This document shows positions 1 through 64,000 of a DNA stretch of 64,000 nucleotides, one piece after another; position 1 is the stretch's first letter, and the number at the start of each line of letters is the position of its first letter. Below the pieces are notes generated by a model. The model ran no database searches, was not told the DNA's origin, and was given only the letters and a program-made list of their open reading frames with translations. Source of the DNA: an uncultured virus (IMG/VR IMGVR_UViG_3300032038_000013) (taxonomy: Duplodnaviria > Heunggongvirae > Uroviricota > Caudoviricetes); IMG/VR virus record IMGVR_UViG_3300032038_000013, one strand, 5' to 3'. The position numbers and the translations under genes were made by a program.

Positions 1-165
1 CAGGCGAAACAGAACCAACTGGAGCAACTGAAGCAACAGGCGAAACAGAACCAACTGGAGCAACTGAAGCAACAGGCGAAACAGAACCAACTGGAGCAAC
101 TGAAGCAACAGGCGAAACAGAACCAACTGGAGCAACTGAAGCAACAGGCGAAACAGAACCAACCG
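1..165 (+). repeat. 36-bp tandem repeat, about 4.5 copies, coding [12 protein letters not shown]
   Basis: ggcgaaacagaaccaactggagcaactgaagcaaca repeated. Confidence 0.95.
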
Positions 166-551
166 GTCCAACAGGATCTACTGGAGAAGTAATTACTGAA
201 GATAATAATTATTATTTATTTATAGGTACTGAAACACCAGAAAACCCAAATCCAGCAAAAAGTCTTGTAACTAATGCAAATGAAGCAGGATGGCATAATT
301 TAGGAGAATCAATTGCATCATATAATGCAGGCAATCCAGCATTTAATGGTGGTGCAAATACAATAACATTAGATCCAGAATTTAATGATGTTGAATGTGT
401 AGTAATTATACCTACTGAAATGAATATCTATGATGGCATGGGAGCTAAAGATAGTTCATTCGTACAACAAGGAATTATAACAATTAATGATAAGGAATAC
501 AAAGTATTAACTAAGACTGTTGCAGGTGAATTTGGATTAAATATATTCTAA
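3..551 (+). CDS. 3' end of a modular virion/surface protein ([12 protein letters not shown] repeats plus C-terminal module paralogous to 4019..6550); start lies outside the window
   Basis: Frame from base 3 is open to TAA at 549-551; C-terminus [11 protein letters not shown]...GEFGLNIF matches the C-terminus of the 4019 ORF; not in the ORF track. Confidence 0.85.
263..393 (+). repeat. 131-bp perfect inverted repeat, copy 1 (partner 4177..4307)
   Basis: Base-by-base match to the reverse complement of 4177..4307. Confidence 0.95.
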
Positions 552-568
552 ATTAATTTATAATATAT

Positions 569-598
569 AAAGGAACTACTTATGTAGTTCCTTTTTTT
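569..598 (+). terminator. Intrinsic terminator
   Basis: aaaggaactac-ttat-gtagttccttt followed by a T run. Confidence 0.85.
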
Positions 599-611
599 GT
601 TTTAAAACTAA

Positions 612-639
612 AATGGAACGTACTTAAGTACGTTCCATT
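612..639. terminator. 28-bp perfect palindrome, likely terminator for the minus-strand collagen genes
   Basis: aatggaacgtacttaagtacgttccatt. Confidence 0.7.
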
Positions 640-660
640 CTTATATAGTGTTTAATAATA

Positions 661-1698
661 TTATTCACCTGTTGCACCTGTTGCACCTGTTGCACCAGTA
701 TTACCTGCAGCAGCTTCAAGAGCAGAAACACGAGCAGCAAGATCAGCCAAAGCAGCTGCAACTACTTGTTCGTTATCAATAACGTCTTGCTTAAGTGCAT
801 AAGCTTCAAGAGCAGAAGCATCAAATGTACCAGTATCACCCTTAGGACCTTGAATACCAGTATCACCCTTAGGACCTGTTGCACCTGTATCACCTTTAGG
901 ACCTGGAGCACCATCATTACCTGTATCACCTTTAGGACCTGGAGCACCATCATTACCTGTATCACCCTTAGGACCTGGAGCACCATCATTACCTGTATCA
1001 CCTTTAGGACCTTGCTCACCTTGTTGACCACTTTCTCCTTGTGGACCTTGAATACCTGTATCTCCCTTAGGACCTGTTGCACCGGTATCTCCCTTAGGAC
1101 CAGCTTCACCTGTATCACCTTTAATACCTGTTACTTCACCATGTTCAGATACCCAATCAGCAATTTCCTTTAATGTATCAAATGTTTCAGGAGCGCCTCC
1201 AACAACATCAGCAATCTTTTCTGTAACAAAATCTTTTGTTGCATAATCTTCAAGAGCAGAAGCATCAAATGTACCTGTATCACCCTTAGGACCTTGAATA
1301 CCAGTATCACCCTTAGGACCTGTTGCACCGGTATCTCCCTTAGGACCTTGAGCACCATCAGCACCTGTTGCACCTGTATCACCCTTAGGACCTTGAGCAC
1401 CATCAGCACCTGTTGCACCTGTATCACCCTTAGGACCTTGAGCACCAGCTTGTCCTTCTAAGCTTTTAATCCAATTGATTAAATCAGCAGTATCGTTAAT
1501 TACAACATTTTCTGCAACTTCGATACCATTCCAATCAATGTCGATTGCTGATAAAAGTTTATAAAACTCTTCAGATGCTAAATATTCTTCAAGTGTACCT
1601 GAGAAATTAGTTTGTGAAATTTTATTTCCTAATTTTACACCTGTTCTTTTATTAGGAAGATTAGTGAATTTAACACCATTAATTGTAATTTCAGCCAT
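661..1698 (-). CDS. Collagen-like (Gly-X-Y) virion fibre/decoration protein
   Basis: GPKGDTG repeats; APETFDTLKEIA motif typical of phage fibre proteins. Confidence 0.8.
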   Translation of the reverse strand: MAEITINGVKFTNLPNKRTGVKLGNKISQTNFSGTLEEYLASEEFYKLLSAIDIDWNGIEVAENVVINDTADLINWIKSLEGQAGAQGPKGDTGATGADGAQGPKGDTGATGADGAQGPKGDTGATGPKGDTGIQGPKGDTGTFDASALEDYATKDFVTEKIADVVGGAPETFDTLKEIADWVSEHGEVTGIKGDTGEAGPKGDTGATGPKGDTGIQGPQGESGQQGEQGPKGDTGNDGAPGPKGDTGNDGAPGPKGDTGNDGAPGPKGDTGATGPKGDTGIQGPKGDTGTFDASALEAYALKQDVIDNEQVVAAALADLAARVSALEAAAGNTGATGATGATGE

Positions 1699-1809
1699 AT
1701 TGTGTTATATAAATATATTTTAAGTTTCTTAATATTTTGTATTAAGTTGTAATATATAATTAAAAATAAAAATATTAATAATCATACATTACAACTTAAA
1801 TTAATATGA

Positions 1810-3957
<2,148 letters not shown>

Positions 3958-3991
3958 ATATATTGTATTAATATGTTTTTCTTAATTTTTT

Positions 3992-4019
3992 AAGAATAGC
4001 GTCTTGAGACGCTATTCTT
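3992..4019 (-). terminator. Hairpin immediately after the 4019 ORF stop
   Basis: aagaatagcgtct-tg-agacgctattctt. Confidence 0.65.
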
Positions 4020-6550
4020 TAATATATGTTGAATCCAAATTCACCTTCGACAGTATTAGTTAATACTTTATAGTCTTTACCATTAATATTCATTGAAGAA
4101 CTTTGTGTAAATGAACCAAGTGCATTTCCCATACCATCATATATATTCATTTCTACAGGTATAACAACAAAACATGCAACATCATTAAATTCTGGATCTA
4201 ATGTTATTGTATTTGCACCACCATTAAATGCTGGATTGCCTGCATTATATGATGCAATTGATTCTCCTAAATTATGCCATCCTGCTTCATTTGCATTAGT
4301 TACAAGATGTTCAGCTGGATTTTGATTTTCAGGATTTTCAGTACCTATAAATAAGTAATAATTATTATCGGTTTCGCCGCCGCCTTGTTCGCCGCCGCCT
4401 TGTTCGCCGCCGCCTTGTTCGCCGCCGCCTTGACCATTACAATATATTAAATTAGTCATTTCACCTTCAACATTATTACTTAATACTTTATATTGATGAT
4501 CTCCAATTGTTATTTCTTCAATATAATTCCAAGTAATTTGGTTTCCAAGTCCATCATATATATTCATTTCTACTGGAATTGCTACATAGCAATCAACATA
4601 ATCAAAATTAGCATTAAGACATACTGTATTTAATCCACCATTATATGCAGGATTACTTGCATTATATATAGATATGTCTGAACCTATACTTCTCCAACCC
4701 ATAGAGTTCATTTCAGCAATAAGTGGTTTATTATTTGCTGCTACGTCATCATTAGGATTTGTTTCTGATGTAGGTTTATTTAATCCAATATAAATTAAAT
4801 AATCATTTAAATCTAATGTAACTTTAGGTGTATCAGGATCTTCCGGAGTTGGTTCTATATCAATATCTTTTCCTTCTTGTACATAAATCTTATCGACAAA
4901 TTTTGCATCTTTATTACCTGTTATATATACATTATAAGTATTGCTACTAATAAGTGTAGTATATACAATAGTATATGGAGACTCTGCTTCTAAATCAGGA
5001 TTTGTTAAATCAACACCTTCAGCATTGAATATACCAAATCCCTTAGGAATAGCAATATAGAATATCTTACTATCAAGTGTTTCTCCGTATGTTAATGGTT
5101 CATCAGCAGTTGGTTGCTTTGTAATTTGCATCCAGCCTTCTTCATGAAGAGGATCTGAATTATAAGTTGGCTTGTTCTTACCTATGTACCAATAAAGACC
5201 ACGAGCAGTTTCTTTTGTTTGTGGTTTACCAAAGTTAAAGTAAACATTAAGTCTTTGTTTATTGTACATTGTTACTGGAGTTCTCCATACATCATAAAGA
5301 ATTCCATTAATTGAAAGAGCAGAATCAGGTTTTGTTACAAGTTCATAACCAAATTTATTATCATCACCTTCATCACGCATATTATTTGCATTTTGATCCA
5401 TCCATTCATTATCCCAAACTGGGTGGCCGTGAGCATCATCAATATGCTCATAATCTTGTGGCTTACATGGATATAATGAATCAACCCATTCTTTATTATT
5501 ACCATTTTCAGCAGCCCATTCATTAATTGACTTACCTTCTGCTTTAGCTCCTGAAGTTACATATTCAGTTGAGCCTGCAGCTGTTGGAATATAACGAGGA
5601 ACTGCTACATACCACCAATTATATTTTGCTTTACCACCATCAACACCAGCAATTAATTGTCCATCTTGAATAAGATGCAATGGGTGGTGGAACCATTTAT
5701 TAGCACGAAGCGGACCATCAATACCAAAATCAAGATCTTCTACTGACTTAATATTAACACCATCTGCTTCATAAACAACTTTTCTATATACGAATGTTCC
5801 AAAGTTATCATCCCATGTAAATCCAAGTTCTTCCATGAATGAATCATTCTTGTAAGGGTTAATATTACCAGCATACCAATATAATGTTTCATTTGATGGT
5901 TTAACATTTTCATCAGCACCTGAAACAACATTATCAATCTTATGAGATACTTTATCTGAAATTGAACTAATTTCATCAGAAACAAGATTTACATAATCAA
6001 TATTATTTCTAACTTCATTAATACGTTTAAGTAATTCAGCTTCCATAGCATCACTGATATCTTCAGGACTAACAATCTTTTCAGGAATCATTGCTTCGAA
6101 TAATTCTTTTGCAATATTATATTCTTTGCAACGAACAACTGCATTAAGTTTATTAGCATCTAAAAGGTCATTAGCTAAAACTAAAATTTCATGAATTTCA
6201 TTATCTAATGATTGTGCAAATGTTAAGTTCTCACGAGCAGTAAAAATATTACCACCATTTGAGAAATTATCATCAAAATCATTTTCATTTAAATCTGATA
6301 ATAATGCATACAACTTTGCATATTTAGGATCATTTTGTTCAAATAATCCAATAGCGTTTTTAAGTTTGTTATATACATTGACAGAATTAGTGATAGCTTT
6401 TTCAGCAGCAATTTGTGCTTTTGTTAAAGGACGTTTTAATGCATTAGCAGCTTCAATAATTGCTTGAACATCAAGAATGTTCTTTTTAGCTGCAAGTAAT
6501 ACTGCATAAGCAGTCTCTTTATCAACATATGCTTCACCAATTATACCCAT
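4019..6550 (-). CDS. Large modular protein with 3-4 repeated Y(W/L)Y(I/A)G...P modules; likely structural
   Basis: Long ORF, likely start MGIIGE at 6550; repeated modules; GGGEQ linker. Confidence 0.7.
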   Translation of the reverse strand: MGIIGEAYVDKETAYAVLLAAKKNILDVQAIIEAANALKRPLTKAQIAAEKAITNSVNVYNKLKNAIGLFEQNDPKYAKLYALLSDLNENDFDDNFSNGGNIFTARENLTFAQSLDNEIHEILVLANDLLDANKLNAVVRCKEYNIAKELFEAMIPEKIVSPEDISDAMEAELLKRINEVRNNIDYVNLVSDEISSISDKVSHKIDNVVSGADENVKPSNETLYWYAGNINPYKNDSFMEELGFTWDDNFGTFVYRKVVYEADGVNIKSVEDLDFGIDGPLRANKWFHHPLHLIQDGQLIAGVDGGKAKYNWWYVAVPRYIPTAAGSTEYVTSGAKAEGKSINEWAAENGNNKEWVDSLYPCKPQDYEHIDDAHGHPVWDNEWMDQNANNMRDEGDDNKFGYELVTKPDSALSINGILYDVWRTPVTMYNKQRLNVYFNFGKPQTKETARGLYWYIGKNKPTYNSDPLHEEGWMQITKQPTADEPLTYGETLDSKIFYIAIPKGFGIFNAEGVDLTNPDLEAESPYTIVYTTLISSNTYNVYITGNKDAKFVDKIYVQEGKDIDIEPTPEDPDTPKVTLDLNDYLIYIGLNKPTSETNPNDDVAANNKPLIAEMNSMGWRSIGSDISIYNASNPAYNGGLNTVCLNANFDYVDCYVAIPVEMNIYDGLGNQITWNYIEEITIGDHQYKVLSNNVEGEMTNLIYCNGQGGGEQGGGEQGGGEQGGGETDNNYYLFIGTENPENQNPAEHLVTNANEAGWHNLGESIASYNAGNPAFNGGANTITLDPEFNDVACFVVIPVEMNIYDGMGNALGSFTQSSSMNINGKDYKVLTNTVEGEFGFNIY
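4177..4307 (-). repeat. 131-bp perfect inverted repeat, copy 2 (partner 263..393)
   Basis: Direct comparison. Confidence 0.95.
4373..4432 (-). repeat. 15-bp GC-rich tandem repeat coding GGGEQ
   Basis: ttcgccgccgccttg repeated about 4 times. Confidence 0.9.
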
Positions 6551-6734
6551 GTATATGTTAATAGATTTATTATTTTTCATACATAAATATAAATTTTTTT
6601 GTAACGTATGTTTGATACTTGACATACAATAGTATGCCAATTTAATAAAAATAATAAAGTCCTAGCTAAAATATAAAAATAAAAAAGCAAACTCCGGAGA
6701 GTTTGCTTAAATCATTTTTGCTTGATTTAAATCA

Positions 6735-7457
6735 CTATTTTTGTTTAATTAAATTCAAGCCCCAGGTTGCAGAAATACCTACAGACAATCCCATCTTCTT
6801 ACCTGTAATATCATATCCATAAGTAACGGATGGACCTATGACTAAAGTTGTCCATTGGTGTCTTTTTTGAGGTACTGTAAAACCTGTCATCTCTTTGTAC
6901 TTAACATAAGGATTTGTTGATTTGATATACATTCTAGCATCTTTATCCATAGCAATTGTATAATCAAAATTGATGACATCTTTTGTTATATGTATACCTA
7001 AACTGTCATCATGATAATCAACATTACCTTCAAGTATTCTGTACTTGTCATTAAAATTAAAATCCTTGTAGAAACCTTTTGAAATTGTATCGTGATGTAC
7101 AACATAAGATGAGTCTCTTTCAGGAATTTCTATTTCTCCACCAACTTGTATGATTTGTGTAACTACATTTGGATTTAACTTCATACTATCAATTTGATTA
7201 TATAAATCTTCATTCAATAGTTTAAGCGTTTTTATATCTGACTCAAACGCAAGTTTTGTAGCAACTAAATTTCCATTTTTGTCTTGATAATACTTAATAG
7301 TATCTTTCAAGGCCTCTATGTTATGTTTATATTCTCCACTTGTGTTTGAACATTTATTTACAGAGATACATAAAGCACCTGCTAATAAACAAATTATCAA
7401 GATATAAATCAAATGTGTTTTTACTTTAGACCATACATCATTGATAAATTTTGTCAT
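6735..7457 (-). CDS. Membrane-anchored coiled-coil protein, spanin-like
   Basis: N-terminal TM, coiled coil, C-terminal amphipathic beta strands; directly downstream of the putative lysin. Confidence 0.5.
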   Translation of the reverse strand: MTKFINDVWSKVKTHLIYILIICLLAGALCISVNKCSNTSGEYKHNIEALKDTIKYYQDKNGNLVATKLAFESDIKTLKLLNEDLYNQIDSMKLNPNVVTQIIQVGGEIEIPERDSSYVVHHDTISKGFYKDFNFNDKYRILEGNVDYHDDSLGIHITKDVINFDYTIAMDKDARMYIKSTNPYVKYKEMTGFTVPQKRHQWTTLVIGPSVTYGYDITGKKMGLSVGISATWGLNLIKQK

Positions 7458-7475
7458 TTCATTTTATGAATATAT

Positions 7476-8123
7476 TTAGAACCTTTTATACTCTTCTTGT
7501 AATGAATATATGTTTGTGGTTCTTTTAATATGATTATATGCTGTTTTTAATTCTATTTCATAACGAGGATTTCCTGCATAACGTCCACCTGTACCTGTAA
7601 CATATTTTGTCATAAGGTGTTGTTCTGTCTTTCCTTTTACTAAATAGTATTTTTTCAATACTTCACAGTAGTGATTAATGGCATCTTCATAATTTGAATA
7701 TCTTTTTTGAATTATTCCAAACATTGACATTCTTGAATTTTCTCTACCAGCACCTGTAGTACCATAACAAGTTTCAATTTGGGTCTGCGCCATCATAAAG
7801 CATATATCAATATTATTAGTTAGTCCTGCCTGTACTAAATACTTTGGAATAAATTGATGTGATCTTGGAGCTTGTCTTTTAATATATAAACTTACTTCAT
7901 TAATCAATTCATTTTGAATACTATCCTTTATTTGAACTGTATCTATTTTTGTTATATTCTTTTCATCCAATACATATTCAATTTTTGGATCTTCATAGTT
8001 AGGAGTTGTTGCATTACAAGTAGTTAACCATAAGCCTCCTAAAACGGACATTAGTACAATAAGTACTACTAATACGTGTTTAATTGCGATTCTCTTGAAT
8101 CTCGTGAATTTAGTTTGTTCCAT
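7476..8123 (-). CDS. Glucosaminidase/lysozyme-like muralytic enzyme with N-terminal TM (candidate endolysin)
   Basis: AQTQIETCYG catalytic Glu segment; YAGNPRY resembles the GH73 YATDPxY motif. Confidence 0.65.
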   Translation of the reverse strand: MEQTKFTRFKRIAIKHVLVVLIVLMSVLGGLWLTTCNATTPNYEDPKIEYVLDEKNITKIDTVQIKDSIQNELINEVSLYIKRQAPRSHQFIPKYLVQAGLTNNIDICFMMAQTQIETCYGTTGAGRENSRMSMFGIIQKRYSNYEDAINHYCEVLKKYYLVKGKTEQHLMTKYVTGTGGRYAGNPRYEIELKTAYNHIKRTTNIYSLQEEYKRF

Positions 8124-8359
8124 AATTATTGTTTTACATTTAGTTTATCGCCTTATTCATATACAACTGTCACTTATATATAAACTCGACTTAGCCAAAA
8201 CTTTACACAACTTTCTGTGCAAATGTCACTCATTTGACTCTTGAAAATCTAGTTGCTAAATCATATATTTTACAATATAGTACTTTTGTAAAAATAATAA
8301 AATTTACAAATTATATAAATATTTTATGTTTATTTTTATTAAAAGAGATATATTGAGAG

Positions 8360-8824
8360 GTGAGCAAAGTATACGAGAATAGAATTAAAAACAATAAGCC
8401 TAAGAAAAATTCTAAGTATCATCAGGGATATGTTCCACAACGTTTTTGTACTAAATTGTTTCAGTCTGTAAAAGGAGAACCTATCATATATCGTTCAGGA
8501 TTGGAACTTCAATTTATACAATTTTGTGAGAATAATCCAAAGATAAAACAATGGGCAAGTGAACCAATTGCAATAAGATATACTTGTAGATTGGACAATA
8601 ATGAACATGATTATTATCCAGACTATGTTATTGAAACATATGATGGACATAAAATAATTGTTGAAGTCAAACCTTATAGTCAAACTATTAAACCAGGAGC
8701 ATTAGATTCAAGATGGCTTAAAGAATCATGGATAAAGAACTGTGATAAATGGAAAGCAGCAAATGAATTTGCACATCGTAATAATGCAAAGTTTATTATC
8801 GTAACAGAAAAGTTTTTTGAATAA
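8360..8824 (+). CDS. T4 gp4-like head completion nuclease (TnsA-like)
   Basis: YRSGLE..F...C..NP.I..WASE, YYPD, EVKP and F.IVTE motifs. Confidence 0.85.
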   Translation: MSKVYENRIKNNKPKKNSKYHQGYVPQRFCTKLFQSVKGEPIIYRSGLELQFIQFCENNPKIKQWASEPIAIRYTCRLDNNEHDYYPDYVIETYDGHKIIVEVKPYSQTIKPGALDSRWLKESWIKNCDKWKAANEFAHRNNAKFIIVTEKFFE

Positions 8825-8853
8825 ATAAAGAATAAAATATACTATATTATAAT

Positions 8854-9621
8854 ATGAAAACTCTAAATGATTTCCTTACATACAATTATATCTCATTAGA
8901 AGGTATTGATGAGGAATTGGTAAAGTCTATTAATAATCTTGATGGACAAAAGATAAATGAATGTTGTGGCTGTTGCTGTGAACCATGTTGTGATGATGTA
9001 AAATGCTGTGACCCATATTCTTATCCTAAGTATTTTTCTGAAAGTGAAATTGTTAGTATGCTTCGTAATACTCCAAAGATTCAAAATATTTGGGATATTC
9101 ATTATCAATTTAGTAATAGATACAGATTCCCAGGTATAACATTGGAAGAAACAAAAGAACCTTTATACTTTAGAGGTTATGGACTTACAGGTGGAACTGG
9201 TTATCAATCAGGAGAACCACAAACAACAACTTTAATGCCTACAGATGCTTTATATAATGAAAAGTTATATAACTATATTAAAGGTATTGTAGATGAATTT
9301 GGATTTGGATATCCAACTGTTTTAGAAACAGAAGGTAAAGTTCAAATATTCTTTGTTAAAGGAGAAGGTGGTTTTGAAGAAAAAGATAAATCAATTAAGA
9401 AAGGTTTAGAAGATGTTGCTAAGATATTAGGTAAACTTGAAGGCAAAGAAGAAATTAATTGGTCACAAGTATTAGATGTATCAATTAATAATGTTGGCAA
9501 TGTTTACAATTTCTTAATTACATGCACATTAGATATTACACCATTTCAAATGACTGCTGATGATTATAAGAAATGGCAAAAGAAATTTGAAAAGGAAGCT
9601 GCAAATACTGAAGATAAATAA
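8854..9621 (+). CDS. Hypothetical protein with Cys-rich patch and leader-like N-terminus
   Basis: MKTLNDFL...; CCGCCCEPCCDDVKCC. Confidence 0.7.
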   Translation: MKTLNDFLTYNYISLEGIDEELVKSINNLDGQKINECCGCCCEPCCDDVKCCDPYSYPKYFSESEIVSMLRNTPKIQNIWDIHYQFSNRYRFPGITLEETKEPLYFRGYGLTGGTGYQSGEPQTTTLMPTDALYNEKLYNYIKGIVDEFGFGYPTVLETEGKVQIFFVKGEGGFEEKDKSIKKGLEDVAKILGKLEGKEEINWSQVLDVSINNVGNVYNFLITCTLDITPFQMTADDYKKWQKKFEKEAANTEDK

Positions 9622-9632
9622 AATAAATTGAT

Positions 9633-10112
9633 ATGGAGAATAAAATGATAATTATTACTCCTGAAGAAATAGTTAATAAAGGGGCGAATAGATTAGATGC
9701 AAAATCTGTATTTTTAGCAGGCACAATTGATAATGGAGATTCATTGAATTGGCAAGATAAAGTAATAATTGAATTAATTAATTTAGGTGTATCTTGTGAA
9801 GTATTCAATCCAAGACGTGAACATTGGAATCCTAATCCATCAAAAGAAGAAATGGAAAAACAAATTAAATGGGAGCAAGAACATCTCGATAAAGCAGATA
9901 TAATAGCAATGGTTTTATTAGATGAATCAAAATCCCCAATAAGTCTTCTTGAATTAGGATTATATGCAAATACAAAAAAATTAGTTGTATTTTGTACTCC
10001 TAATTTTTATAGATGGGATAATGTTAGATTAACTTGCAAAAAATATAATATTGAATTAGTTCAAAATTTGCATCCATTAGTAATTGCAAATAAAATAATA
10101 AGCAAATTATGA
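9633..10112 (+). CDS. Nucleoside 2-deoxyribosyltransferase-like protein
   Basis: VFLAGTI, NWQ, FNPRR, QIKWE and SPISLLELG motifs. Confidence 0.85.
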   Translation: MENKMIIITPEEIVNKGANRLDAKSVFLAGTIDNGDSLNWQDKVIIELINLGVSCEVFNPRREHWNPNPSKEEMEKQIKWEQEHLDKADIIAMVLLDESKSPISLLELGLYANTKKLVVFCTPNFYRWDNVRLTCKKYNIELVQNLHPLVIANKIISKL

Positions 10113-10414
10113 AAGATATAAAAACATTAATAAATGAAGGTAAATATTGTCGCCTTTTTTCTGAAGTTCAAAATGAAGTAGGAAAAGGCGGTGAATATCA
10201 TACATTTAATATTCAAGATGGACAAAAGAAATTTAAAAAAGGATTTATTTATATAAATTCATCAGATGATTTCTTTGGTATTCAAGCATTAAATTCTTCA
10301 AAAGAATATGAAGAATTTGTTGGTGTTGAAGAAGGTCTTTATTCTGAACTTGATGATTTAAAGATTGGTGATACAACTGAAATTGATAATTCTACAATTA
10401 TAAGAATTTGGTAA
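10109..10414 (+). CDS. Putative capsid-targeted internal protein
   Basis: Leader MKDIKTLINE. Confidence 0.65.
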   Translation: MKDIKTLINEGKYCRLFSEVQNEVGKGGEYHTFNIQDGQKKFKKGFIYINSSDDFFGIQALNSSKEYEEFVGVEEGLYSELDDLKIGDTTEIDNSTIIRIW

Positions 10415-10417
10415 ATT

Positions 10418-10843
10418 ATGAAAGACTTAAAGGATATACTTAATGAATCATATTCAGATGGTGTATTAGACAAATCAATTAAAGCACCTGAAAAGAAAAA
10501 GGTTCAAAATGCAATTTATAAACAACTCGAAAAGACAGGCACAACAGGTAAATTTTATCATGATGATGCTTGGGAAGGCGTTGGCTTGGTTAAAAAAGAT
10601 ATTGAAGATGCATTTAAGAATATAAAAAATGCACCTCATGAATATGAAGTATCTATTGCCCCTGATGATGGTGGATATCGTAAATCAAAAGATGGTATGT
10701 CACAATGGAAACAATACAAAGTTGAAATCTATGTAAAAGGAGCAGAAGATCCATTTATGGTTGGAACACTTAATTGTCATGCAGCAGGAACAGTACAAGA
10801 TCCGTTTGATATGTACGATATGTCTTGTTGCATAGGTTATTGA
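10418..10843 (+). CDS. Putative capsid-targeted internal protein
   Basis: Leader MKDLKDILNE. Confidence 0.65.
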   Translation: MKDLKDILNESYSDGVLDKSIKAPEKKKVQNAIYKQLEKTGTTGKFYHDDAWEGVGLVKKDIEDAFKNIKNAPHEYEVSIAPDDGGYRKSKDGMSQWKQYKVEIYVKGAEDPFMVGTLNCHAAGTVQDPFDMYDMSCCIGY

Positions 10844-10887
10844 TGATTACCATCAAAATGAAATTGATAAATACATATAAATAAATA

Positions 10888-11448
10888 ATGAAAGATTTAA
10901 AAAGTTTTATAATAGAAATGGCTCATGCTCACAAAGAATTAAAAACTCGTTTTGTTATGACTCCTTGGGGTGAATATACTGGTGAGGAAGAAGAATATGA
11001 AGAGTATGTAGTTGATAAATGCAATCAAAAAGACTGGGCAGATTTCTTAAGAGGAAAAGATAAGCTTGGTGAAAATCTTAAGAACATGAAGCTTTATAAG
11101 ATTGAAAAGACTACAGAGTTTCACTATGATTTTGGAGATTCTGAAAAGAAATGGAAGTCAAATAAATTCCAAACATTAGCAATTCGTTGGTTAGAAAATG
11201 ACTATCCAGATAAAGATAGAGATTGGAATGAAGAAATGTATGCTGAAGATGGTGAAGATCTTAAGTTAGCAGAAGAATTGTTCAAAGACATTGAAGCATA
11301 TCGTACTGATAAAATGGACAAAGATGATTTCTTAGCAAAGTGGGAAACTGAATTTGATGATAATGATGAGACATCATTAGAACTTAACTTCACTAAAAAA
11401 GAAACTGATGAAAAAATTAAAATTCATATGAATGCAATTTTAGGATAA
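10888..11448 (+). CDS. Putative capsid-targeted internal protein (acidic)
   Basis: Leader MKDLKSFIIE. Confidence 0.65.
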   Translation: MKDLKSFIIEMAHAHKELKTRFVMTPWGEYTGEEEEYEEYVVDKCNQKDWADFLRGKDKLGENLKNMKLYKIEKTTEFHYDFGDSEKKWKSNKFQTLAIRWLENDYPDKDRDWNEEMYAEDGEDLKLAEELFKDIEAYRTDKMDKDDFLAKWETEFDDNDETSLELNFTKKETDEKIKIHMNAILG

Positions 11449-11449
11449 T

Positions 11450-11806
11450 ATGAAAGATCTAAACAAGTATATATTGGAAAAGAAAAAGACATTTGAATTG
11501 AATATAGATGAACGTCGTGCTTTAGGAACACTTATTGGGACTGCTTTAGGAAATCTTGGAGAGGATGATGAAATAAAACAATTCAAAAAATTCATTGATT
11601 CTTTATCTGATGATGAAAAGAAACAATTCGATTCATTATATGATGTATTTGAAAATACAGAAAACTATAAAAAAATTAATCAAAAAGTAATTTTACCTGA
11701 AGATCTTGAATTGATTAAAAAGTTTTATGATTTCTGTTATAATAATGATATAATGCAAGATAATGATTTTGATGCAATTGATGCATTTGAAAAAATATGT
11801 TTATAA
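11450..11806 (+). CDS. Putative capsid-targeted internal protein
   Basis: Leader MKDLNKYILE. Confidence 0.65.
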   Translation: MKDLNKYILEKKKTFELNIDERRALGTLIGTALGNLGEDDEIKQFKKFIDSLSDDEKKQFDSLYDVFENTENYKKINQKVILPEDLELIKKFYDFCYNNDIMQDNDFDAIDAFEKICL

Positions 11807-11808
11807 CA

Positions 11809-12084
11809 ATGAAAGATCTTAAAGAAAAATTAATAAATGAAAGTGGAAATTTAGAAGATAAAGCTTGGGATGCTGTATTTGATTATGCAGATAAAGAAGC
11901 AAAAGATGTTTCTGAATTTTTAAGATTTATTATGGATATAATAAATGAAGTAACCGGTGCAGATATTTGTAGAGGCGATAAAGATAAGGATACAGGATAT
12001 TTGCAAGATATCATTGAACTTATTGGAGATTATTGTGAGAAGAAAAAACTTCTTGATTTTAGTGAATATAAAGATAATGCATAA
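11809..12084 (+). CDS. Putative capsid-targeted internal protein
   Basis: Start reassigned to MKDLKEKLINE at 11809. Confidence 0.65.
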   Translation: MKDLKEKLINESGNLEDKAWDAVFDYADKEAKDVSEFLRFIMDIINEVTGADICRGDKDKDTGYLQDIIELIGDYCEKKKLLDFSEYKDNA

Positions 12085-12086
12085 TT

Positions 12087-12386
12087 ATGAAAGATATTAA
12101 AAATTTTATATTAGAATCAACTCAAGACGAAGACCTTCATGAAGAAATAGGATTAGCTCTTAAAGAATTTGGTAATATCAGAAATGGATTTAAAATGACT
12201 CCAATTGATGATATTAAAGATGCAATGTACAAAGCAGGTTTCGATTTTGATGAAGAACAATCATCAGATGAAAAACTTGTATTTGTTGGTGAATATATTG
12301 ATACACAATATGAAGTAACTTTATTTGCTGCTGACCATGTATCAGGTAAATTTAAGATTAAAAATTTCAATGAAATAGAAGTATGA
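12087..12386 (+). CDS. Putative capsid-targeted internal protein
   Basis: Leader MKDIKNFILE. Confidence 0.65.
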   Translation: MKDIKNFILESTQDEDLHEEIGLALKEFGNIRNGFKMTPIDDIKDAMYKAGFDFDEEQSSDEKLVFVGEYIDTQYEVTLFAADHVSGKFKIKNFNEIEV

Positions 12387-12691
12387 AAGATTTAAATAAT
12401 TTTATAAATGAATCTATAAGTGACGTTAAGTATGCTATTCGATGGTATTATTATGCAGACGAAAAAATGTCAATATCATATCAGTCATCATTAAATAGAG
12501 CACAATCATTTGTTCAAAAAATGCAAAAACAAGGTATGAAAATATATGAAATATATGAAATACCTTCTGATAATGTAAAACAATTTAAATCTCTTATTAA
12601 TAAGAAAGGTGATAATGAAAATCAGCTTAAAGAACTTTATAATGAATATTGGGGTAAATCAGATATAGAAAAATTTTTAGATACGAAATAA
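12383..12691 (+). CDS. Putative capsid-targeted internal protein
   Basis: Leader MKDLNNFINE. Confidence 0.65.
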   Translation: MKDLNNFINESISDVKYAIRWYYYADEKMSISYQSSLNRAQSFVQKMQKQGMKIYEIYEIPSDNVKQFKSLINKKGDNENQLKELYNEYWGKSDIEKFLDTK

Positions 12692-12966
12692 TGAAAGATC
12701 TTACAACATTTATTATTGAGGCAGAAAAGAAAACTCAAGTTGAAACACCTGGAGAAACATGGGTTGCAATTGAAATTGTAACTCCAGATAAGAATAGTGA
12801 AGATCCAACAAAAACAAAAAGTTCAAAACGAGTAGTTTCTTATAATACATATATGGATATGAAGAAAAGCGGTCAAGCATCAAATGGTACAAAAGTTATA
12901 TCGGTAAATGCAATTAGTCCATCATGTCCATCAAAAGAAAAAGCACAAGAATATACAAAGAAATAA
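12691..12966 (+). CDS. Putative capsid-targeted internal protein
   Basis: Leader MKDLTTFIIE. Confidence 0.65.
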   Translation: MKDLTTFIIEAEKKTQVETPGETWVAIEIVTPDKNSEDPTKTKSSKRVVSYNTYMDMKKSGQASNGTKVISVNAISPSCPSKEKAQEYTKK

Positions 12967-12970
12967 TAAT

Positions 12971-13309
12971 ATGAAAGATTTAGTTGAAATTGTAAATGAA
13001 AATAGAGTAGGCCCTATTAAAAAACTTGATATGTTAACAATTATGGTTGCATATCAAATGTGGAAGGAATATAAGCTTTATGATGAGTTCTTTGGAAAGT
13101 TAGATAAAGAAGAACTTGAAGATTATAATGATTTAAATAAAAGATTAGAACAACTTGATAATGATAATTCAAGAGTTCAATGGTCATTACTTAAAAAATA
13201 TTTTAATATAATCTCAAAAACTTGTGATTATATATTAAATAGTCCTGATGATGAATTTTCAAAATCAGATAAAAAAATTTGGACAGGAATTAAAAGATAC
13301 GTATCATGA
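12971..13309 (+). CDS. Putative capsid-targeted internal protein
   Basis: Start reassigned to MKDLVEIVNE at 12971. Confidence 0.65.
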   Translation: MKDLVEIVNENRVGPIKKLDMLTIMVAYQMWKEYKLYDEFFGKLDKEELEDYNDLNKRLEQLDNDNSRVQWSLLKKYFNIISKTCDYILNSPDDEFSKSDKKIWTGIKRYVS

Positions 13310-13773
13310 AACATATAACAGATTGGATTAACGAAAATAAAGGCGAGATAAAACATTATGTTGATGGAATATTGGTATCTGATGATGAAAAGATATTGAT
13401 ATTACGTCGAGCTAACTATATGAAAAACTTTGGTGGACAATGGGGATTCGTAGGTGGCTCAGTTGACAAAAAAGATAAGAACAATAAAGAAGCAATAATT
13501 CGAGAAATTGAAGAAGAAACAAAAATCAAGTTAACTTTCAATGAACAACAAAAAATGAAAGCTATTGATAAACAAGAGCATGAAAATAATGGTTCAGTTG
13601 TTTCTGATACAGAATATTGGTTAATCAAATTAGAATCAAATCCTGATGTAAAGATTTCTCGAGAACATTCAAAATATGAATGGATAGATGCAGATACATT
13701 TAAGAACAAAACATTTAAGTTTATGCCTGATGTATTTCATTATATACAAAAGTATTTTAACGGAGACTTGTAA
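13306..13773 (+). CDS. Nudix hydrolase with capsid-targeting-like leader
   Basis: WGFVGGSVD...EAIIREIEEETKI Nudix box; ISREHSKYEW; leader MKHITDWINE. Confidence 0.85.
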   Translation: MKHITDWINENKGEIKHYVDGILVSDDEKILILRRANYMKNFGGQWGFVGGSVDKKDKNNKEAIIREIEEETKIKLTFNEQQKMKAIDKQEHENNGSVVSDTEYWLIKLESNPDVKISREHSKYEWIDADTFKNKTFKFMPDVFHYIQKYFNGDL

Positions 13774-14438
13774 TGCCATTAATTAAGAAACCAGAACAAA
13801 CAACATTAGGTCATATATTTAATCTTAAAGATTTAGATAAGAAAATATATACTGATGATGAAATAAGAGCATTCCATTTAGATGCTGCAATTGATAATCA
13901 TCCATTAGCAAGAAAACCAACATCAATGCGCTCTAAATTAGCTTATAAAGAAATATTAAGAAACTTAAGACCAGACAAAAAATATATTTTGCCTGGACAA
14001 ATTGTTTTATTTAATTATTCACAACCAAAGTTCAAAGAGGAACTTGAATATTATGATAATTACCCATTTTGTATAAGTTTCGGTATTATGAGAACTGAAG
14101 ATGGTAATATTCGTGAGTGTATGTTGAACTTACATTATTATCCACCATTTACAAGAGCTCGAATACTTGAACAGGTGTTTACCCATTTTCGCCCATATTT
14201 TGAAAAATATTTTAATGAAGCAAGCACAAAACCAAATATGATTATGTCTTATAAGATGTTGAAACATTTGTTAAAGACTAATCAAAAAATTGCATTCGGT
14301 ACAAAAATGTATATTCCTGTATTAAGAGGGGCAACATTCAATATACCTGCAAGATTATTACCAACTGCATTTTATACAGAAGGTAAATTTAGTAAAGCAA
14401 CATTACAACAAATTTTCCATTTTTGGAGACAGTTCTAA
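13773..14438 (+). CDS. T4 gp2-like DNA end protector protein
   Basis: PGQIVLFNY, LEYYDNYP and LNLHYYPP..R motifs; near the gp4-like gene as in T4-like phages. Confidence 0.7.
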   Translation: MPLIKKPEQTTLGHIFNLKDLDKKIYTDDEIRAFHLDAAIDNHPLARKPTSMRSKLAYKEILRNLRPDKKYILPGQIVLFNYSQPKFKEELEYYDNYPFCISFGIMRTEDGNIRECMLNLHYYPPFTRARILEQVFTHFRPYFEKYFNEASTKPNMIMSYKMLKHLLKTNQKIAFGTKMYIPVLRGATFNIPARLLPTAFYTEGKFSKATLQQIFHFWRQF

Positions 14439-14481
14439 ATTAATGTTTATTTTTAATAAAGTACATATATTATAAATATTT

Positions 14482-15519
14482 ATGAAAAGATTAAGTAGAA
14501 TAATTAAAGAAGGTGCACAACCTGGGAATCAAATAACTAAAACCGGTGTCACTAATCATTATACACCTATTCAAAATATATTAACAAATGTAAAGAATTT
14601 ATTCTGTTTGTTACTTGGTGTTGTTGCTGAAGTTGGTGAAGATAATGTTTCAATCAAATTATCAAGTTCACAATTTATATCAAAACAAAAGACTGAAGAA
14701 ATACTTTGGAGAGCAATGTATAATGATGTATTTACTTATGGTACAAGTTCATTATATGGTTATATAACAGCACAAGGTTTGCCAACTGTTACATTTATTA
14801 ATCTTGGTGGATATTATGTTGTTTATTTCTCACCAAATGATATAAAGACAGCTGAAGATCCTAACAAGATGGCTCTTAATGCAATGCCTGAAGCAGCAAA
14901 TGAATCAATGTTAGATGAATTTGAAATTGGTACATTTATTAAAGAAGATGATTCTGAAGAAGAAATGAAGTCAGAAACTGTTTCAAAGGTATTGGAACTT
15001 CTTGATGGACCAGATAAAGTTAAAGCTGCAAAGCAACTTGAATTACTTGTTTCTAAAGAAATTCAACTTCCACGTGAGTATTATTTCTCAGCTATTAAAT
15101 TTAAGAGCGGTGAAGAAGCAATTGCTCTTCGTTGGAAATACACTAAGAAGATGCCATTTGGTAAAGCAGAAGGTGATGGTGAATATAAAGAAACAACTGT
15201 AGAAAATACACGTTCACTTATGCATATATTTGGCAAAGGTGAAAAGGCAATTTGGGTACAAGATTTTGATGAAGACTCTTTAGTAGAATTACCTGAAGAA
15301 GTAAAGAAACTAATACAATCAATTCTTGATTTACTTGAAGCTGGTGAAACTGATAATCCATCTGTTTTCTCATTAACTGGAGAACGTAAAGAACGTAAGG
15401 ATGATGATGAAAATAAAGATGAAGACGATGACAATAATAAAGATGATGATAAAGGATCTAAATCAGATGATGACGATGATTCAGAAGATGATGATTCAAG
15501 AGGAGATGATACTTTGTAA
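14482..15519 (+). CDS. Putative internal head/core protein with acidic tail
   Basis: Leader MKRLSRIIKE; D-rich C-terminus. Confidence 0.6.
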   Translation: MKRLSRIIKEGAQPGNQITKTGVTNHYTPIQNILTNVKNLFCLLLGVVAEVGEDNVSIKLSSSQFISKQKTEEILWRAMYNDVFTYGTSSLYGYITAQGLPTVTFINLGGYYVVYFSPNDIKTAEDPNKMALNAMPEAANESMLDEFEIGTFIKEDDSEEEMKSETVSKVLELLDGPDKVKAAKQLELLVSKEIQLPREYYFSAIKFKSGEEAIALRWKYTKKMPFGKAEGDGEYKETTVENTRSLMHIFGKGEKAIWVQDFDEDSLVELPEEVKKLIQSILDLLEAGETDNPSVFSLTGERKERKDDDENKDEDDDNNKDDDKGSKSDDDDDSEDDDSRGDDTL

Positions 15520-15521
15520 TT

Positions 15522-15881
15522 ATGAAAGATCTTAAGTTATTCTTAGAAGGCAAAACAATTGAAGAAGTAACAGTAAAAGATGTCAAAACAAAAAAAAAAG
15601 TTGACGTTGTAGATTATTGTTATGATAAAGAATCATTAGATAAAGTAACTGACCAATATGAGCATGTTGGCAAATATTGGATTGATAAATATTTTTATCT
15701 TGCAAGATTAAAGAATAAATCCACATGGACAATAAATACTGATGAAGAATGGAATGTTCATACATGGCGTCCTAATGGGGATTTTCTTGAGCGTGATGAA
15801 AATGAAGAAGAATATACTTATAAAGAACTTCTTGAATTACTTGAAAAAGGAGAAACAATGTTGATTGTTATAAATAAATAA
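15522..15881 (+). CDS. Putative capsid-targeted internal protein
   Basis: Leader MKDLKLFLE. Confidence 0.6.
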   Translation: MKDLKLFLEGKTIEEVTVKDVKTKKKVDVVDYCYDKESLDKVTDQYEHVGKYWIDKYFYLARLKNKSTWTINTDEEWNVHTWRPNGDFLERDENEEEYTYKELLELLEKGETMLIVINK

Positions 15882-15889
15882 ACAATATT

Positions 15890-16255
15890 ATGAAAGACAT
15901 AAAAAATTTTATATTAGAATCAACAAAAGAAATAACAGTTATGCCTAGTCAAGAAGGATATATTGATGAAATTGATTTATCAGTTGATGATAATGACATA
16001 TCAAAAAATACAATTAAAAAATTAGAAAAATATTTTCCAACAGATATTCCTGTTCATTTATATAATGATTATGATTGGGATAAAATATTAGATCATTTAT
16101 GGGATGAATGTACTGACGATAAAAAAGTTGATGAAATAGAAGACAATAATTCAACAATATTTGGTATATACAAATATAATGATAACTATATTGCAACATT
16201 AGAAGACGAATTCAATACACAAGCAATAATTATATCGGGAGAATTTAAATTATAA
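15890..16255 (+). CDS. Putative capsid-targeted internal protein (acidic)
   Basis: First 12 aa MKDIKNFILEST identical to the 12087 ORF. Confidence 0.65.
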   Translation: MKDIKNFILESTKEITVMPSQEGYIDEIDLSVDDNDISKNTIKKLEKYFPTDIPVHLYNDYDWDKILDHLWDECTDDKKVDEIEDNNSTIFGIYKYNDNYIATLEDEFNTQAIIISGEFKL

Positions 16256-16274
16256 AAATATATAGAACGACATA

Positions 16275-16472
16275 ATGAAATCATTACAAGAGTTTATTAC
16301 AGAAGCCGAATCTTCAGAAGATGTTTATGTAGTATACATGGGTGATGGAACAATGGAGAATTTCTATTATTCCGAAGATGAAGCTCAAGCAAAGGTTGAT
16401 GAATTGAATAAAGAAAATGCCGATGCTAAAGCTAGTTTCAAAAAGGAAGCTAAATCAAAAATTGAAAAATAA
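16275..16472 (+). CDS. Putative capsid-targeted internal protein
   Basis: Leader MKSLQEFITE, compare T4 IPII/IPIII MKTYQEFIAE. Confidence 0.7.
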   Translation: MKSLQEFITEAESSEDVYVVYMGDGTMENFYYSEDEAQAKVDELNKENADAKASFKKEAKSKIEK

Positions 16473-16479
16473 TAAATAT

Positions 16480-16504
16480 AGGTTGAACATAGGTTCAACC
16501 TTTT
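16480..16504 (+). terminator. Intrinsic terminator closing the leader-gene array
   Basis: aggttgaac-atag-gttcaacct followed by ttt. Confidence 0.8.
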
Positions 16505-16526
16505 CTATTTATAAATAAATGTATTT

Positions 16527-17531
16527 GTGATAATAGTGAAACATATAATAATATTTGGAGGCGCTGGTTTTATTGGTACAAATTTAATAAAGTATTTATT
16601 ATCAGATAAGAATAATAAAATTTTATGTATTGATAGTTTACAAACTGGTCGTGAAACTAATTTAAAAGATTTTACAAATAATAAAAACTTCTTATTTAAT
16701 ATAATTGATATAACAAATTATTTTGCATACGATCATACTAAAGATATAATTGTAAATTCGTTTGATAATCAAGTTGATGAAATTTATAATTTAGCGTGTC
16801 CAGCATCTCCACCTAAATATATGAAAAATCCATTACATACAATTAAGACATCATTAGCTGTTATGTGGATTTGTAAATTAGCAAAAGAATATAATGCAAA
16901 AATTTTACATGCATCAACATCAGAAGTATATGGAAATCCAGATATTTATCATCACCCACAAAACGAAGAATATCATGGTAATGTTAATATAATTGGACCA
17001 CGTTCTTGTTATGATGAAGGCAAACGTATTGCTGAAACAATATTGTATGAATATCATAAATTAGGTGTTAAATGTAAAATCATTCGAATATTCAATACTT
17101 ATGGACCACACATGGATCCTAATGATGGCCGTGTAATTTCTAATTTTGTTTGTCAAGCATTATTGAATAAAGATATAACAATATATGGAGATGGTACACA
17201 AACTAGATCATTTCAATATGTTGATGATTTAATACATGGAATGACAGAATTTATGAAAATTGATAATGAAATGGGTCCAGTGAATATTGGTAATCCTGGA
17301 GAATTTACAATGATAGAATTAGCAAATCTTGTATTAAAGTTAATTCCTGAAAGTAAATCAAAGATTGTTTTCAAAGAATTGCCTAAAGATGATCCTATTC
17401 AACGTAAAGCAGATATATCTAAAGCATTTGATATGTTTGGATATAAACCAAGAATTTCATTAGAAGAAGGTTTAAAAAAGACAATTAATTACTTTAATGT
17501 TGAATTAAATTCTATTAAATTTCTATATTAA
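16527..17531 (+). CDS. UDP-glucuronate decarboxylase (UDP-xylose synthase)-like extended SDR
   Basis: GGAGFIG, IYNLACPASP, ASTSEVYG, RSCYDEGKR, RIFNTYGP, GTQTRSFQYV, DDPIQRK. Confidence 0.9.
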   Translation: MIIVKHIIIFGGAGFIGTNLIKYLLSDKNNKILCIDSLQTGRETNLKDFTNNKNFLFNIIDITNYFAYDHTKDIIVNSFDNQVDEIYNLACPASPPKYMKNPLHTIKTSLAVMWICKLAKEYNAKILHASTSEVYGNPDIYHHPQNEEYHGNVNIIGPRSCYDEGKRIAETILYEYHKLGVKCKIIRIFNTYGPHMDPNDGRVISNFVCQALLNKDITIYGDGTQTRSFQYVDDLIHGMTEFMKIDNEMGPVNIGNPGEFTMIELANLVLKLIPESKSKIVFKELPKDDPIQRKADISKAFDMFGYKPRISLEEGLKKTINYFNVELNSIKFLY

Positions 17532-17555
17532 ATTTGTTAAAGAAATTAAATAATA

Positions 17556-17938
17556 TGATAGGTACATATAAAGAATTTTATAAATTTGTTAGCATAATGG
17601 CTCCTTTTATTAAAGATTTATGGGCAGATTTTAATAATCGTCCAGATCCTAAGGAAGGAGATATGTTTAGAATTATGTGGCCATATAAATTGTCAGATAT
17701 TGAAATGTCAGTAATGCATACTATTCCAATGATAGAATGTAAATTTATAAGAGTTGATTTTGATCCTGAATTTAAGAATGGAGTAGCATTTTATTATGTA
17801 TTTGATAATAAAGGAGAAGAACTTAAAATTCATTCGATTAATGATGTGTATGATATTGACAAATTAAGAGATGAAGATCATTGGGATTTATTTGGTTTTT
17901 GGACACATTGTGAACCTTTAGATAAAAAAGAAGTATGA
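17556..17938 (+). CDS. Hypothetical protein
   Basis: ORF in the operon; ATG start uncertain. Confidence 0.6.
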
Positions 17939-18405
17939 AAGTTTTTAGATTAAGACATAAACAATATAAGGGAGATGTAATATTTGGTTTACCACCTACA
18001 TATTGTAAGAAAGTTGGAGAAAAGAAGATAAATGAATTATTAGGAAGTATTAAACCATGGAAACATGCAATTCCATATTACAAAAAATCAAAATTTGCTT
18101 TTGTTTCTGCTGGAGCATTAAATTCATTTTTGTTTTTATCTAACACATTAACATCAGAAGAATATAACAGTATTTGTGATAATTTTTATATTGAAGAATT
18201 AGAAATCAATATTTGGAGTGCAGGTTTATCAAAACTTTTATGTACATATTTTGATGATGAAGTTGAAGAAGGAACATTAGTAAATCATACAATTGATGAA
18301 GTCAGAAATTGGACAGTTAAATTTGTTTATCAAGATGCTGTTCCAAAAGAAGATATAAAGTTTGTCAAAGAAGCTTATTATAAAGGAGTTAAAACGTATT
18401 ATTAA
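17935..18405 (+). CDS. Hypothetical protein
   Basis: ATGA overlap with the previous gene. Confidence 0.7.
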   Translation: MKVFRLRHKQYKGDVIFGLPPTYCKKVGEKKINELLGSIKPWKHAIPYYKKSKFAFVSAGALNSFLFLSNTLTSEEYNSICDNFYIEELEINIWSAGLSKLLCTYFDDEVEEGTLVNHTIDEVRNWTVKFVYQDAVPKEDIKFVKEAYYKGVKTYY

Positions 18406-18418
18406 ATTTTTAAACATT

Positions 18419-18916
18419 ATGAATTTTAGTGGAAATAAATTTTTGTTTAAAGAGTTAGTTGACACATTTATGTATACTACAGCAACTCAAAATAGAGATG
18501 TATACACAGATGTAAGTATTAATGGTAGACATTATAGAAAGTACGGTACATTGCAGGCTGTTGCATTTGTAGGTAACTTATATAAAGTCGGTGTTCCTTC
18601 AGAGGGATACTTAAATTTGAATGGGCAAAAGACTTCTCTAAAGCCTGTAAAAAATCAAGAGAAGACAATTTTAGTAATTGGAATGTCAAAGCAACATCCT
18701 TATGATACAAAGATTAACAAGGAAGTTGGATATGAAATTGCTACTGAAAATATGTTGACGGATCCATGTATCACAATTGAAGTACAAGGAAAGTTTAACT
18801 ATCGTCGTTTCAAGAATATAGTTGAAAATTACTTGAACACAATGAAGCTTGAGTTTATTAAAACAAAGGCTGAGATAATTGCTGAAGGCAAGGATCCAAA
18901 AAATTACAATCGTTAA
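18419..18916 (+). CDS. Hypothetical protein
   Basis: ORF; likely start MNFSG. Confidence 0.7.
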   Translation: MNFSGNKFLFKELVDTFMYTTATQNRDVYTDVSINGRHYRKYGTLQAVAFVGNLYKVGVPSEGYLNLNGQKTSLKPVKNQEKTILVIGMSKQHPYDTKINKEVGYEIATENMLTDPCITIEVQGKFNYRRFKNIVENYLNTMKLEFIKTKAEIIAEGKDPKNYNR

Positions 18917-18920
18917 AAAC

Positions 18921-19517
18921 ATGTTTATAAACAGTTTAATGAACAAGTTCGGATATTCTGAGATGTATGAATGGTCCGAACTTTTTAAGTTTGATATAGT
19001 TCCTTATGGTAGATTTGTTACTTTTGATGAAAAGGAACCCGGAAAAATCAAATTAGCAAATAAAGAAGATTATCCTATTGGTGTTACAACTATCAATACA
19101 GTTGTAACATCTGATGATCCTGAAGAATGGCAAGGAAAATATCTTTGTAATGAATATGGAGATTGTTTCTTACAGGAAAAGGATAAAGCAGTTGCAGTAA
19201 ATGCATATGACGATATTAATGAAATGCCTTATATTGCAACATATAAAGATACTGAAGTTGTTCCAGTTATAAATGAACAATTTGATAAATCAAGAATTTA
19301 CAAAAAGCGTTCAGATAGACCTGAATGGGTAAGAGTAAATTTATTAGGTAAATGTATTGTGGTTGATGATGGAACATGTCAGCCAGGTCAATTATGTACT
19401 GTAGGTGAAAATGGAATAGCAATTCCTGATAAAACACCAAACAATTGGCCTTATGTAAATAAGTTTAGAGTTATTGATAGATTAACTGAAAATACTATTA
19501 TGATTTTCTATAAATAA
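18921..19517 (+). CDS. Stand-alone peptidase G2-like (intramolecular chaperone autocleavage) domain protein
   Basis: YSEMYEW, G.FVT, EWQGKYL.NEYG, R..RPEW..V.LLGK..V.DDGTC..G. Confidence 0.75.
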   Translation: MFINSLMNKFGYSEMYEWSELFKFDIVPYGRFVTFDEKEPGKIKLANKEDYPIGVTTINTVVTSDDPEEWQGKYLCNEYGDCFLQEKDKAVAVNAYDDINEMPYIATYKDTEVVPVINEQFDKSRIYKKRSDRPEWVRVNLLGKCIVVDDGTCQPGQLCTVGENGIAIPDKTPNNWPYVNKFRVIDRLTENTIMIFYK

Positions 19518-19532
19518 ATATCTTTTAATTGA

Positions 19533-20450
19533 ATGAAAGATAAAGTAAGTATTATTACAACTTTTTATAATTGCGAAAACTATATTTTAAAATGCATTAA
19601 TAGTGTATGGAACCAAGAAATTTCTGATAATTTTGATATTGAATATATTTTAATAGATGATAATTCAGAAGATAAAACCCATGAAATTATTGATATATTT
19701 TTCAAAGAGTATGGGCAATTGGGAAGTTGTACATATAAAATAATTAAGACTCCGCAAAATCTTGGGTGCGGCGGTGCTCGAAATTTTGGCATAGCAAATT
19801 CAACTGGAAATTATATAATGTTCTTAGATGCAGATGATTATTATATTCATAATGATTTTGTATTAAGAGCTTATAATATGATGGTTGAACATAATGCAGA
19901 TATAATTGAATTTGGTATTAAATATATTAATCAAAATGGAGAACGCGAAAATCTTGTTGCTAATAAAACATTCGTTATAAACAATAATCATGTTGGTAAT
20001 CTTTCAGTAATGTTTTATGATAACTTAATTAAATTTATGCCATGGACAAAAATATTAAAACGTTCAATAGTTGAAACAAGACCATACGATACATCAAGAA
20101 CATTTGAGGATATTCGTACAACTCCATATTGGGTATATAATGCAAGTAAGATAATTATTGCAAATACAATTGAAATTAATTATAGAGCAGCACAAGGATC
20201 TATAATTAGAGAAAATCCTAATGATACAAGATTAGGTACAGTTGCGGCAATTGCAAGTTTGTTTGAAGATTTTAGTACAAATAAGGATATATTAAAAGCA
20301 ATGTATGATAGATGTTTAGTTGATTTAAGAACTATGACAATGGTTGATTCTGATAGTGATTATTTCAAAGAAATGTCAAAATTAAATACAAAAATGCTTA
20401 GTTATATATATCCAGATGATTATGAAAAAAGAACATTTAATTTAGAATAA
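19533..20450 (+). CDS. Glycosyltransferase family 2
   Basis: VSIIT..YN.E, IDDNSED, GGARNFGI, FLDADD. Confidence 0.9.
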   Translation: MKDKVSIITTFYNCENYILKCINSVWNQEISDNFDIEYILIDDNSEDKTHEIIDIFFKEYGQLGSCTYKIIKTPQNLGCGGARNFGIANSTGNYIMFLDADDYYIHNDFVLRAYNMMVEHNADIIEFGIKYINQNGERENLVANKTFVINNNHVGNLSVMFYDNLIKFMPWTKILKRSIVETRPYDTSRTFEDIRTTPYWVYNASKIIIANTIEINYRAAQGSIIRENPNDTRLGTVAAIASLFEDFSTNKDILKAMYDRCLVDLRTMTMVDSDSDYFKEMSKLNTKMLSYIYPDDYEKRTFNLE

Positions 20451-20498
20451 TTGCATTGTTAAAACTATTTAAATTTATAAATATATGTTAAAATTTGA

Positions 20499-21281
20499 AT
20501 GAAGTGTTATAACGCATTTGGCATAAAGCCAACCAATACTTATACATCAGCTGGAACTGATTATTATATTCCAAACTTAGATACACCTGAAAAGGTTGAA
20601 CTTGCTTATAAAGCATTTGAAAAATCATACGGAAAAACACACGAATATATTAAAGGCATTGCACAAAGATTTAATATTGTTCTTGCTGATAAAAATTCAA
20701 ATATTCCTGTAGAACAAATTCCAAATTTGGTACATTTATTTTTTGCAGTATATAATCCTGACCTTGAGGAAGTCAAGAATACATCAATATTAATGGCTAT
20801 TGATTATTTTATTAGTGAATTTGTTATTTATGATGAAACAAATAATAAAGTAGGTGTTAAGATGCATCTTAACGATACATTATTTATTAATTCAGGTATT
20901 AAGGTTGCATTAGATACTGTTCTTAGTGATAAAACTGGTCCAAACCCAACACATTTAGTTGATTTATTTAGATTACTTGGAATTGGTGTTGCAGGATTAT
21001 ATGTAAATAAGTCAGGTAATGGTAATAAAGGATGGGATGTTCGCGCTTGTCTTGTTGATGAAGATTATGCAGGATTTGTTCACCTTTCAATGTCATATAC
21101 AAAAGAAGTAATTGAAGATAAACAAAACATTGTTTATTGTGGTGATAAATTAACACAAATGATGTTGATTCCTGTTTTCCATGATGAATATGTCGAAACT
21201 GATGAAGATAATTATAATAAGATTATGGAAAACTCGCAAAGAGGAGATAAAGGTTTTGGAAGTTCAGATGTAAAGCATTAA
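20499..21281 (+). CDS. dut: Trimeric dUTPase-like protein with a large insertion
   Basis: SAGTD, KSG, LVDEDYAG, GDKLTQ, RGDKGFGSS. Confidence 0.8.
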   Translation: MKCYNAFGIKPTNTYTSAGTDYYIPNLDTPEKVELAYKAFEKSYGKTHEYIKGIAQRFNIVLADKNSNIPVEQIPNLVHLFFAVYNPDLEEVKNTSILMAIDYFISEFVIYDETNNKVGVKMHLNDTLFINSGIKVALDTVLSDKTGPNPTHLVDLFRLLGIGVAGLYVNKSGNGNKGWDVRACLVDEDYAGFVHLSMSYTKEVIEDKQNIVYCGDKLTQMMLIPVFHDEYVETDEDNYNKIMENSQRGDKGFGSSDVKH

Positions 21282-21492
21282 ATTATGATTGAAGAAGAAG
21301 TAACAGTATATTCAAGCTGTGGAGATCCTAATGATACAATATACGATCACAAAATCAAATTAAGATATTTCAAAGTTACTGATAATATTGAACTTCATAT
21401 TGATGATAAATATATTATATCATTTGATGATATGTATATTGATGATGTTCTTGCTTTATTTCAAAGATTTAATAATATAGTATATCCAAGAC

Positions 21493-21897
21493 ATGAGTAA
21501 AATTGAATGTAGTATTGGAGATATTCCAAAAGAAATACTTTGGAGTGATTTATTTGAATTTAGACTTAAATCTGGTGATATTAGATTTACTGAATGTGTA
21601 AGTCATGTTGCATTTGGTAATGAAAGGAATATGATATATATTTCAGTCATTGATTGGAGTGATGATTATAATGTTATTGAATTTGTAAAACAAGAAAGTT
21701 TTAATGATGGCATTGAAGTTGTTTTAGCAGATAGAGATGGTTCTGTTGTTGGAATGTTTGAATTTGATGAGTGTATTATTAAAGATATTGCTCCAATAAT
21801 TTTAGATTATTGTGGTAATTATAAGACTCCACAAAATCGTTATGTTGTTGCAATTGAATATAATAAAGTTTATAAAATAAAACCAGATGAAGAATAA
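21493..21897 (+). CDS. Possible tail-tube (gp19-like) fold protein
   Basis: V.L.DRDG.VV..F.F..C....I....LDY pattern resembles tube proteins. Confidence 0.4.
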   Translation: MSKIECSIGDIPKEILWSDLFEFRLKSGDIRFTECVSHVAFGNERNMIYISVIDWSDDYNVIEFVKQESFNDGIEVVLADRDGSVVGMFEFDECIIKDIAPIILDYCGNYKTPQNRYVVAIEYNKVYKIKPDEE

Positions 21898-22729
21898 AGA
21901 ATATTATTTTGATATATGGACTCATTGGGTATGGAGCTATAATTATGTATATGAAGCACCTCTTGAACATTATCCATTAAAAGATGATACTGAAGATAGT
22001 CTTGATATGCTTGAGTCATATTGTAGATTAATTATAACTGAAGGTAAGCGTCGTAAAAAGAATAAGCTTGAAAATACTTACGAAAATTTTTCACCATCAA
22101 TTCAAGATGCAATACAACAAGTTATAAATCTTATGTGTGATGGACGTGAACTTCATGATGTTGTTGAAGTAAATGATTCAAATTTACCATTAAAGAAATT
22201 TGACCATCATCTCGATAAAAATGGTAAACTTCAATTTGAAAATGATCCATTTGATACTTGTAAACGTATTTTTGATGATATACCTGAAGTTAGAGAAATT
22301 GTAAAATCAGCTAAAGAAACTGCTAATTTTGAACAATTTTATGACGGTAAATGGTATTATTTTGAAGGATATGAATCAGGTTCAATGGCTATTAAATTCT
22401 CAAAAATTAACAAAAATGCAAAAGGTGAATATACATTTGACGGTGATGTTATATTCTATGAAACAGTAAATGGTCGTTGTGATGGAGATGGTATTATATT
22501 GAATGATGATGTAACTGATATATCTTTTGCTGAAATTCCATATTGTTATATTGAAGATTGGGATGATGAAGAAGATACAATTGAAAACCAATTAATTGAT
22601 TTTATTAAAATTCAACACAGATGGACTGATGGAAAAATTGATTATAGAAAGGTAATGACTGATGAAGAAATGCATGAAGATGTTATGGAAAACATGGAAG
22701 CACTATTAGAGCAGACATTTAATATATAA
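21887..22729 (+). CDS. Acidic hypothetical protein
   Basis: 280-aa ORF. Confidence 0.75.
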   Translation: MKNKEYYFDIWTHWVWSYNYVYEAPLEHYPLKDDTEDSLDMLESYCRLIITEGKRRKKNKLENTYENFSPSIQDAIQQVINLMCDGRELHDVVEVNDSNLPLKKFDHHLDKNGKLQFENDPFDTCKRIFDDIPEVREIVKSAKETANFEQFYDGKWYYFEGYESGSMAIKFSKINKNAKGEYTFDGDVIFYETVNGRCDGDGIILNDDVTDISFAEIPYCYIEDWDDEEDTIENQLIDFIKIQHRWTDGKIDYRKVMTDEEMHEDVMENMEALLEQTFNI

Positions 22730-22746
22730 ATTAATTAGATAAAAGA

Positions 22747-22920
22747 ATGATTACCCCAGGATTACTATCAGAATTATATGATAAAGCAAAAGTGAATTAT
22801 GAACTTGCTGAAAATGATTATTTAAGTACGGACGATGTTGATTACTTAAAGGAGATGTGTGTTCATTCAGGAGAAATGCTTGCATACGGAAAATTATTAG
22901 AAATGCTAATACAAGAATGA
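22747..22920 (+). CDS. Small protein (57 aa), paralog of 23147..23332
   Basis: Manually translated MITPGLLSELYDKAK...YLKEMCVHSGEM; absent from the ORF track. Confidence 0.75.
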   Translation: MITPGLLSELYDKAKVNYELAENDYLSTDDVDYLKEMCVHSGEMLAYGKLLEMLIQE

Positions 22921-23111
22921 AATATTTAATATCATATTGGAACGGTAAAGATATTGAAAATAGAATAGTACATAATGATAATGTACAAGATATCCAAGGA
23001 GCAATTCAAGACCATGAGAATCAATATGGATTAGAGTATTATCCAATAATAAATGTATGGGAACTTGGAGATAATTTCAACACAGAAATTTATGATGAAG
23101 GCGATTTATAA
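22917..23111 (+). CDS. Hypothetical protein
   Basis: Start MKYLISYW overlaps the previous TGA. Confidence 0.6.
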   Translation: MKYLISYWNGKDIENRIVHNDNVQDIQGAIQDHENQYGLEYYPIINVWELGDNFNTEIYDEGDL

Positions 23112-23146
23112 ATTTTGCTATTATTAATAAAATATAATTATGTAAT

Positions 23147-23332
23147 ATGATAACAAAAGAATTATTAACTAATATTTATAATAAAGCAAAGGATAATTAT
23201 GAATCTACAAAAAAGGAATATTCTGATACTAATGATATTAATTATCTTAAATCAATGTGTTCACATTCAGGTGAAATGATAATATGTAAAAGATTATTAA
23301 AAGTTTTAGAAAACGAAAAGTCTAATGAATAA
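23147..23332 (+). CDS. Small protein, paralog of 22747..22920
   Basis: MITKELL..IY.KAK.NYE...YLKSMCSHSGEM. Confidence 0.75.
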   Translation: MITKELLTNIYNKAKDNYESTKKEYSDTNDINYLKSMCSHSGEMIICKRLLKVLENEKSNE

Positions 23333-23660
23333 AAAGAAGATTTATATATCTTTGCCGATAGCATTTCAAGAAGATACTGTATATGAACGTAATAATGCAG
23401 CAAAGGAATATCTAAGTAAAAAGTACAAAAAATATGAATGGATATCTCCAATAGATGCAAATCATATTGATGATGAAGCATTAGGTAATCATCTTGCAAT
23501 TGAACGTACTGCATTTTATATGGGTAGAGATATTGAACAAGTTATATTATGTGATGCAATTCTGATGTGTCCAGGTTGGGAAAATTCAAAAGGCTGTAAG
23601 GTTGAAAAATTTACAGCCGAAACATACGGTAAAGAAGTACTGTATATGAAGGAGGCATGA
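23325..23660 (+). CDS. DUF4406 / nucleoside deoxyribosyltransferase-like protein
   Basis: KIYISLPI, CDAILMCPGWENSKGCKVE...A..YGK. Confidence 0.8.
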   Translation: MNKKKIYISLPIAFQEDTVYERNNAAKEYLSKKYKKYEWISPIDANHIDDEALGNHLAIERTAFYMGRDIEQVILCDAILMCPGWENSKGCKVEKFTAETYGKEVLYMKEA

Positions 23661-23674
23661 TTGCCTCCTTTTTT
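23649..23674 (+). terminator. Intrinsic terminator
   Basis: aaggaggca-tgat-tgcctcctt followed by a T run. Confidence 0.85.
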
Positions 23675-23837
23675 AATTGTTATTTTTAAATAAAGCAAAT
23701 ATATCTTTACCGTTTTATGAAATATATACAATGTTTTTTCTTCACCTAACCAAATTATAATGTAATACTTTAGGAATCATTTTAATGATTATTTTTAATA
23801 AAAATAACATCTATAAATATATACAATAAAGCAAATT

Positions 23838-24629
23838 ATGAAATATATACTTAACTTTAGAGGTAAAACAAAATCTCAAGTATCAAAATTATTATCTCTT
23901 GCAGGATTTCCTGTTATTATGGGAGGCGGACAATCAGGTCAAGCAATAAAAGTATTTATTGAAACAACAAAAGATTCTCTTGAATCATTTATTAAATCTG
24001 CTGAAGATATTCAAGAAGCTTTCGATATAACTTACATTCGTGATCCAAAAGCACCACCTGTACTTACTGAAACTTATTCTTTCATGGAAAATGCAACAGC
24101 AATATATTGCATATACAATGTAACTACTACTTCAGAAGATGTTAAATTACTTCATACTGCATATTCAGAAGATTGGTTTGAGTCAATGGAAATTGACGGT
24201 GTTGTTCAAGATAGCATTGCTACTACATATAGATTTGATACAATAGGTAATCATGCAGTAAAATATAATTTAGCTAGCTCACATAAGGGTGTATTTAATC
24301 CAAGTAATTGTATATTTACAAAATGTGAAGATTTGAAAATTATTGTATTTGGTGGTGGTCTTGAAATAGGTGGTGAATTATTATTTAATCTTAATTTAGA
24401 TTATGTAGTTTTCTATCAAATAAAAGTACCTGATATATGGGATTTAGGAGAAAAATTCTATCTTTATGTTCCTGATGAATCTCTTTATGATTATGCAGAA
24501 TCAACTACTTGGAAAGATAATATTAGTAGATTAAGTGGTATTAATGGTACTGTTATAGAAATTGATGAAGAAGGTGAAGAAGGTGGTGGCAGCTCAGCAG
24601 ACGGCGGCAGCTCAGCAGGCGGCGAATAA
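23838..24629 (+). CDS. Protein with a BspA/LRR-like C-terminal cap
   Basis: LYVPDESL.DY....TW motif typical of the end of Bacteroidales BspA-like proteins. Confidence 0.45.
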   Translation: MKYILNFRGKTKSQVSKLLSLAGFPVIMGGGQSGQAIKVFIETTKDSLESFIKSAEDIQEAFDITYIRDPKAPPVLTETYSFMENATAIYCIYNVTTTSEDVKLLHTAYSEDWFESMEIDGVVQDSIATTYRFDTIGNHAVKYNLASSHKGVFNPSNCIFTKCEDLKIIVFGGGLEIGGELLFNLNLDYVVFYQIKVPDIWDLGEKFYLYVPDESLYDYAESTTWKDNISRLSGINGTVIEIDEEGEEGGGSSADGGSSAGGE

Positions 24630-24755
24630 GCTGAATAAACGAAGGTAGTGAACCAATTGGAGATCCTGAAGAATAAAATAATTAAGGAGGAACGTATGTT
24701 CCTCTTTATTAATTTTAAATAATTTCATATAATATTTAAATTTTTATTTTCTTTA

Positions 24756-24772
24756 CTATATTATATTTGTAA
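24756..24772 (+). promoter_or_regulatory. Promoter motif CTATATTATATTTGTAA containing the Bacteroidota -7 element TAnnTTTG
   Basis: Also found at 39713 and 45429, each at the start of a transcription unit. Confidence 0.7.
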
Positions 24773-24788
24773 TTAAAATAAATGAACA

Positions 24789-26788
24789 ATGAAGATTAAA
24801 TTTACATTCTGGGAGATTTCATTCAAAGGTCAAGTTCTTAATCGCACTTTTACTTTCAAAGGTGCTAAGAAGTGGATGAAGAAGTGGATGGAGGAAAACC
24901 TGAATAAACATTACACAGTGTTTGACCCAGAAGCAGATAATTTTGTTAATTCTGATGAGGTTATTTACAATGGTTTTGACAAAGTTCAAATCAGAGAATG
25001 TATTGTCAATAATGAACGGAAAGATCCTGAAATGATTGTTAGTTATACATATTTCCATACTGAGGATTAATAATAAAGAATATGAATCTCGACGAAGAAA
25101 TGAAATTGTGGGAAGAACGAGCAAATGATGAGTTCGGTCAGATCCTAAAAAAGATTGCAAAGGCAACTAAAGATTATTTGTATTCATGGGAAGAAATGGG
25201 TATTGAATATAATGTTCTTTCTGAATACATTACTGGTTATGCTCTTGATGGTAATCGTAAGTATACAGCTAAAGCAATTTACAATGTTCTTTATAATTAC
25301 GATATTCTTGGTAATCATAAGAATATAAAGAAGCTTGTTGACCAATTAACAAAATTAGCAAATAATTAATATAATTTCATTATATAATAATTATAATTAT
25401 GAGCTTGCTTTGGAAAAAATATAGAATAACATTTGAATTGCCTACTAAAGACAATCAATGGTTCAGATATGCAACTGCTGAATTTGAGCAAAAACGAAAT
25501 TGGTATTGGTTAATATCTGAAAATATGTCTTTACATAGATGTGTGTTAAATCATATTAAGACATATTTTAAACTTAAAGTAGATCTTAATTATATGTATG
25601 AAGGAGAAAATCCTCATAGGTTAATTGATGACTCAAAGTTGGAAATTGTCAATAAGAAACTTAATACATTATGGGATATGGATTGGCAACCAACACTCCC
25701 AGGAAAAATTAGAAATATTGAGATAACATATTTGATTAGATAATTATGATAAAAATAAATAAGACATTTTCGGGTTCAGTAATTTGTTATGATGAGCAGA
25801 TGCTTTCATATTCAATTGGATATACTTGTGTTGTTGAAAGAAGTATATTTATTCGTAATATGAAAATGAAATCTTTACATTTTAAATCTATTATTGAAGG
25901 AACAATTAGAGAAGTTGTTGCTGAACATAAAATGAAGTATTTTGTAAAAGATGTTGAAGATGAGTTCAACAAAGAACGAGATAGATGGATTGATTTAGCA
26001 AAAACAAATAAAGCTGAAAGAGAAATAAGAGACAATATTATTGGTGTTTTAATTAATAGAGCAAAAGATTTTGGGTTTAATCTTATTATGTTTAATTGGA
26101 TGCCATCACAGACATGTCATACTCTTGAAGCAGCATTAAGTTAATTATGAAACTAACAGGTAAGGCTCGGGAACAAGCAAGGATAATTATAAAGCATATT
26201 GAATCACTTGGCGGCAAACTTCAAAAAGAATGCCCAGGTGGTTCAATATATTGTTCTCTTAATGCTATTCGTCAAGTACGAATATCTGACCATATTGCAT
26301 TAAAAGGAGATATTGACCGCATTGATATAATTATACAACAAGATAGAAATACTTTTAAATATGTTTGTATATATTATAGAAATATGGTCATATATGATAA
26401 TATTGGTAAAGTAAAACAATGGATTGAGAATCTTGAATTTGTTATTAATGTTGTATTGATGAACATGGCAACTTCAAGTATTGTCAATAAACGCAATTAT
26501 GAGCAGCAAATTGATACTCTTAAGAAAGAAATAACTCTTAAGGAAAACAAAGCAATTGAATATAAAAAGGAAATTGAAGATCTTAAGAAAATAAAAAAGA
26601 ATTATGATAATGTTGTTCATGAAGCAAATGTATCAAAACAAGTAAATAATAAACTTCGTGAGAAAGTAGATAATTTGACAAAGTATCATAATATGTGGCA
26701 AACTGCTTGTGCTGAAAATAGAAAATTACAAAAACAATTAAAACAGTATTATATTTATAGGAGTCATTTTAATGATGGAGAGGCTTAA
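24789..26788 (+). other. Operon of five hypothetical genes (24789, 25082, 25399, 25746, 26147)
   Basis: Co-oriented, closely spaced ORFs downstream of the promoter motif. Confidence 0.7.
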
Positions 26789-26931
26789 TTTGATTTAAAT
26801 TAATATTTGATAAAATATGTAATTTTTTAGAGTATATATTTAACAATTATTTATAAAAAACTATTTATTATTGTTTGGTAATGAAATTTACCGACTTAAA
26901 TATATTTATTAATTTTTTAAACATTTAAAAG

Positions 26932-28044
26932 ATGAAGAAATTTATTTTAACATTGGTCATCGCATTTATGATGATCTTTAGCGCGAATGCTCAGATCGCA
27001 ACTGAGAATGCAAAGTTGTTTGACAACACTTATGTAGGTGTAGAAGTTGGAGCAACTACTCCTCTTAATTTCAATTCAGTTTTTCCAGTTAATACAGTTG
27101 CTGGTATTAAGTTTGGTAAGGAGTTGACACCTGTATTTGGACTTGAGGCAGAAGGCTTTGCTGTATTTGGTGATAACGTATATCGTTATGGATTTAATGG
27201 TTCAATTCCTACAAATGGAGCATTTAATGTTCATAAGAATGGATCTGTGAATACTTTTGTTAAGGCTACAAACGTAGGAATTAATGGTGTAATTAATTGG
27301 ACAAACCTTTTATTTGGCTATCAAGGAACACCACGTTTCTTTGAAGTAAAGACTAATACTGGTTTGGGATGGTTACATTATTTTGGTGATTATACTCCAG
27401 CTTTTCCAGTAGGCGGTTATGTAGTTGCTGGTAAGCAAAATGTATTGACAGCTAAGACTGCTGTTGATTTGGCTTTCAACCTTGGTAATAAGAAAGCACA
27501 TACAATTACTGTATCTCCAGGTATTTATTGGGGTCTTAATGAAGTTGGTAATATCAAGTTCAACAAGAATTATGCACAATTTGGTATAATGGTTGGATAT
27601 ACATATCACTTCAAGACAAGCAATGGAACACATGCATTTAAGACTTATGATGTAGGTGCAATGATTGGAGAAATTGACCGTTTGAACTCTGAACTTGCTA
27701 AGAAGCCAGCTGAGGTTGAAGTTATCAAGTATGTTGACCGTCCAGTAACAAATGCTGTTGCTAATGTAACTGATGCATATGTATTCTTTGCATTTGATAA
27801 TGCAGAACTTGATGATCGTGCAAAGGCAGAACTTGACAAGCTTGGTCAAAATGGTGTTTATGATATTGTAGCATTTGCTTCTAATGAAGGTACTGCTGAT
27901 TATAACAAAGCTCTTTCACAACGTCGTGCTGATGCTGTAAAGGCATATCTTGAAGGACGTGGATGTAAGATTAATTCTGCAGTAGGTAAGGGTGTTGCAT
28001 TTGGTATTACAACTGGTCGTATTGCTGTAGTAACATCTAAGTAA
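26932..28044 (+). CDS. ompA: Bacteroidales-type OmpA-family outer membrane protein
   Basis: Signal peptide ...SANA-Q; beta-barrel strands; C-terminal FAFD...AS.EG..DYNKALSQRRADAVK. Confidence 0.9.
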   Translation: MKKFILTLVIAFMMIFSANAQIATENAKLFDNTYVGVEVGATTPLNFNSVFPVNTVAGIKFGKELTPVFGLEAEGFAVFGDNVYRYGFNGSIPTNGAFNVHKNGSVNTFVKATNVGINGVINWTNLLFGYQGTPRFFEVKTNTGLGWLHYFGDYTPAFPVGGYVVAGKQNVLTAKTAVDLAFNLGNKKAHTITVSPGIYWGLNEVGNIKFNKNYAQFGIMVGYTYHFKTSNGTHAFKTYDVGAMIGEIDRLNSELAKKPAEVEVIKYVDRPVTNAVANVTDAYVFFAFDNAELDDRAKAELDKLGQNGVYDIVAFASNEGTADYNKALSQRRADAVKAYLEGRGCKINSAVGKGVAFGITTGRIAVVTSK

Positions 28045-28095
28045 GCAAGAATAACTTATTGAAGCCGGCATACTGAGAAATCAGTCACTGCGACA

Positions 28096-28142
28096 GTCGG
28101 GCATATATTTTTACTTCGGTAGAGATATATGTCCGATTTTTT
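28096..28142 (+). terminator. Terminator hairpin after ompA
   Basis: tcgggcatatat...atatatgtccga followed by a T run. Confidence 0.75.
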
Positions 28143-28291
28143 ATGTCTTATAAATATATCAAGTTTAATTATGACAGACGAAGAAATTAAAAGACACGAA
28201 GAATGGTATCGTTATTATTTTGGTTATTCACATTTAACACCTGAAAGAAGATGTAAACGTGGAGCATTAACAATAGAATCAAAATATTAAT

Positions 28292-28414
28292 ATGACATTA
28301 GATGAAGCTATTGAACATTGTCAAGAAAAAATTGATAATACACAATGTGGATTAGAACACCGTCAATTAAGGGATTGGCTTTTGGAACTTAAATCTTATA
28401 AAAGATTAACTTAA
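28292..28414 (+). CDS. Small phage protein (MTLDEAIEHC...C..EH.QL..WL.ELK type)
   Basis: Manually translated 40-aa ORF. Confidence 0.6.
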   Translation: MTLDEAIEHCQEKIDNTQCGLEHRQLRDWLLELKSYKRLT

Positions 28415-28417
28415 ATT

Positions 28418-28441
28418 AGGAGCAAATTGTTTGCTCCTTTT
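28418..28441 (+). terminator. Intrinsic terminator
   Basis: aggagcaaattgtttgctcct followed by ttt. Confidence 0.7.
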
Positions 28442-28472
28442 ATTTTTATATATAATATATGTTTGTATTTGA

Positions 28473-31400
28473 ATGGCTGATAAAACATTAATGTCAAGTA
28501 TAGCAGAAAATGTTAGCAAAATTGAAAAATCACACAGTAAATTTGGAACTAAACTCCCAGGTAATGCTAATAAAGAAAAAGAAATGACTCTTAAAGAATT
28601 ATCATATGAACAAATGATAATGGGTACTCTTGCATCTTTAACTTGGGGTGTTAAGAATATTGACAAAGATACACAAATCAAGACTTTATTAGGTAAACAA
28701 AATATATTTGGATTAATAAAAGATATTAATTCAAAACTTGAAAGTGAAAAAACAATATTTACTGAATTAAAGAAATATTCAAAAGCAAACGCAACAATAT
28801 TACAATATTTTTATGATAATTTACCAAAGACAATTACAGATAGTGCTGCTGCTATTATTGATGCAATTGGTAAATCTAAAAAGAATAAAGAATCATTAAA
28901 AGACAGTACAACAAAGATTTTAATTGATTTGAAAGCAGCAGATACAATTGAACAAATTCTTAAAGACTTTGATGCATTAGAAGGTGTCGTTATTTTTGAT
29001 AACGACAATGTTAATCGTGTACAAGATTTGCTTGATAGATTAGATAAATTAAGTAAAGAAAATATTTATCTTGTTATTGATACAAACTTATATGATACTG
29101 TAAAGGAACTTAAAGAATTAAAAATTGATATATATGATCCTAAGTGTTTAGATTCTATTAAGGCTGAAATTGATAGTTTAAATAATCAAAAGATAGAAAT
29201 ATTTGATACTGATAATATTGATAAAGCCCGTAATTTATTTGAACAACTTAAAAAAATTAAATTTGAAGAAGGTGCTGAAAATGCATTAACTGGTCTTAGA
29301 AGTTTTTTATCTGCAATTGAAGAAAGTAAAGGATTAGAAAATGTTTCTAAAGATTCAGATACATTAAAGAAACTTACTGAATTTTTTGAAGGTGGTGGTA
29401 AAGAAAAAGGATCTATTACTGAATTAATTAATGCTATTGATAATATACAAGTTAAATTAGATAACGAAAAATTTGATGCATTAAGTAAAGCATTTTCAAT
29501 AGTTGAAATTGCATCTAAATTAATGGAAGGTCATGATGTTAAAATTAATAAAAGATTTTTCAAAGATTTAAATAGTGTATTAACTGAAGAAAGTTATATT
29601 AAAGGATTAATTAATCACTTAAATGATTTAGCTATTGATGTTAAAAAGAATGTTAGAGATAACATACAAACTGTTGATGATTTTATAACAACAGTTTCAA
29701 ATTTAGGTAATCTTGGTTTTATTAAATTAATTAAAGCTAAAATTGCAATTAAAGCTATTAATGCATTTTTAGTTAAAGATATTAAGTCATTAATTGATAA
29801 TGTTTCAGAATATAAAACAGTTAAAGAAGATACTGACAAAACATTTGAAGCATTAGATCATTTATTTGACTCAATTGTTAAATTAGGAGATATTACAATT
29901 TCAGATAAAAGAAAAATGGCAAAGAATATTATATTCATTGATAAATTTTTATCTGAAGATATAAAGAACATAATAGAAAAATCAATTCCTAGTTTAGATA
30001 AGAATCAAAAGGAAGGTTTTGAAGTACTTGAAAAAACAAAGGGTATAATAGATTCATTAATTGATATTGCTGACATTGACCAAACAAAAATGGAATGGGC
30101 AGCAGATAAAATGGAAAGTGTTAAAGATTTTATTACTAATGATGTTAATGAATTACTTGAGTTTATTGTTGAAAATTTAGGTCCTAAAAAAGAACTTAAA
30201 AAAATTATTGAAGTAACTGATTTAACAAGAGAAATCTTTGAAAACATTGAAGATATGAATGATTCAATACCAAGTGTTATGTCTTTATTAAAATCAAATA
30301 CTAAGGTTGTATTATTAGCAACTGAATTTGCATTTATTGAAGAATCATTCAAGACATTATCAAAGATTTCAAAAATATTAACAAACAAAGATAAACAATT
30401 TTTATCGAAAAGATTTGATGGCACATTAGATTCAATTATTGAAATTAATGGAGTATTAGCTTCTATTAATACAAAGCAAGGTATTAAAGATATACTTGCC
30501 TTAGATAGTGAACTTGCTTACATGTATTGGTGCATGGACTTTATGAAAGAAATTGCTGAGTCATATACAAAAGTTTTAAAGTTCAATGAATTTAAGAAGA
30601 CAATACAAAACATTAAATCAGTTATTGATAGCATAGAAATATCGAAAGAAGATTATAAGAAACTTGGAGCTTTAACAGCATTATTGAATACTATGTATAC
30701 ATTAGGTCAATATGCAAGTGATAAGACAACATTCGATATGGAAAAATTTGATGAAGCAACTGAAGCTATTCTTACAGGTGCTATACCATTTATTTCTGAA
30801 TTTGTTAAAGACAGTGAATTAGATAAGAACTTACAAAACTTAATGTCAGTTAATGACAAGATGTTAGATAAGTTCGACCAAATCATAAAGCTTATTGAAA
30901 AGTTTGATAAATTAAGTAAGATAGCTGTTTTATCAAAGATAAGCAATATTGGGTTAAAAGGAATAGTACAAGAAGCAGAATATATTAAAGTAATTATTGG
31001 TAAGTTTGGTGATATTGATAACAAAGAAATCAAAAAAGCAGAAAAATCATTAAACTTATTCAAAAAACTTGTTATTATGAGTGCTGCCATTTTATTAGCA
31101 GGTGCTTTAATAATGAAGTTTATAAAGATACAAGATTTACTTGCATTTACTGGAACTTTAGCTATATTCTTATTTGCAGTAACTGGAGTATTTAGATTAG
31201 TTGCAAAATCACTTAAACCTGCAATGGAAGGCGCAAGAGGAGCAGTATTATTAATAGCTGCTTCTGCACTTGTTATGCTTGCTGGTAGTCTTATAATGAA
31301 TTATGTTGATTTTGGTAATTTGTTGTTATTTACAACATCATTATCAATATTCTTATTTGCAATTACAGGTATATTCAGATTATTCAGCAAAGGATTTGAA

Positions 31401-34400
31401 CAAGCATTAGATGGTGCAAAAGATGCAATGTTGATTGTTGCAGCATCAGCATTAATAATGTTAGTTGGCTCAAGATTAGTTAAGCCTGAAGATTTCTTAG
31501 CATCATTATTATTTGCGGTTGAACTTGGTGTATTCTTAGCAGCAATTGGTTTAGCATTCAAACTTTGGGAAGCATTCGATTCTAAAGCAATAATGGCATC
31601 TGCTGAAGATGTATGCTTGATTATTGGAGTATCTGCTCTTGCTTTAATACTTGGTGGATTAGTAACAAAATATGTAGGTATTGCGGACTTATTGTTATTT
31701 ACAATTGAACTTACATTATTGATAGCAGGCACTATTGGAATATTCATGGCTGCATCAAAGTTTACACCAGGTGCTTTAGAAAGTGCAAGAGATATTGCAA
31801 TATTAATTGGTGTTTCAGGATTAGTATTGATATTAGCAGGGCTTCTTGCTAATCATATTAAGTTTGACTGGCTTGCATTATTTGTATTAGAATTAGCAGT
31901 ATTAATTGGTGGTGTTCTTGCATTATATGCAGTTGTTAGTATGATCCCAGTACAAAAGTATTTACAAATGGGTTGGGAATTATCATTACTTGTTGCAGCA
32001 TCAGGATTAATATTGATATTAGCAGGTCTTGTTGTTAAATATATAGACCTTGGTAGTTTATTCTTATTTACACTTATATTAGGTGCATTTATTGGAGGCA
32101 TATTACTTATATATTCAATTGCAAGTAAAGGATTTAAGAATGCATTCAAAGGTGCAAAAGAAATGGTTATCTTAATTGCAGCTTCAGCATTAATATTAAT
32201 ACTTGGTGCATTAGCAGTTCAAAAGTGGATTGATATTCCATCATTAATCGTATTTACTTTATTATTAGCAGGATTTATATTTGCAATAACATATACTTAT
32301 GGTGTATTTGGTAAACAGATTAAGAAGTCAATTGTACCAGCTATAGCATTAGCATTATTGACTGCTATTTCAGGTTTAGTATTAATCATGGGCGGTAAGT
32401 ATATATTAGATAATCCAGGATTATTAGGAGCTGTTATTGAATTTGCTGGTATACTTATTGTTTATACTGCTCTTATGGGTGGTGTATGTTTCTTACTTGG
32501 AAAATTCATGGCAAAGATTGTCATGGGTATTGTAGCTATGGGATTATTACTTATTGTTACATCATTTGCAACATCAGTAATTGACAAGATAACTACTGTT
32601 GCATCACAAGAAGGATTCTTAAAGAATATATTAAAAGGTATTATTGCGATTGCTGGAGTAATAACTGCTATAGGTGGTATTGCATTTGCAGCTGGTGCAT
32701 TAGTTATGGGTCCACAAGCATTATTATTCTTTGCAGGTGTTGGAGTCATGGCTACAATTGCAGGTCTTGCTTTATTGGCATCACAAGCAGTAAAGAATAT
32801 TGCAGATGCAATGATTCATATGAAAGAGGTTGAGAAATTCGACCCAAGTATAATGATAGATAATATCAAAGGATTTATTACTATAGCTAAAGAAATGGAA
32901 CCTATTGCAGAATCATTCTCAATGATTATGAAAGCATCAATTGCAATTCAAATGATGAGTTCTGCATTAAGTTCAGTAGCAAAGACTTTGAAAGACTGGG
33001 CGGATTTGAAGATCCCAGTATATAAAGGAACAGAAATTGTTGGATATGAAACAATAACAGGTGATATGTTCCCTAAAGCAGCAGAAAATATTAAAGCTGT
33101 TGTAACAACATTAGGTCAAGCAATTATAGATGTATATAATGAAAAGCCTGAAATGTTTGATGGTCCTTTATTTGGTTTACTTGATACTCCATTTATCAAA
33201 GTAACAAAAGGATTAAAGACAATGGGTCCTATGCTTACATCTGTTGCTACTGCTATTAAGGATTGGGCTGAATTAAAAATACCAGTATATAAAGGAACAG
33301 AAGTTGTTGGTTATGAAACAATAACTGGTGATATGTTCCCTAAAGCTGCTGATAATATAAAGCAAGTTGTTACAACATTAGGACAAGCAATTATTGATAT
33401 ATATAATGAAAAGCCTGAAATGTTTGATGGTCCTTTATTTGGTTTACTTGATACTCCATTTGTAAAGGTTACTAAAGCATTAAAGACAATGGGTCCTATG
33501 TTAGCATCAATTGCAAAAGGTGTTAAAGAATGGGCAGACTTCAAGATTCCTGTTTATGAAGGAACAGAAATTGTTGGTTATGATACAATAACAGCAGGTA
33601 CTATGACAACTGCAGCTAAGAATATCAAATCTGTTATAAAGACTTTAGGTGAAGCAATTATTGAAACATATGATGAATGTGAAAAGAATGAAAAGACACA
33701 AGGTATGTTTGACCCTCAAGGTTTCTTAGGATTTGGTAAATCTAAATTTGCAAGAGTAACTCAAGCATTTAAGACAATGGGTCCTATGCTTAGTTCAATT
33801 GCTGATGGAATTATAAAATGGGCAGAACTTAAAATACCAGTTTATAAAGGAACTGAAATTGTAGAATATAAAACAATTAAAGATGCAGAATTTGACCATG
33901 CTGCACAAAATATTAAAAAGGTACTTAAATGTATTGGTGAAGCATTAGTTGAAGTTGTAGAAAAGAATCCAAAATTATTTGGAGATGATATATTTACAGA
34001 TGGCCCAGCTATTGTTGCTGCAAAGGCAATGAAGTTAATGGGTGAAACATTGAATTTAACTGCAACTGCGGTTTCTTCATATGCATCAGGTGTATTTCCA
34101 TTATTTGACAAAGATGGCAAATATGTTAAAGATATAGTTGTTAAAGATGCAGATTATGATAAAGCAGCAACAGCAATTAATAAAGTATTAGTATGTATTG
34201 GTAATGCTCTTAAAGATGTTGTTGAAAATAATGATATATTTAATGATGGATTATTTAGTGATGCTCCAGCAATTAAAGCAGCAGAAGCTATTAAGGGAAT
34301 GTCTGAAGCATTAAATAATTCTGTTACTGCAATATCTAAACTTGCTGAACTTGATTTGAATGAACTTCATACAGCATTAGATCCTAATGGTCCAGAAGAT

Positions 34401-35795
34401 AATATATATCATAGATTAAATGACTTATTAACATTTACAGTTGAGATATATAGATTATTTGTATCTGAAGATAGTTCAATGGCTACAACTGGTAAAGTAA
34501 GCCATTGGTGGAGATCTGATACTGTTGAAAAGATGAGTTTTGCAGAATATCTTGATGAACATAATGGAGATGTTGAAGATGCAAACGATGCATTAGGAAC
34601 ATTTACTGGTATGTTATCGAAGATGCTTGATAAATATGTAGATATTGGCAAGATTATAAATGATAATAAAGATGCATTAAAAGTATTTGAAGGTGGTTAT
34701 AATTCAGATATTTATAGATATTTAAATGATTCAATGTCATCAATAACATCAATGATTAGATTATTGATTGCTGAAGATAAGTTAGATTTATTTGAAGAAA
34801 TTGAAGATAATGAAGACGATATCATTGATGGTATTAAGTCAACCACAAATATTTGTAAGACAATGCTTGATGGTGTATTGGATATAAAGAAATTATTTGA
34901 TGAAATTTCTGGATTCAATATGTTATTAATGGTGCCAATGATTACATCATTTGATGCATGTGTACAAGCATTATCAAAGATTGGAAAACAGGGTGAGGAA
35001 GCAGTAGGTTCAATTAAGTTATCATTACCTACTATTGATGCTTCAATGTTAAGTGCTCAAATTGCAATGTATTCAGCAGCTTTAGATATGATTATTAAAG
35101 TTAATGAACATGCAAAAGAAGCAGGAGAAGAAGGTTATAATGTATTAAGAGATGGTATATTAAAGATATATGCTGCTACTCAACAAATTGAAGATAACGA
35201 AATATTCAAACAACATGTTAAGCAGTTAGAAGATTATGTTGAAGCAATTAATTCTATTAAGTTAAATCATTTAGGTGGTCTTAAAGGATTAGTAGATTCA
35301 ATGAATGAATTAAGTCAACGTCTTGGTAATCTTGATAATTTGACAGATGCAATTGGAAATAAATTATCTCAAGTATTATATGAACTTGTTCTTCAATTAA
35401 GAAAGGCAGAAGCAACAATCCATAATGCTCATGAATTACAAGAAAAACGTAAGAGATTAATGGATGAATCAATTGAAAAGATTCATAACATAATGGATCA
35501 TCATATGATTGTTGAAATTAGTCAACAGAAGGAAGAAGATACATCAAGTAATCCTACAGGTACAATTGGTGGCAACCCAGTAGATGATGGAGCACCACAA
35601 GGTACAGATACAACACCTCCTACATCAACTACACCTAAGGCTAACCCAGAAGAAACAACTGCTGCTCAAGGTACAGGTAATAGTAGAGTTGTAAATCAAC
35701 CTGATGCTGCACAATTGAAAGATGTATTGACATTCGGTAAGTTCAAAGATTACATGGAGAAACAATATCTTAATAAGATAAGAAATAGCGGATAA
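28473..35795 (+). CDS. Tape-measure-like protein (2440 aa)
   Basis: Very long and helical, central multi-TM repeat block, about 80-aa C-terminal repeats; next to a tail-tube-like gene. Confidence 0.7.
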   Translation: MADKTLMSSIAENVSKIEKSHSKFGTKLPGNANKEKEMTLKELSYEQMIMGTLASLTWGVKNIDKDTQIKTLLGKQNIFGLIKDINSKLESEKTIFTELKKYSKANATILQYFYDNLPKTITDSAAAIIDAIGKSKKNKESLKDSTTKILIDLKAADTIEQILKDFDALEGVVIFDNDNVNRVQDLLDRLDKLSKENIYLVIDTNLYDTVKELKELKIDIYDPKCLDSIKAEIDSLNNQKIEIFDTDNIDKARNLFEQLKKIKFEEGAENALTGLRSFLSAIEESKGLENVSKDSDTLKKLTEFFEGGGKEKGSITELINAIDNIQVKLDNEKFDALSKAFSIVEIASKLMEGHDVKINKRFFKDLNSVLTEESYIKGLINHLNDLAIDVKKNVRDNIQTVDDFITTVSNLGNLGFIKLIKAKIAIKAINAFLVKDIKSLIDNVSEYKTVKEDTDKTFEALDHLFDSIVKLGDITISDKRKMAKNIIFIDKFLSEDIKNIIEKSIPSLDKNQKEGFEVLEKTKGIIDSLIDIADIDQTKMEWAADKMESVKDFITNDVNELLEFIVENLGPKKELKKIIEVTDLTREIFENIEDMNDSIPSVMSLLKSNTKVVLLATEFAFIEESFKTLSKISKILTNKDKQFLSKRFDGTLDSIIEINGVLASINTKQGIKDILALDSELAYMYWCMDFMKEIAESYTKVLKFNEFKKTIQNIKSVIDSIEISKEDYKKLGALTALLNTMYTLGQYASDKTTFDMEKFDEATEAILTGAIPFISEFVKDSELDKNLQNLMSVNDKMLDKFDQIIKLIEKFDKLSKIAVLSKISNIGLKGIVQEAEYIKVIIGKFGDIDNKEIKKAEKSLNLFKKLVIMSAAILLAGALIMKFIKIQDLLAFTGTLAIFLFAVTGVFRLVAKSLKPAMEGARGAVLLIAASALVMLAGSLIMNYVDFGNLLLFTTSLSIFLFAITGIFRLFSKGFEQALDGAKDAMLIVAASALIMLVGSRLVKPEDFLASLLFAVELGVFLAAIGLAFKLWEAFDSKAIMASAEDVCLIIGVSALALILGGLVTKYVGIADLLLFTIELTLLIAGTIGIFMAASKFTPGALESARDIAILIGVSGLVLILAGLLANHIKFDWLALFVLELAVLIGGVLALYAVVSMIPVQKYLQMGWELSLLVAASGLILILAGLVVKYIDLGSLFLFTLILGAFIGGILLIYSIASKGFKNAFKGAKEMVILIAASALILILGALAVQKWIDIPSLIVFTLLLAGFIFAITYTYGVFGKQIKKSIVPAIALALLTAISGLVLIMGGKYILDNPGLLGAVIEFAGILIVYTALMGGVCFLLGKFMAKIVMGIVAMGLLLIVTSFATSVIDKITTVASQEGFLKNILKGIIAIAGVITAIGGIAFAAGALVMGPQALLFFAGVGVMATIAGLALLASQAVKNIADAMIHMKEVEKFDPSIMIDNIKGFITIAKEMEPIAESFSMIMKASIAIQMMSSALSSVAKTLKDWADLKIPVYKGTEIVGYETITGDMFPKAAENIKAVVTTLGQAIIDVYNEKPEMFDGPLFGLLDTPFIKVTKGLKTMGPMLTSVATAIKDWAELKIPVYKGTEVVGYETITGDMFPKAADNIKQVVTTLGQAIIDIYNEKPEMFDGPLFGLLDTPFVKVTKALKTMGPMLASIAKGVKEWADFKIPVYEGTEIVGYDTITAGTMTTAAKNIKSVIKTLGEAIIETYDECEKNEKTQGMFDPQGFLGFGKSKFARVTQAFKTMGPMLSSIADGIIKWAELKIPVYKGTEIVEYKTIKDAEFDHAAQNIKKVLKCIGEALVEVVEKNPKLFGDDIFTDGPAIVAAKAMKLMGETLNLTATAVSSYASGVFPLFDKDGKYVKDIVVKDADYDKAATAINKVLVCIGNALKDVVENNDIFNDGLFSDAPAIKAAEAIKGMSEALNNSVTAISKLAELDLNELHTALDPNGPEDNIYHRLNDLLTFTVEIYRLFVSEDSSMATTGKVSHWWRSDTVEKMSFAEYLDEHNGDVEDANDALGTFTGMLSKMLDKYVDIGKIINDNKDALKVFEGGYNSDIYRYLNDSMSSITSMIRLLIAEDKLDLFEEIEDNEDDIIDGIKSTTNICKTMLDGVLDIKKLFDEISGFNMLLMVPMITSFDACVQALSKIGKQGEEAVGSIKLSLPTIDASMLSAQIAMYSAALDMIIKVNEHAKEAGEEGYNVLRDGILKIYAATQQIEDNEIFKQHVKQLEDYVEAINSIKLNHLGGLKGLVDSMNELSQRLGNLDNLTDAIGNKLSQVLYELVLQLRKAEATIHNAHELQEKRKRLMDESIEKIHNIMDHHMIVEISQQKEEDTSSNPTGTIGGNPVDDGAPQGTDTTPPTSTTPKANPEETTAAQGTGNSRVVNQPDAAQLKDVLTFGKFKDYMEKQYLNKIRNSG

Positions 35796-35992
35796 AATTA
35801 ATATATAGAGGCAATGAAATATTTTAATTTGTATTATTTAGATAGTAAATTGAATAACAGACCATTAACTGAAGAAGAACTTGAAGTATTCAAAAAATCA
35901 AAAATTGTTACAAAAAGAAATTCAGTTACTGGTAAAATGGAAAATATTCCAGTAAATAAAATAAGAGTTATAAAAACAATACTTATATAATT

Positions 35993-36646
35993 ATGTTTGG
36001 TTTAAAAGGTAGACAAGATGGTTTTAGATTATTACTTCCAAAGGAATTTTTAGTACCTGAGGTTGAAGAAAAATATGCAGGAATCTTAAAAGAGAAACTT
36101 GGATATTTTGATTCTCCTATTGACTTCCTTAATGAAACAATTCAGAAAGTAAATGTATTGGGATTCCAAGATGGTACTATGACTCAAGACCAACCGGTTA
36201 AAGGAGCAGAACCAACTATGAAGCAAAATCGTATTAAACAAAATCAATTCCAATATGCTGGTTCTCAATTTAATTATCGTTCAGGTGTGCCACCAATTCA
36301 ATTAACAGATAAAACATTCAATATAACATTCCGTCATACATTAGGTTATTTGAATTACTTTATGTTATTTGAAAATTTCTGGTATCAATTTTCAAGAGAT
36401 ATGAATTATGAAGATCTTCCACAAAGATTTACAATTGATTTATTTAATGAACTTGGTTCTATATATTCAAGAGTATCATTATTCTATCCAATGATTAATT
36501 CTATGGATATGCTTGAATTTGATTATACACAGCCTGTTGCTCAATCACAGACATTTACAATTGAATTTAAATATTCTAATTTTGATTTTGAATTTATTTC
36601 AATAGATGAATTGACGAATGAATTTGATAGAAAATTTAGTGACTAA
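35993..36646 (+). CDS. Tail tube / tail completion / baseplate-initiator-like protein (gp19 superfamily)
   Basis: FNITF...NYF.....WY and F.P......LEFDY....QTFTIEFKYSNF pattern. Confidence 0.55.
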   Translation: MFGLKGRQDGFRLLLPKEFLVPEVEEKYAGILKEKLGYFDSPIDFLNETIQKVNVLGFQDGTMTQDQPVKGAEPTMKQNRIKQNQFQYAGSQFNYRSGVPPIQLTDKTFNITFRHTLGYLNYFMLFENFWYQFSRDMNYEDLPQRFTIDLFNELGSIYSRVSLFYPMINSMDMLEFDYTQPVAQSQTFTIEFKYSNFDFEFISIDELTNEFDRKFSD

Positions 36647-36850
36647 ATAATATAATAAAAACTTCGAGATTATATCTAGAATTTCCTCTAGCATCCTTAT
36701 ATATTAAGATAATATAATTTAGTATACATCTTAGATATAGTGATGCTAGAGGTTCTTTTTTCTTGTTATAATATTTTTAGTAATTATCTTAAATAATTAA
36801 AATTTAATTACTATTTTTATTTGATAGTAAAAATAAAATTTAATATATAG

Positions 36851-38155
36851 ATGGCAAAGAAAATTAAATGGTGTGCAATACAACCACTTACAGGTGGTAT
36901 GTATCTTGGTGCAGAGAAAGCAGTAGGTTGTCCTGCTGAGTTTATTTTATCTTACCCAGGAATCGGTAGTCCTCATTATGATAAAGAAGGTAAGCTTGTA
37001 GGTGGTGGTAATGAATATCATCTTATGACATATCTTGATAAAGTTGGACGTCGACCTGAGTATAGAGTAATGAATCGTGGTATATTCCAAAATGATGATA
37101 ATATGGAAGTTGAACTTCTTAATCATGATTTATGGACAAAGAATCCCGATGCACCACTTGATTATTCAAATATGGATCTTGTTGTAGCTGTTCCTGTTTG
37201 TGCTGGTCTTTCAACTGCAACAAATGGTTCACAAGAAGCAAAGGAAACTCGTAATTGCAATATGATTTGGATATCTAAATATGCATTAAGAGTTATTCAA
37301 CCTAAAATTTATATTTTTGAAAATGCTCCTACATTTATGGGAACAAGAGGAGATTATATCCGTGTTCAACTTGAAGCATTAGCAAAAGAAACTGGTTATT
37401 CAATTGGTTATTATAAGACCGATACAAAGCTTCATGATAACTGTCAAACTCGTAAGCGTACATTTATTGCATTCTTTAAGAAGGATTATACTCCTCCAAT
37501 GGGATTTGAAAATATCCAAACAAATATTGCAGAATACTTCAGTCGTATTCCAGAGGATAAGAGAAACCCAGGAACTGAACTTGATATGGAATATGTTAAT
37601 CCTGTAAATTATTTCATTATATCTTATCTTAAAGAAAAGTTTGGTGACAATTGGAGAAAGGAAGTTGATTATAATGTATTCAAGTACATTATTGAAAACA
37701 AACTTTGGGATGAAGTTCTTGATTATACAAACAACAGAGCAACATATCATATTGAAAAACGTCGTGAGTATATGAACCACTTCGTTGACCATTTCAATTT
37801 CAAGACATCACAAGGAAAGGGTGTATTCCACTCATTACCAAATCTTTTGAAGAATGATGGTATTTGCCCTGCAGTTATGTTCAAGATGGTTCAAAGTTGT
37901 TTACACCCAGATAGTGATAGACTTTTGAATATGCGTGAACTTATGCATTTGATGGGATTACCACATGAATTTGAAATGCAAGGTGAACCACTTAAATGTT
38001 ATGCACAAATTGGTCAGAACGTTCCTGTTCGTACTGCATATTGGATTGTATCTGAAGCACTTCGAGCATACGATAGAGAAAATGATTTAGAAGAAAAGAA
38101 AGCAGTAAGATTTTTTGATAATACAAAAGGTCAAGAAGTTAAATATGGAGAGTAA
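36851..38155 (+). CDS. C5-cytosine DNA methyltransferase, divergent
   Basis: PVCAGLS (IV), FENAP (VI), QTRKRTF (VIII), LNMRELMHLMG (IX), QIGQNVP (X). Confidence 0.8.
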   Translation: MAKKIKWCAIQPLTGGMYLGAEKAVGCPAEFILSYPGIGSPHYDKEGKLVGGGNEYHLMTYLDKVGRRPEYRVMNRGIFQNDDNMEVELLNHDLWTKNPDAPLDYSNMDLVVAVPVCAGLSTATNGSQEAKETRNCNMIWISKYALRVIQPKIYIFENAPTFMGTRGDYIRVQLEALAKETGYSIGYYKTDTKLHDNCQTRKRTFIAFFKKDYTPPMGFENIQTNIAEYFSRIPEDKRNPGTELDMEYVNPVNYFIISYLKEKFGDNWRKEVDYNVFKYIIENKLWDEVLDYTNNRATYHIEKRREYMNHFVDHFNFKTSQGKGVFHSLPNLLKNDGICPAVMFKMVQSCLHPDSDRLLNMRELMHLMGLPHEFEMQGEPLKCYAQIGQNVPVRTAYWIVSEALRAYDRENDLEEKKAVRFFDNTKGQEVKYGE

Positions 38156-38175
38156 CTTAAGTTACTCTCTTTTTT
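38148..38175 (+). terminator. Intrinsic terminator
   Basis: gagagtaacttaagttactctc followed by a T run. Confidence 0.85.
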
Positions 38176-38346
38176 GTTTTTAACAAATATTTAAACTTAT
38201 CTATATTTTAATTATAAATATTGTGTATTAATATGAAGATAGCTCTTTGTATTTTTGGACTATATGTGATAGGTTCTTTTTTATTTATGTTATGGGAAAT
38301 GCATAAAGCTCCTATCCAAGAAGATTAAAATAATTTAGTTTAAATA

Positions 38347-39639
38347 ATGTTAAGTCAAAAAATTGGTTATTCTTACAATGATGTAACAATAGTGCCAGAA
38401 GTTATTTCAGATATTAAATCACGATCTGAATGTAATCCTTATGTGGATTATAAACTTCCTATTTTTGCATCACCTATGGCTTCAGTAGTGTCTGAAGAAA
38501 ATTACAAAATATTTGAAGCAAATAAAATCATACCTATATTACCTCGTATTCAAGAATATGATATTAATTATCGTATTAAGAAAATGCATCAAGGTTGGTG
38601 GATTGCTGTATCATTAAAAGAATTGGAAAATAATATCATAAATGATTTACAAACAACATCAGAATTAACTAATAAAGATTATCGTATTTGTGTTGATATT
38701 GCAAATGGTCATATGAAATATTTATATGCTGAATGTGCTCTTGCAAAAACATTAGCAAGAAGACGTGGTATTAATTTGACTATAATGACAGGTAATATTG
38801 CAAATGCGAAAACTTATGAATGGATATATAAAAATGCATTATGCGAAGTTGAAGAAAACGGACATAAATATTATGATTGTGCGATTGATTATATAAGAGT
38901 TGGTATTGGTGGTGGGTCAGGATGCATTACAACAAGTAACGTATCAATACATTATCCACAGGCAAGTCTTATTGATGAATGTAAAAGAATTAAAGAATCA
39001 GCTGTATGCAATAAATATGTTCGAAAGAAACCAGCAATTGTAGCAGATGGTGGTATAAGAAATTATGATCATGTTATTAAAGCATTAGCCTTAGGTGCTG
39101 ATTATGTAATGATAGGGAGCTTATTTGCACAATGTATTGAATCTGCTGGAGAAAAAACAGCAAAATCATTAAGTGCAAAACTTCCTTTAAGATTTCCAAT
39201 TGAAAGATACAAAGATTTTAGTGTAGATAGTAAAGGAAATTTCAAAGCATATTATACTGATGAATATATTAAAGAAGCATCAAAGACATGGGAAGACGCT
39301 TTAGTAAATTCTCCAAATAAACAGCACGCACAGTTATCATACAATAGAAGAATTGATGATTTGAAACAAGAAAAATTAATAGGAGGCATTGATGTTAAAT
39401 TTTTTGGTATGGCTTCAGCAGATGGTCAAAAGTCAATGAATGGTAAAAAAACAAAAACATCAGAAGGAATTACAAAGTGGCTTCCTGTTAAATATACATT
39501 AGCTGGGTGGGTTGAAAATATGGTAAGTTATTTACGTTCTGCGATGTCATATACTGATTGTAAAGATGTTAAAGAATTTATTGGTAAACCTGAGTTAATT
39601 GTAAATAGTATTTCTGAGATACAAGCAGTTAATAAGTAA
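38347..39639 (+). CDS. IMP dehydrogenase / GMP reductase family protein
   Basis: SPM, VDIANGH, GNIA, RVGIGGGSGCITT, VADGGI, KALALGADYVMIGS, FFGMAS, SEG, LRSAMSY. Confidence 0.9.
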   Translation: MLSQKIGYSYNDVTIVPEVISDIKSRSECNPYVDYKLPIFASPMASVVSEENYKIFEANKIIPILPRIQEYDINYRIKKMHQGWWIAVSLKELENNIINDLQTTSELTNKDYRICVDIANGHMKYLYAECALAKTLARRRGINLTIMTGNIANAKTYEWIYKNALCEVEENGHKYYDCAIDYIRVGIGGGSGCITTSNVSIHYPQASLIDECKRIKESAVCNKYVRKKPAIVADGGIRNYDHVIKALALGADYVMIGSLFAQCIESAGEKTAKSLSAKLPLRFPIERYKDFSVDSKGNFKAYYTDEYIKEASKTWEDALVNSPNKQHAQLSYNRRIDDLKQEKLIGGIDVKFFGMASADGQKSMNGKKTKTSEGITKWLPVKYTLAGWVENMVSYLRSAMSYTDCKDVKEFIGKPELIVNSISEIQAVNK

Positions 39640-39712
39640 TTTTCTTTTAATATATTTTTCTACAAATTCCTGTAAGATTTTCATATTATATTTGAAATTT
39701 TACAGGAATGTT

Positions 39713-39729
39713 CTATTTTATATTTGTAA
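39713..39729 (+). promoter_or_regulatory. Promoter motif CTATTTTATATTTGTAA
   Basis: Recurrent motif; preceded by an inverted repeat at about 39666-39709. Confidence 0.7.
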
Positions 39730-40320
39730 TAAAAATCAAATGAATATGAGAAATAAAAAACGTCCCCAGTACATTGAGAAGCAGTTGAGTGAGATTAACG
39801 ATATTCTTCGTTCAATAAGATTAAAGTTTGATGACAAATATAATAATGATTTGTTTTGCTGGTTTACCACATATCTTCTTCACAATGGCTGGTATCGTGG
39901 TTTTAATATGCATTATGATAAAGAAGTTACATATTCAGATGGAACCACAAAAGTTATAAGAGCTCTTGCTGGTCCTGATTATGAAACAAAAGATTATTAT
40001 ATTCAGATTTGGTAATTATGCAATATATTTCCCAATATGGTAATTATATGACTATAGAAGATAGTTATGTTAAAAGAATAATTACTTCACCGTTTCATCA
40101 ATTTATTTTGATATTACAAGACGGAAATAGAATTTATACAAATAAAATTAAAGCTTAATGGGATTATTTCAAAAAACATATACTCCAGAGCAATGGGAAA
40201 AATATAAAAAGGATAATCCTGAATTATTTGACCCCAATCATCCTGATTATGTTTTAGATGATGGTCCAACGGTGTATGAGGAAAACAAAGAATATTTTGA
40301 TAATTTATTTATAAAATAAT

Positions 40321-40686
40321 ATGTCACGTACTTATAAAAAGAATATTCGTTGCTTCTGTTGTTACGGAGATAATCGTAAATTTTACGAATTAAGACGTCG
40401 TCAGCGTCGTCATCGTATCAATCATGAAGTACGAGATTTACTTTCGAAATATGGTCCTGAAGGTCTTGATGAAATGTGGAAAGGACCTGATATGACAACT
40501 GAAGCTCAATGGATGGAACCTACAGATGGTCATTGGGGTATTGATAAAGAATATATCAAAAGAATGGATCGTAAATATTTGAATAATCCATGTTATGATG
40601 ACAGATATCGTGACCGTAATTATTGGCATCGTTTATACGATAGATATTTCAAGCCTAAGCATCGTAAACATTATAGAATTGTTTAA
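40321..40686 (+). CDS. Arg/Lys-rich hypothetical protein (MSRTYKK type)
   Basis: ORF, highly basic. Confidence 0.7.
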   Translation: MSRTYKKNIRCFCCYGDNRKFYELRRRQRRHRINHEVRDLLSKYGPEGLDEMWKGPDMTTEAQWMEPTDGHWGIDKEYIKRMDRKYLNNPCYDDRYRDRNYWHRLYDRYFKPKHRKHYRIV

Positions 40687-41470
40687 ATATGACAGATAAA
40701 TATAAAGATATAATTGAACGTTATTCATGGGATTATAGGTCCACTTATGTTAAAGCATCATATGCATTTGATGATGCAATGTATGTATTAGATAGGTTAA
40801 CTACTGGTACTCTTGCTCATAATCTGCCAAATGTAAAAAATAAGTTAGAACGTTTAATGGCTGCTTATTTGGAAGAGTCTGAAAATTTAAGAATTGCAAA
40901 TAGGGAAATACGAAAACTTAAAAAGGAATTGAATAAATGATTGAAACACAATTTGGATATATTAAGGAAGGATATTGTGAAGAGCCATCATTGGCATCCT
41001 GCAGAGTAATATCTTACGTTACTTGTAGTAATAAAGCAAAATACAAAATAACACTTGATAATGGTAGAGTAATAAATGTTTGTGGTACTCATCTACGTCA
41101 ATATTATAAAACAGATTGGGACGATAAACCTATTAAGGGTAAATTTATTAAAATGGTAACTAAAGTTGAAGAGATTAAAACAGGTAAGGTAGTATATGAA
41201 AAGCGATAGAGAACGATATAATGAAAAATATTAAAAATTTATTAAAATGAGTGTTTTTAAATTTGACATTGAAGATGCAAAAGAATATTTATATGATGAA
41301 TTGAATTTTGCAAGTAATCGTCAATCTAAATATTATCCAAGAAAGAATGTAAATAAAGCATCTGATGTTTTTAATATTCTTAATGATTATTATATGATTG
41401 CGAAAGACGAAGATTTTTATTTAGACTTAATACAATATTTAAGAGATAATAAAAAATTGAAATAGCTAAT

Positions 41471-42787
41471 ATGATAGAGTTAATAGGAAAATATACAAAA
41501 GCAATTATATACGCAGAGACAATTGAAGAGGGTGTCTACGGGCAGGTATATGATATTATAAATTGTCCAGCATTTGAAGGACAGAAGGTAGTTTGTATGC
41601 CTGATGTTCATGTTGGAAAGTCAGGTCCTTGTGGACTTGTTGCAACAATCGGAGACTATATTTGTCCTGAGCATATTGGTGTTGATATTGGATGTACAGT
41701 ATCAATGATGCTATTGGATAAGAAAGTTCCTGTTGAAAAGTACGCCGAGTTTGAACGTCGTATCAAGAATAAGATTCCTTTTGGATTCAATATCAATGGT
41801 AAGACAATTATTGATGAAAAGGATTTTAGAAAGTTCTTGACAAAGGGATTTAATCGTTATGCTCAAAAGTGGCCTGAGATGTTGTCTGATTTACCTGACC
41901 AAGTAACTGAGAAGTGGATTACAGAACAGCTTAAGAGACTTAATGTTGATGAGGGTGTTTTCTATAAGTCACTTGGGTCAGTTGGTGGAGGTAACCACTT
42001 CATTGAATATAATGAACAAGCAGATGGTGATCTTGCTGGTTTAACTTGTCATTTCGGTTCAAGAAACTTTGGAACAAAGGTTTGTAATTATTGGATGAAG
42101 AAGACAGTTCAGCCAATGTCAAAGAACGAAATGAAGGAGAAGCTTGAGCAGTTCAAGAAGGATTATCAGAAGGCTGAAAAGTCAATGAAGGAATATAAGA
42201 AGGCTCAGGATGAATATGTTGAAAGCATTCGTCGTAATCATATTAATGGTTATCTTTCTGGAGAGTATATGAAGGAGTATTTGATGGATATGTGTTTCTG
42301 TCAATTGTATGCTCAGTATAATCATATTACTGTTCAGAATGTTATTAAGGATTTACTTCAGAAGTATGGAATTAAGGAGGTAAGAACAATTACTTCAACT
42401 CATAATTTCATTGACCTTGAGGATCACTGTTTGAGAAAGTCAGCAATTCGTTCTTATAAGGGAGAAGAGATTCTTGTTCCATTCAATATGAGAGATGGAG
42501 TTGCAATCTGTGAGGGGCTTTCAAATTCAGATTGGCTAAATTCTTGTGCGCATGGTGCTGGCCGAAAGATGTCACGTTCTAAGGCAAAGCAGAATATTTC
42601 CATGAAGGATTTTGAAAAGACTATGGAGGGTATTTATTCAACTACAGTTTGTAAGGCAACACTTGATGAGTCACCAATGGCTTACAAGGACACAACTGAG
42701 ATTAAGGACTTGATTACTGAAACATGTAAGATTAAGTTCATGATGATACCTAAGATTAACATTAAGGCAGCAGATGGTGGAGATTAG
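41471..42787 (+). CDS. rtcB: RtcB RNA ligase
   Basis: MPDVH, GVDIGC, GGGNHFIE, HFGSR, HNF, HGAGR, DESPMAYK. Confidence 0.95.
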   Translation: MIELIGKYTKAIIYAETIEEGVYGQVYDIINCPAFEGQKVVCMPDVHVGKSGPCGLVATIGDYICPEHIGVDIGCTVSMMLLDKKVPVEKYAEFERRIKNKIPFGFNINGKTIIDEKDFRKFLTKGFNRYAQKWPEMLSDLPDQVTEKWITEQLKRLNVDEGVFYKSLGSVGGGNHFIEYNEQADGDLAGLTCHFGSRNFGTKVCNYWMKKTVQPMSKNEMKEKLEQFKKDYQKAEKSMKEYKKAQDEYVESIRRNHINGYLSGEYMKEYLMDMCFCQLYAQYNHITVQNVIKDLLQKYGIKEVRTITSTHNFIDLEDHCLRKSAIRSYKGEEILVPFNMRDGVAICEGLSNSDWLNSCAHGAGRKMSRSKAKQNISMKDFEKTMEGIYSTTVCKATLDESPMAYKDTTEIKDLITETCKIKFMMIPKINIKAADGGD

Positions 42788-42885
42788 TAAAGGAAGAAAA
42801 GGAAAGGCTCAACACAGCTTTCGTGGTCAACCTGCATAGCAGCACATAAGATTGTTCGTGAACGCCTTTACTTTTCTCCACTTTA
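42788..42885 (+). ncRNA. Candidate structured RNA downstream of rtcB
   Basis: 42792-42808 pairs with 42864-42879 and encloses an inner ctgc-ata-gcag hairpin; GC-richer than other intergenic DNA. Confidence 0.4.
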
Positions 42886-44509
42886 TATTTATGATTAAAT
42901 TATTAAAATAATGAGTAAGGAATTAAAACGAACTTTATCTATAAGTCTTATATTTTTTATATTGATTTTATTTGCGTTTCCTTCATTATCATTAATACAA
43001 TCAATAGCGTTATCTTTAATACTTGGAATATTCGGACAGACTTTAGATTCTATTGAACAATACTTAAAACACATAAGTAATAAATTATGAATGATAATAT
43101 ATCTTATGAAAGATTAAAATTTATTAAGAAGATGTATGACAATTCTTTTTATCCAGCAACATATAATATTGAAAAGAATTGTTTTGAATATCCACCCATG
43201 CCTAAATATTTTTATTGGCCTAATCCAGGATATTGTAAGTTTCCTGACGAATTTATGAATGAGATTACAAAATCAATAATTAAAGAATTTTCAGATAAAT
43301 ACGGGCCATTTTAATTATGAATAACGATATTGAAAATGTTTTATTAATTACATTAGGAATTTTATTAATCCTTTTAATCGTTAATTGGATTGAAGATAAT
43401 GTACAATTTGCAAAACATAAGGTAGTTGAAACTCATTATAAAAATCAACTTTTTGATGATGTTGAAATTATACATTATGAATATTATAAAAAATATCCTT
43501 TTTGTAAATGGAAATTATATAATGTAGAAAACGAAGAAGAATTTAAACATCAATGTCAAAGGTTTGCACAAGTATGTAATGATGATTGGAAAACTTATAT
43601 GAATTTTGAGGTTGATAATAATATTTATTATATTGATTAATTATGAAACATATTTGGTGCATAGATGAAGATAAATATACTCTTAATGAAGGGTATGTTT
43701 TTACAGATTATAAAAATTATGAAGATGATTTTGTGTATACTGATGAAACACAAAAAAAGATAATTGGTACATATAAAATAGAAAATATATTTGATAATAT
43801 TGAAACTGCTAAGCATATACTTAAAGGAATGATTCAAATTCAAAGAGATAAAAACTTCAAAGAAATTGAAAGATTACAAAAGGAAAATGAAATATTATTT
43901 GAAAAAATGTTAGCAGTATAATAGAAACAAAGATTTGTAATTATTTAAATTTTATGTAAAAAATATAACAATGAAAGACTATAGAAATTTATTAAACATC
44001 AAGCCTCAAAAAGCAGGTAAGTATAAGAATAAACTTTATGTGTATGTTAACTGGGATTCAAATGATGCGGACTATATTGGAAAGACTGAAGTAATGGATC
44101 CTAAGGTTCTTTTTGGTTGCGAGAAATTAATATATTGTCTTGCTTATATTACATTGCCTTATAACTTCAAAGGACACGATTGGAATGCTGCAGCTTTTGC
44201 TCATCATGTAACAGATAATTGTGATATTGATGATTTAGAAAGTGTTATATGTGAGAATGATTTTATGTGTTATACTGATTGGGGGTGTTGTCATAGTTTA
44301 GAAGAACTTACAATAATTTATTATGACAAAGATGGAGTTCCGTATGATATTAACTTTAATAAGATTCATAATCGTTGGAAAAAGATGTCTTATGAAGAAA
44401 TTTGTGAAGAAATAAATAATATTGAATGGATAGATCCGTATGATGAAAAAGAAGAAAATACAAATTCAGAATCAAATTTATATCCATTAAAACCAGCAGG
44501 TAGTTAATT

Positions 44510-44875
44510 ATGAATGATAAATTATTAACACGAGAAGAATTTAAGAAACAAGTATTTGCAAGAACAAATGGGAAATGCTGTGTTCCTGATTGTTCTTGTG
44601 ATGCTGTTGATGCTCATCATATAATGGACCGTAAACTTTGGAATGATGGAGGATATTATCTTTCAAATGGAGCTGCATTATGTTCTAAACATCATTTAGA
44701 TGCCGAACAAGGAAAAATTACTCCTAAACAATGTCTTGATTATATGAATATTAAATTAACAGATATTAAAGTACCTGATGTAATTAAAGATAGATATAAA
44801 GATAAGATTATAAATTTTAAAGATTTTTATATTACATTAATGTTAGATGCATTAATTAATAAATGGGGAGAATAA
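44510..44875 (+). CDS. HNH endonuclease
   Basis: CCVPDC, DAHHI, SNGAALCSKHH. Confidence 0.85.
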   Translation: MNDKLLTREEFKKQVFARTNGKCCVPDCSCDAVDAHHIMDRKLWNDGGYYLSNGAALCSKHHLDAEQGKITPKQCLDYMNIKLTDIKVPDVIKDRYKDKIINFKDFYITLMLDALINKWGE

Positions 44876-45097
44876 TACTATATTAATAAATAAATATATC
44901 TTAACAAATTATGATAGTTTGGCCAGTATATGTATATTTAGCAATCCAATTGTTTGGATTAGGAGTTTCAATTGCAAAACATGGTGAATATGTAAAAGTT
45001 AATTTTTGGTCAATTATATTATCGTCAGCTTTTACATGGTTCTTACTTTACAAAGGTGGCTTCTTTGATGTATTGATTAAATAAATTATAATATATT

Positions 45098-45367
45098 ATG
45101 AAAAGTGGAAGTAAATTAATTTCAGAAGAACGCTCACGTCAAATTACAAAAGAAGGTTGGTCTGCTGAACATGACAAAGAACATGATGTAATGGAATTTG
45201 TTAGAGCAGCACAAGCATATTTAATGATTGATAAAGACAATATTACTCGTGCAGGCGTGTGGCCATGGACAGGTGGATTTTTTAAACCAAAAGATGCAAT
45301 AAAAGATTTGACAAGAGCAGGTGCATTAATTGCAGCAGCAATTGATAGATTACAAATGGATGAGTAA
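45098..45367 (+). CDS. Conserved phage protein (ER.RQI..EGW..EHD / WPW...FKP / AGALIAA.IDR type)
   Basis: Motifs of a widespread phage family; function not known to me. Confidence 0.75.
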   Translation: MKSGSKLISEERSRQITKEGWSAEHDKEHDVMEFVRAAQAYLMIDKDNITRAGVWPWTGGFFKPKDAIKDLTRAGALIAAAIDRLQMDE

Positions 45368-45428
45368 ATTTGAATATAATAAGTTTTATAAATTCAACTT
45401 ATGAATTTTGAATATTATATAAAAATTA

Positions 45429-45445
45429 CTATATTATATTTGTAA
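45429..45445 (+). promoter_or_regulatory. Promoter motif 4 nt upstream of the tRNA-like RNA
   Basis: CTATATTATATTTGTAA, identical to 24756. Confidence 0.7.
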
Positions 45446-45449
45446 CGAT

Positions 45450-45567
45450 GGAGTAGTGGCGCAATGGTAGACGCACGGAGGCATCCGATTCGCGGTTCGA
45501 GTCCGCAAGTAAGTAGGCATACTGAAACAAAGGAAAAGAATGAGGTGTTCGATTCCCTCCTACTCCA
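45450..45567 (+). ncRNA. tRNA-like RNA with two T-arms and no canonical anticodon arm
   Basis: Acceptor GGAGTAG/CTACTCC plus A; D-arm GCGCAATGGTAGACGC; T-loops TTCGAGT and TTCGATT. Confidence 0.75.
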
Positions 45568-46422
45568 CAAATTATTGATAAGATGAAATATAATATTATT
45601 TTCAAAGGTGCATCATATAAAAATAGATGTATTGAAGTTTATCTTCCGGAATATAAGCATTCACAATTTATATTGAAACATCCAGTAGGATCAAAATATC
45701 TTTTTGGATTTACTTCTGATGAATTTTGGAGATCACATCCTGATTTAGAAAAAGAAGTACGAAAAATATGTTTCGATATTGCATTTAAACACCTTAGTTT
45801 TGTTGTAGGCTGGGATTTTAGAGAAGAACATAATGATTATAATTGGTGGAGTTATGCTGTTAAAGAATGGAAAGATGAAGGTTATATTACTGTAACTGAT
45901 GAACAATTTAATATTGCTTTGAAATCTTTTTATAATAAATATGTAAGAGAAAAAGGTAAACGTGTTTTTAAATTTATAGAACAATGAATTATAATGGTTT
46001 AACTTTCACAATAGTTTTTGTAACTTGTATTGTTATTGCACTTATACAATGTTATCAATGTGAGAAACGACATGCAATTGAATATAATGCAAAAAGACCT
46101 GAAAATATTTTAGTTGAATTACGAGCTTATAAAGATACTTATGGAATTACAGATAAAAATTTTACTGATGATTTACCTTATCATTTAGAATATAAAACTA
46201 AAGATGATAAATATTGGAAACCAATCAGAATGTTTCAAGATTTAATTCCTGGAACAAATAAGTATTCAGTATCACAAATTGTAATTAAAGATAAAAAAGA
46301 TTTAGAAAATTGGAAGCAAAAATTTAAAACATTACAAGATGTAAATGATTTCAAAAAAACACAAGACGAATTAATGAAGTTGTGGGAAGAAAAAGAAACA
46401 GATAAAAATTGTATATATTAAT

Positions 46423-47082
46423 ATGAAATATCCAAGAACATATCATTTACCATATTCACCTGGGGCTACTAAAGATGACAAGAAGCTCCAGGATGATTGG
46501 TTTAAATACTATCAAGGAAAAGAAATAGTAATAACTGAAAAACTTGATGGTGAAAATATTCATATGAATCAAAAGGACTGTTATGCAAGATCTGATGGTG
46601 CTCCTACACGTTCTCCATGGTCAAGAAATATATGGGATCCTAATGATGGCTTATATTGGAGAATCAAATCTTTAATTGGTTCTAATGAAACATTATTTGG
46701 AGAAAACTTATATGGTGAACATTCAATTCATTATGATAAATTACCTTCATATTTTCATTTATTTGCAGTTAGTACAGAATCTGTATGGGAAAGCTGGCAA
46801 TCTGTTAAATTGTTCGGTGCTATTCTTGGGGTAAAAACTGTACCTGAATTATGGAGAGGTGTTGTTGCTGATGAAAATAGTTTAAAGACATTAGTAGATT
46901 TTTATACAAAAGAACCATCAATATATGGAGATACTCGTGAAGGTGTTGTTATACGAGTAACGAGTTCATTTCCTCTTGATGATTTCAAACATTATGTTTG
47001 TAAATGGGTTAGACCTAATCATGTTCAAACAGATGAACATTGGACAAAGAATTGGAAACGTGCTGAATTGAATTATGAATGA
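46423..47082 (+). CDS. ATP-dependent RNA ligase family protein
   Basis: KYPRTYHLP.SPG, TEKLDGEN (KxDG), FGENLY, EGVVIR, KWVR. Confidence 0.85.
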   Translation: MKYPRTYHLPYSPGATKDDKKLQDDWFKYYQGKEIVITEKLDGENIHMNQKDCYARSDGAPTRSPWSRNIWDPNDGLYWRIKSLIGSNETLFGENLYGEHSIHYDKLPSYFHLFAVSTESVWESWQSVKLFGAILGVKTVPELWRGVVADENSLKTLVDFYTKEPSIYGDTREGVVIRVTSSFPLDDFKHYVCKWVRPNHVQTDEHWTKNWKRAELNYE

Positions 47083-50000
47083 TTATTTATTTAATAAAAT
47101 CAAGAAGATTGCAATTTCTTATGGAATAACTTCAGATGTTTGGTGTAGAAAAGAATTAGCAAAATGGGAACATTATGATTCTTGGTCAGATAAATTTAAT
47201 TTTGATAAATTTATAAGAAATGATTGTAAAACTGAACAAGCATTTACAAATCATTATGGAATGGATTATGATGAAACTATGAGGAGAATTAAAGCTAGAC
47301 AAAGAATGAAATTAAATCATTAATAATATGATTAGACCTTTTGAAGAAGTAGATAAAGATTGGACATTTTTTGATTGGGATGAATGGTCAAATGTTCGGA
47401 GAAAAATAGGGGAAGATAAATTTGAAGAAATTAAAGATGATCTTTATGAAATTATTAAACATGTTTATGGTGTAGGCTTTGATGAAGGTTTTACTGATGC
47501 ACGTCATTGTTGGTACAAATATATGGATATAGCCAGAAAATATGTATTAAAATTTTATAAAGGAGTAATGAAAGAAAATAAGAACACTACTGATGATATA
47601 TCTGATTTTGTAACAAAGATGATATGTTTAGATGCTGATAATATAATAATGAAAAATAATTAAAAATATTTAAAATAAATATGACAACAAATAATAAAGA
47701 TATGACATTAGAAGAAGCGCTTGGCTTGGTGGAAGAAGTAAAAAATTGTTCTCTTCCTTGGGATGATGCACATTGGGATGCATTAGGTATAGTAATTGAT
47801 TATGTCAAAAATAATTTAAATAAAGAAGATAAATAATATTATGACATTTGAAGAGTGGAAAAGAAAAAAACATGAAGAGTCGGGTGGTCTTAGTTATTGG
47901 GCTAAAATACCTGATGAATATCTGCATCCTCGCGAATATGGTGATAGCTCATTTGACTATGTTGCTGATGATGATGATTAACATCCATAATTATGACATT
48001 AAAAGACATATATAATTAAAATAATTATATGGATATTAAAGAAAGAATACAAAATATTAAGACATTATTAAGTTATTGTCCATGTTCAACAAAAGATGTT
48101 ATGCTATATGACGAAACACTTGCTGATTATTTTTACAAATTTTTCAATAATGACAGTAGATTTATACACTGTAAATGCCCAGGAAAGATATATGCACAAA
48201 TAGCATTAGCAAAACATGTTTTGACTCGTGATGAAAATGATAATGTGATTGATGAATATCCTATACGAATTTCATATTGTTATGATTGGGATAGGGATGG
48301 AGAAGATTGGACATCTTATTATTTTGATGAAGAAATATTAAGAAATAATTGGATGTTTAAGGATGATATGTATTCTAAAGATATTATAAAATTTGAAGAA
48401 TTTCCAGACGATATTTGGGAAAGAATACAAAATATCCTTTACGATAAAGCAACAGAAACAATAAGCAAAGAATTAGAATCTGCTAGATCTTCCGTTAAAT
48501 ACTGGGAAGAAAAGAAAGACGAATTTGATAATAAATTAAATTTACATACATAATTATGAGAGTTACAAATATTAAAGACTTATTAGGATTTGACCCTGAG
48601 AAAGTACTTAAATCTTATGACAAAAAGGTAAGTGATTATTACATATTATGGGTAACTAATATTTTTCTTGATAAAGACAAAAATAAATACAAGAATACTA
48701 AACCATTACCTTGTGTTATAAAATACGGATCTCGTTGGAGAGATGACGATACTAATTTTTGTTTGATTACTACAGAGAAAGATATTTGGTCAGAATATTA
48801 TAGATATAACTGTATTGATAAAATTGATGAAATTTTATCAAATGGAGAAGCGCTTGATAGAGGCAGTCTTACATATAAACATAAGTTCCCGTATTTAAGA
48901 TTATTTACAACAAAAAAGGAAGCTTATGAATATATTGATAATTACAGAAAACAAAATGATATAACAAAACATAAAGAAAAACTTTCTCGTATAACTGCTG
49001 ATATTGAAATATTAATGAAAGAAAAAGAACATCTTGAAAATTTAATTGCAACATATGAAACTCAAACAAAAAATATTAAGAATACTTGAATTAATTATTA
49101 CATTTGGATTAGCTGATTGGCTTAAAGAAAATGATCAACATCTTGCTAAAGAATTTTTAGAAAAGGAAAAAAAGTTACACAACAAAATGTATTGTTGTGG
49201 AGATCCATCTCCAGGATCATCTGATGAAAGAATATTGTTTGATTTAGCTGAAAGAGATTATCTTAATAATCCAGATGAATGGGATGAATATTACAAATTA
49301 AAAGAACAAGAAGAAAATGAAAGTAACAATTGATAATGTTGATGATATTAAATTCATTTATGATTTTAAAAATCGAAGTCTTAAAGAATCAAAAAATTTG
49401 TTAATATCACTATTAATTGATATTGCAGGTATGAATGCATTATTAATAAATGATAATAAAAGTAACAAGCAAATTTTTATTGATTATGAAAATGAACATA
49501 CTGAATATTCTCCAGAAAGAACAGACCCATGTCCAGATTATTATGGAACATTTACATTAAGGTTTGAAAATGATCCATCAGAAAAAATTGGACCTAATAT
49601 GGATCTTGATGATTTAGATACTATGATATGTGGATTATATAATTTTATTGAATTTCAACCGAAATAAATATTAAGAATTTTCTATATTGTTATAAATAGA
49701 TATAATATATTATGACATGCGGAGAATTCTTAAAAGCATTACAAGATAATCCAGATAAAGAATTAGTATTTGAAAAATTAATGGAACCTGTAAGAGAAGG
49801 CTCAAGCTGTAGACTAATACAAAAATTTGATAATTTGGATATTAAATCTAATGAATTTGAATTAATTATAGAATGTAATCCTTATAAATAATATGGGAAG
49901 AATAATAACTGAAGCAGAAGCTTTACGTATTGCACGACAATATGGACTTGAAAATGAAGTTGCCGATTGTATTCATAAGCAATTTATGGATCCTTGGGAT

Positions 50001-50528
50001 GCTTTATATGAATGGGATTTATTAAGTCCTGAAGATTTCAACGATAATGTTGATGAATCAGGAGCAGAACAATTTGTTGAAACAGAATATACATGTTATG
50101 ACTAACGAAAAATTAAAAGAATTAGGTTGGAATTTTGATGAATTTTGGAATAACCGAGCATTTTATTCATTAAGTAAAGAATCAAAGTTTGCAATATATG
50201 AACATGGTGGGTGGGGAATAATGGACCCATTTACAAAAGAATTTAAATTGATTTATTGTGATTTGACTGATGAAGAAATTGAAAAATATACAGAGTTAGT
50301 CAAATCATATGAGGATATTGTAAGACATCCTAAAGATAATAGTTTATATGATTATGCTACTGCAGTTGAAAAACTTAATGATTTTATAAATGAAATGAAG
50401 AAACGTGGATAATATGAATAGAAGTTCATGTTTTATTGTAGGTGCTGAAACTGCAGAATATTTACAAAAATTAATGTACGAAGCAGATTTAGAAGCATAT
50501 AAAAAATCAAAAAGAAAGAAAAAGAAGC

Positions 50529-50987
50529 ATGGAAAATAATTGGATTTATATAGGTATATTTCTTGATGATAAATCAAAAAAACTATTAAAGAAATTATAT
50601 CCGCTACCTAAATGGTGGAAAGAATATTATGATCATATGACAGTTGTATTTAATGATAATACAAAATTAGCAAATGACATAAAATTGATTAATGAGCATA
50701 ATATTGGTAAAAAATTCAAACTTAAACTTGTAGGACCTGGTATATCTGATAAAGCATATGCAGTACAAGTTGAACTTCCAAAAGGTCTTGTTTGTGCAAA
50801 TAAAATTACTCATATTACAATGGGTGTTGCTCCTATAGATGGTGCAAATCCAGTAGATAGTAATTATATAACAAATTGGTCAAAAGTTTATGATAATGTA
50901 TATTTAACTGGTGAAATGAAAGTATATGTTCCATTAACAAATGGAGTTTTAATGAATACAAAAGTTGATGAAGCAAATATTTATTGA
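50529..50987 (+). CDS. 2H phosphoesterase (cyclic phosphodiesterase)
   Basis: Two HxT motifs: DHMTVV and THITMG. Confidence 0.75.
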   Translation: MENNWIYIGIFLDDKSKKLLKKLYPLPKWWKEYYDHMTVVFNDNTKLANDIKLINEHNIGKKFKLKLVGPGISDKAYAVQVELPKGLVCANKITHITMGVAPIDGANPVDSNYITNWSKVYDNVYLTGEMKVYVPLTNGVLMNTKVDEANIY

Positions 50988-51264
50988 TTATGAATAAAGA
51001 AATATTAAATAAAATACAATCTGAACAAGATTATCCTGTAAGAATTACTTTTGAAGTAATTTGTGATTCAGATACAAGTATGCAGGAAGGAGAATCGATT
51101 AAAGAACGTATATTAGGTTATATTGACCAATGCACTGATGCAATGGATGATTCAATGAGACATTGGGGAGATCATAGTCATGATATTGAACCAATGAAAG
51201 TTGAATTATATGATGAGGATGAAAATTTAATTGATGTAACTGATGATGTATTTGATGAATAACT

Positions 51265-51402
51265 ATGAAACATTTTCAAGATGAAGATCCTGAGGATTGG
51301 GAAGGATCATTAGTATTTAGACATTGGAGAGAAGATGAAGAAGATGACAACTCTGATGATTATGATGGTTCTTTAGTATTTAGACATTGGAGGGAAAATT
51401 AA
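51265..51402 (+). CDS. 45-aa acidic peptide with duplicated GSLVFRHWRE motif
   Basis: Manually translated; fills the gap between two genes. Confidence 0.6.
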   Translation: MKHFQDEDPEDWEGSLVFRHWREDEEDDNSDDYDGSLVFRHWREN

Positions 51403-51404
51403 TT

Positions 51405-51986
51405 ATGAAAGATACAACAAAAAAGAAATTATTGCAAATAATTTGGGATGAATGTACATTCGATGAAATTATTGATGCAGGACTTGATTTAAACAAATGC
51501 TCATCATTAGATATAATTAATGCTGCATCTGAATATGAAGATCCTGAAAAATCAGCTCTTGAAGATATTATATCTGAATCATCAATTGAAGATGTAATGG
51601 AAGCAGTTAGATCAGAATTTACAATTGAAGATATTGTTGGTGAATTGGATAGAGACGATATTTTAGATTGTTTTGATAAAGATGATATATTATGGTATCT
51701 TGATGATTCATATGAATTAAGTAAACATGATGATGAAGTTAAAGAAGAATATTACCATGAGGTATATGAAGATATACTTAATGATTTAGAAAGTACATAT
51801 GATTTCAATTATAAAGAATTCATTCATGAAATTTGTAATGATTATTCATCTGATGATTATCATGAATTAATTTGTGATATACTTGGTGTTGGATATTATG
51901 ATAAAGATGGATTCAAAGAAAAAATGAAAGAGTTCATTGATAAATTAAATAAGAACAACTATGATATTAAATATGATAAAGACTAA
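51405..51986 (+). CDS. Highly acidic protein
   Basis: D/E-rich; likely start MKDTTKK. Confidence 0.75.
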   Translation: MKDTTKKKLLQIIWDECTFDEIIDAGLDLNKCSSLDIINAASEYEDPEKSALEDIISESSIEDVMEAVRSEFTIEDIVGELDRDDILDCFDKDDILWYLDDSYELSKHDDEVKEEYYHEVYEDILNDLESTYDFNYKEFIHEICNDYSSDDYHELICDILGVGYYDKDGFKEKMKEFIDKLNKNNYDIKYDKD

Positions 51987-52663
51987 GATATATATTCTGA
52001 TTTTATTTTTATTTACATTTGTTTCTTGTAATGGTATTTCACCAAATAATTCTAAAATACTTGGGCAAGATTCAACATTAGTTGGAAAATATAGAACTGA
52101 ATATATTATACATTACAATTCAAACTATAATGTAACAAAAGAAATTTATTCTGATAAAGAAATATATACTTGTTCATTTCAAGGAACAAACTTTTTGTTA
52201 GAAAAAGATAACACTGAGGAAATATTATCAACTACAGCACCAATTCAAATTATTAAATCTGAAATAGTAAAATGAAAGAAGACAAAATTACAAAAAGAAT
52301 TAAAGAACTTCAAAGTGATAGTAAATTTACTTTTAAGTTAACTGAACAAGTTATTGATTTGGTTTATAGAATCGCAGTTGAAGATTGTTCAAAGGAAAAG
52401 AAAGATCCTGATAAAGCATATAAGGGTGATGATGTTGTTGTAAAGTCATCTAAAGACTTAAATAAGAATTTTGGTTCAAAACGTAAACTTGGTGATACTG
52501 AAGCTGAATGGGAAAGAAAAGAAAAGGAAACAAAAATCAAATCTGAAACATATGCCGATGTTCTTAACTATATTGAAAATCATTCTGATTTAATGGATGT
52601 ATATATTTATGTTAAAGAAAAGGCAAAAGAATATTATGATACAAAAACACCAAATCGTAGAGG

Positions 52664-53041
52664 ATGTCCATAAAAAGATATAAAGAATATTACGAATGCG
52701 GAGATGGGTGGAGACCACTTATTAATAAAGCAAAACGTATATTAAGAAAATATAATTTGAAACATAAACATGATGCAGGCTTTGAAAAATTAGAATTTGT
52801 TCAAATTAAGGAAAAGTTTGGATTACTTGTTATGTACACAAATTATTATGTTCCACAAGTAGAAAGAGTATTACAGCAATTGCATTATGAATCTTGTGGA
52901 GTTTGTGAAATGTGTGGTTCAAGAAAAAATGTACATGTTCATGATGTTCATAGTTGGGAAATGACAAGATGCCAAAAATGCTTAAAGGAAGAAGAAGAAA
53001 TATATAAAAAACATTATAATGTGGGTAGCGAAGAATCCTGA
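52664..53041 (+). CDS. Conserved phage protein with QIKEKFG motif and CxxC zinc ribbon
   Basis: ECGDGW, QIKEKFG, CEMCG...CQKC. Confidence 0.7.
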   Translation: MSIKRYKEYYECGDGWRPLINKAKRILRKYNLKHKHDAGFEKLEFVQIKEKFGLLVMYTNYYVPQVERVLQQLHYESCGVCEMCGSRKNVHVHDVHSWEMTRCQKCLKEEEEIYKKHYNVGSEES

Positions 53042-55035
53042 TGGAAAATATCATTTGTTTAATGTTAAACCTGAATATGATGATTGGTATCGTGCTTGGG
53101 GAGAACCAGGATATAGAAAAGCAAATGATGAATTAACCGTACAATATTTGAATACTGAATATGAGGAAGTTACAGCTCAACAACTTGGTTTTGAAATGGA
53201 TTGGAGAGATGAACCAATTGAAGTTGAAACATTAATTAAGCTTAAACATCCTAACAAAGAACGTAAAGAACGTGTAGCAACAGATCGTCCGTTAAACAAA
53301 TATCTTGAACATCACGGAAGTCATTGTTGGTATTTTGATGGTTTTTATAATAATCATGCAGTAACAGAATGCATGGCACCTTGGTCTTTTATGTGTAAAG
53401 GAAATAAATTTGATTGTGGTAAACTTAAATATAAATGGCTTGCTTCTTTATCTGAAGAAAAGCGAAATACATGGTTAGAAGAACATGAAGGTTTGGTTAA
53501 ATAATTTGAAAGAAGGCGATATATTTTATCATATATTATTAGATAGAGTTTGTAAATGCAAACATCTGGGTGATGCACATAATATGAATTTTAAAATGTC
53601 AAGAATTAAATTTGAAATTCTTGATGATGAAACAATATTTAATGAAGATTTATTAGGTAATGTGCATGAAGCATTTGTTAATCAATATGTATATGATAAT
53701 TATAAAGATGCTAAAGATGCATGTATTGAAGAAATAAAAACAGAAATTAAAAATACTGAAGAATCTATATTAAAATATAAAATTGCAATTGCAAATTTAG
53801 AAGCAATGGAACAATCATTAAAAGATAAATTAAATAATTATGAGCGAACAAATAATTAAAAAGATTAAACAGAATCCAAATCTTGTAAAATTTTGTAATC
53901 GTATATTAAATTATAATGCTATATTTGAAAATGAAACAACAAGATGTATGTTTCTTGTTTCTTTAATAAGTGCAGATAGTTTAACTGATGAACAAGCTTG
54001 TGATGAAACAATTGAAGTTGCAAATTTTATTTTAAATCACATAAATTTATTTATTCTTGAAGATAATATAAAAAAGGATATTATATCTAAAATGAAGTCA
54101 GCAATAAAAATTGCGAAACGAGATAAAAAAGAATTTTTTATAAAAAAAGTTGAAAAGATTATAAATAATGGTTAACAAAGATATATTCAATCAATCATTG
54201 CTTGATGCAATAAATAAAGATTATGAAAATAATATAACAACATCAACAGGACATAAAGTAACTTATGAAACAAAAATTTGATGATATAGATGAAATAGAA
54301 TGGTGTGATTACCCTTATTTAGGAATTGGTAGAAAACCAATATCCAAGAAAAAGCATGTACCAACATGTGAACAACTTGAAAGAGTAATAGCAGGTTAAA
54401 TTATGGATAAAGTATTTGAATTAGTTTATAAATCAGGTCCTCATGGTGATTGTTGTTCATCATATACACTTAAATTTTATGGGGAACCAACATTGAGAGA
54501 ATTTATTCAACAAGTTCTTGAACAATGCAAGGATGAGTGGGGAGAATTTTATATTCATTATGATGACGCAAGTGCTCCTGAATATGCAACAGTAGATGAA
54601 CGTGAACGTGAAATTACTATTGATTATAAATACGGTCATATAATCAAAACATATGATGGTAATAGATATGATAAATCTTTAACTCCATCAGTTGGATTTT
54701 CAGACCTTGTTAATCAAATATTAGACAAGAAACTTAATATAAATTGGAAAGGCAACTACGCAAATGGTGGTTGGTCTTCAATGTCATATTGGATAAAAGT
54801 AATTAGTTAATTATGAAAAAATTTATATTTATAATTTTATTGTTTATATTTATAAGTTGTAATCCTCATTCAGATCCTAATTTAGTATATCATGGTCATG
54901 ACTGGGTTGTTAAAAAACTTAACGATACTGTAGTAATTTGTATTCCTACACAAGGTGATTTACTTGGACGTCAACCAAATAAACCGTATATAATTAATAT
55001 TAAAGATTTTTCACAATCAGAATTTAGAAAATAAT

Positions 55036-55563
55036 ATGAAAATAACAGATGAATACGTCTTTTTCTATAAAGACTGGTTAAGCAATTATCAAAAAACAAA
55101 TTTTACTGTTGAATGGAAAGGTACAACATATACATTCTCATCAACAGAAAAAGGTTTTATGTATATTAAAGCAATAACATTTGGAGATTCAGTTACTGCT
55201 TCAAAAATTATGAAGACTGATGACCCAAATCAATGTCGTAAACTTGGTCGTCAAGTAAAAGGATATAAAGATAGTGAATGGGAAAAAATTCGCTATGATG
55301 TATTCTATACTTTGAACTGGGCTAAATATACTCAAGACAAAGAACTTCAAAAGAAATTATTAGATCCTAAATTTGATGGTAAGAAATTTGTTGAAGCATC
55401 TCCTATTGACAAAATATGGGGTATAGGATATGCAGAAAATAATCCAAATATTGAATATGCTCAAATATATTGGGGAAAGAATTATCTTGGTCGTATTTTG
55501 ACAAATATTCGTAAAAGATTAAAAGCCGCAAATGGTTCTGATGATTGGAACATATATTCATAA
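55036..55563 (+). CDS. NADAR family protein
   Basis: E..FM..KA..FGD, KLGRQVK, VEASP.D.IWGIG, WGKNYLG..L. Confidence 0.9.
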   Translation: MKITDEYVFFYKDWLSNYQKTNFTVEWKGTTYTFSSTEKGFMYIKAITFGDSVTASKIMKTDDPNQCRKLGRQVKGYKDSEWEKIRYDVFYTLNWAKYTQDKELQKKLLDPKFDGKKFVEASPIDKIWGIGYAENNPNIEYAQIYWGKNYLGRILTNIRKRLKAANGSDDWNIYS

Positions 55564-55665
55564 TACATTTATAATCTATTAAGAAATTTTTTTGTTAATT
55601 TTTGTAATTAATTAACATTTTTTTACTATTTTTAATAGATTATAAATATATTTGTTTAATCATCA

Positions 55666-56337
55666 ATGAAGAAATTTAAATTATTTCTTATGATTGCTTT
55701 ATTTGCATTGGTACTTGGATTTAGTTCATGTACAGGTTGCAAAGGTGGAGCAACAGAAGAAGCTACACTTGGTGACAGCACAGAAGTTGTAGTTAAAGAT
55801 TCAACAGCTGCATTAAATGTTGAAGCTGCAATTGCTATGGATAGACAAGCAATGTACTTGAAGAGTAATGGTGATTACCGTTGGTTTGAAACTGAAATTC
55901 TTCTTCCAGAATTTATGGATGCAGATAATGCAACAAGTGATCCTGTAATGATTGTAAACATTTTCCAAAAGGTTATTGAAAGAGGAAATGGTTTTGATAC
56001 TTATGTATATAAGTTCCAACATTTTAACGATGGTACAGTACTTACAGACTCTGTTGCTGGATTCTGGGTTGAAAATTGGCCTTTAGAAGATAAAGCAATT
56101 AAACTTAAGTACACAGAAGCTTGGGATAAAGTCATGGCAGTTAATTTCCCTAAGCCTCATTCAAAGCATGTTACTTTAAGAAATCCTATTGGTCCTATTA
56201 CAGTTAATACACAATGGATTTTTGGTAATATTCATGAACAAATTTGGGTAGATGCAGTTACTGGAGAATGTAAAAATTCAAATCCTGCATTTCCAAAAGA
56301 AAAAGGATTTAAGATGCCATTAGGAGAATGGCCTTAA
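55666..56337 (+). CDS. Lipoprotein
   Basis: MKK, hydrophobic core and FSSC lipobox. Confidence 0.75.
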   Translation: MKKFKLFLMIALFALVLGFSSCTGCKGGATEEATLGDSTEVVVKDSTAALNVEAAIAMDRQAMYLKSNGDYRWFETEILLPEFMDADNATSDPVMIVNIFQKVIERGNGFDTYVYKFQHFNDGTVLTDSVAGFWVENWPLEDKAIKLKYTEAWDKVMAVNFPKPHSKHVTLRNPIGPITVNTQWIFGNIHEQIWVDAVTGECKNSNPAFPKEKGFKMPLGEWP

Positions 56338-56364
56338 TAGAAAACATTCTAAAATTAAATTAAT

Positions 56365-56394
56365 AGAATAGCAAGCTTATAAGCTTGCTATTCT
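56365..56394. terminator. Bidirectional terminator between convergent genes
   Basis: 30-bp perfect palindrome agaatagcaagcttataagcttgctattct. Confidence 0.85.
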
Positions 56395-56397
56395 TGT

Positions 56398-58272
56398 TTA
56401 TTCAATTTCTTTTCTAGCTTTATTTAATAAATCATCATAATCATTAGAAGCATGTGCTACTGCATTTGTTGCACTTCCTAATACTCTACCATTAATTGTA
56501 TCGCTTGTCCAATGATACCTTGCAATTGTACGATTAACTGCAAATTGATTAGCTGCTTTTAATATCTTATCTGCTCTATTAGGCATTAATTCCATAAGTA
56601 CCATCGCACCACCAAATATACCGGATGAATGCCCAGATGGATATGAGTTAGCCCAAAGTGAATTTTTCGAAGATTTTTCAAAATCTTTTGGAGATGCTAT
56701 TGCATCTTTATATATCCAATTACCATTTTTGTCATAATATCCTGTAGGTGAACCATCACCATCTTCTATTTCAAAGTTAGTTAATATATTTCTTCTATCA
56801 TCTGATATTGAATTTTGTAATGCTTCTTGCTGCCATGAACAACCAGGTCTTAATCTCCCATATTGTTTTGGTGAAACTTCTGCACTTTGCAATATACTTC
56901 TAGATCTACTTGACGCATAAATAGCTCTATCAACTAATTCTGATAATACCCCTCCATAATTAAGTTCAATACCTATTGTATCTTCTCCAAATACTGGATG
57001 GAATGTATAATTTTTTGTACTTCTATTCTTACCAAACAAATGTTCCGCATCAGCTTCTTTATCAGCTATTGCTTGTACTGTTTCTTGTTTATATTGTTCA
57101 TTTTCTAAATTATATTTCTTAATTATAGTTTCATTAATATTTCTATCAACTAAAAGATTATTATATTCATCTTTTTGTTCATTTGGATATGTTTTATCTG
57201 GTCTTGAAGTATATCCTGGTGCATAAGGCCCTGGAGCTGTAGGCATAAATTCTCTAAAATCTATCCAGAAATTATCTTTTCCTACATTATTTTTATTTTG
57301 ACTATATAATACAGATAATTTATCACTATATTTTTTACCGTTAATTTCTTTTCTTATTTTATCAATATTTGGTTTTATCGTTCCTCTCATTGCAACATAT
57401 ATTACTGCAGCAACTTTTCTTGATATATTAGGATCACTTTCAAATGTATATCCATATATATTACTATATTTATTATATCCTCCTAATTCATATCCAATTT
57501 TTAATAATTTTGTTTTATCATAAGGATTTAATTCTGATAATTGTAAAGCAAACAGCCAGCCAATAAGTGTTTTGAAACTTTTATCTAAATCATCAATATT
57601 ACCATATTCATAAAAATGTGGAAAATTATCTTCAATAAATAATGGAGGAATATTATTCAATGAAGATTTTTTATAAAATTGAAAATATCCTTCATCATAT
57701 AATTTTTTAAAATATTTATATGTTTCACTTTCTTTAGAAATATTTATGTTGAAAGATTTAAGTATATTTTCATAATTATTTATGTATTCCTCTTCAGCTT
57801 TACGTTTTGCTTCTTCCTCGGCTTTCTTTCTTGCTTCCTCTTCAGCTTTACGTTTTGCTTCCTCTTCTTGTCTTTTCTTTTCTTCTTCAGCTTTACGTTT
57901 TGCTTCCTCCTCAGCTTTCTTGCGAGCTTCCTCCTCAGCTTTCTTGCGAGCTTCCTCTTCAGCTTTACGTTTTGCTTCCTCCTCAGCTTTCTTGCGAGCT
58001 TCCTCTTCAGCTTTACGTTTTGCTTCATCCTCAGCTTCACGTTTTGCTTCTTCCTCTTCTGCTTTACGTTTTGCTTCTTCTGTTTTTTTCTGTTGTTCAT
58101 ATTTGTCTTTCAAAACAAATGTTGAAACAAAGCCTCCCATTACAATTAATGTAGGAATTATAACAGCTACAGGTAAAGATACAACATTACATATACCTAA
58201 TATAACAAATAATAAGATAATAGATATTACTATAATGTAATATACTTTATATTTTTTTATAAAATCTATCAT
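56398..58272 (-). CDS. Membrane-anchored PAP2 / class A acid phosphatase with a charged helical stalk
   Basis: YGRLRP, SYPSGHS, R...RYHW.SD; two N-terminal TMs; (A/K)RKAEEEA repeats. Confidence 0.85.
   Translation of the reverse strand: MIDFIKKYKVYYIIVISIILLFVILGICNVVSLPVAVIIPTLIVMGGFVSTFVLKDKYEQQKKTEEAKRKAEEEEAKREAEDEAKRKAEEEARKKAEEEAKRKAEEEARKKAEEEARKKAEEEAKRKAEEEKKRQEEEAKRKAEEEARKKAEEEAKRKAEEEYINNYENILKSFNINISKESETYKYFKKLYDEGYFQFYKKSSLNNIPPLFIEDNFPHFYEYGNIDDLDKSFKTLIGWLFALQLSELNPYDKTKLLKIGYELGGYNKYSNIYGYTFESDPNISRKVAAVIYVAMRGTIKPNIDKIRKEINGKKYSDKLSVLYSQNKNNVGKDNFWIDFREFMPTAPGPYAPGYTSRPDKTYPNEQKDEYNNLLVDRNINETIIKKYNLENEQYKQETVQAIADKEADAEHLFGKNRSTKNYTFHPVFGEDTIGIELNYGGVLSELVDRAIYASSRSRSILQSAEVSPKQYGRLRPGCSWQQEALQNSISDDRRNILTNFEIEDGDGSPTGYYDKNGNWIYKDAIASPKDFEKSSKNSLWANSYPSGHSSGIFGGAMVLMELMPNRADKILKAANQFAVNRTIARYHWTSDTINGRVLGSATNAVAHASNDYDDLLNKARKEIE
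57788..58080 (-). repeat. 24-bp tandem repeats coding KRKAEEEA / RKKAEEEA
   Basis: cagctttacgttttgcttcctc and cagctttcttgcgagcttcctc units. Confidence 0.9.
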
Positions 58273-58399
58273 GTTATGTGTATAAATATTTTATATAAAA
58301 ATAGATTATTTAACAGTCATAAATATAAAGTTTGACTTGTCATACTATTTAATATAAATTACAAATGTTCTATATATAATTTAATATATTTGACTTATT

Positions 58400-60259
58400 A
58401 TGACGATTAACAGAAAGACAGTCGAAGGTTATGTTTTAGAATGGACAAAAGAAAAAATTAGTGATGAATTTGAATTTAGAGAACATCAATTTGAAGCAAT
58501 TATAGATATTATTGTAAATATTCTTGAAGACGGAAATAAGAATTATGTGGTTGAAGCACCAACAGGAGCAGGTAAGTCTTTGATAAATATTATAGCAGCA
58601 GGTGTATTATCAGAATATTTTGATTTGACTTCCTATATTTTAGTATCTGATTTGTTCTTGTGGGAACAATACGATAAGTTTATCCAAGAACATAAAGATA
58701 TGAATTTTGCTTCCATTAAAGGTCAAACTGGAAATTATACATGTCGTTTAAATAAAGAGGACATGCGTAACGCAGATTGTAAAATGGCTGGTCTTTCATG
58801 GGCATCATTATTTAATAGACAAACAATTGAAAAATATGGATATGATTGTGCTTATAAGTGCGAATATGTAAAAGCACGTAAGAAAGCATTATCAGCAAAA
58901 GTTTGTCTGATGACATATCAATTGTTTTTATTTACAATGAATAATGCAAGTTGGAACCAAGATAGTAAAGGCAATCCAATATTTGCAAGGCATGACATTA
59001 TATTTTGTGATGAATGTCATAATATTCCAAGTATCGTACAAAATCAATATTCACCTATTATAAAGAAAGATGATTTTCAAAAACTTAATGAATTATATGA
59101 TTATGCTTTTGGAAATGGTATTAATGGTTTGTTTGATGATTTAGCAGAATACGAATTAACAAAGACATATTCTCGTGATGCATTAAATGTTGAATTAGAA
59201 AATATTTGGAAACAATTTATTGACCAAAATTCAATTAAGAAAGATGATGTTACAGCAATGCTTAAATATTTGAAAATATTAAGTTACTTTACTGAAGTAT
59301 GCGAAGCAATAACATCAAACATTTCTAATAAGAAAACAACACATCAGCCAATATCTAAAGATGATATTCATTTATTTAAGCTTTGTACATGGTTTCAAAA
59401 TTACGGTTGTTTCTGGTCAGATTTCAATCATGCAATAGCTGAAGCTGGAGAAGATTATTTATTGAAAGATATTACTGTTGTAAATATTGATGGTGATATT
59501 CATGTATCATTCAAATGTACAAAAGAAGACTTTATTGTATTTAAGTATTTGTTATCTCAAGCAACATTCAAAGTAATGCTATCAGCAACAGTTGGTGGTA
59601 AAGATGCTTATGATGATAATATGGGGTTCAAATATACTGAAGATAAAGAAAGTGATTATCATGTAATGGCATCTAATTTTGATTTTGAAAAATCTCCAAT
59701 TCATTTCTTGAATAAATTTAAGATGTCATTTAGAGAAAAAGAAGTATCATTTCAACATTTGAAGAAAATTATATATTCAATTTGTGAAACAAAGTTTAAA
59801 GACCAACGTGGTATGATACAAACAGGTTCATATGCATTTGCTAAACAATTGTATAATGATGCTCCATTAAATATCAAGCAAAGAATGTTACTTTATAATG
59901 GTTCTCGTGAAAAGACAACTTGTATAAAGATACATGAAATTTCTGATAATACAATACTTGTTGGTCCAAGTCTTAATGAAGGTATTGATTTGCCTGGAGA
60001 TAGATGTAGGTTTATTATAATAATGAAAGTACCTTATCCATCACTTGCGGATAGATTGGTTAAAGAAAAAATCAAATTATTTCCTCTATGGTATAATTCA
60101 ACAACATCAAATGAAATCATACAAGGAATAGGACGCGGAGTTAGATTTAATGGTGATTGGTGTGTATCATATATTCTTGATGCTTGTTTTTGGAAATTAT
60201 ATTTAGATACACAAGAACAATATTCTGAAGAATTTAAAAAACGACTTAATGTAATTTAA
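58400..60259 (+). CDS. DinG/XPD-family SF2 helicase
   Basis: Q motif, EAPTGAGKS, Cys cluster, DECH, LSAT, EGIDLPG, QGIGRGVR. Confidence 0.9.
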   Translation: MTINRKTVEGYVLEWTKEKISDEFEFREHQFEAIIDIIVNILEDGNKNYVVEAPTGAGKSLINIIAAGVLSEYFDLTSYILVSDLFLWEQYDKFIQEHKDMNFASIKGQTGNYTCRLNKEDMRNADCKMAGLSWASLFNRQTIEKYGYDCAYKCEYVKARKKALSAKVCLMTYQLFLFTMNNASWNQDSKGNPIFARHDIIFCDECHNIPSIVQNQYSPIIKKDDFQKLNELYDYAFGNGINGLFDDLAEYELTKTYSRDALNVELENIWKQFIDQNSIKKDDVTAMLKYLKILSYFTEVCEAITSNISNKKTTHQPISKDDIHLFKLCTWFQNYGCFWSDFNHAIAEAGEDYLLKDITVVNIDGDIHVSFKCTKEDFIVFKYLLSQATFKVMLSATVGGKDAYDDNMGFKYTEDKESDYHVMASNFDFEKSPIHFLNKFKMSFREKEVSFQHLKKIIYSICETKFKDQRGMIQTGSYAFAKQLYNDAPLNIKQRMLLYNGSREKTTCIKIHEISDNTILVGPSLNEGIDLPGDRCRFIIIMKVPYPSLADRLVKEKIKLFPLWYNSTTSNEIIQGIGRGVRFNGDWCVSYILDACFWKLYLDTQEQYSEEFKKRLNVI

Positions 60260-60260
60260 T

Positions 60261-61688
60261 ATGTATAAGAAAATAATTATATTTGTATTAGATTCATTCC
60301 ATTTATATAATGGATATGATAGGGATAAATATGTAGAATGTTATTCATATTTTGATACTGAAGAAGCAATTAATCATAATGCTAATCATATTATAACTTA
60401 CGATATTGGGCATTTATCTTTTGATTTGGAAGATTTAGGATATACAATTTTAATAGGATATAAAGGAGCATGTAAAAGATTTTATGTTGGTATGTCAACT
60501 GCTAACGGTAAAGAACTTAGACATGCCCATAATCTTAGACGTCTTTTAATTGGTGGTGCCTTAGATAATGACTTACATATTGAACGAAATAAATTTTATT
60601 ATGATATGAATAAATCAACAGCAGAATTATTAGCTGACCAATTAACAAAAGAAAAATTTGATTTAATAAGTCAAGTTGCTAATGCTACAATAGGAATACA
60701 TATTGAAGGAACTAAAGCAATGACTCCAGAAGAATCAAAAGAATGGCATGAAACACATGCTTATTATGATAAAGATGGTCATTTTATAATTTCGCCAGAT
60801 CCTGTTGAATATGACGGCATTAATAAAATTAAACCTAATATAAAAATATGAAGTGGGTAAAAAGATTATTTAGATTTAAAAAATGTGAACATGATTGGAA
60901 GTTCGTTCGCAATATATATGGAGATGAAATAAATCATTGTGGTGGATATCGTTCATTATGGGAATGTAGAAAATGCGGACGATTACAATGGAGAGAATCA
61001 CTTTATCAAGAAGAAAATATTAATTGTCAAACATTTCATTAATTTATTATGACATTAACAATAATAAAAATTGTATTAATCATTTTAATGATTCGTGTAA
61101 TTGGTCTTACAATAGGTCATCTTGTAACTGTATTTTGGGATCCTGCAACAAAGATGGCAGTTGAACAAATTACAAAAGATCCTGAAGACTATGTTAGAAC
61201 AGATCATATTTGTAAATTTATGTATAATATGATTTGGATAGTTGTATTTTTTAAGTTGTTATACGCAGCATTTAGTGGACATATAGAAATTAATTAATAT
61301 GAGTAAAACAAATTATCAGACAGTCTACGGGGTCAAGATTTATCCTGTTGAATTTATCAGTAATCATGAACTTAGTGAAAGTGAATTGAATAATCTTTTA
61401 GATAATAATGGACGAGGATTATTCTATTCATTAGTAATTGGAATGTTCAAAGCAATTAAGTCTTCAAAAAGAAACTATCAAATTATCAAAATGATTAAAG
61501 AAGACAAACGATGGATGTATAAATATCGTTGGTCAAAAGAACAATTAGATAATTATGAAAATTTGATTATTGAAGCGTATAAGAACTTATATCAATATAA
61601 AGATGCTCAAGCAATTTCATTAGCACAATGGTTTATTATACATTATGGATTCCCTGTAGAAGGAATTGTTATTGATTTTGAAAAATAG
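60261..61688 (+). other. Four hypothetical genes (60261, 60848, 61049, 61299)
   Basis: Closely spaced ORFs; 60848 has a C.H.W...CxxC zinc-binding pattern. Confidence 0.7.
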
Positions 61689-61946
61689 TAAAAATTTGTT
61701 AATAAAATTACATTATACTAAAATATAGATAAAATGATGCTAGATGGCTGTAAATGTTCCTCTAGCATCATTTGTTATATAATCTGAATAACTATATTGC
61801 ACATATCATATTAATCTCCTGAAGGAATGAAATAAACAAATTTTAACATTTATTTAATTAAATTTATAAACTTCATCATTAAGTTAAAATAATTATAAAT
61901 TATATCTATATTTATATATTATCCACAAATATATAATATTAATAAC

Positions 61947-62570
61947 GTGGAAATATTTGTAGGTATTGACCCATCATTGAATAGTACAGGATTATGTTTA
62001 CAGTTTTATGAAGATAATAAAATGGTTAAAGATATGTTTTATATCATCAAGCCAAACAAGTTGACAAAACGAGAACAAGCAGCTCAAGATACATTGATAA
62101 ATTTTGATTATATATTGTATAATAAGATTGATTTAGATATGTATAAAGACAATAATTTATTCTCTGAATATTGGAAGACTGTAAATATGATTTCAATTGT
62201 TAAGAAAATAAAAGAATGTATATACGATAATATTCAAGGAAGAAAATCATATAAATTGTATATAGTTCAAGAAGGAATAAGTTATGGTTCTTCAGTAAGA
62301 ACTAAATCTGTATTTGATTTGGCAGGTTTAAATTATATGATAAGAAATGAATTTATTGAAAAGGAAAATATATCATTCTTTATTGCACCACCAACTCATA
62401 TAAAGAAATTTGCAACAGGAATAGGTAATTGTAAAAAGGAACTTATAATAGAATTATTTAAAAGTGTAGAACCAAAACTAGCAGAAAAATTACCTAAAGT
62501 TGATGATATTGCAGATGCATATTATATGAGCAAATTTGCAAGACAAATATATTTAGAAAATAATAAATGA
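61947..62570 (+). CDS. ruvC: RuvC-like Holliday junction resolvase
   Basis: VGIDPSL.STG, QEG.SYG, P..IKKFATG.G...K, DDIADA. Confidence 0.85.
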   Translation: MEIFVGIDPSLNSTGLCLQFYEDNKMVKDMFYIIKPNKLTKREQAAQDTLINFDYILYNKIDLDMYKDNNLFSEYWKTVNMISIVKKIKECIYDNIQGRKSYKLYIVQEGISYGSSVRTKSVFDLAGLNYMIRNEFIEKENISFFIAPPTHIKKFATGIGNCKKELIIELFKSVEPKLAEKLPKVDDIADAYYMSKFARQIYLENNK

Positions 62571-63418
62571 AAATCGGCTATTTTTATATTTCACATATAA
62601 TTAATGATTATGTATGCGAAAATTTTTTTAATATAAAAAATGCAGTTCAAGATGAAAACACTGATGTAATATTTTGTAATCCTAATGGAAATTTAAATAA
62701 CATAGATGTTTCTGATTATTTAAATAATTCTGAATATTGTTTTTTAAATATAGATAGAGATGATTTTATAGACCATAATAATTATTGTGTAACAAAAAAT
62801 CATCAAATATATTTAGCGGTTTATGATATTTATAAAACATATGACTATTATTGGTTTATTGAATATGATGTTCAAGTAAATAATTTGAACAAACTTGAAG
62901 GATATAAAAAATTATTTGATTTTTATAAAACTAATGATAGTGATTTAATTTGTTGTAATATTCATAACTGGAAATATAATATTTGGTATCAAAAACGATA
63001 TCCAGAAGAATTAATGAATAATTATAAAAACATAAATAATAATTTTTTATATAAAGACAATAAAATACAAACTGATAATTTATATTTTGGTTTTTTTACT
63101 ATATGTAGAATTTCAAATAGGTTATTATCAGAAACTTTAGAATATTATAAGAATAATGATGGATTTTTTGAATATGTAATACCATCATTAGCTAAATATA
63201 AAAATCAAAAAATATGTTCATTTAATGATGACAAATTTAATATTGAAAATACTCATTTATTAAATGAACATATGATTAATACTGGTTCAAATGGTTGGAA
63301 TGTTAAAAACTTAAATACTGATGATATTGTAAAACATAAACATTATTTTCCAGAATATCCAAAAAACGTTATTATTCATCCAATAAAAAATTTAGAAAAC
63401 AATAAAGAGGAGAACTGA
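62567..63418 (+). CDS. Putative glycosyltransferase-like protein
   Basis: YDYYWFIEYDV (ExD), ICRIS..LL, E...P.LA, IHPIK. Confidence 0.55.
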   Translation: MKIGYFYISHIINDYVCENFFNIKNAVQDENTDVIFCNPNGNLNNIDVSDYLNNSEYCFLNIDRDDFIDHNNYCVTKNHQIYLAVYDIYKTYDYYWFIEYDVQVNNLNKLEGYKKLFDFYKTNDSDLICCNIHNWKYNIWYQKRYPEELMNNYKNINNNFLYKDNKIQTDNLYFGFFTICRISNRLLSETLEYYKNNDGFFEYVIPSLAKYKNQKICSFNDDKFNIENTHLLNEHMINTGSNGWNVKNLNTDDIVKHKHYFPEYPKNVIIHPIKNLENNKEEN

Positions 63419-63428
63419 TGTTCTCCTC
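63407..63428. terminator. Hairpin between convergent genes
   Basis: gaggagaac-tgat-gttctcctc. Confidence 0.7.
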
Positions 63429-63435
63429 CAATATT

Positions 63436-64000
63436 TTATTCAGGATCGTATTCAATAATTCTTGATTCATCAATACTTGGATTATTTAAATGAAGTGCTT
63501 CAATATATGCAGCTTTAGATCCACGTGGTACATATATAGGATATGTTGCTGTAATTTTATTAGTTTGTGCACTATCATATGACTTTCCTGTATCTTCTTT
63601 CCAAATTATTGTTACAGGATTTTCTGAATTAATTTCTTCATCAAAATTATGTTCACCAAAATATGGAGGAACACTACCTTCAAATTTTATTGATGGGAAT
63701 GATGCAAATTTAAAATCATCATTTAATATAAATTCGCGGTTTTCTCTATTAGTTATAGTATATGATATATGAGCACCTGGAGAAAATACATTACTTCCAA
63801 TTGATGTAACTGATGCTGGAATAACTAATTGTTCATCTGAATTATACCAGAAAAACGCAGATGAACCAATTGTTTTTAATGCTTTAGGTAATTTCATTGA
63901 TATTTTAATTACTTCTCCATTATTAAACATTGATTCCGGTATATTTTCAAGATCATCACCAAAATCAATAAATAAACTTGGTTCTTCATGATCATCAGCT
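63436..64000 (-). CDS. BspA-like leucine-rich repeat protein, 5' truncated by the window edge
   Basis: LP..LKTIG..AF, IPASVTSIG...F, IYVP.GS..AY; frame stays open to base 64000. Confidence 0.8.
   Translation of the reverse strand, partial: ADDHEEPSLFIDFGDDLENIPESMFNNGEVIKISMKLPKALKTIGSSAFFWYNSDEQLVIPASVTSIGSNVFSPGAHISYTITNRENREFILNDDFKFASFPSIKFEGSVPPYFGEHNFDEEINSENPVTIIWKEDTGKSYDSAQTNKITATYPIYVPRGSKAAYIEALHLNNPSIDESRIIEYDPE

What the first reader, a model, noticed from the sequence alone, without database searches (positions are those of the whole stretch)
45429..45570. tRNA mimic with two T-arms, two GGCA hairpins, no anticodon arm and its own promoter motif
Seen, in order: perfect 7-bp acceptor stem (GGAGTAG/CTACTCC); Leu-like D-arm; hairpin CGGA-GGCA-TCCG; T-arm GCGG-TTCGAGT-CCGC; second hairpin AGTA-GGCA-TACT; A-rich linker; second T-arm GAGGTG-TTCGATT-CCCTC; 3' ACAA (no encoded CCA). 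The two GGCA-capped stems differ in sequence yet both pair, which argues for selection on structure rather than decay. The recurrent promoter motif ends 4 nt upstream. It lies between rtcB and an RNA ligase gene. Inference: a non-decoding tRNA mimic, such as a decoy for tRNA-targeting nucleases, a Y-RNA-like molecule, or a substrate of the repair enzymes.
Basis: partly seen in the sequence, partly recalled or inferred. Interest (0 to 1): 0.78.

Follow-up and report, generated by a model that had tools for sequence, protein, structure and literature searches.

The report
Phage tRNA look-alike with two T-arms
A giant phage from the cattle gut carries a conserved, tRNA-shaped small RNA gene that cannot read codons; it belongs to a widespread, so far unnamed family of phage RNAs whose job is untested but probably lies in the fight between phages and bacteria over tRNAs.

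Summary
Window 45450-45567 (+) encodes a 118-nt tRNA-like RNA: 7-bp acceptor stem, D-arm, a 4-bp hairpin with a GGCA loop where the anticodon arm should be, a full extra T-arm, a second GGCA hairpin, a GG-containing linker, a second T-arm and discriminator A. ARAGORN and Rfam do not call it. It is not a one-off. I collected 62 distinct relatives from phage and metagenome contigs, with 20 different acceptor stems. On a 64-sequence alignment all six helices covary: 98.4% of cells paired against 70.9% in shuffles, and 22 of 27 pairs show compensatory changes. The frame resembles a long-variable-arm tRNA-Leu. The hairpin 1 loop is 4 nt in all 62, so the RNA cannot decode. Most relatives sit inside phage tRNA arrays. 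Only the rumen clade, this window included, places it between RtcB and an RNA ligase. RNA-library contigs cover it, and one ends exactly at the discriminator. Some phages carry up to nine copies of the same frame with unrelated inner parts. Function is untested. My best guess is a tRNA-processed, stable tRNA-body mimic that binds a tRNA-recognising protein, either a host nuclease (as a decoy) or a repair enzyme. The main rival is a pure RNA-processing signal. I found no published description.

The parts
45408..45435 (+). sigma-70-like promoter candidate, TTGAAT-16 nt-TATATT
   Evidence: 9 of 12 matches; such sites are common in this AT-rich region, 19 found against 10.6 expected. The hexamers are kept in L002/L003. 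Function not shown.
45426..45446 (+). recurrent 21-nt motif TTACTATATTATATTTGTAAC, ending 4 nt before the RNA
   Evidence: 2 matches with at most 3 mismatches (24753, 45426), 0.02 expected. Looser third copy at 39714. In RNA-run assemblies this stretch joins to other loci (loose ends at 45436/45445), so it is repeated in related phages.
45450..45456 (+). acceptor stem, 5' strand (GGAGTAG)
   Evidence: All 7 pairs show changes on both sides across 64 sequences, 99.1% paired.
45457..45474 (+). U8-G9 and D-arm (3-bp stem, loop AATGGTAGA with GG), of tRNA-Leu type
   Evidence: helix 2, 100% paired. Similar to the D-arm of T4 tRNA-Leu.
45476..45487 (+). hairpin 1, CGGA-GGCA-TCCG, in the position of the anticodon arm but with a 4-nt loop
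   Evidence: Rfam's tRNA model aligns this stem of a relative as the anticodon stem. Loop is GGCA in 58 of 62. 3 of 4 pairs covary.
45492..45506 (+). T-arm 1, GCGG-TTCGAGT-CCGC (extra, internal T-arm)
   Evidence: helix 4, 100% paired; the 2 outer pairs covary. The T-loop sequence was demanded by my search patterns.
45507..45526 (+). hairpin 2, AGTA-GGCA-TACT, flanked by AAGTA and GAA
   Evidence: 4 of 4 pairs covary. GTA precedes it in 58 of 62 and GAA follows in 60 of 62. The likeness of AGUA/GAA to a bulged-G (sarcin-ricin/loop E) motif is recalled, not tested.
45527..45541 (+). rest of the A-rich linker with conserved GG (45532-45533); in most relatives a small GTA-TGG-TAC hairpin in the place of a variable arm
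   Evidence: GG present in 62 of 62.
45542..45559 (+). T-arm 2, GAGG(T)G-TTCGATT-CCCTC, contiguous with the acceptor 3' strand
   Evidence: helix 6, 99.4% paired, 3 of 5 pairs covary.
45560..45567 (+). acceptor stem 3' strand (CTACTCC) and discriminator A
   Evidence: A in 60 of 61. An RNA-library contig (X1, 651 nt) ends exactly at 45567.
45568..45570 (+). trailer CAA (no encoded CCA)
   Evidence: First trailer base is C in 59 of 61 relatives; CCA is encoded in 7 of 61.
41471..42787 (+). RtcB RNA ligase gene (context)
   Evidence: Pfam PF01139, E = 1.2e-55.
46423..47082 (+). ATP-dependent RNA ligase gene, PF09414 (context)
   Evidence: E = 3.4e-22.
45583..45987 (+). 134-aa ORF whose ATG lies 16 nt after the discriminator (context: its mRNA 5' end could be set by cleavage at the RNA)
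   Evidence: 80% identical in L006/L007. No Pfam family.

Best explanation
This is the gene of a roughly 118-nt, non-decoding tRNA-like RNA. It belongs to a widespread, unannotated family of phage RNAs built on the frame of a long-variable-arm tRNA of tRNA-Leu type.

Shown: the frame (7-bp acceptor stem, U8, D-arm with GG, T-arm 2, A73, usually C74) is conserved and covaries. The anticodon arm is replaced by a closed hairpin with a 4-nt loop. The variable region carries a second complete T-arm and a second capped hairpin.

Inferred: the frame makes the transcript a substrate of the host's tRNA-processing enzymes (RNase P at 45450, a 3' cut after A45567, then CCA addition). The RNA would therefore accumulate as a stable, tRNA-shaped small RNA, and its excision would also set the 5' end of the downstream mRNA. 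Because it has no anticodon loop it cannot work in decoding. I propose that it acts as a ligand: a tRNA-body mimic with two T-loops, and so possibly two elbows. It would occupy a protein that recognises tRNA shape during infection, most likely a host tRNA-cleaving defence nuclease that it resists (decoy/inhibitor), or else the phage's own repair or processing enzymes.

The identity as a selected, non-decoding tRNA-like RNA family I hold at about 0.9. The ligand/decoy mechanism I hold at about 0.4; that is the confidence given.
For: Anatomy read directly.

Not a tRNA to the detectors: ARAGORN finds 0 genes in the window and never calls the element in 15 related loci. Rfam gives no hit at the gathering score, nor at E <= 10 over 45300-45700.

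Family: 3 exact 27-mer hits. 20 matches of 46-107 bits among 100 of the 112 viral pattern loci searched. 72 of 90 metagenome pattern loci at 42.5 bits or more. 1 of 120 genome-collection loci. In all, 62 distinct parsed sequences with 20 different acceptor strands.

Structure: 98.4% of 1679 cells paired against 70.9% in shuffles; 22 of 27 pairs changed on both sides; covariation score 0.716 against 0.199; slid controls at most 0.105. RNAalifold independently finds the acceptor stem, hairpin 1, T-arm 1, hairpin 2 and T-arm 2.

No decoding: the hairpin 1 loop is 4 nt in 62 of 62, and GGCA in 58 of 62 although no scan demanded it.

tRNA-like ends: A73 in 60 of 61; CCA encoded in 7 of 61. The Rfam tRNA model passes its threshold on three relatives by treating hairpin 1 as the anticodon stem and the rest as a 52-nt insert.

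Context points to tRNA biology in both settings. 13 of 15 viral loci have tRNA genes within 3 kb on the same strand, up to 16. The rumen clade places the RNA between RtcB and an RNA ligase even where the genes between them differ; in L279 RtcB ends 100 nt upstream.

Expression hint: contigs of 3 of 4 RNA libraries cover it. In X1, a contig of depth 43.7 ends exactly at the discriminator and the next starts at 45590 with depth 10.2.
Against: No binding partner, target or phenotype is known; the mechanism is inference from shape and neighbourhood.

No protein family other than homing endonucleases recurs beside the RNA across clades.

The RtcB link is confined to one acceptor clade, and 0 of 5 other phage RtcB loci hold the RNA.

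The RNA evidence consists of assembled contigs from RNA libraries. They may contain DNA and cannot prove ends or abundance. A size-fractionated RNA library (X19) showed no cover over the element.

The single-sequence folding energy is unremarkable (z = -1.0).

The T-loops and the hairpin 2 loop look invariant partly because my search patterns demanded them; a scan that left hairpin 2 free found other loops.

The alignment used for the pair counts was fitted to the model.

The frame paralogs with arbitrary inner parts suggest that the frame alone may be what matters.
Confidence: 0.4

Rival explanations
1. A pure RNA-processing signal (t-element-like punctuation). The tRNA frame recruits RNase P and a 3' endonuclease to cut the polycistronic transcript, setting the 3' end of the upstream message and the 5' end of the downstream one. 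The excised RNA itself has no further role.
For: The downstream ORF starts 16 nt after the discriminator. In the frame-paralog arrays 11 of 33 units have an ATG at +15 or +16, and the inner parts differ completely while the frame is kept. The X1 RNA contig ends at the discriminator, and depth differs on the two sides.
Against: This does not explain why the inner module (hairpin 1, T-arm 1, hairpin 2, GG linker) is kept with compensatory changes across 62 sequences and 20 acceptor types. It also does not explain why the RNA sits inside arrays of tRNA genes, which are already processing sites.
Confidence: 0.2
2. A cofactor or scaffold of the phage RNA-repair enzymes (RtcB, RNA ligase, phosphoesterase), analogous to what has been proposed for YrlA with Ro60/RtcB and for the band-7-associated tRNA.
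For: RtcB...RNA...ligase synteny is kept in the window, L001, L002, L253, L317 and L250, and RtcB ends 100 nt upstream in L279. A metallophosphoesterase gene follows the RNA in L276. The window also holds a tRNA_lig_CPD-like ORF at 50529-50987. The literature proposes tRNA-like partners for RtcB operons (passages of bioRxiv 10.1101/312249).
Against: RtcB and ligase neighbours occur only in the GGAGTAG acceptor clade, so this may be inherited synteny. Most family members lie in tRNA arrays without such genes in the 1.5-3 kb examined. 0 of 5 other phage RtcB loci carry the RNA.
Confidence: 0.12
3. An aminoacylated, non-ribosomal tRNA-like RNA. Leucyl-tRNA synthetase, which in E. coli does not read the anticodon (recalled), would charge the Leu-type frame. 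The product would either sequester the synthetase or EF-Tu, or donate leucine to a transferase.
For: Leu-type D-arm and A73. CCA encoded in 7 of 61 and C74 in 59 of 61. ARAGORN names frame paralogs Leu or Tyr.
Against: No charging data. In half the family the D-arm departs from the Leu type (GGTAAATGGTAAAGC). Acceptor stems vary freely. G3:U70 occurs in 10 of 64, so there is no single identity set. No transferase gene was seen nearby.
Confidence: 0.08
4. A precursor of a working tRNA that needs removal of an intervening sequence, with RtcB sealing the exons.
For: RtcB is the tRNA-splicing ligase of archaea and animals. The RNA is about 40 nt longer than a tRNA.
Against: No removal of a contiguous segment that I tried by eye yields a 5-bp stem with a 7-nt loop. 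No joint across the element appears in 4 RNA runs (table 5). The putative 'intron' contains a conserved, covarying T-arm. Most members have no RtcB nearby.
Confidence: 0.03
5. A decaying tRNA pseudogene or a recombination scar between two tRNA genes.
For: Phage tRNA arrays are full of homing endonucleases and rearrangements. The frame paralogs show that inner parts are easily replaced.
Against: 62 distinct sequences keep the same six helices through compensatory changes. The element is nearly invariant while its flanks diverge.
Confidence: 0.02

Closest known systems
Long-variable-arm (type II) tRNA, tRNA-Leu type; compared here with phage T4 tRNA-Leu
   Same: 7-bp acceptor stem, U8, D-arm sequence and 3-bp D-stem, T-arm, A73 (alignment A8). 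T4 tRNA-Leu is the best T4 match of the model (16 bits). The Rfam tRNA model passes on three relatives.
   Different: 4-nt loop instead of a 7-nt anticodon loop. An extra T-arm and an extra capped hairpin in the variable region. About 118 nt. ARAGORN never calls it, and the window copy fails Rfam.
YrlA, bacterial Y RNA with a tRNA-like domain (Rfam RF02553; PMC4201824 seen as search listing and abstract; bioRxiv 10.1101/312249 passages read)
   Same: A non-decoding tRNA mimic, in some genomes encoded near rtcB.
   Different: In YrlA the 5' and 3' ends form the Ro60-binding stem (recalled); here they form the acceptor stem. No YrlA hit in the window. One partial 28.3-bit match against a gathering score of 69 overlaps a relative. 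No TROVE protein among the 45 window ORFs scanned.
[quoted passage not shown]
   Same: A predicted tRNA-like RNA encoded beside RtcB.
   Different: It is described as strongly resembling an authentic tRNA and as linked to a Band-7 protein. No Band-7 domain was found among the ORFs scanned here.
Phage T4 stable RNAs rnaC (species 1, 139 nt) and rnaD (species 2, 119 nt)
   Same: Unexplained stable non-tRNA RNAs encoded at the end of a phage tRNA cluster. rnaD is the same size, and rnaC ends in a T-arm-like hairpin.
   Different: No sequence or structure match: the model gives no hit on either.
tRNA-like processing signals
   Same: A tRNA-shaped element beside mRNA ends that lacks decoding capacity.
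   Different: Here the inner module is itself conserved and covaries, and most copies lie among tRNA genes rather than between mRNAs.
Engineered 'tRNA scaffold' for expressing recombinant RNAs (recalled; no paper read)
   Same: Acceptor, D and T parts are kept, with a foreign structured RNA in place of the anticodon arm. The frame-paralog arrays look like a natural version.
   Different: This one is natural, and its function is unknown.

Membership tests
Canonical tRNA (Rfam RF00005) | Acceptor stem of 7 bp with a discriminator base | tested here: met
   all 7 pairs covary.
Canonical tRNA (Rfam RF00005) | Anticodon arm: 5-bp stem with a 7-nt loop carrying U33 and an anticodon | tested here: not met
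   The loop is 4 nt in the window and in 62 of 62 parsed relatives. ARAGORN makes 0 calls on it.
Canonical tRNA (Rfam RF00005) | Score at or above the Rfam gathering threshold (29 bits) | tested here: not met
   The window copy has no hit at the gathering score or at E <= 10. Three relatives pass (L108 37.1, L198 35.8, L322 34.7 bits), but only with a 52-nt insert.
Canonical tRNA (Rfam RF00005) | D-arm with GG and a T-arm with a TTCGA-type loop | tested here: met
   the T-arm is present twice.
YrlA / bacterial Y RNA (RF02553) | Match to the family model at the gathering score (69 bits) | tested here: not met
   No hit in the window. One 28.3-bit partial match in L322.
YrlA / bacterial Y RNA (RF02553) | 5' and 3' ends form a Ro60-binding helix; gene next to rsr (TROVE) | tested here: not met
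   The ends form a tRNA acceptor stem. No TROVE domain in the 45 window ORFs scanned. The definition of the feature is recalled.
[quoted passage not shown] | Encoded next to a Band-7/SPFH protein and RtcB | tested here: not met
   RtcB is 2.66 kb away. No Band-7 domain among the ORFs scanned.
[quoted passage not shown] | Sequence or structure likeness to the published b7a-tRNA | not testable with these tools
   The paper is not held, and no sequence was available.
tmRNA (RF00023 and relatives) | tRNA-like domain plus an internal tag reading frame; G3:U70 | tested here: not met
   ARAGORN finds no tmRNA. No Rfam hit in the window. A3:U70 in the window. G:U at 3:70 in only 10 of 64.
T4 rnaC / rnaD | Homology to the T4 stable RNAs | tested here: not met
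   Model R1 finds neither in the T4 tRNA region.
   The window copy scores 154.1 bits with R1 (built from it and 3 close relatives, so met by construction) and 120.9 bits with R2.

The most novel reading that the evidence does not exclude
Phages use a tRNA-Leu frame as a natural RNA scaffold. The acceptor, D and T parts guarantee excision, CCA ends and stability, and the place of the anticodon arm displays interchangeable structured modules (up to nine different ones within 3 kb in some phages). The double-T-arm module in this window is the most widespread cargo. It forms a second tRNA elbow and works as an uncleavable decoy that traps host tRNA-targeting defence nucleases. That would explain why it travels either with phage tRNA arrays or with RtcB/ligase repair genes.
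Probability: 0.2. Interest if true: 0.9.

Novelty: new variant of a known kind. Interest (0 to 1): 0.72.

Why it matters
Phage tRNA genes and RNA-repair enzymes are now read as countermeasures to bacterial defences that cut tRNAs. A conserved, non-decoding tRNA look-alike that travels with both would be a third, RNA-based component of that conflict, and it is easy to test: express it and challenge with known tRNA nucleases.

The family is invisible to ARAGORN. It is missed by Rfam or mislabelled as tRNA, so it is currently unannotated or wrongly annotated in phage genomes.

The arrays of one tRNA frame with many different inner parts suggest that phages invented the 'tRNA scaffold' long before it was engineered. 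This may point to a larger hidden class of phage small RNAs.

Structurally, an RNA with two T-loops and several GG donors inside one acceptor stem is an unusual fold, worth probing or solving.

Tried and rejected
1. GenBank phages: blastn of the window element and of two relatives found nothing, so no cultured phage with a member is known from this collection.

2. Own genome and whole viral contigs are not held. I therefore made no whole-contig tRNA census and no co-occurrence statistics.

3. RtcB relatives in IMG/VR (L004, L005) and GenBank (LoVEphage, LR756501, Bacillus phage Goe7): no model hit within 4-10 kb of RtcB.

4. T4 rnaC/rnaD as relatives: rejected.

5. Long-range pairing of ATTC (45488-45491) with GAAT (45538-45541): it fits the window, but relatives have no complementary bases there. 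Rejected by eye.

6. Alanine identity (G3:U70): 10 of 64 only. Rejected as a family feature.

7. Intron or splicing readings: no plausible exon junction by eye and no joints in the RNA runs.

8. A protein partner by neighbourhood: ORF clustering over 94 family loci gave only homing endonucleases (HNH, GIY-YIG, NUMOD3) across clades.

9. GGCA read as a Gly codon plus A (as in a T-box specifier) or as an anticodon-like GGC plus A37: ideas from recall, not testable here. The loop variants GACA, GGCG and GGTA argue against a strict codon reading.

10. Size-fractionated RNA run X19 showed no cover over 45386-45547. No conclusion is drawn from this.

11. Literature: five full-text searches found no description of a two-T-arm phage tRNA-like RNA. 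In the catalogue of 10,006 viral candidate RNAs (PMC10690425; abstract and passages read), supplementary files 3-6 hold neither a family motif nor the contig names I searched. Files 1-2 could not be searched, so the family may be listed there under a number.

12. The earlier-scan lead on a Cellulophaga phage RNA beside RtcB could not be followed: that phage was not among the 100 RtcB rows listed.
Full report
WHAT IS THERE. Window 45450-45567 (+) reads as the first stage described:
- acceptor GGAGTAG/CTACTCC (7 perfect pairs)
- U8-G9
- a D-arm with a 3-bp stem and a GG loop
- hairpin 1, CGGA-GGCA-TCCG
- T-arm 1, GCGG-TTCGAGT-CCGC
- AAGTA
- hairpin 2, AGTA-GGCA-TACT
- a GAA-led A-rich linker with GG
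- T-arm 2, GAGG(T)G-TTCGATT-CCCTC, with one bulged T
- discriminator A, then CAA

ARAGORN finds no tRNA or tmRNA anywhere in the 64-kb window. Rfam 15 gives nothing at gathering scores for the whole window, and nothing tRNA-like at E <= 10 for 45300-45700. The minimum-energy fold reproduces the hairpins but is not better than shuffles (z = -1.0), so a single-sequence fold proves nothing.

The window is part of a large AT-rich phage genome. Genes seen include collagen-repeat proteins, a glucosaminidase-like enzyme, a 2440-aa ORF, a DNA methylase and a helicase. The RNA-repair genes are RtcB at 41471-42787, a PF09414 RNA ligase at 46423-47082 and a tRNA_lig_CPD-like ORF at 50529-50987.

The 21-nt motif upstream recurs with at most 3 mismatches at 24753 (0.02 expected) and more loosely at 39714. 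A sigma-70-like pair of hexamers overlaps it, but such matches are common here.

IT IS A FAMILY, NOT A ONE-OFF. An exact 27-mer from the element hits three huge viral contigs. There the element is almost invariant while the flanks diverge. The few changes are compensatory: AGTA/TACT becomes GGTA/TACC in hairpin 2, and one pair is swapped in T-arm 2.

A looser pattern (T-loop 1, GGCA, T-loop 2) gave 112 viral stretches. I searched 100 of them with a covariance model built from the four close copies. Twenty scored 46-107 bits over 115-121 nt; the next best (33 bits or less) were ordinary tRNAs.

A metagenome scan gave 90 stretches, 72 of them with a match of 42.5 bits or more.

After removing duplicates and false positives, a script parsed 62 distinct family sequences of 114-121 nt with 20 different acceptor 5' strands. 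GenBank phages hold no blastn match to three different members.

STRUCTURE IS UNDER SELECTION. On 64 sequences aligned to a second model, 98.4% of 1679 pair cells are standard pairs, against 70.9% in 500 shuffles. Of 27 pairs, 22 have changes on both sides. The covariation score is 0.716 against 0.199, and sliding the partners by 1-3 columns gives at most 0.105. Each of the six helices is supported, including the two capped hairpins (3 of 4 and 4 of 4 pairs with double changes) and the internal T-arm.

RNAalifold on the same alignment predicts the acceptor stem, hairpin 1, T-arm 1, hairpin 2 and T-arm 2 by itself: 23 pairs, 18 of them with compensatory changes.

Caveats. The alignment was fitted to the model. 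Related sequences inflate the shuffle statistics. The T-loops, the GGCA of hairpin 2 and partly the GAA after it were demanded by my scan patterns. Hairpin 1's loop was not demanded in the scans that supplied the 62, yet it is GGCA in 58 of 62, the rest being GGCG, GACA and one misparsed case. A further scan that fixed hairpin 1's loop and left hairpin 2 free found members whose hairpin 2 is capped by GGTA, GGCG or CGCAA. GGCA there is therefore common, not universal.

WHAT KIND OF MOLECULE. The frame is that of a long-variable-arm tRNA of Leu type:
- The best match of the model in the T4 tRNA cluster is tRNA-Leu.
- The D-arm and T-arm 2 of several members align closely with T4 tRNA-Leu.
- ARAGORN labels some frame paralogs Leu or Tyr.

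Rfam's tRNA model passes its threshold on three relatives (34.7-37.1 bits). It does so by taking hairpin 1 as the anticodon stem and pushing T-arm 1, hairpin 2 and the linker into a 52-nt insertion in the variable region. So hairpin 1 is the remnant of the anticodon arm with a loop cut to 4 nt, and it is 4 nt in 62 of 62. The molecule cannot decode.

The ends are tRNA-like: A73 in 60 of 61, C at the next position in 59 of 61, and CCA encoded in 7 of 61.

In most members the linker holds a small GTA-TGG-TAC hairpin where a variable arm would be. In the window clade only the GG survives. GG is present in 62 of 62 linkers. Two T-loops together with several GG donors (the D-loop, the linker and the two GGCA caps) make a second tRNA-type elbow plausible. 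This is inference.

The AGUA before hairpin 2 and the GAA after it resemble the bulged-G (sarcin-ricin/loop E) motif. I recall this consensus and did not test it, and one subclade lacks it.

CONTEXT. In 13 of 15 viral loci the RNA lies among tRNA genes on the same strand, up to 16 within 3 kb. It is often first in the array and spaced like a tRNA.

The rumen clade (acceptor GGAGTAG and close kin) is different. It has no tRNA genes nearby, and RtcB and a PF09414 ligase flank the RNA. This holds in the window, L001 and L002. L253 and L317 have the ligase within the stretch held, and L250 has the RtcB C-terminus. In L279 RtcB ends 100 nt upstream while the downstream genes differ. In the sister clade with acceptor GTAGCAG, a metallophosphoesterase gene follows directly.

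Clustering all ORFs of the 94 family loci showed that RtcB and the ligase occur with one acceptor type only. The only proteins recurring across clades are homing endonucleases. Five other phage RtcB loci have no copy. The RtcB link is therefore real within a lineage but is not a property of the family. What the two contexts share is tRNA supply and repair.

EXPRESSION. Runs holding this stretch come from ruminant gut samples. Contigs of 3 of 4 RNA libraries laid on 44900-46500 cover the element. In X1 a 651-nt contig (depth 43.7) spans 44917-45567 and stops exactly at the discriminator with no loose end. The next contig starts at 45590 with depth 10.2. X17 also holds a variant family member. 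Contigs from RNA libraries can contain DNA and cannot prove ends, so this is a weak hint of a 3' cut after A73 and of co-transcription with the upstream ORFs.

A WIDER CLASS. Some freshwater and marine contigs carry tandem units with nearly identical 25-nt 5' and 3' frame halves (same acceptor, D-arm and T-arm) but unrelated inner parts of 28-131 nt. L305 has nine units in 3.06 kb, L243 and L257 five each, and exactly one unit per array is the double-T-arm type. Eleven of 33 units are followed by an ATG at +15 or +16. This shows that the frame is a module that can carry different cargos, and it also feeds the rival view that the frame alone is what matters.

MECHANISM. Shown: a conserved, covarying, non-decoding tRNA-like gene family in phages. 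Inferred: tRNA-type processing into a stable RNA that acts by being bound. I favour a decoy or inhibitor of a tRNA-shape-recognising host nuclease, because the RNA keeps company with tRNA arrays or repair enzymes and has closed loops where such nucleases cut. My confidence is about 0.4. The rivals are:
- a pure processing signal (0.2)
- a repair cofactor (0.12)
- an aminoacylated non-ribosomal RNA (0.08)
- a spliced precursor (0.03)
- a pseudogene (0.02)

COMPARISON AND NOVELTY. It works like the known tRNA mimics but is a member of none tested. It fails the tRNA anticodon-arm criterion, YrlA (score, end topology, no TROVE neighbour), tmRNA, and T4 rnaC/rnaD. The band-7-associated tRNA could not be compared.

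Five literature searches found no description. A catalogue of viral candidate RNAs could be searched only in part.

I did not test it, but it suggests that the kind recurs. I class the finding as a new variant of a known kind (non-decoding tRNA mimics), with a distinctive two-T-arm architecture and a wide distribution.

Noticed in passing
L305 (reverse strand) 6-2810; also L243 545-1574, L257 473-1986, L310, L265, L308, L267: Arrays of up to nine units in 3 kb share nearly identical tRNA-Leu-like frame halves (acceptor AGTCAGG/CCTGACT, D-arm, T-arm) but have unrelated inner parts of 28-131 nt. The units are separated by 45-460 nt that often hold small ORFs whose ATG lies 15-16 nt after the frame.
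   Followed up: partly
L254 1457-1578: A 122-nt relative (52.3 bits with R2) appears to hold two complete D-arms and two T-arms inside one acceptor stem (sequence). This is a different way of doubling the elbow parts.
   Followed up: no
L193, L195, L229, L231 (Bacteroidota genome contigs): A T-arm is followed by GGCA, and then by an acceptor/D-arm-like stretch joined directly to another T-arm with no anticodon arm. It recurs in several Bacteroidota genomes and is not the family studied here.
   Followed up: no
L082 3334-4815 (-): A 493-aa protein with DUF2828 and DUF7788 is encoded about 230 nt upstream of the family RNA, with one tRNA between them. I recall DUF2828 as Ro/TROVE-like; this was not tested. 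The same locus has a CUA-anticodon tRNA that ARAGORN labels Pyl, which suggests amber suppression.
   Followed up: no
L407 1070-1175 (Bacteroides phage LoVEphage OY731433, 57700-57805): The record annotates a '5S ribosomal RNA' (barrnap) in a 430-nt gap 2.8 kb upstream of its RtcB gene. It is probably some other structured RNA. Model R2 does not hit it.
   Followed up: no
window 24753-24773, 39714-39730, 45426-45446: A shared promoter-like motif, TAT(A/T)TTATATTTGTAA, preceded 5-17 nt upstream by an ATAT(A/T)ATAT-rich box. It occurs three times on the + strand. RNA-run assemblies branch at it.
   Followed up: partly
window 50529-50987, 55036-55563 and 13306-13773: Further RNA- or nucleotide-end enzymes in the same phage region: a tRNA_lig_CPD-like 2H phosphoesterase, a NADAR domain protein and a NUDIX hydrolase with a Nudt16-like match.
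   Followed up: no
window 28473-35795: A 2440-aa ORF with no Pfam match at E <= 1e-4.
   Followed up: no
L283 1771-1841; L045 2683-2759; L067 2877-2949: Odd tRNAs in the arrays beside family members: a UUA-anticodon 'stop' suppressor, one with a 4-base anticodon and one with a 2-base anticodon, according to ARAGORN.
   Followed up: no
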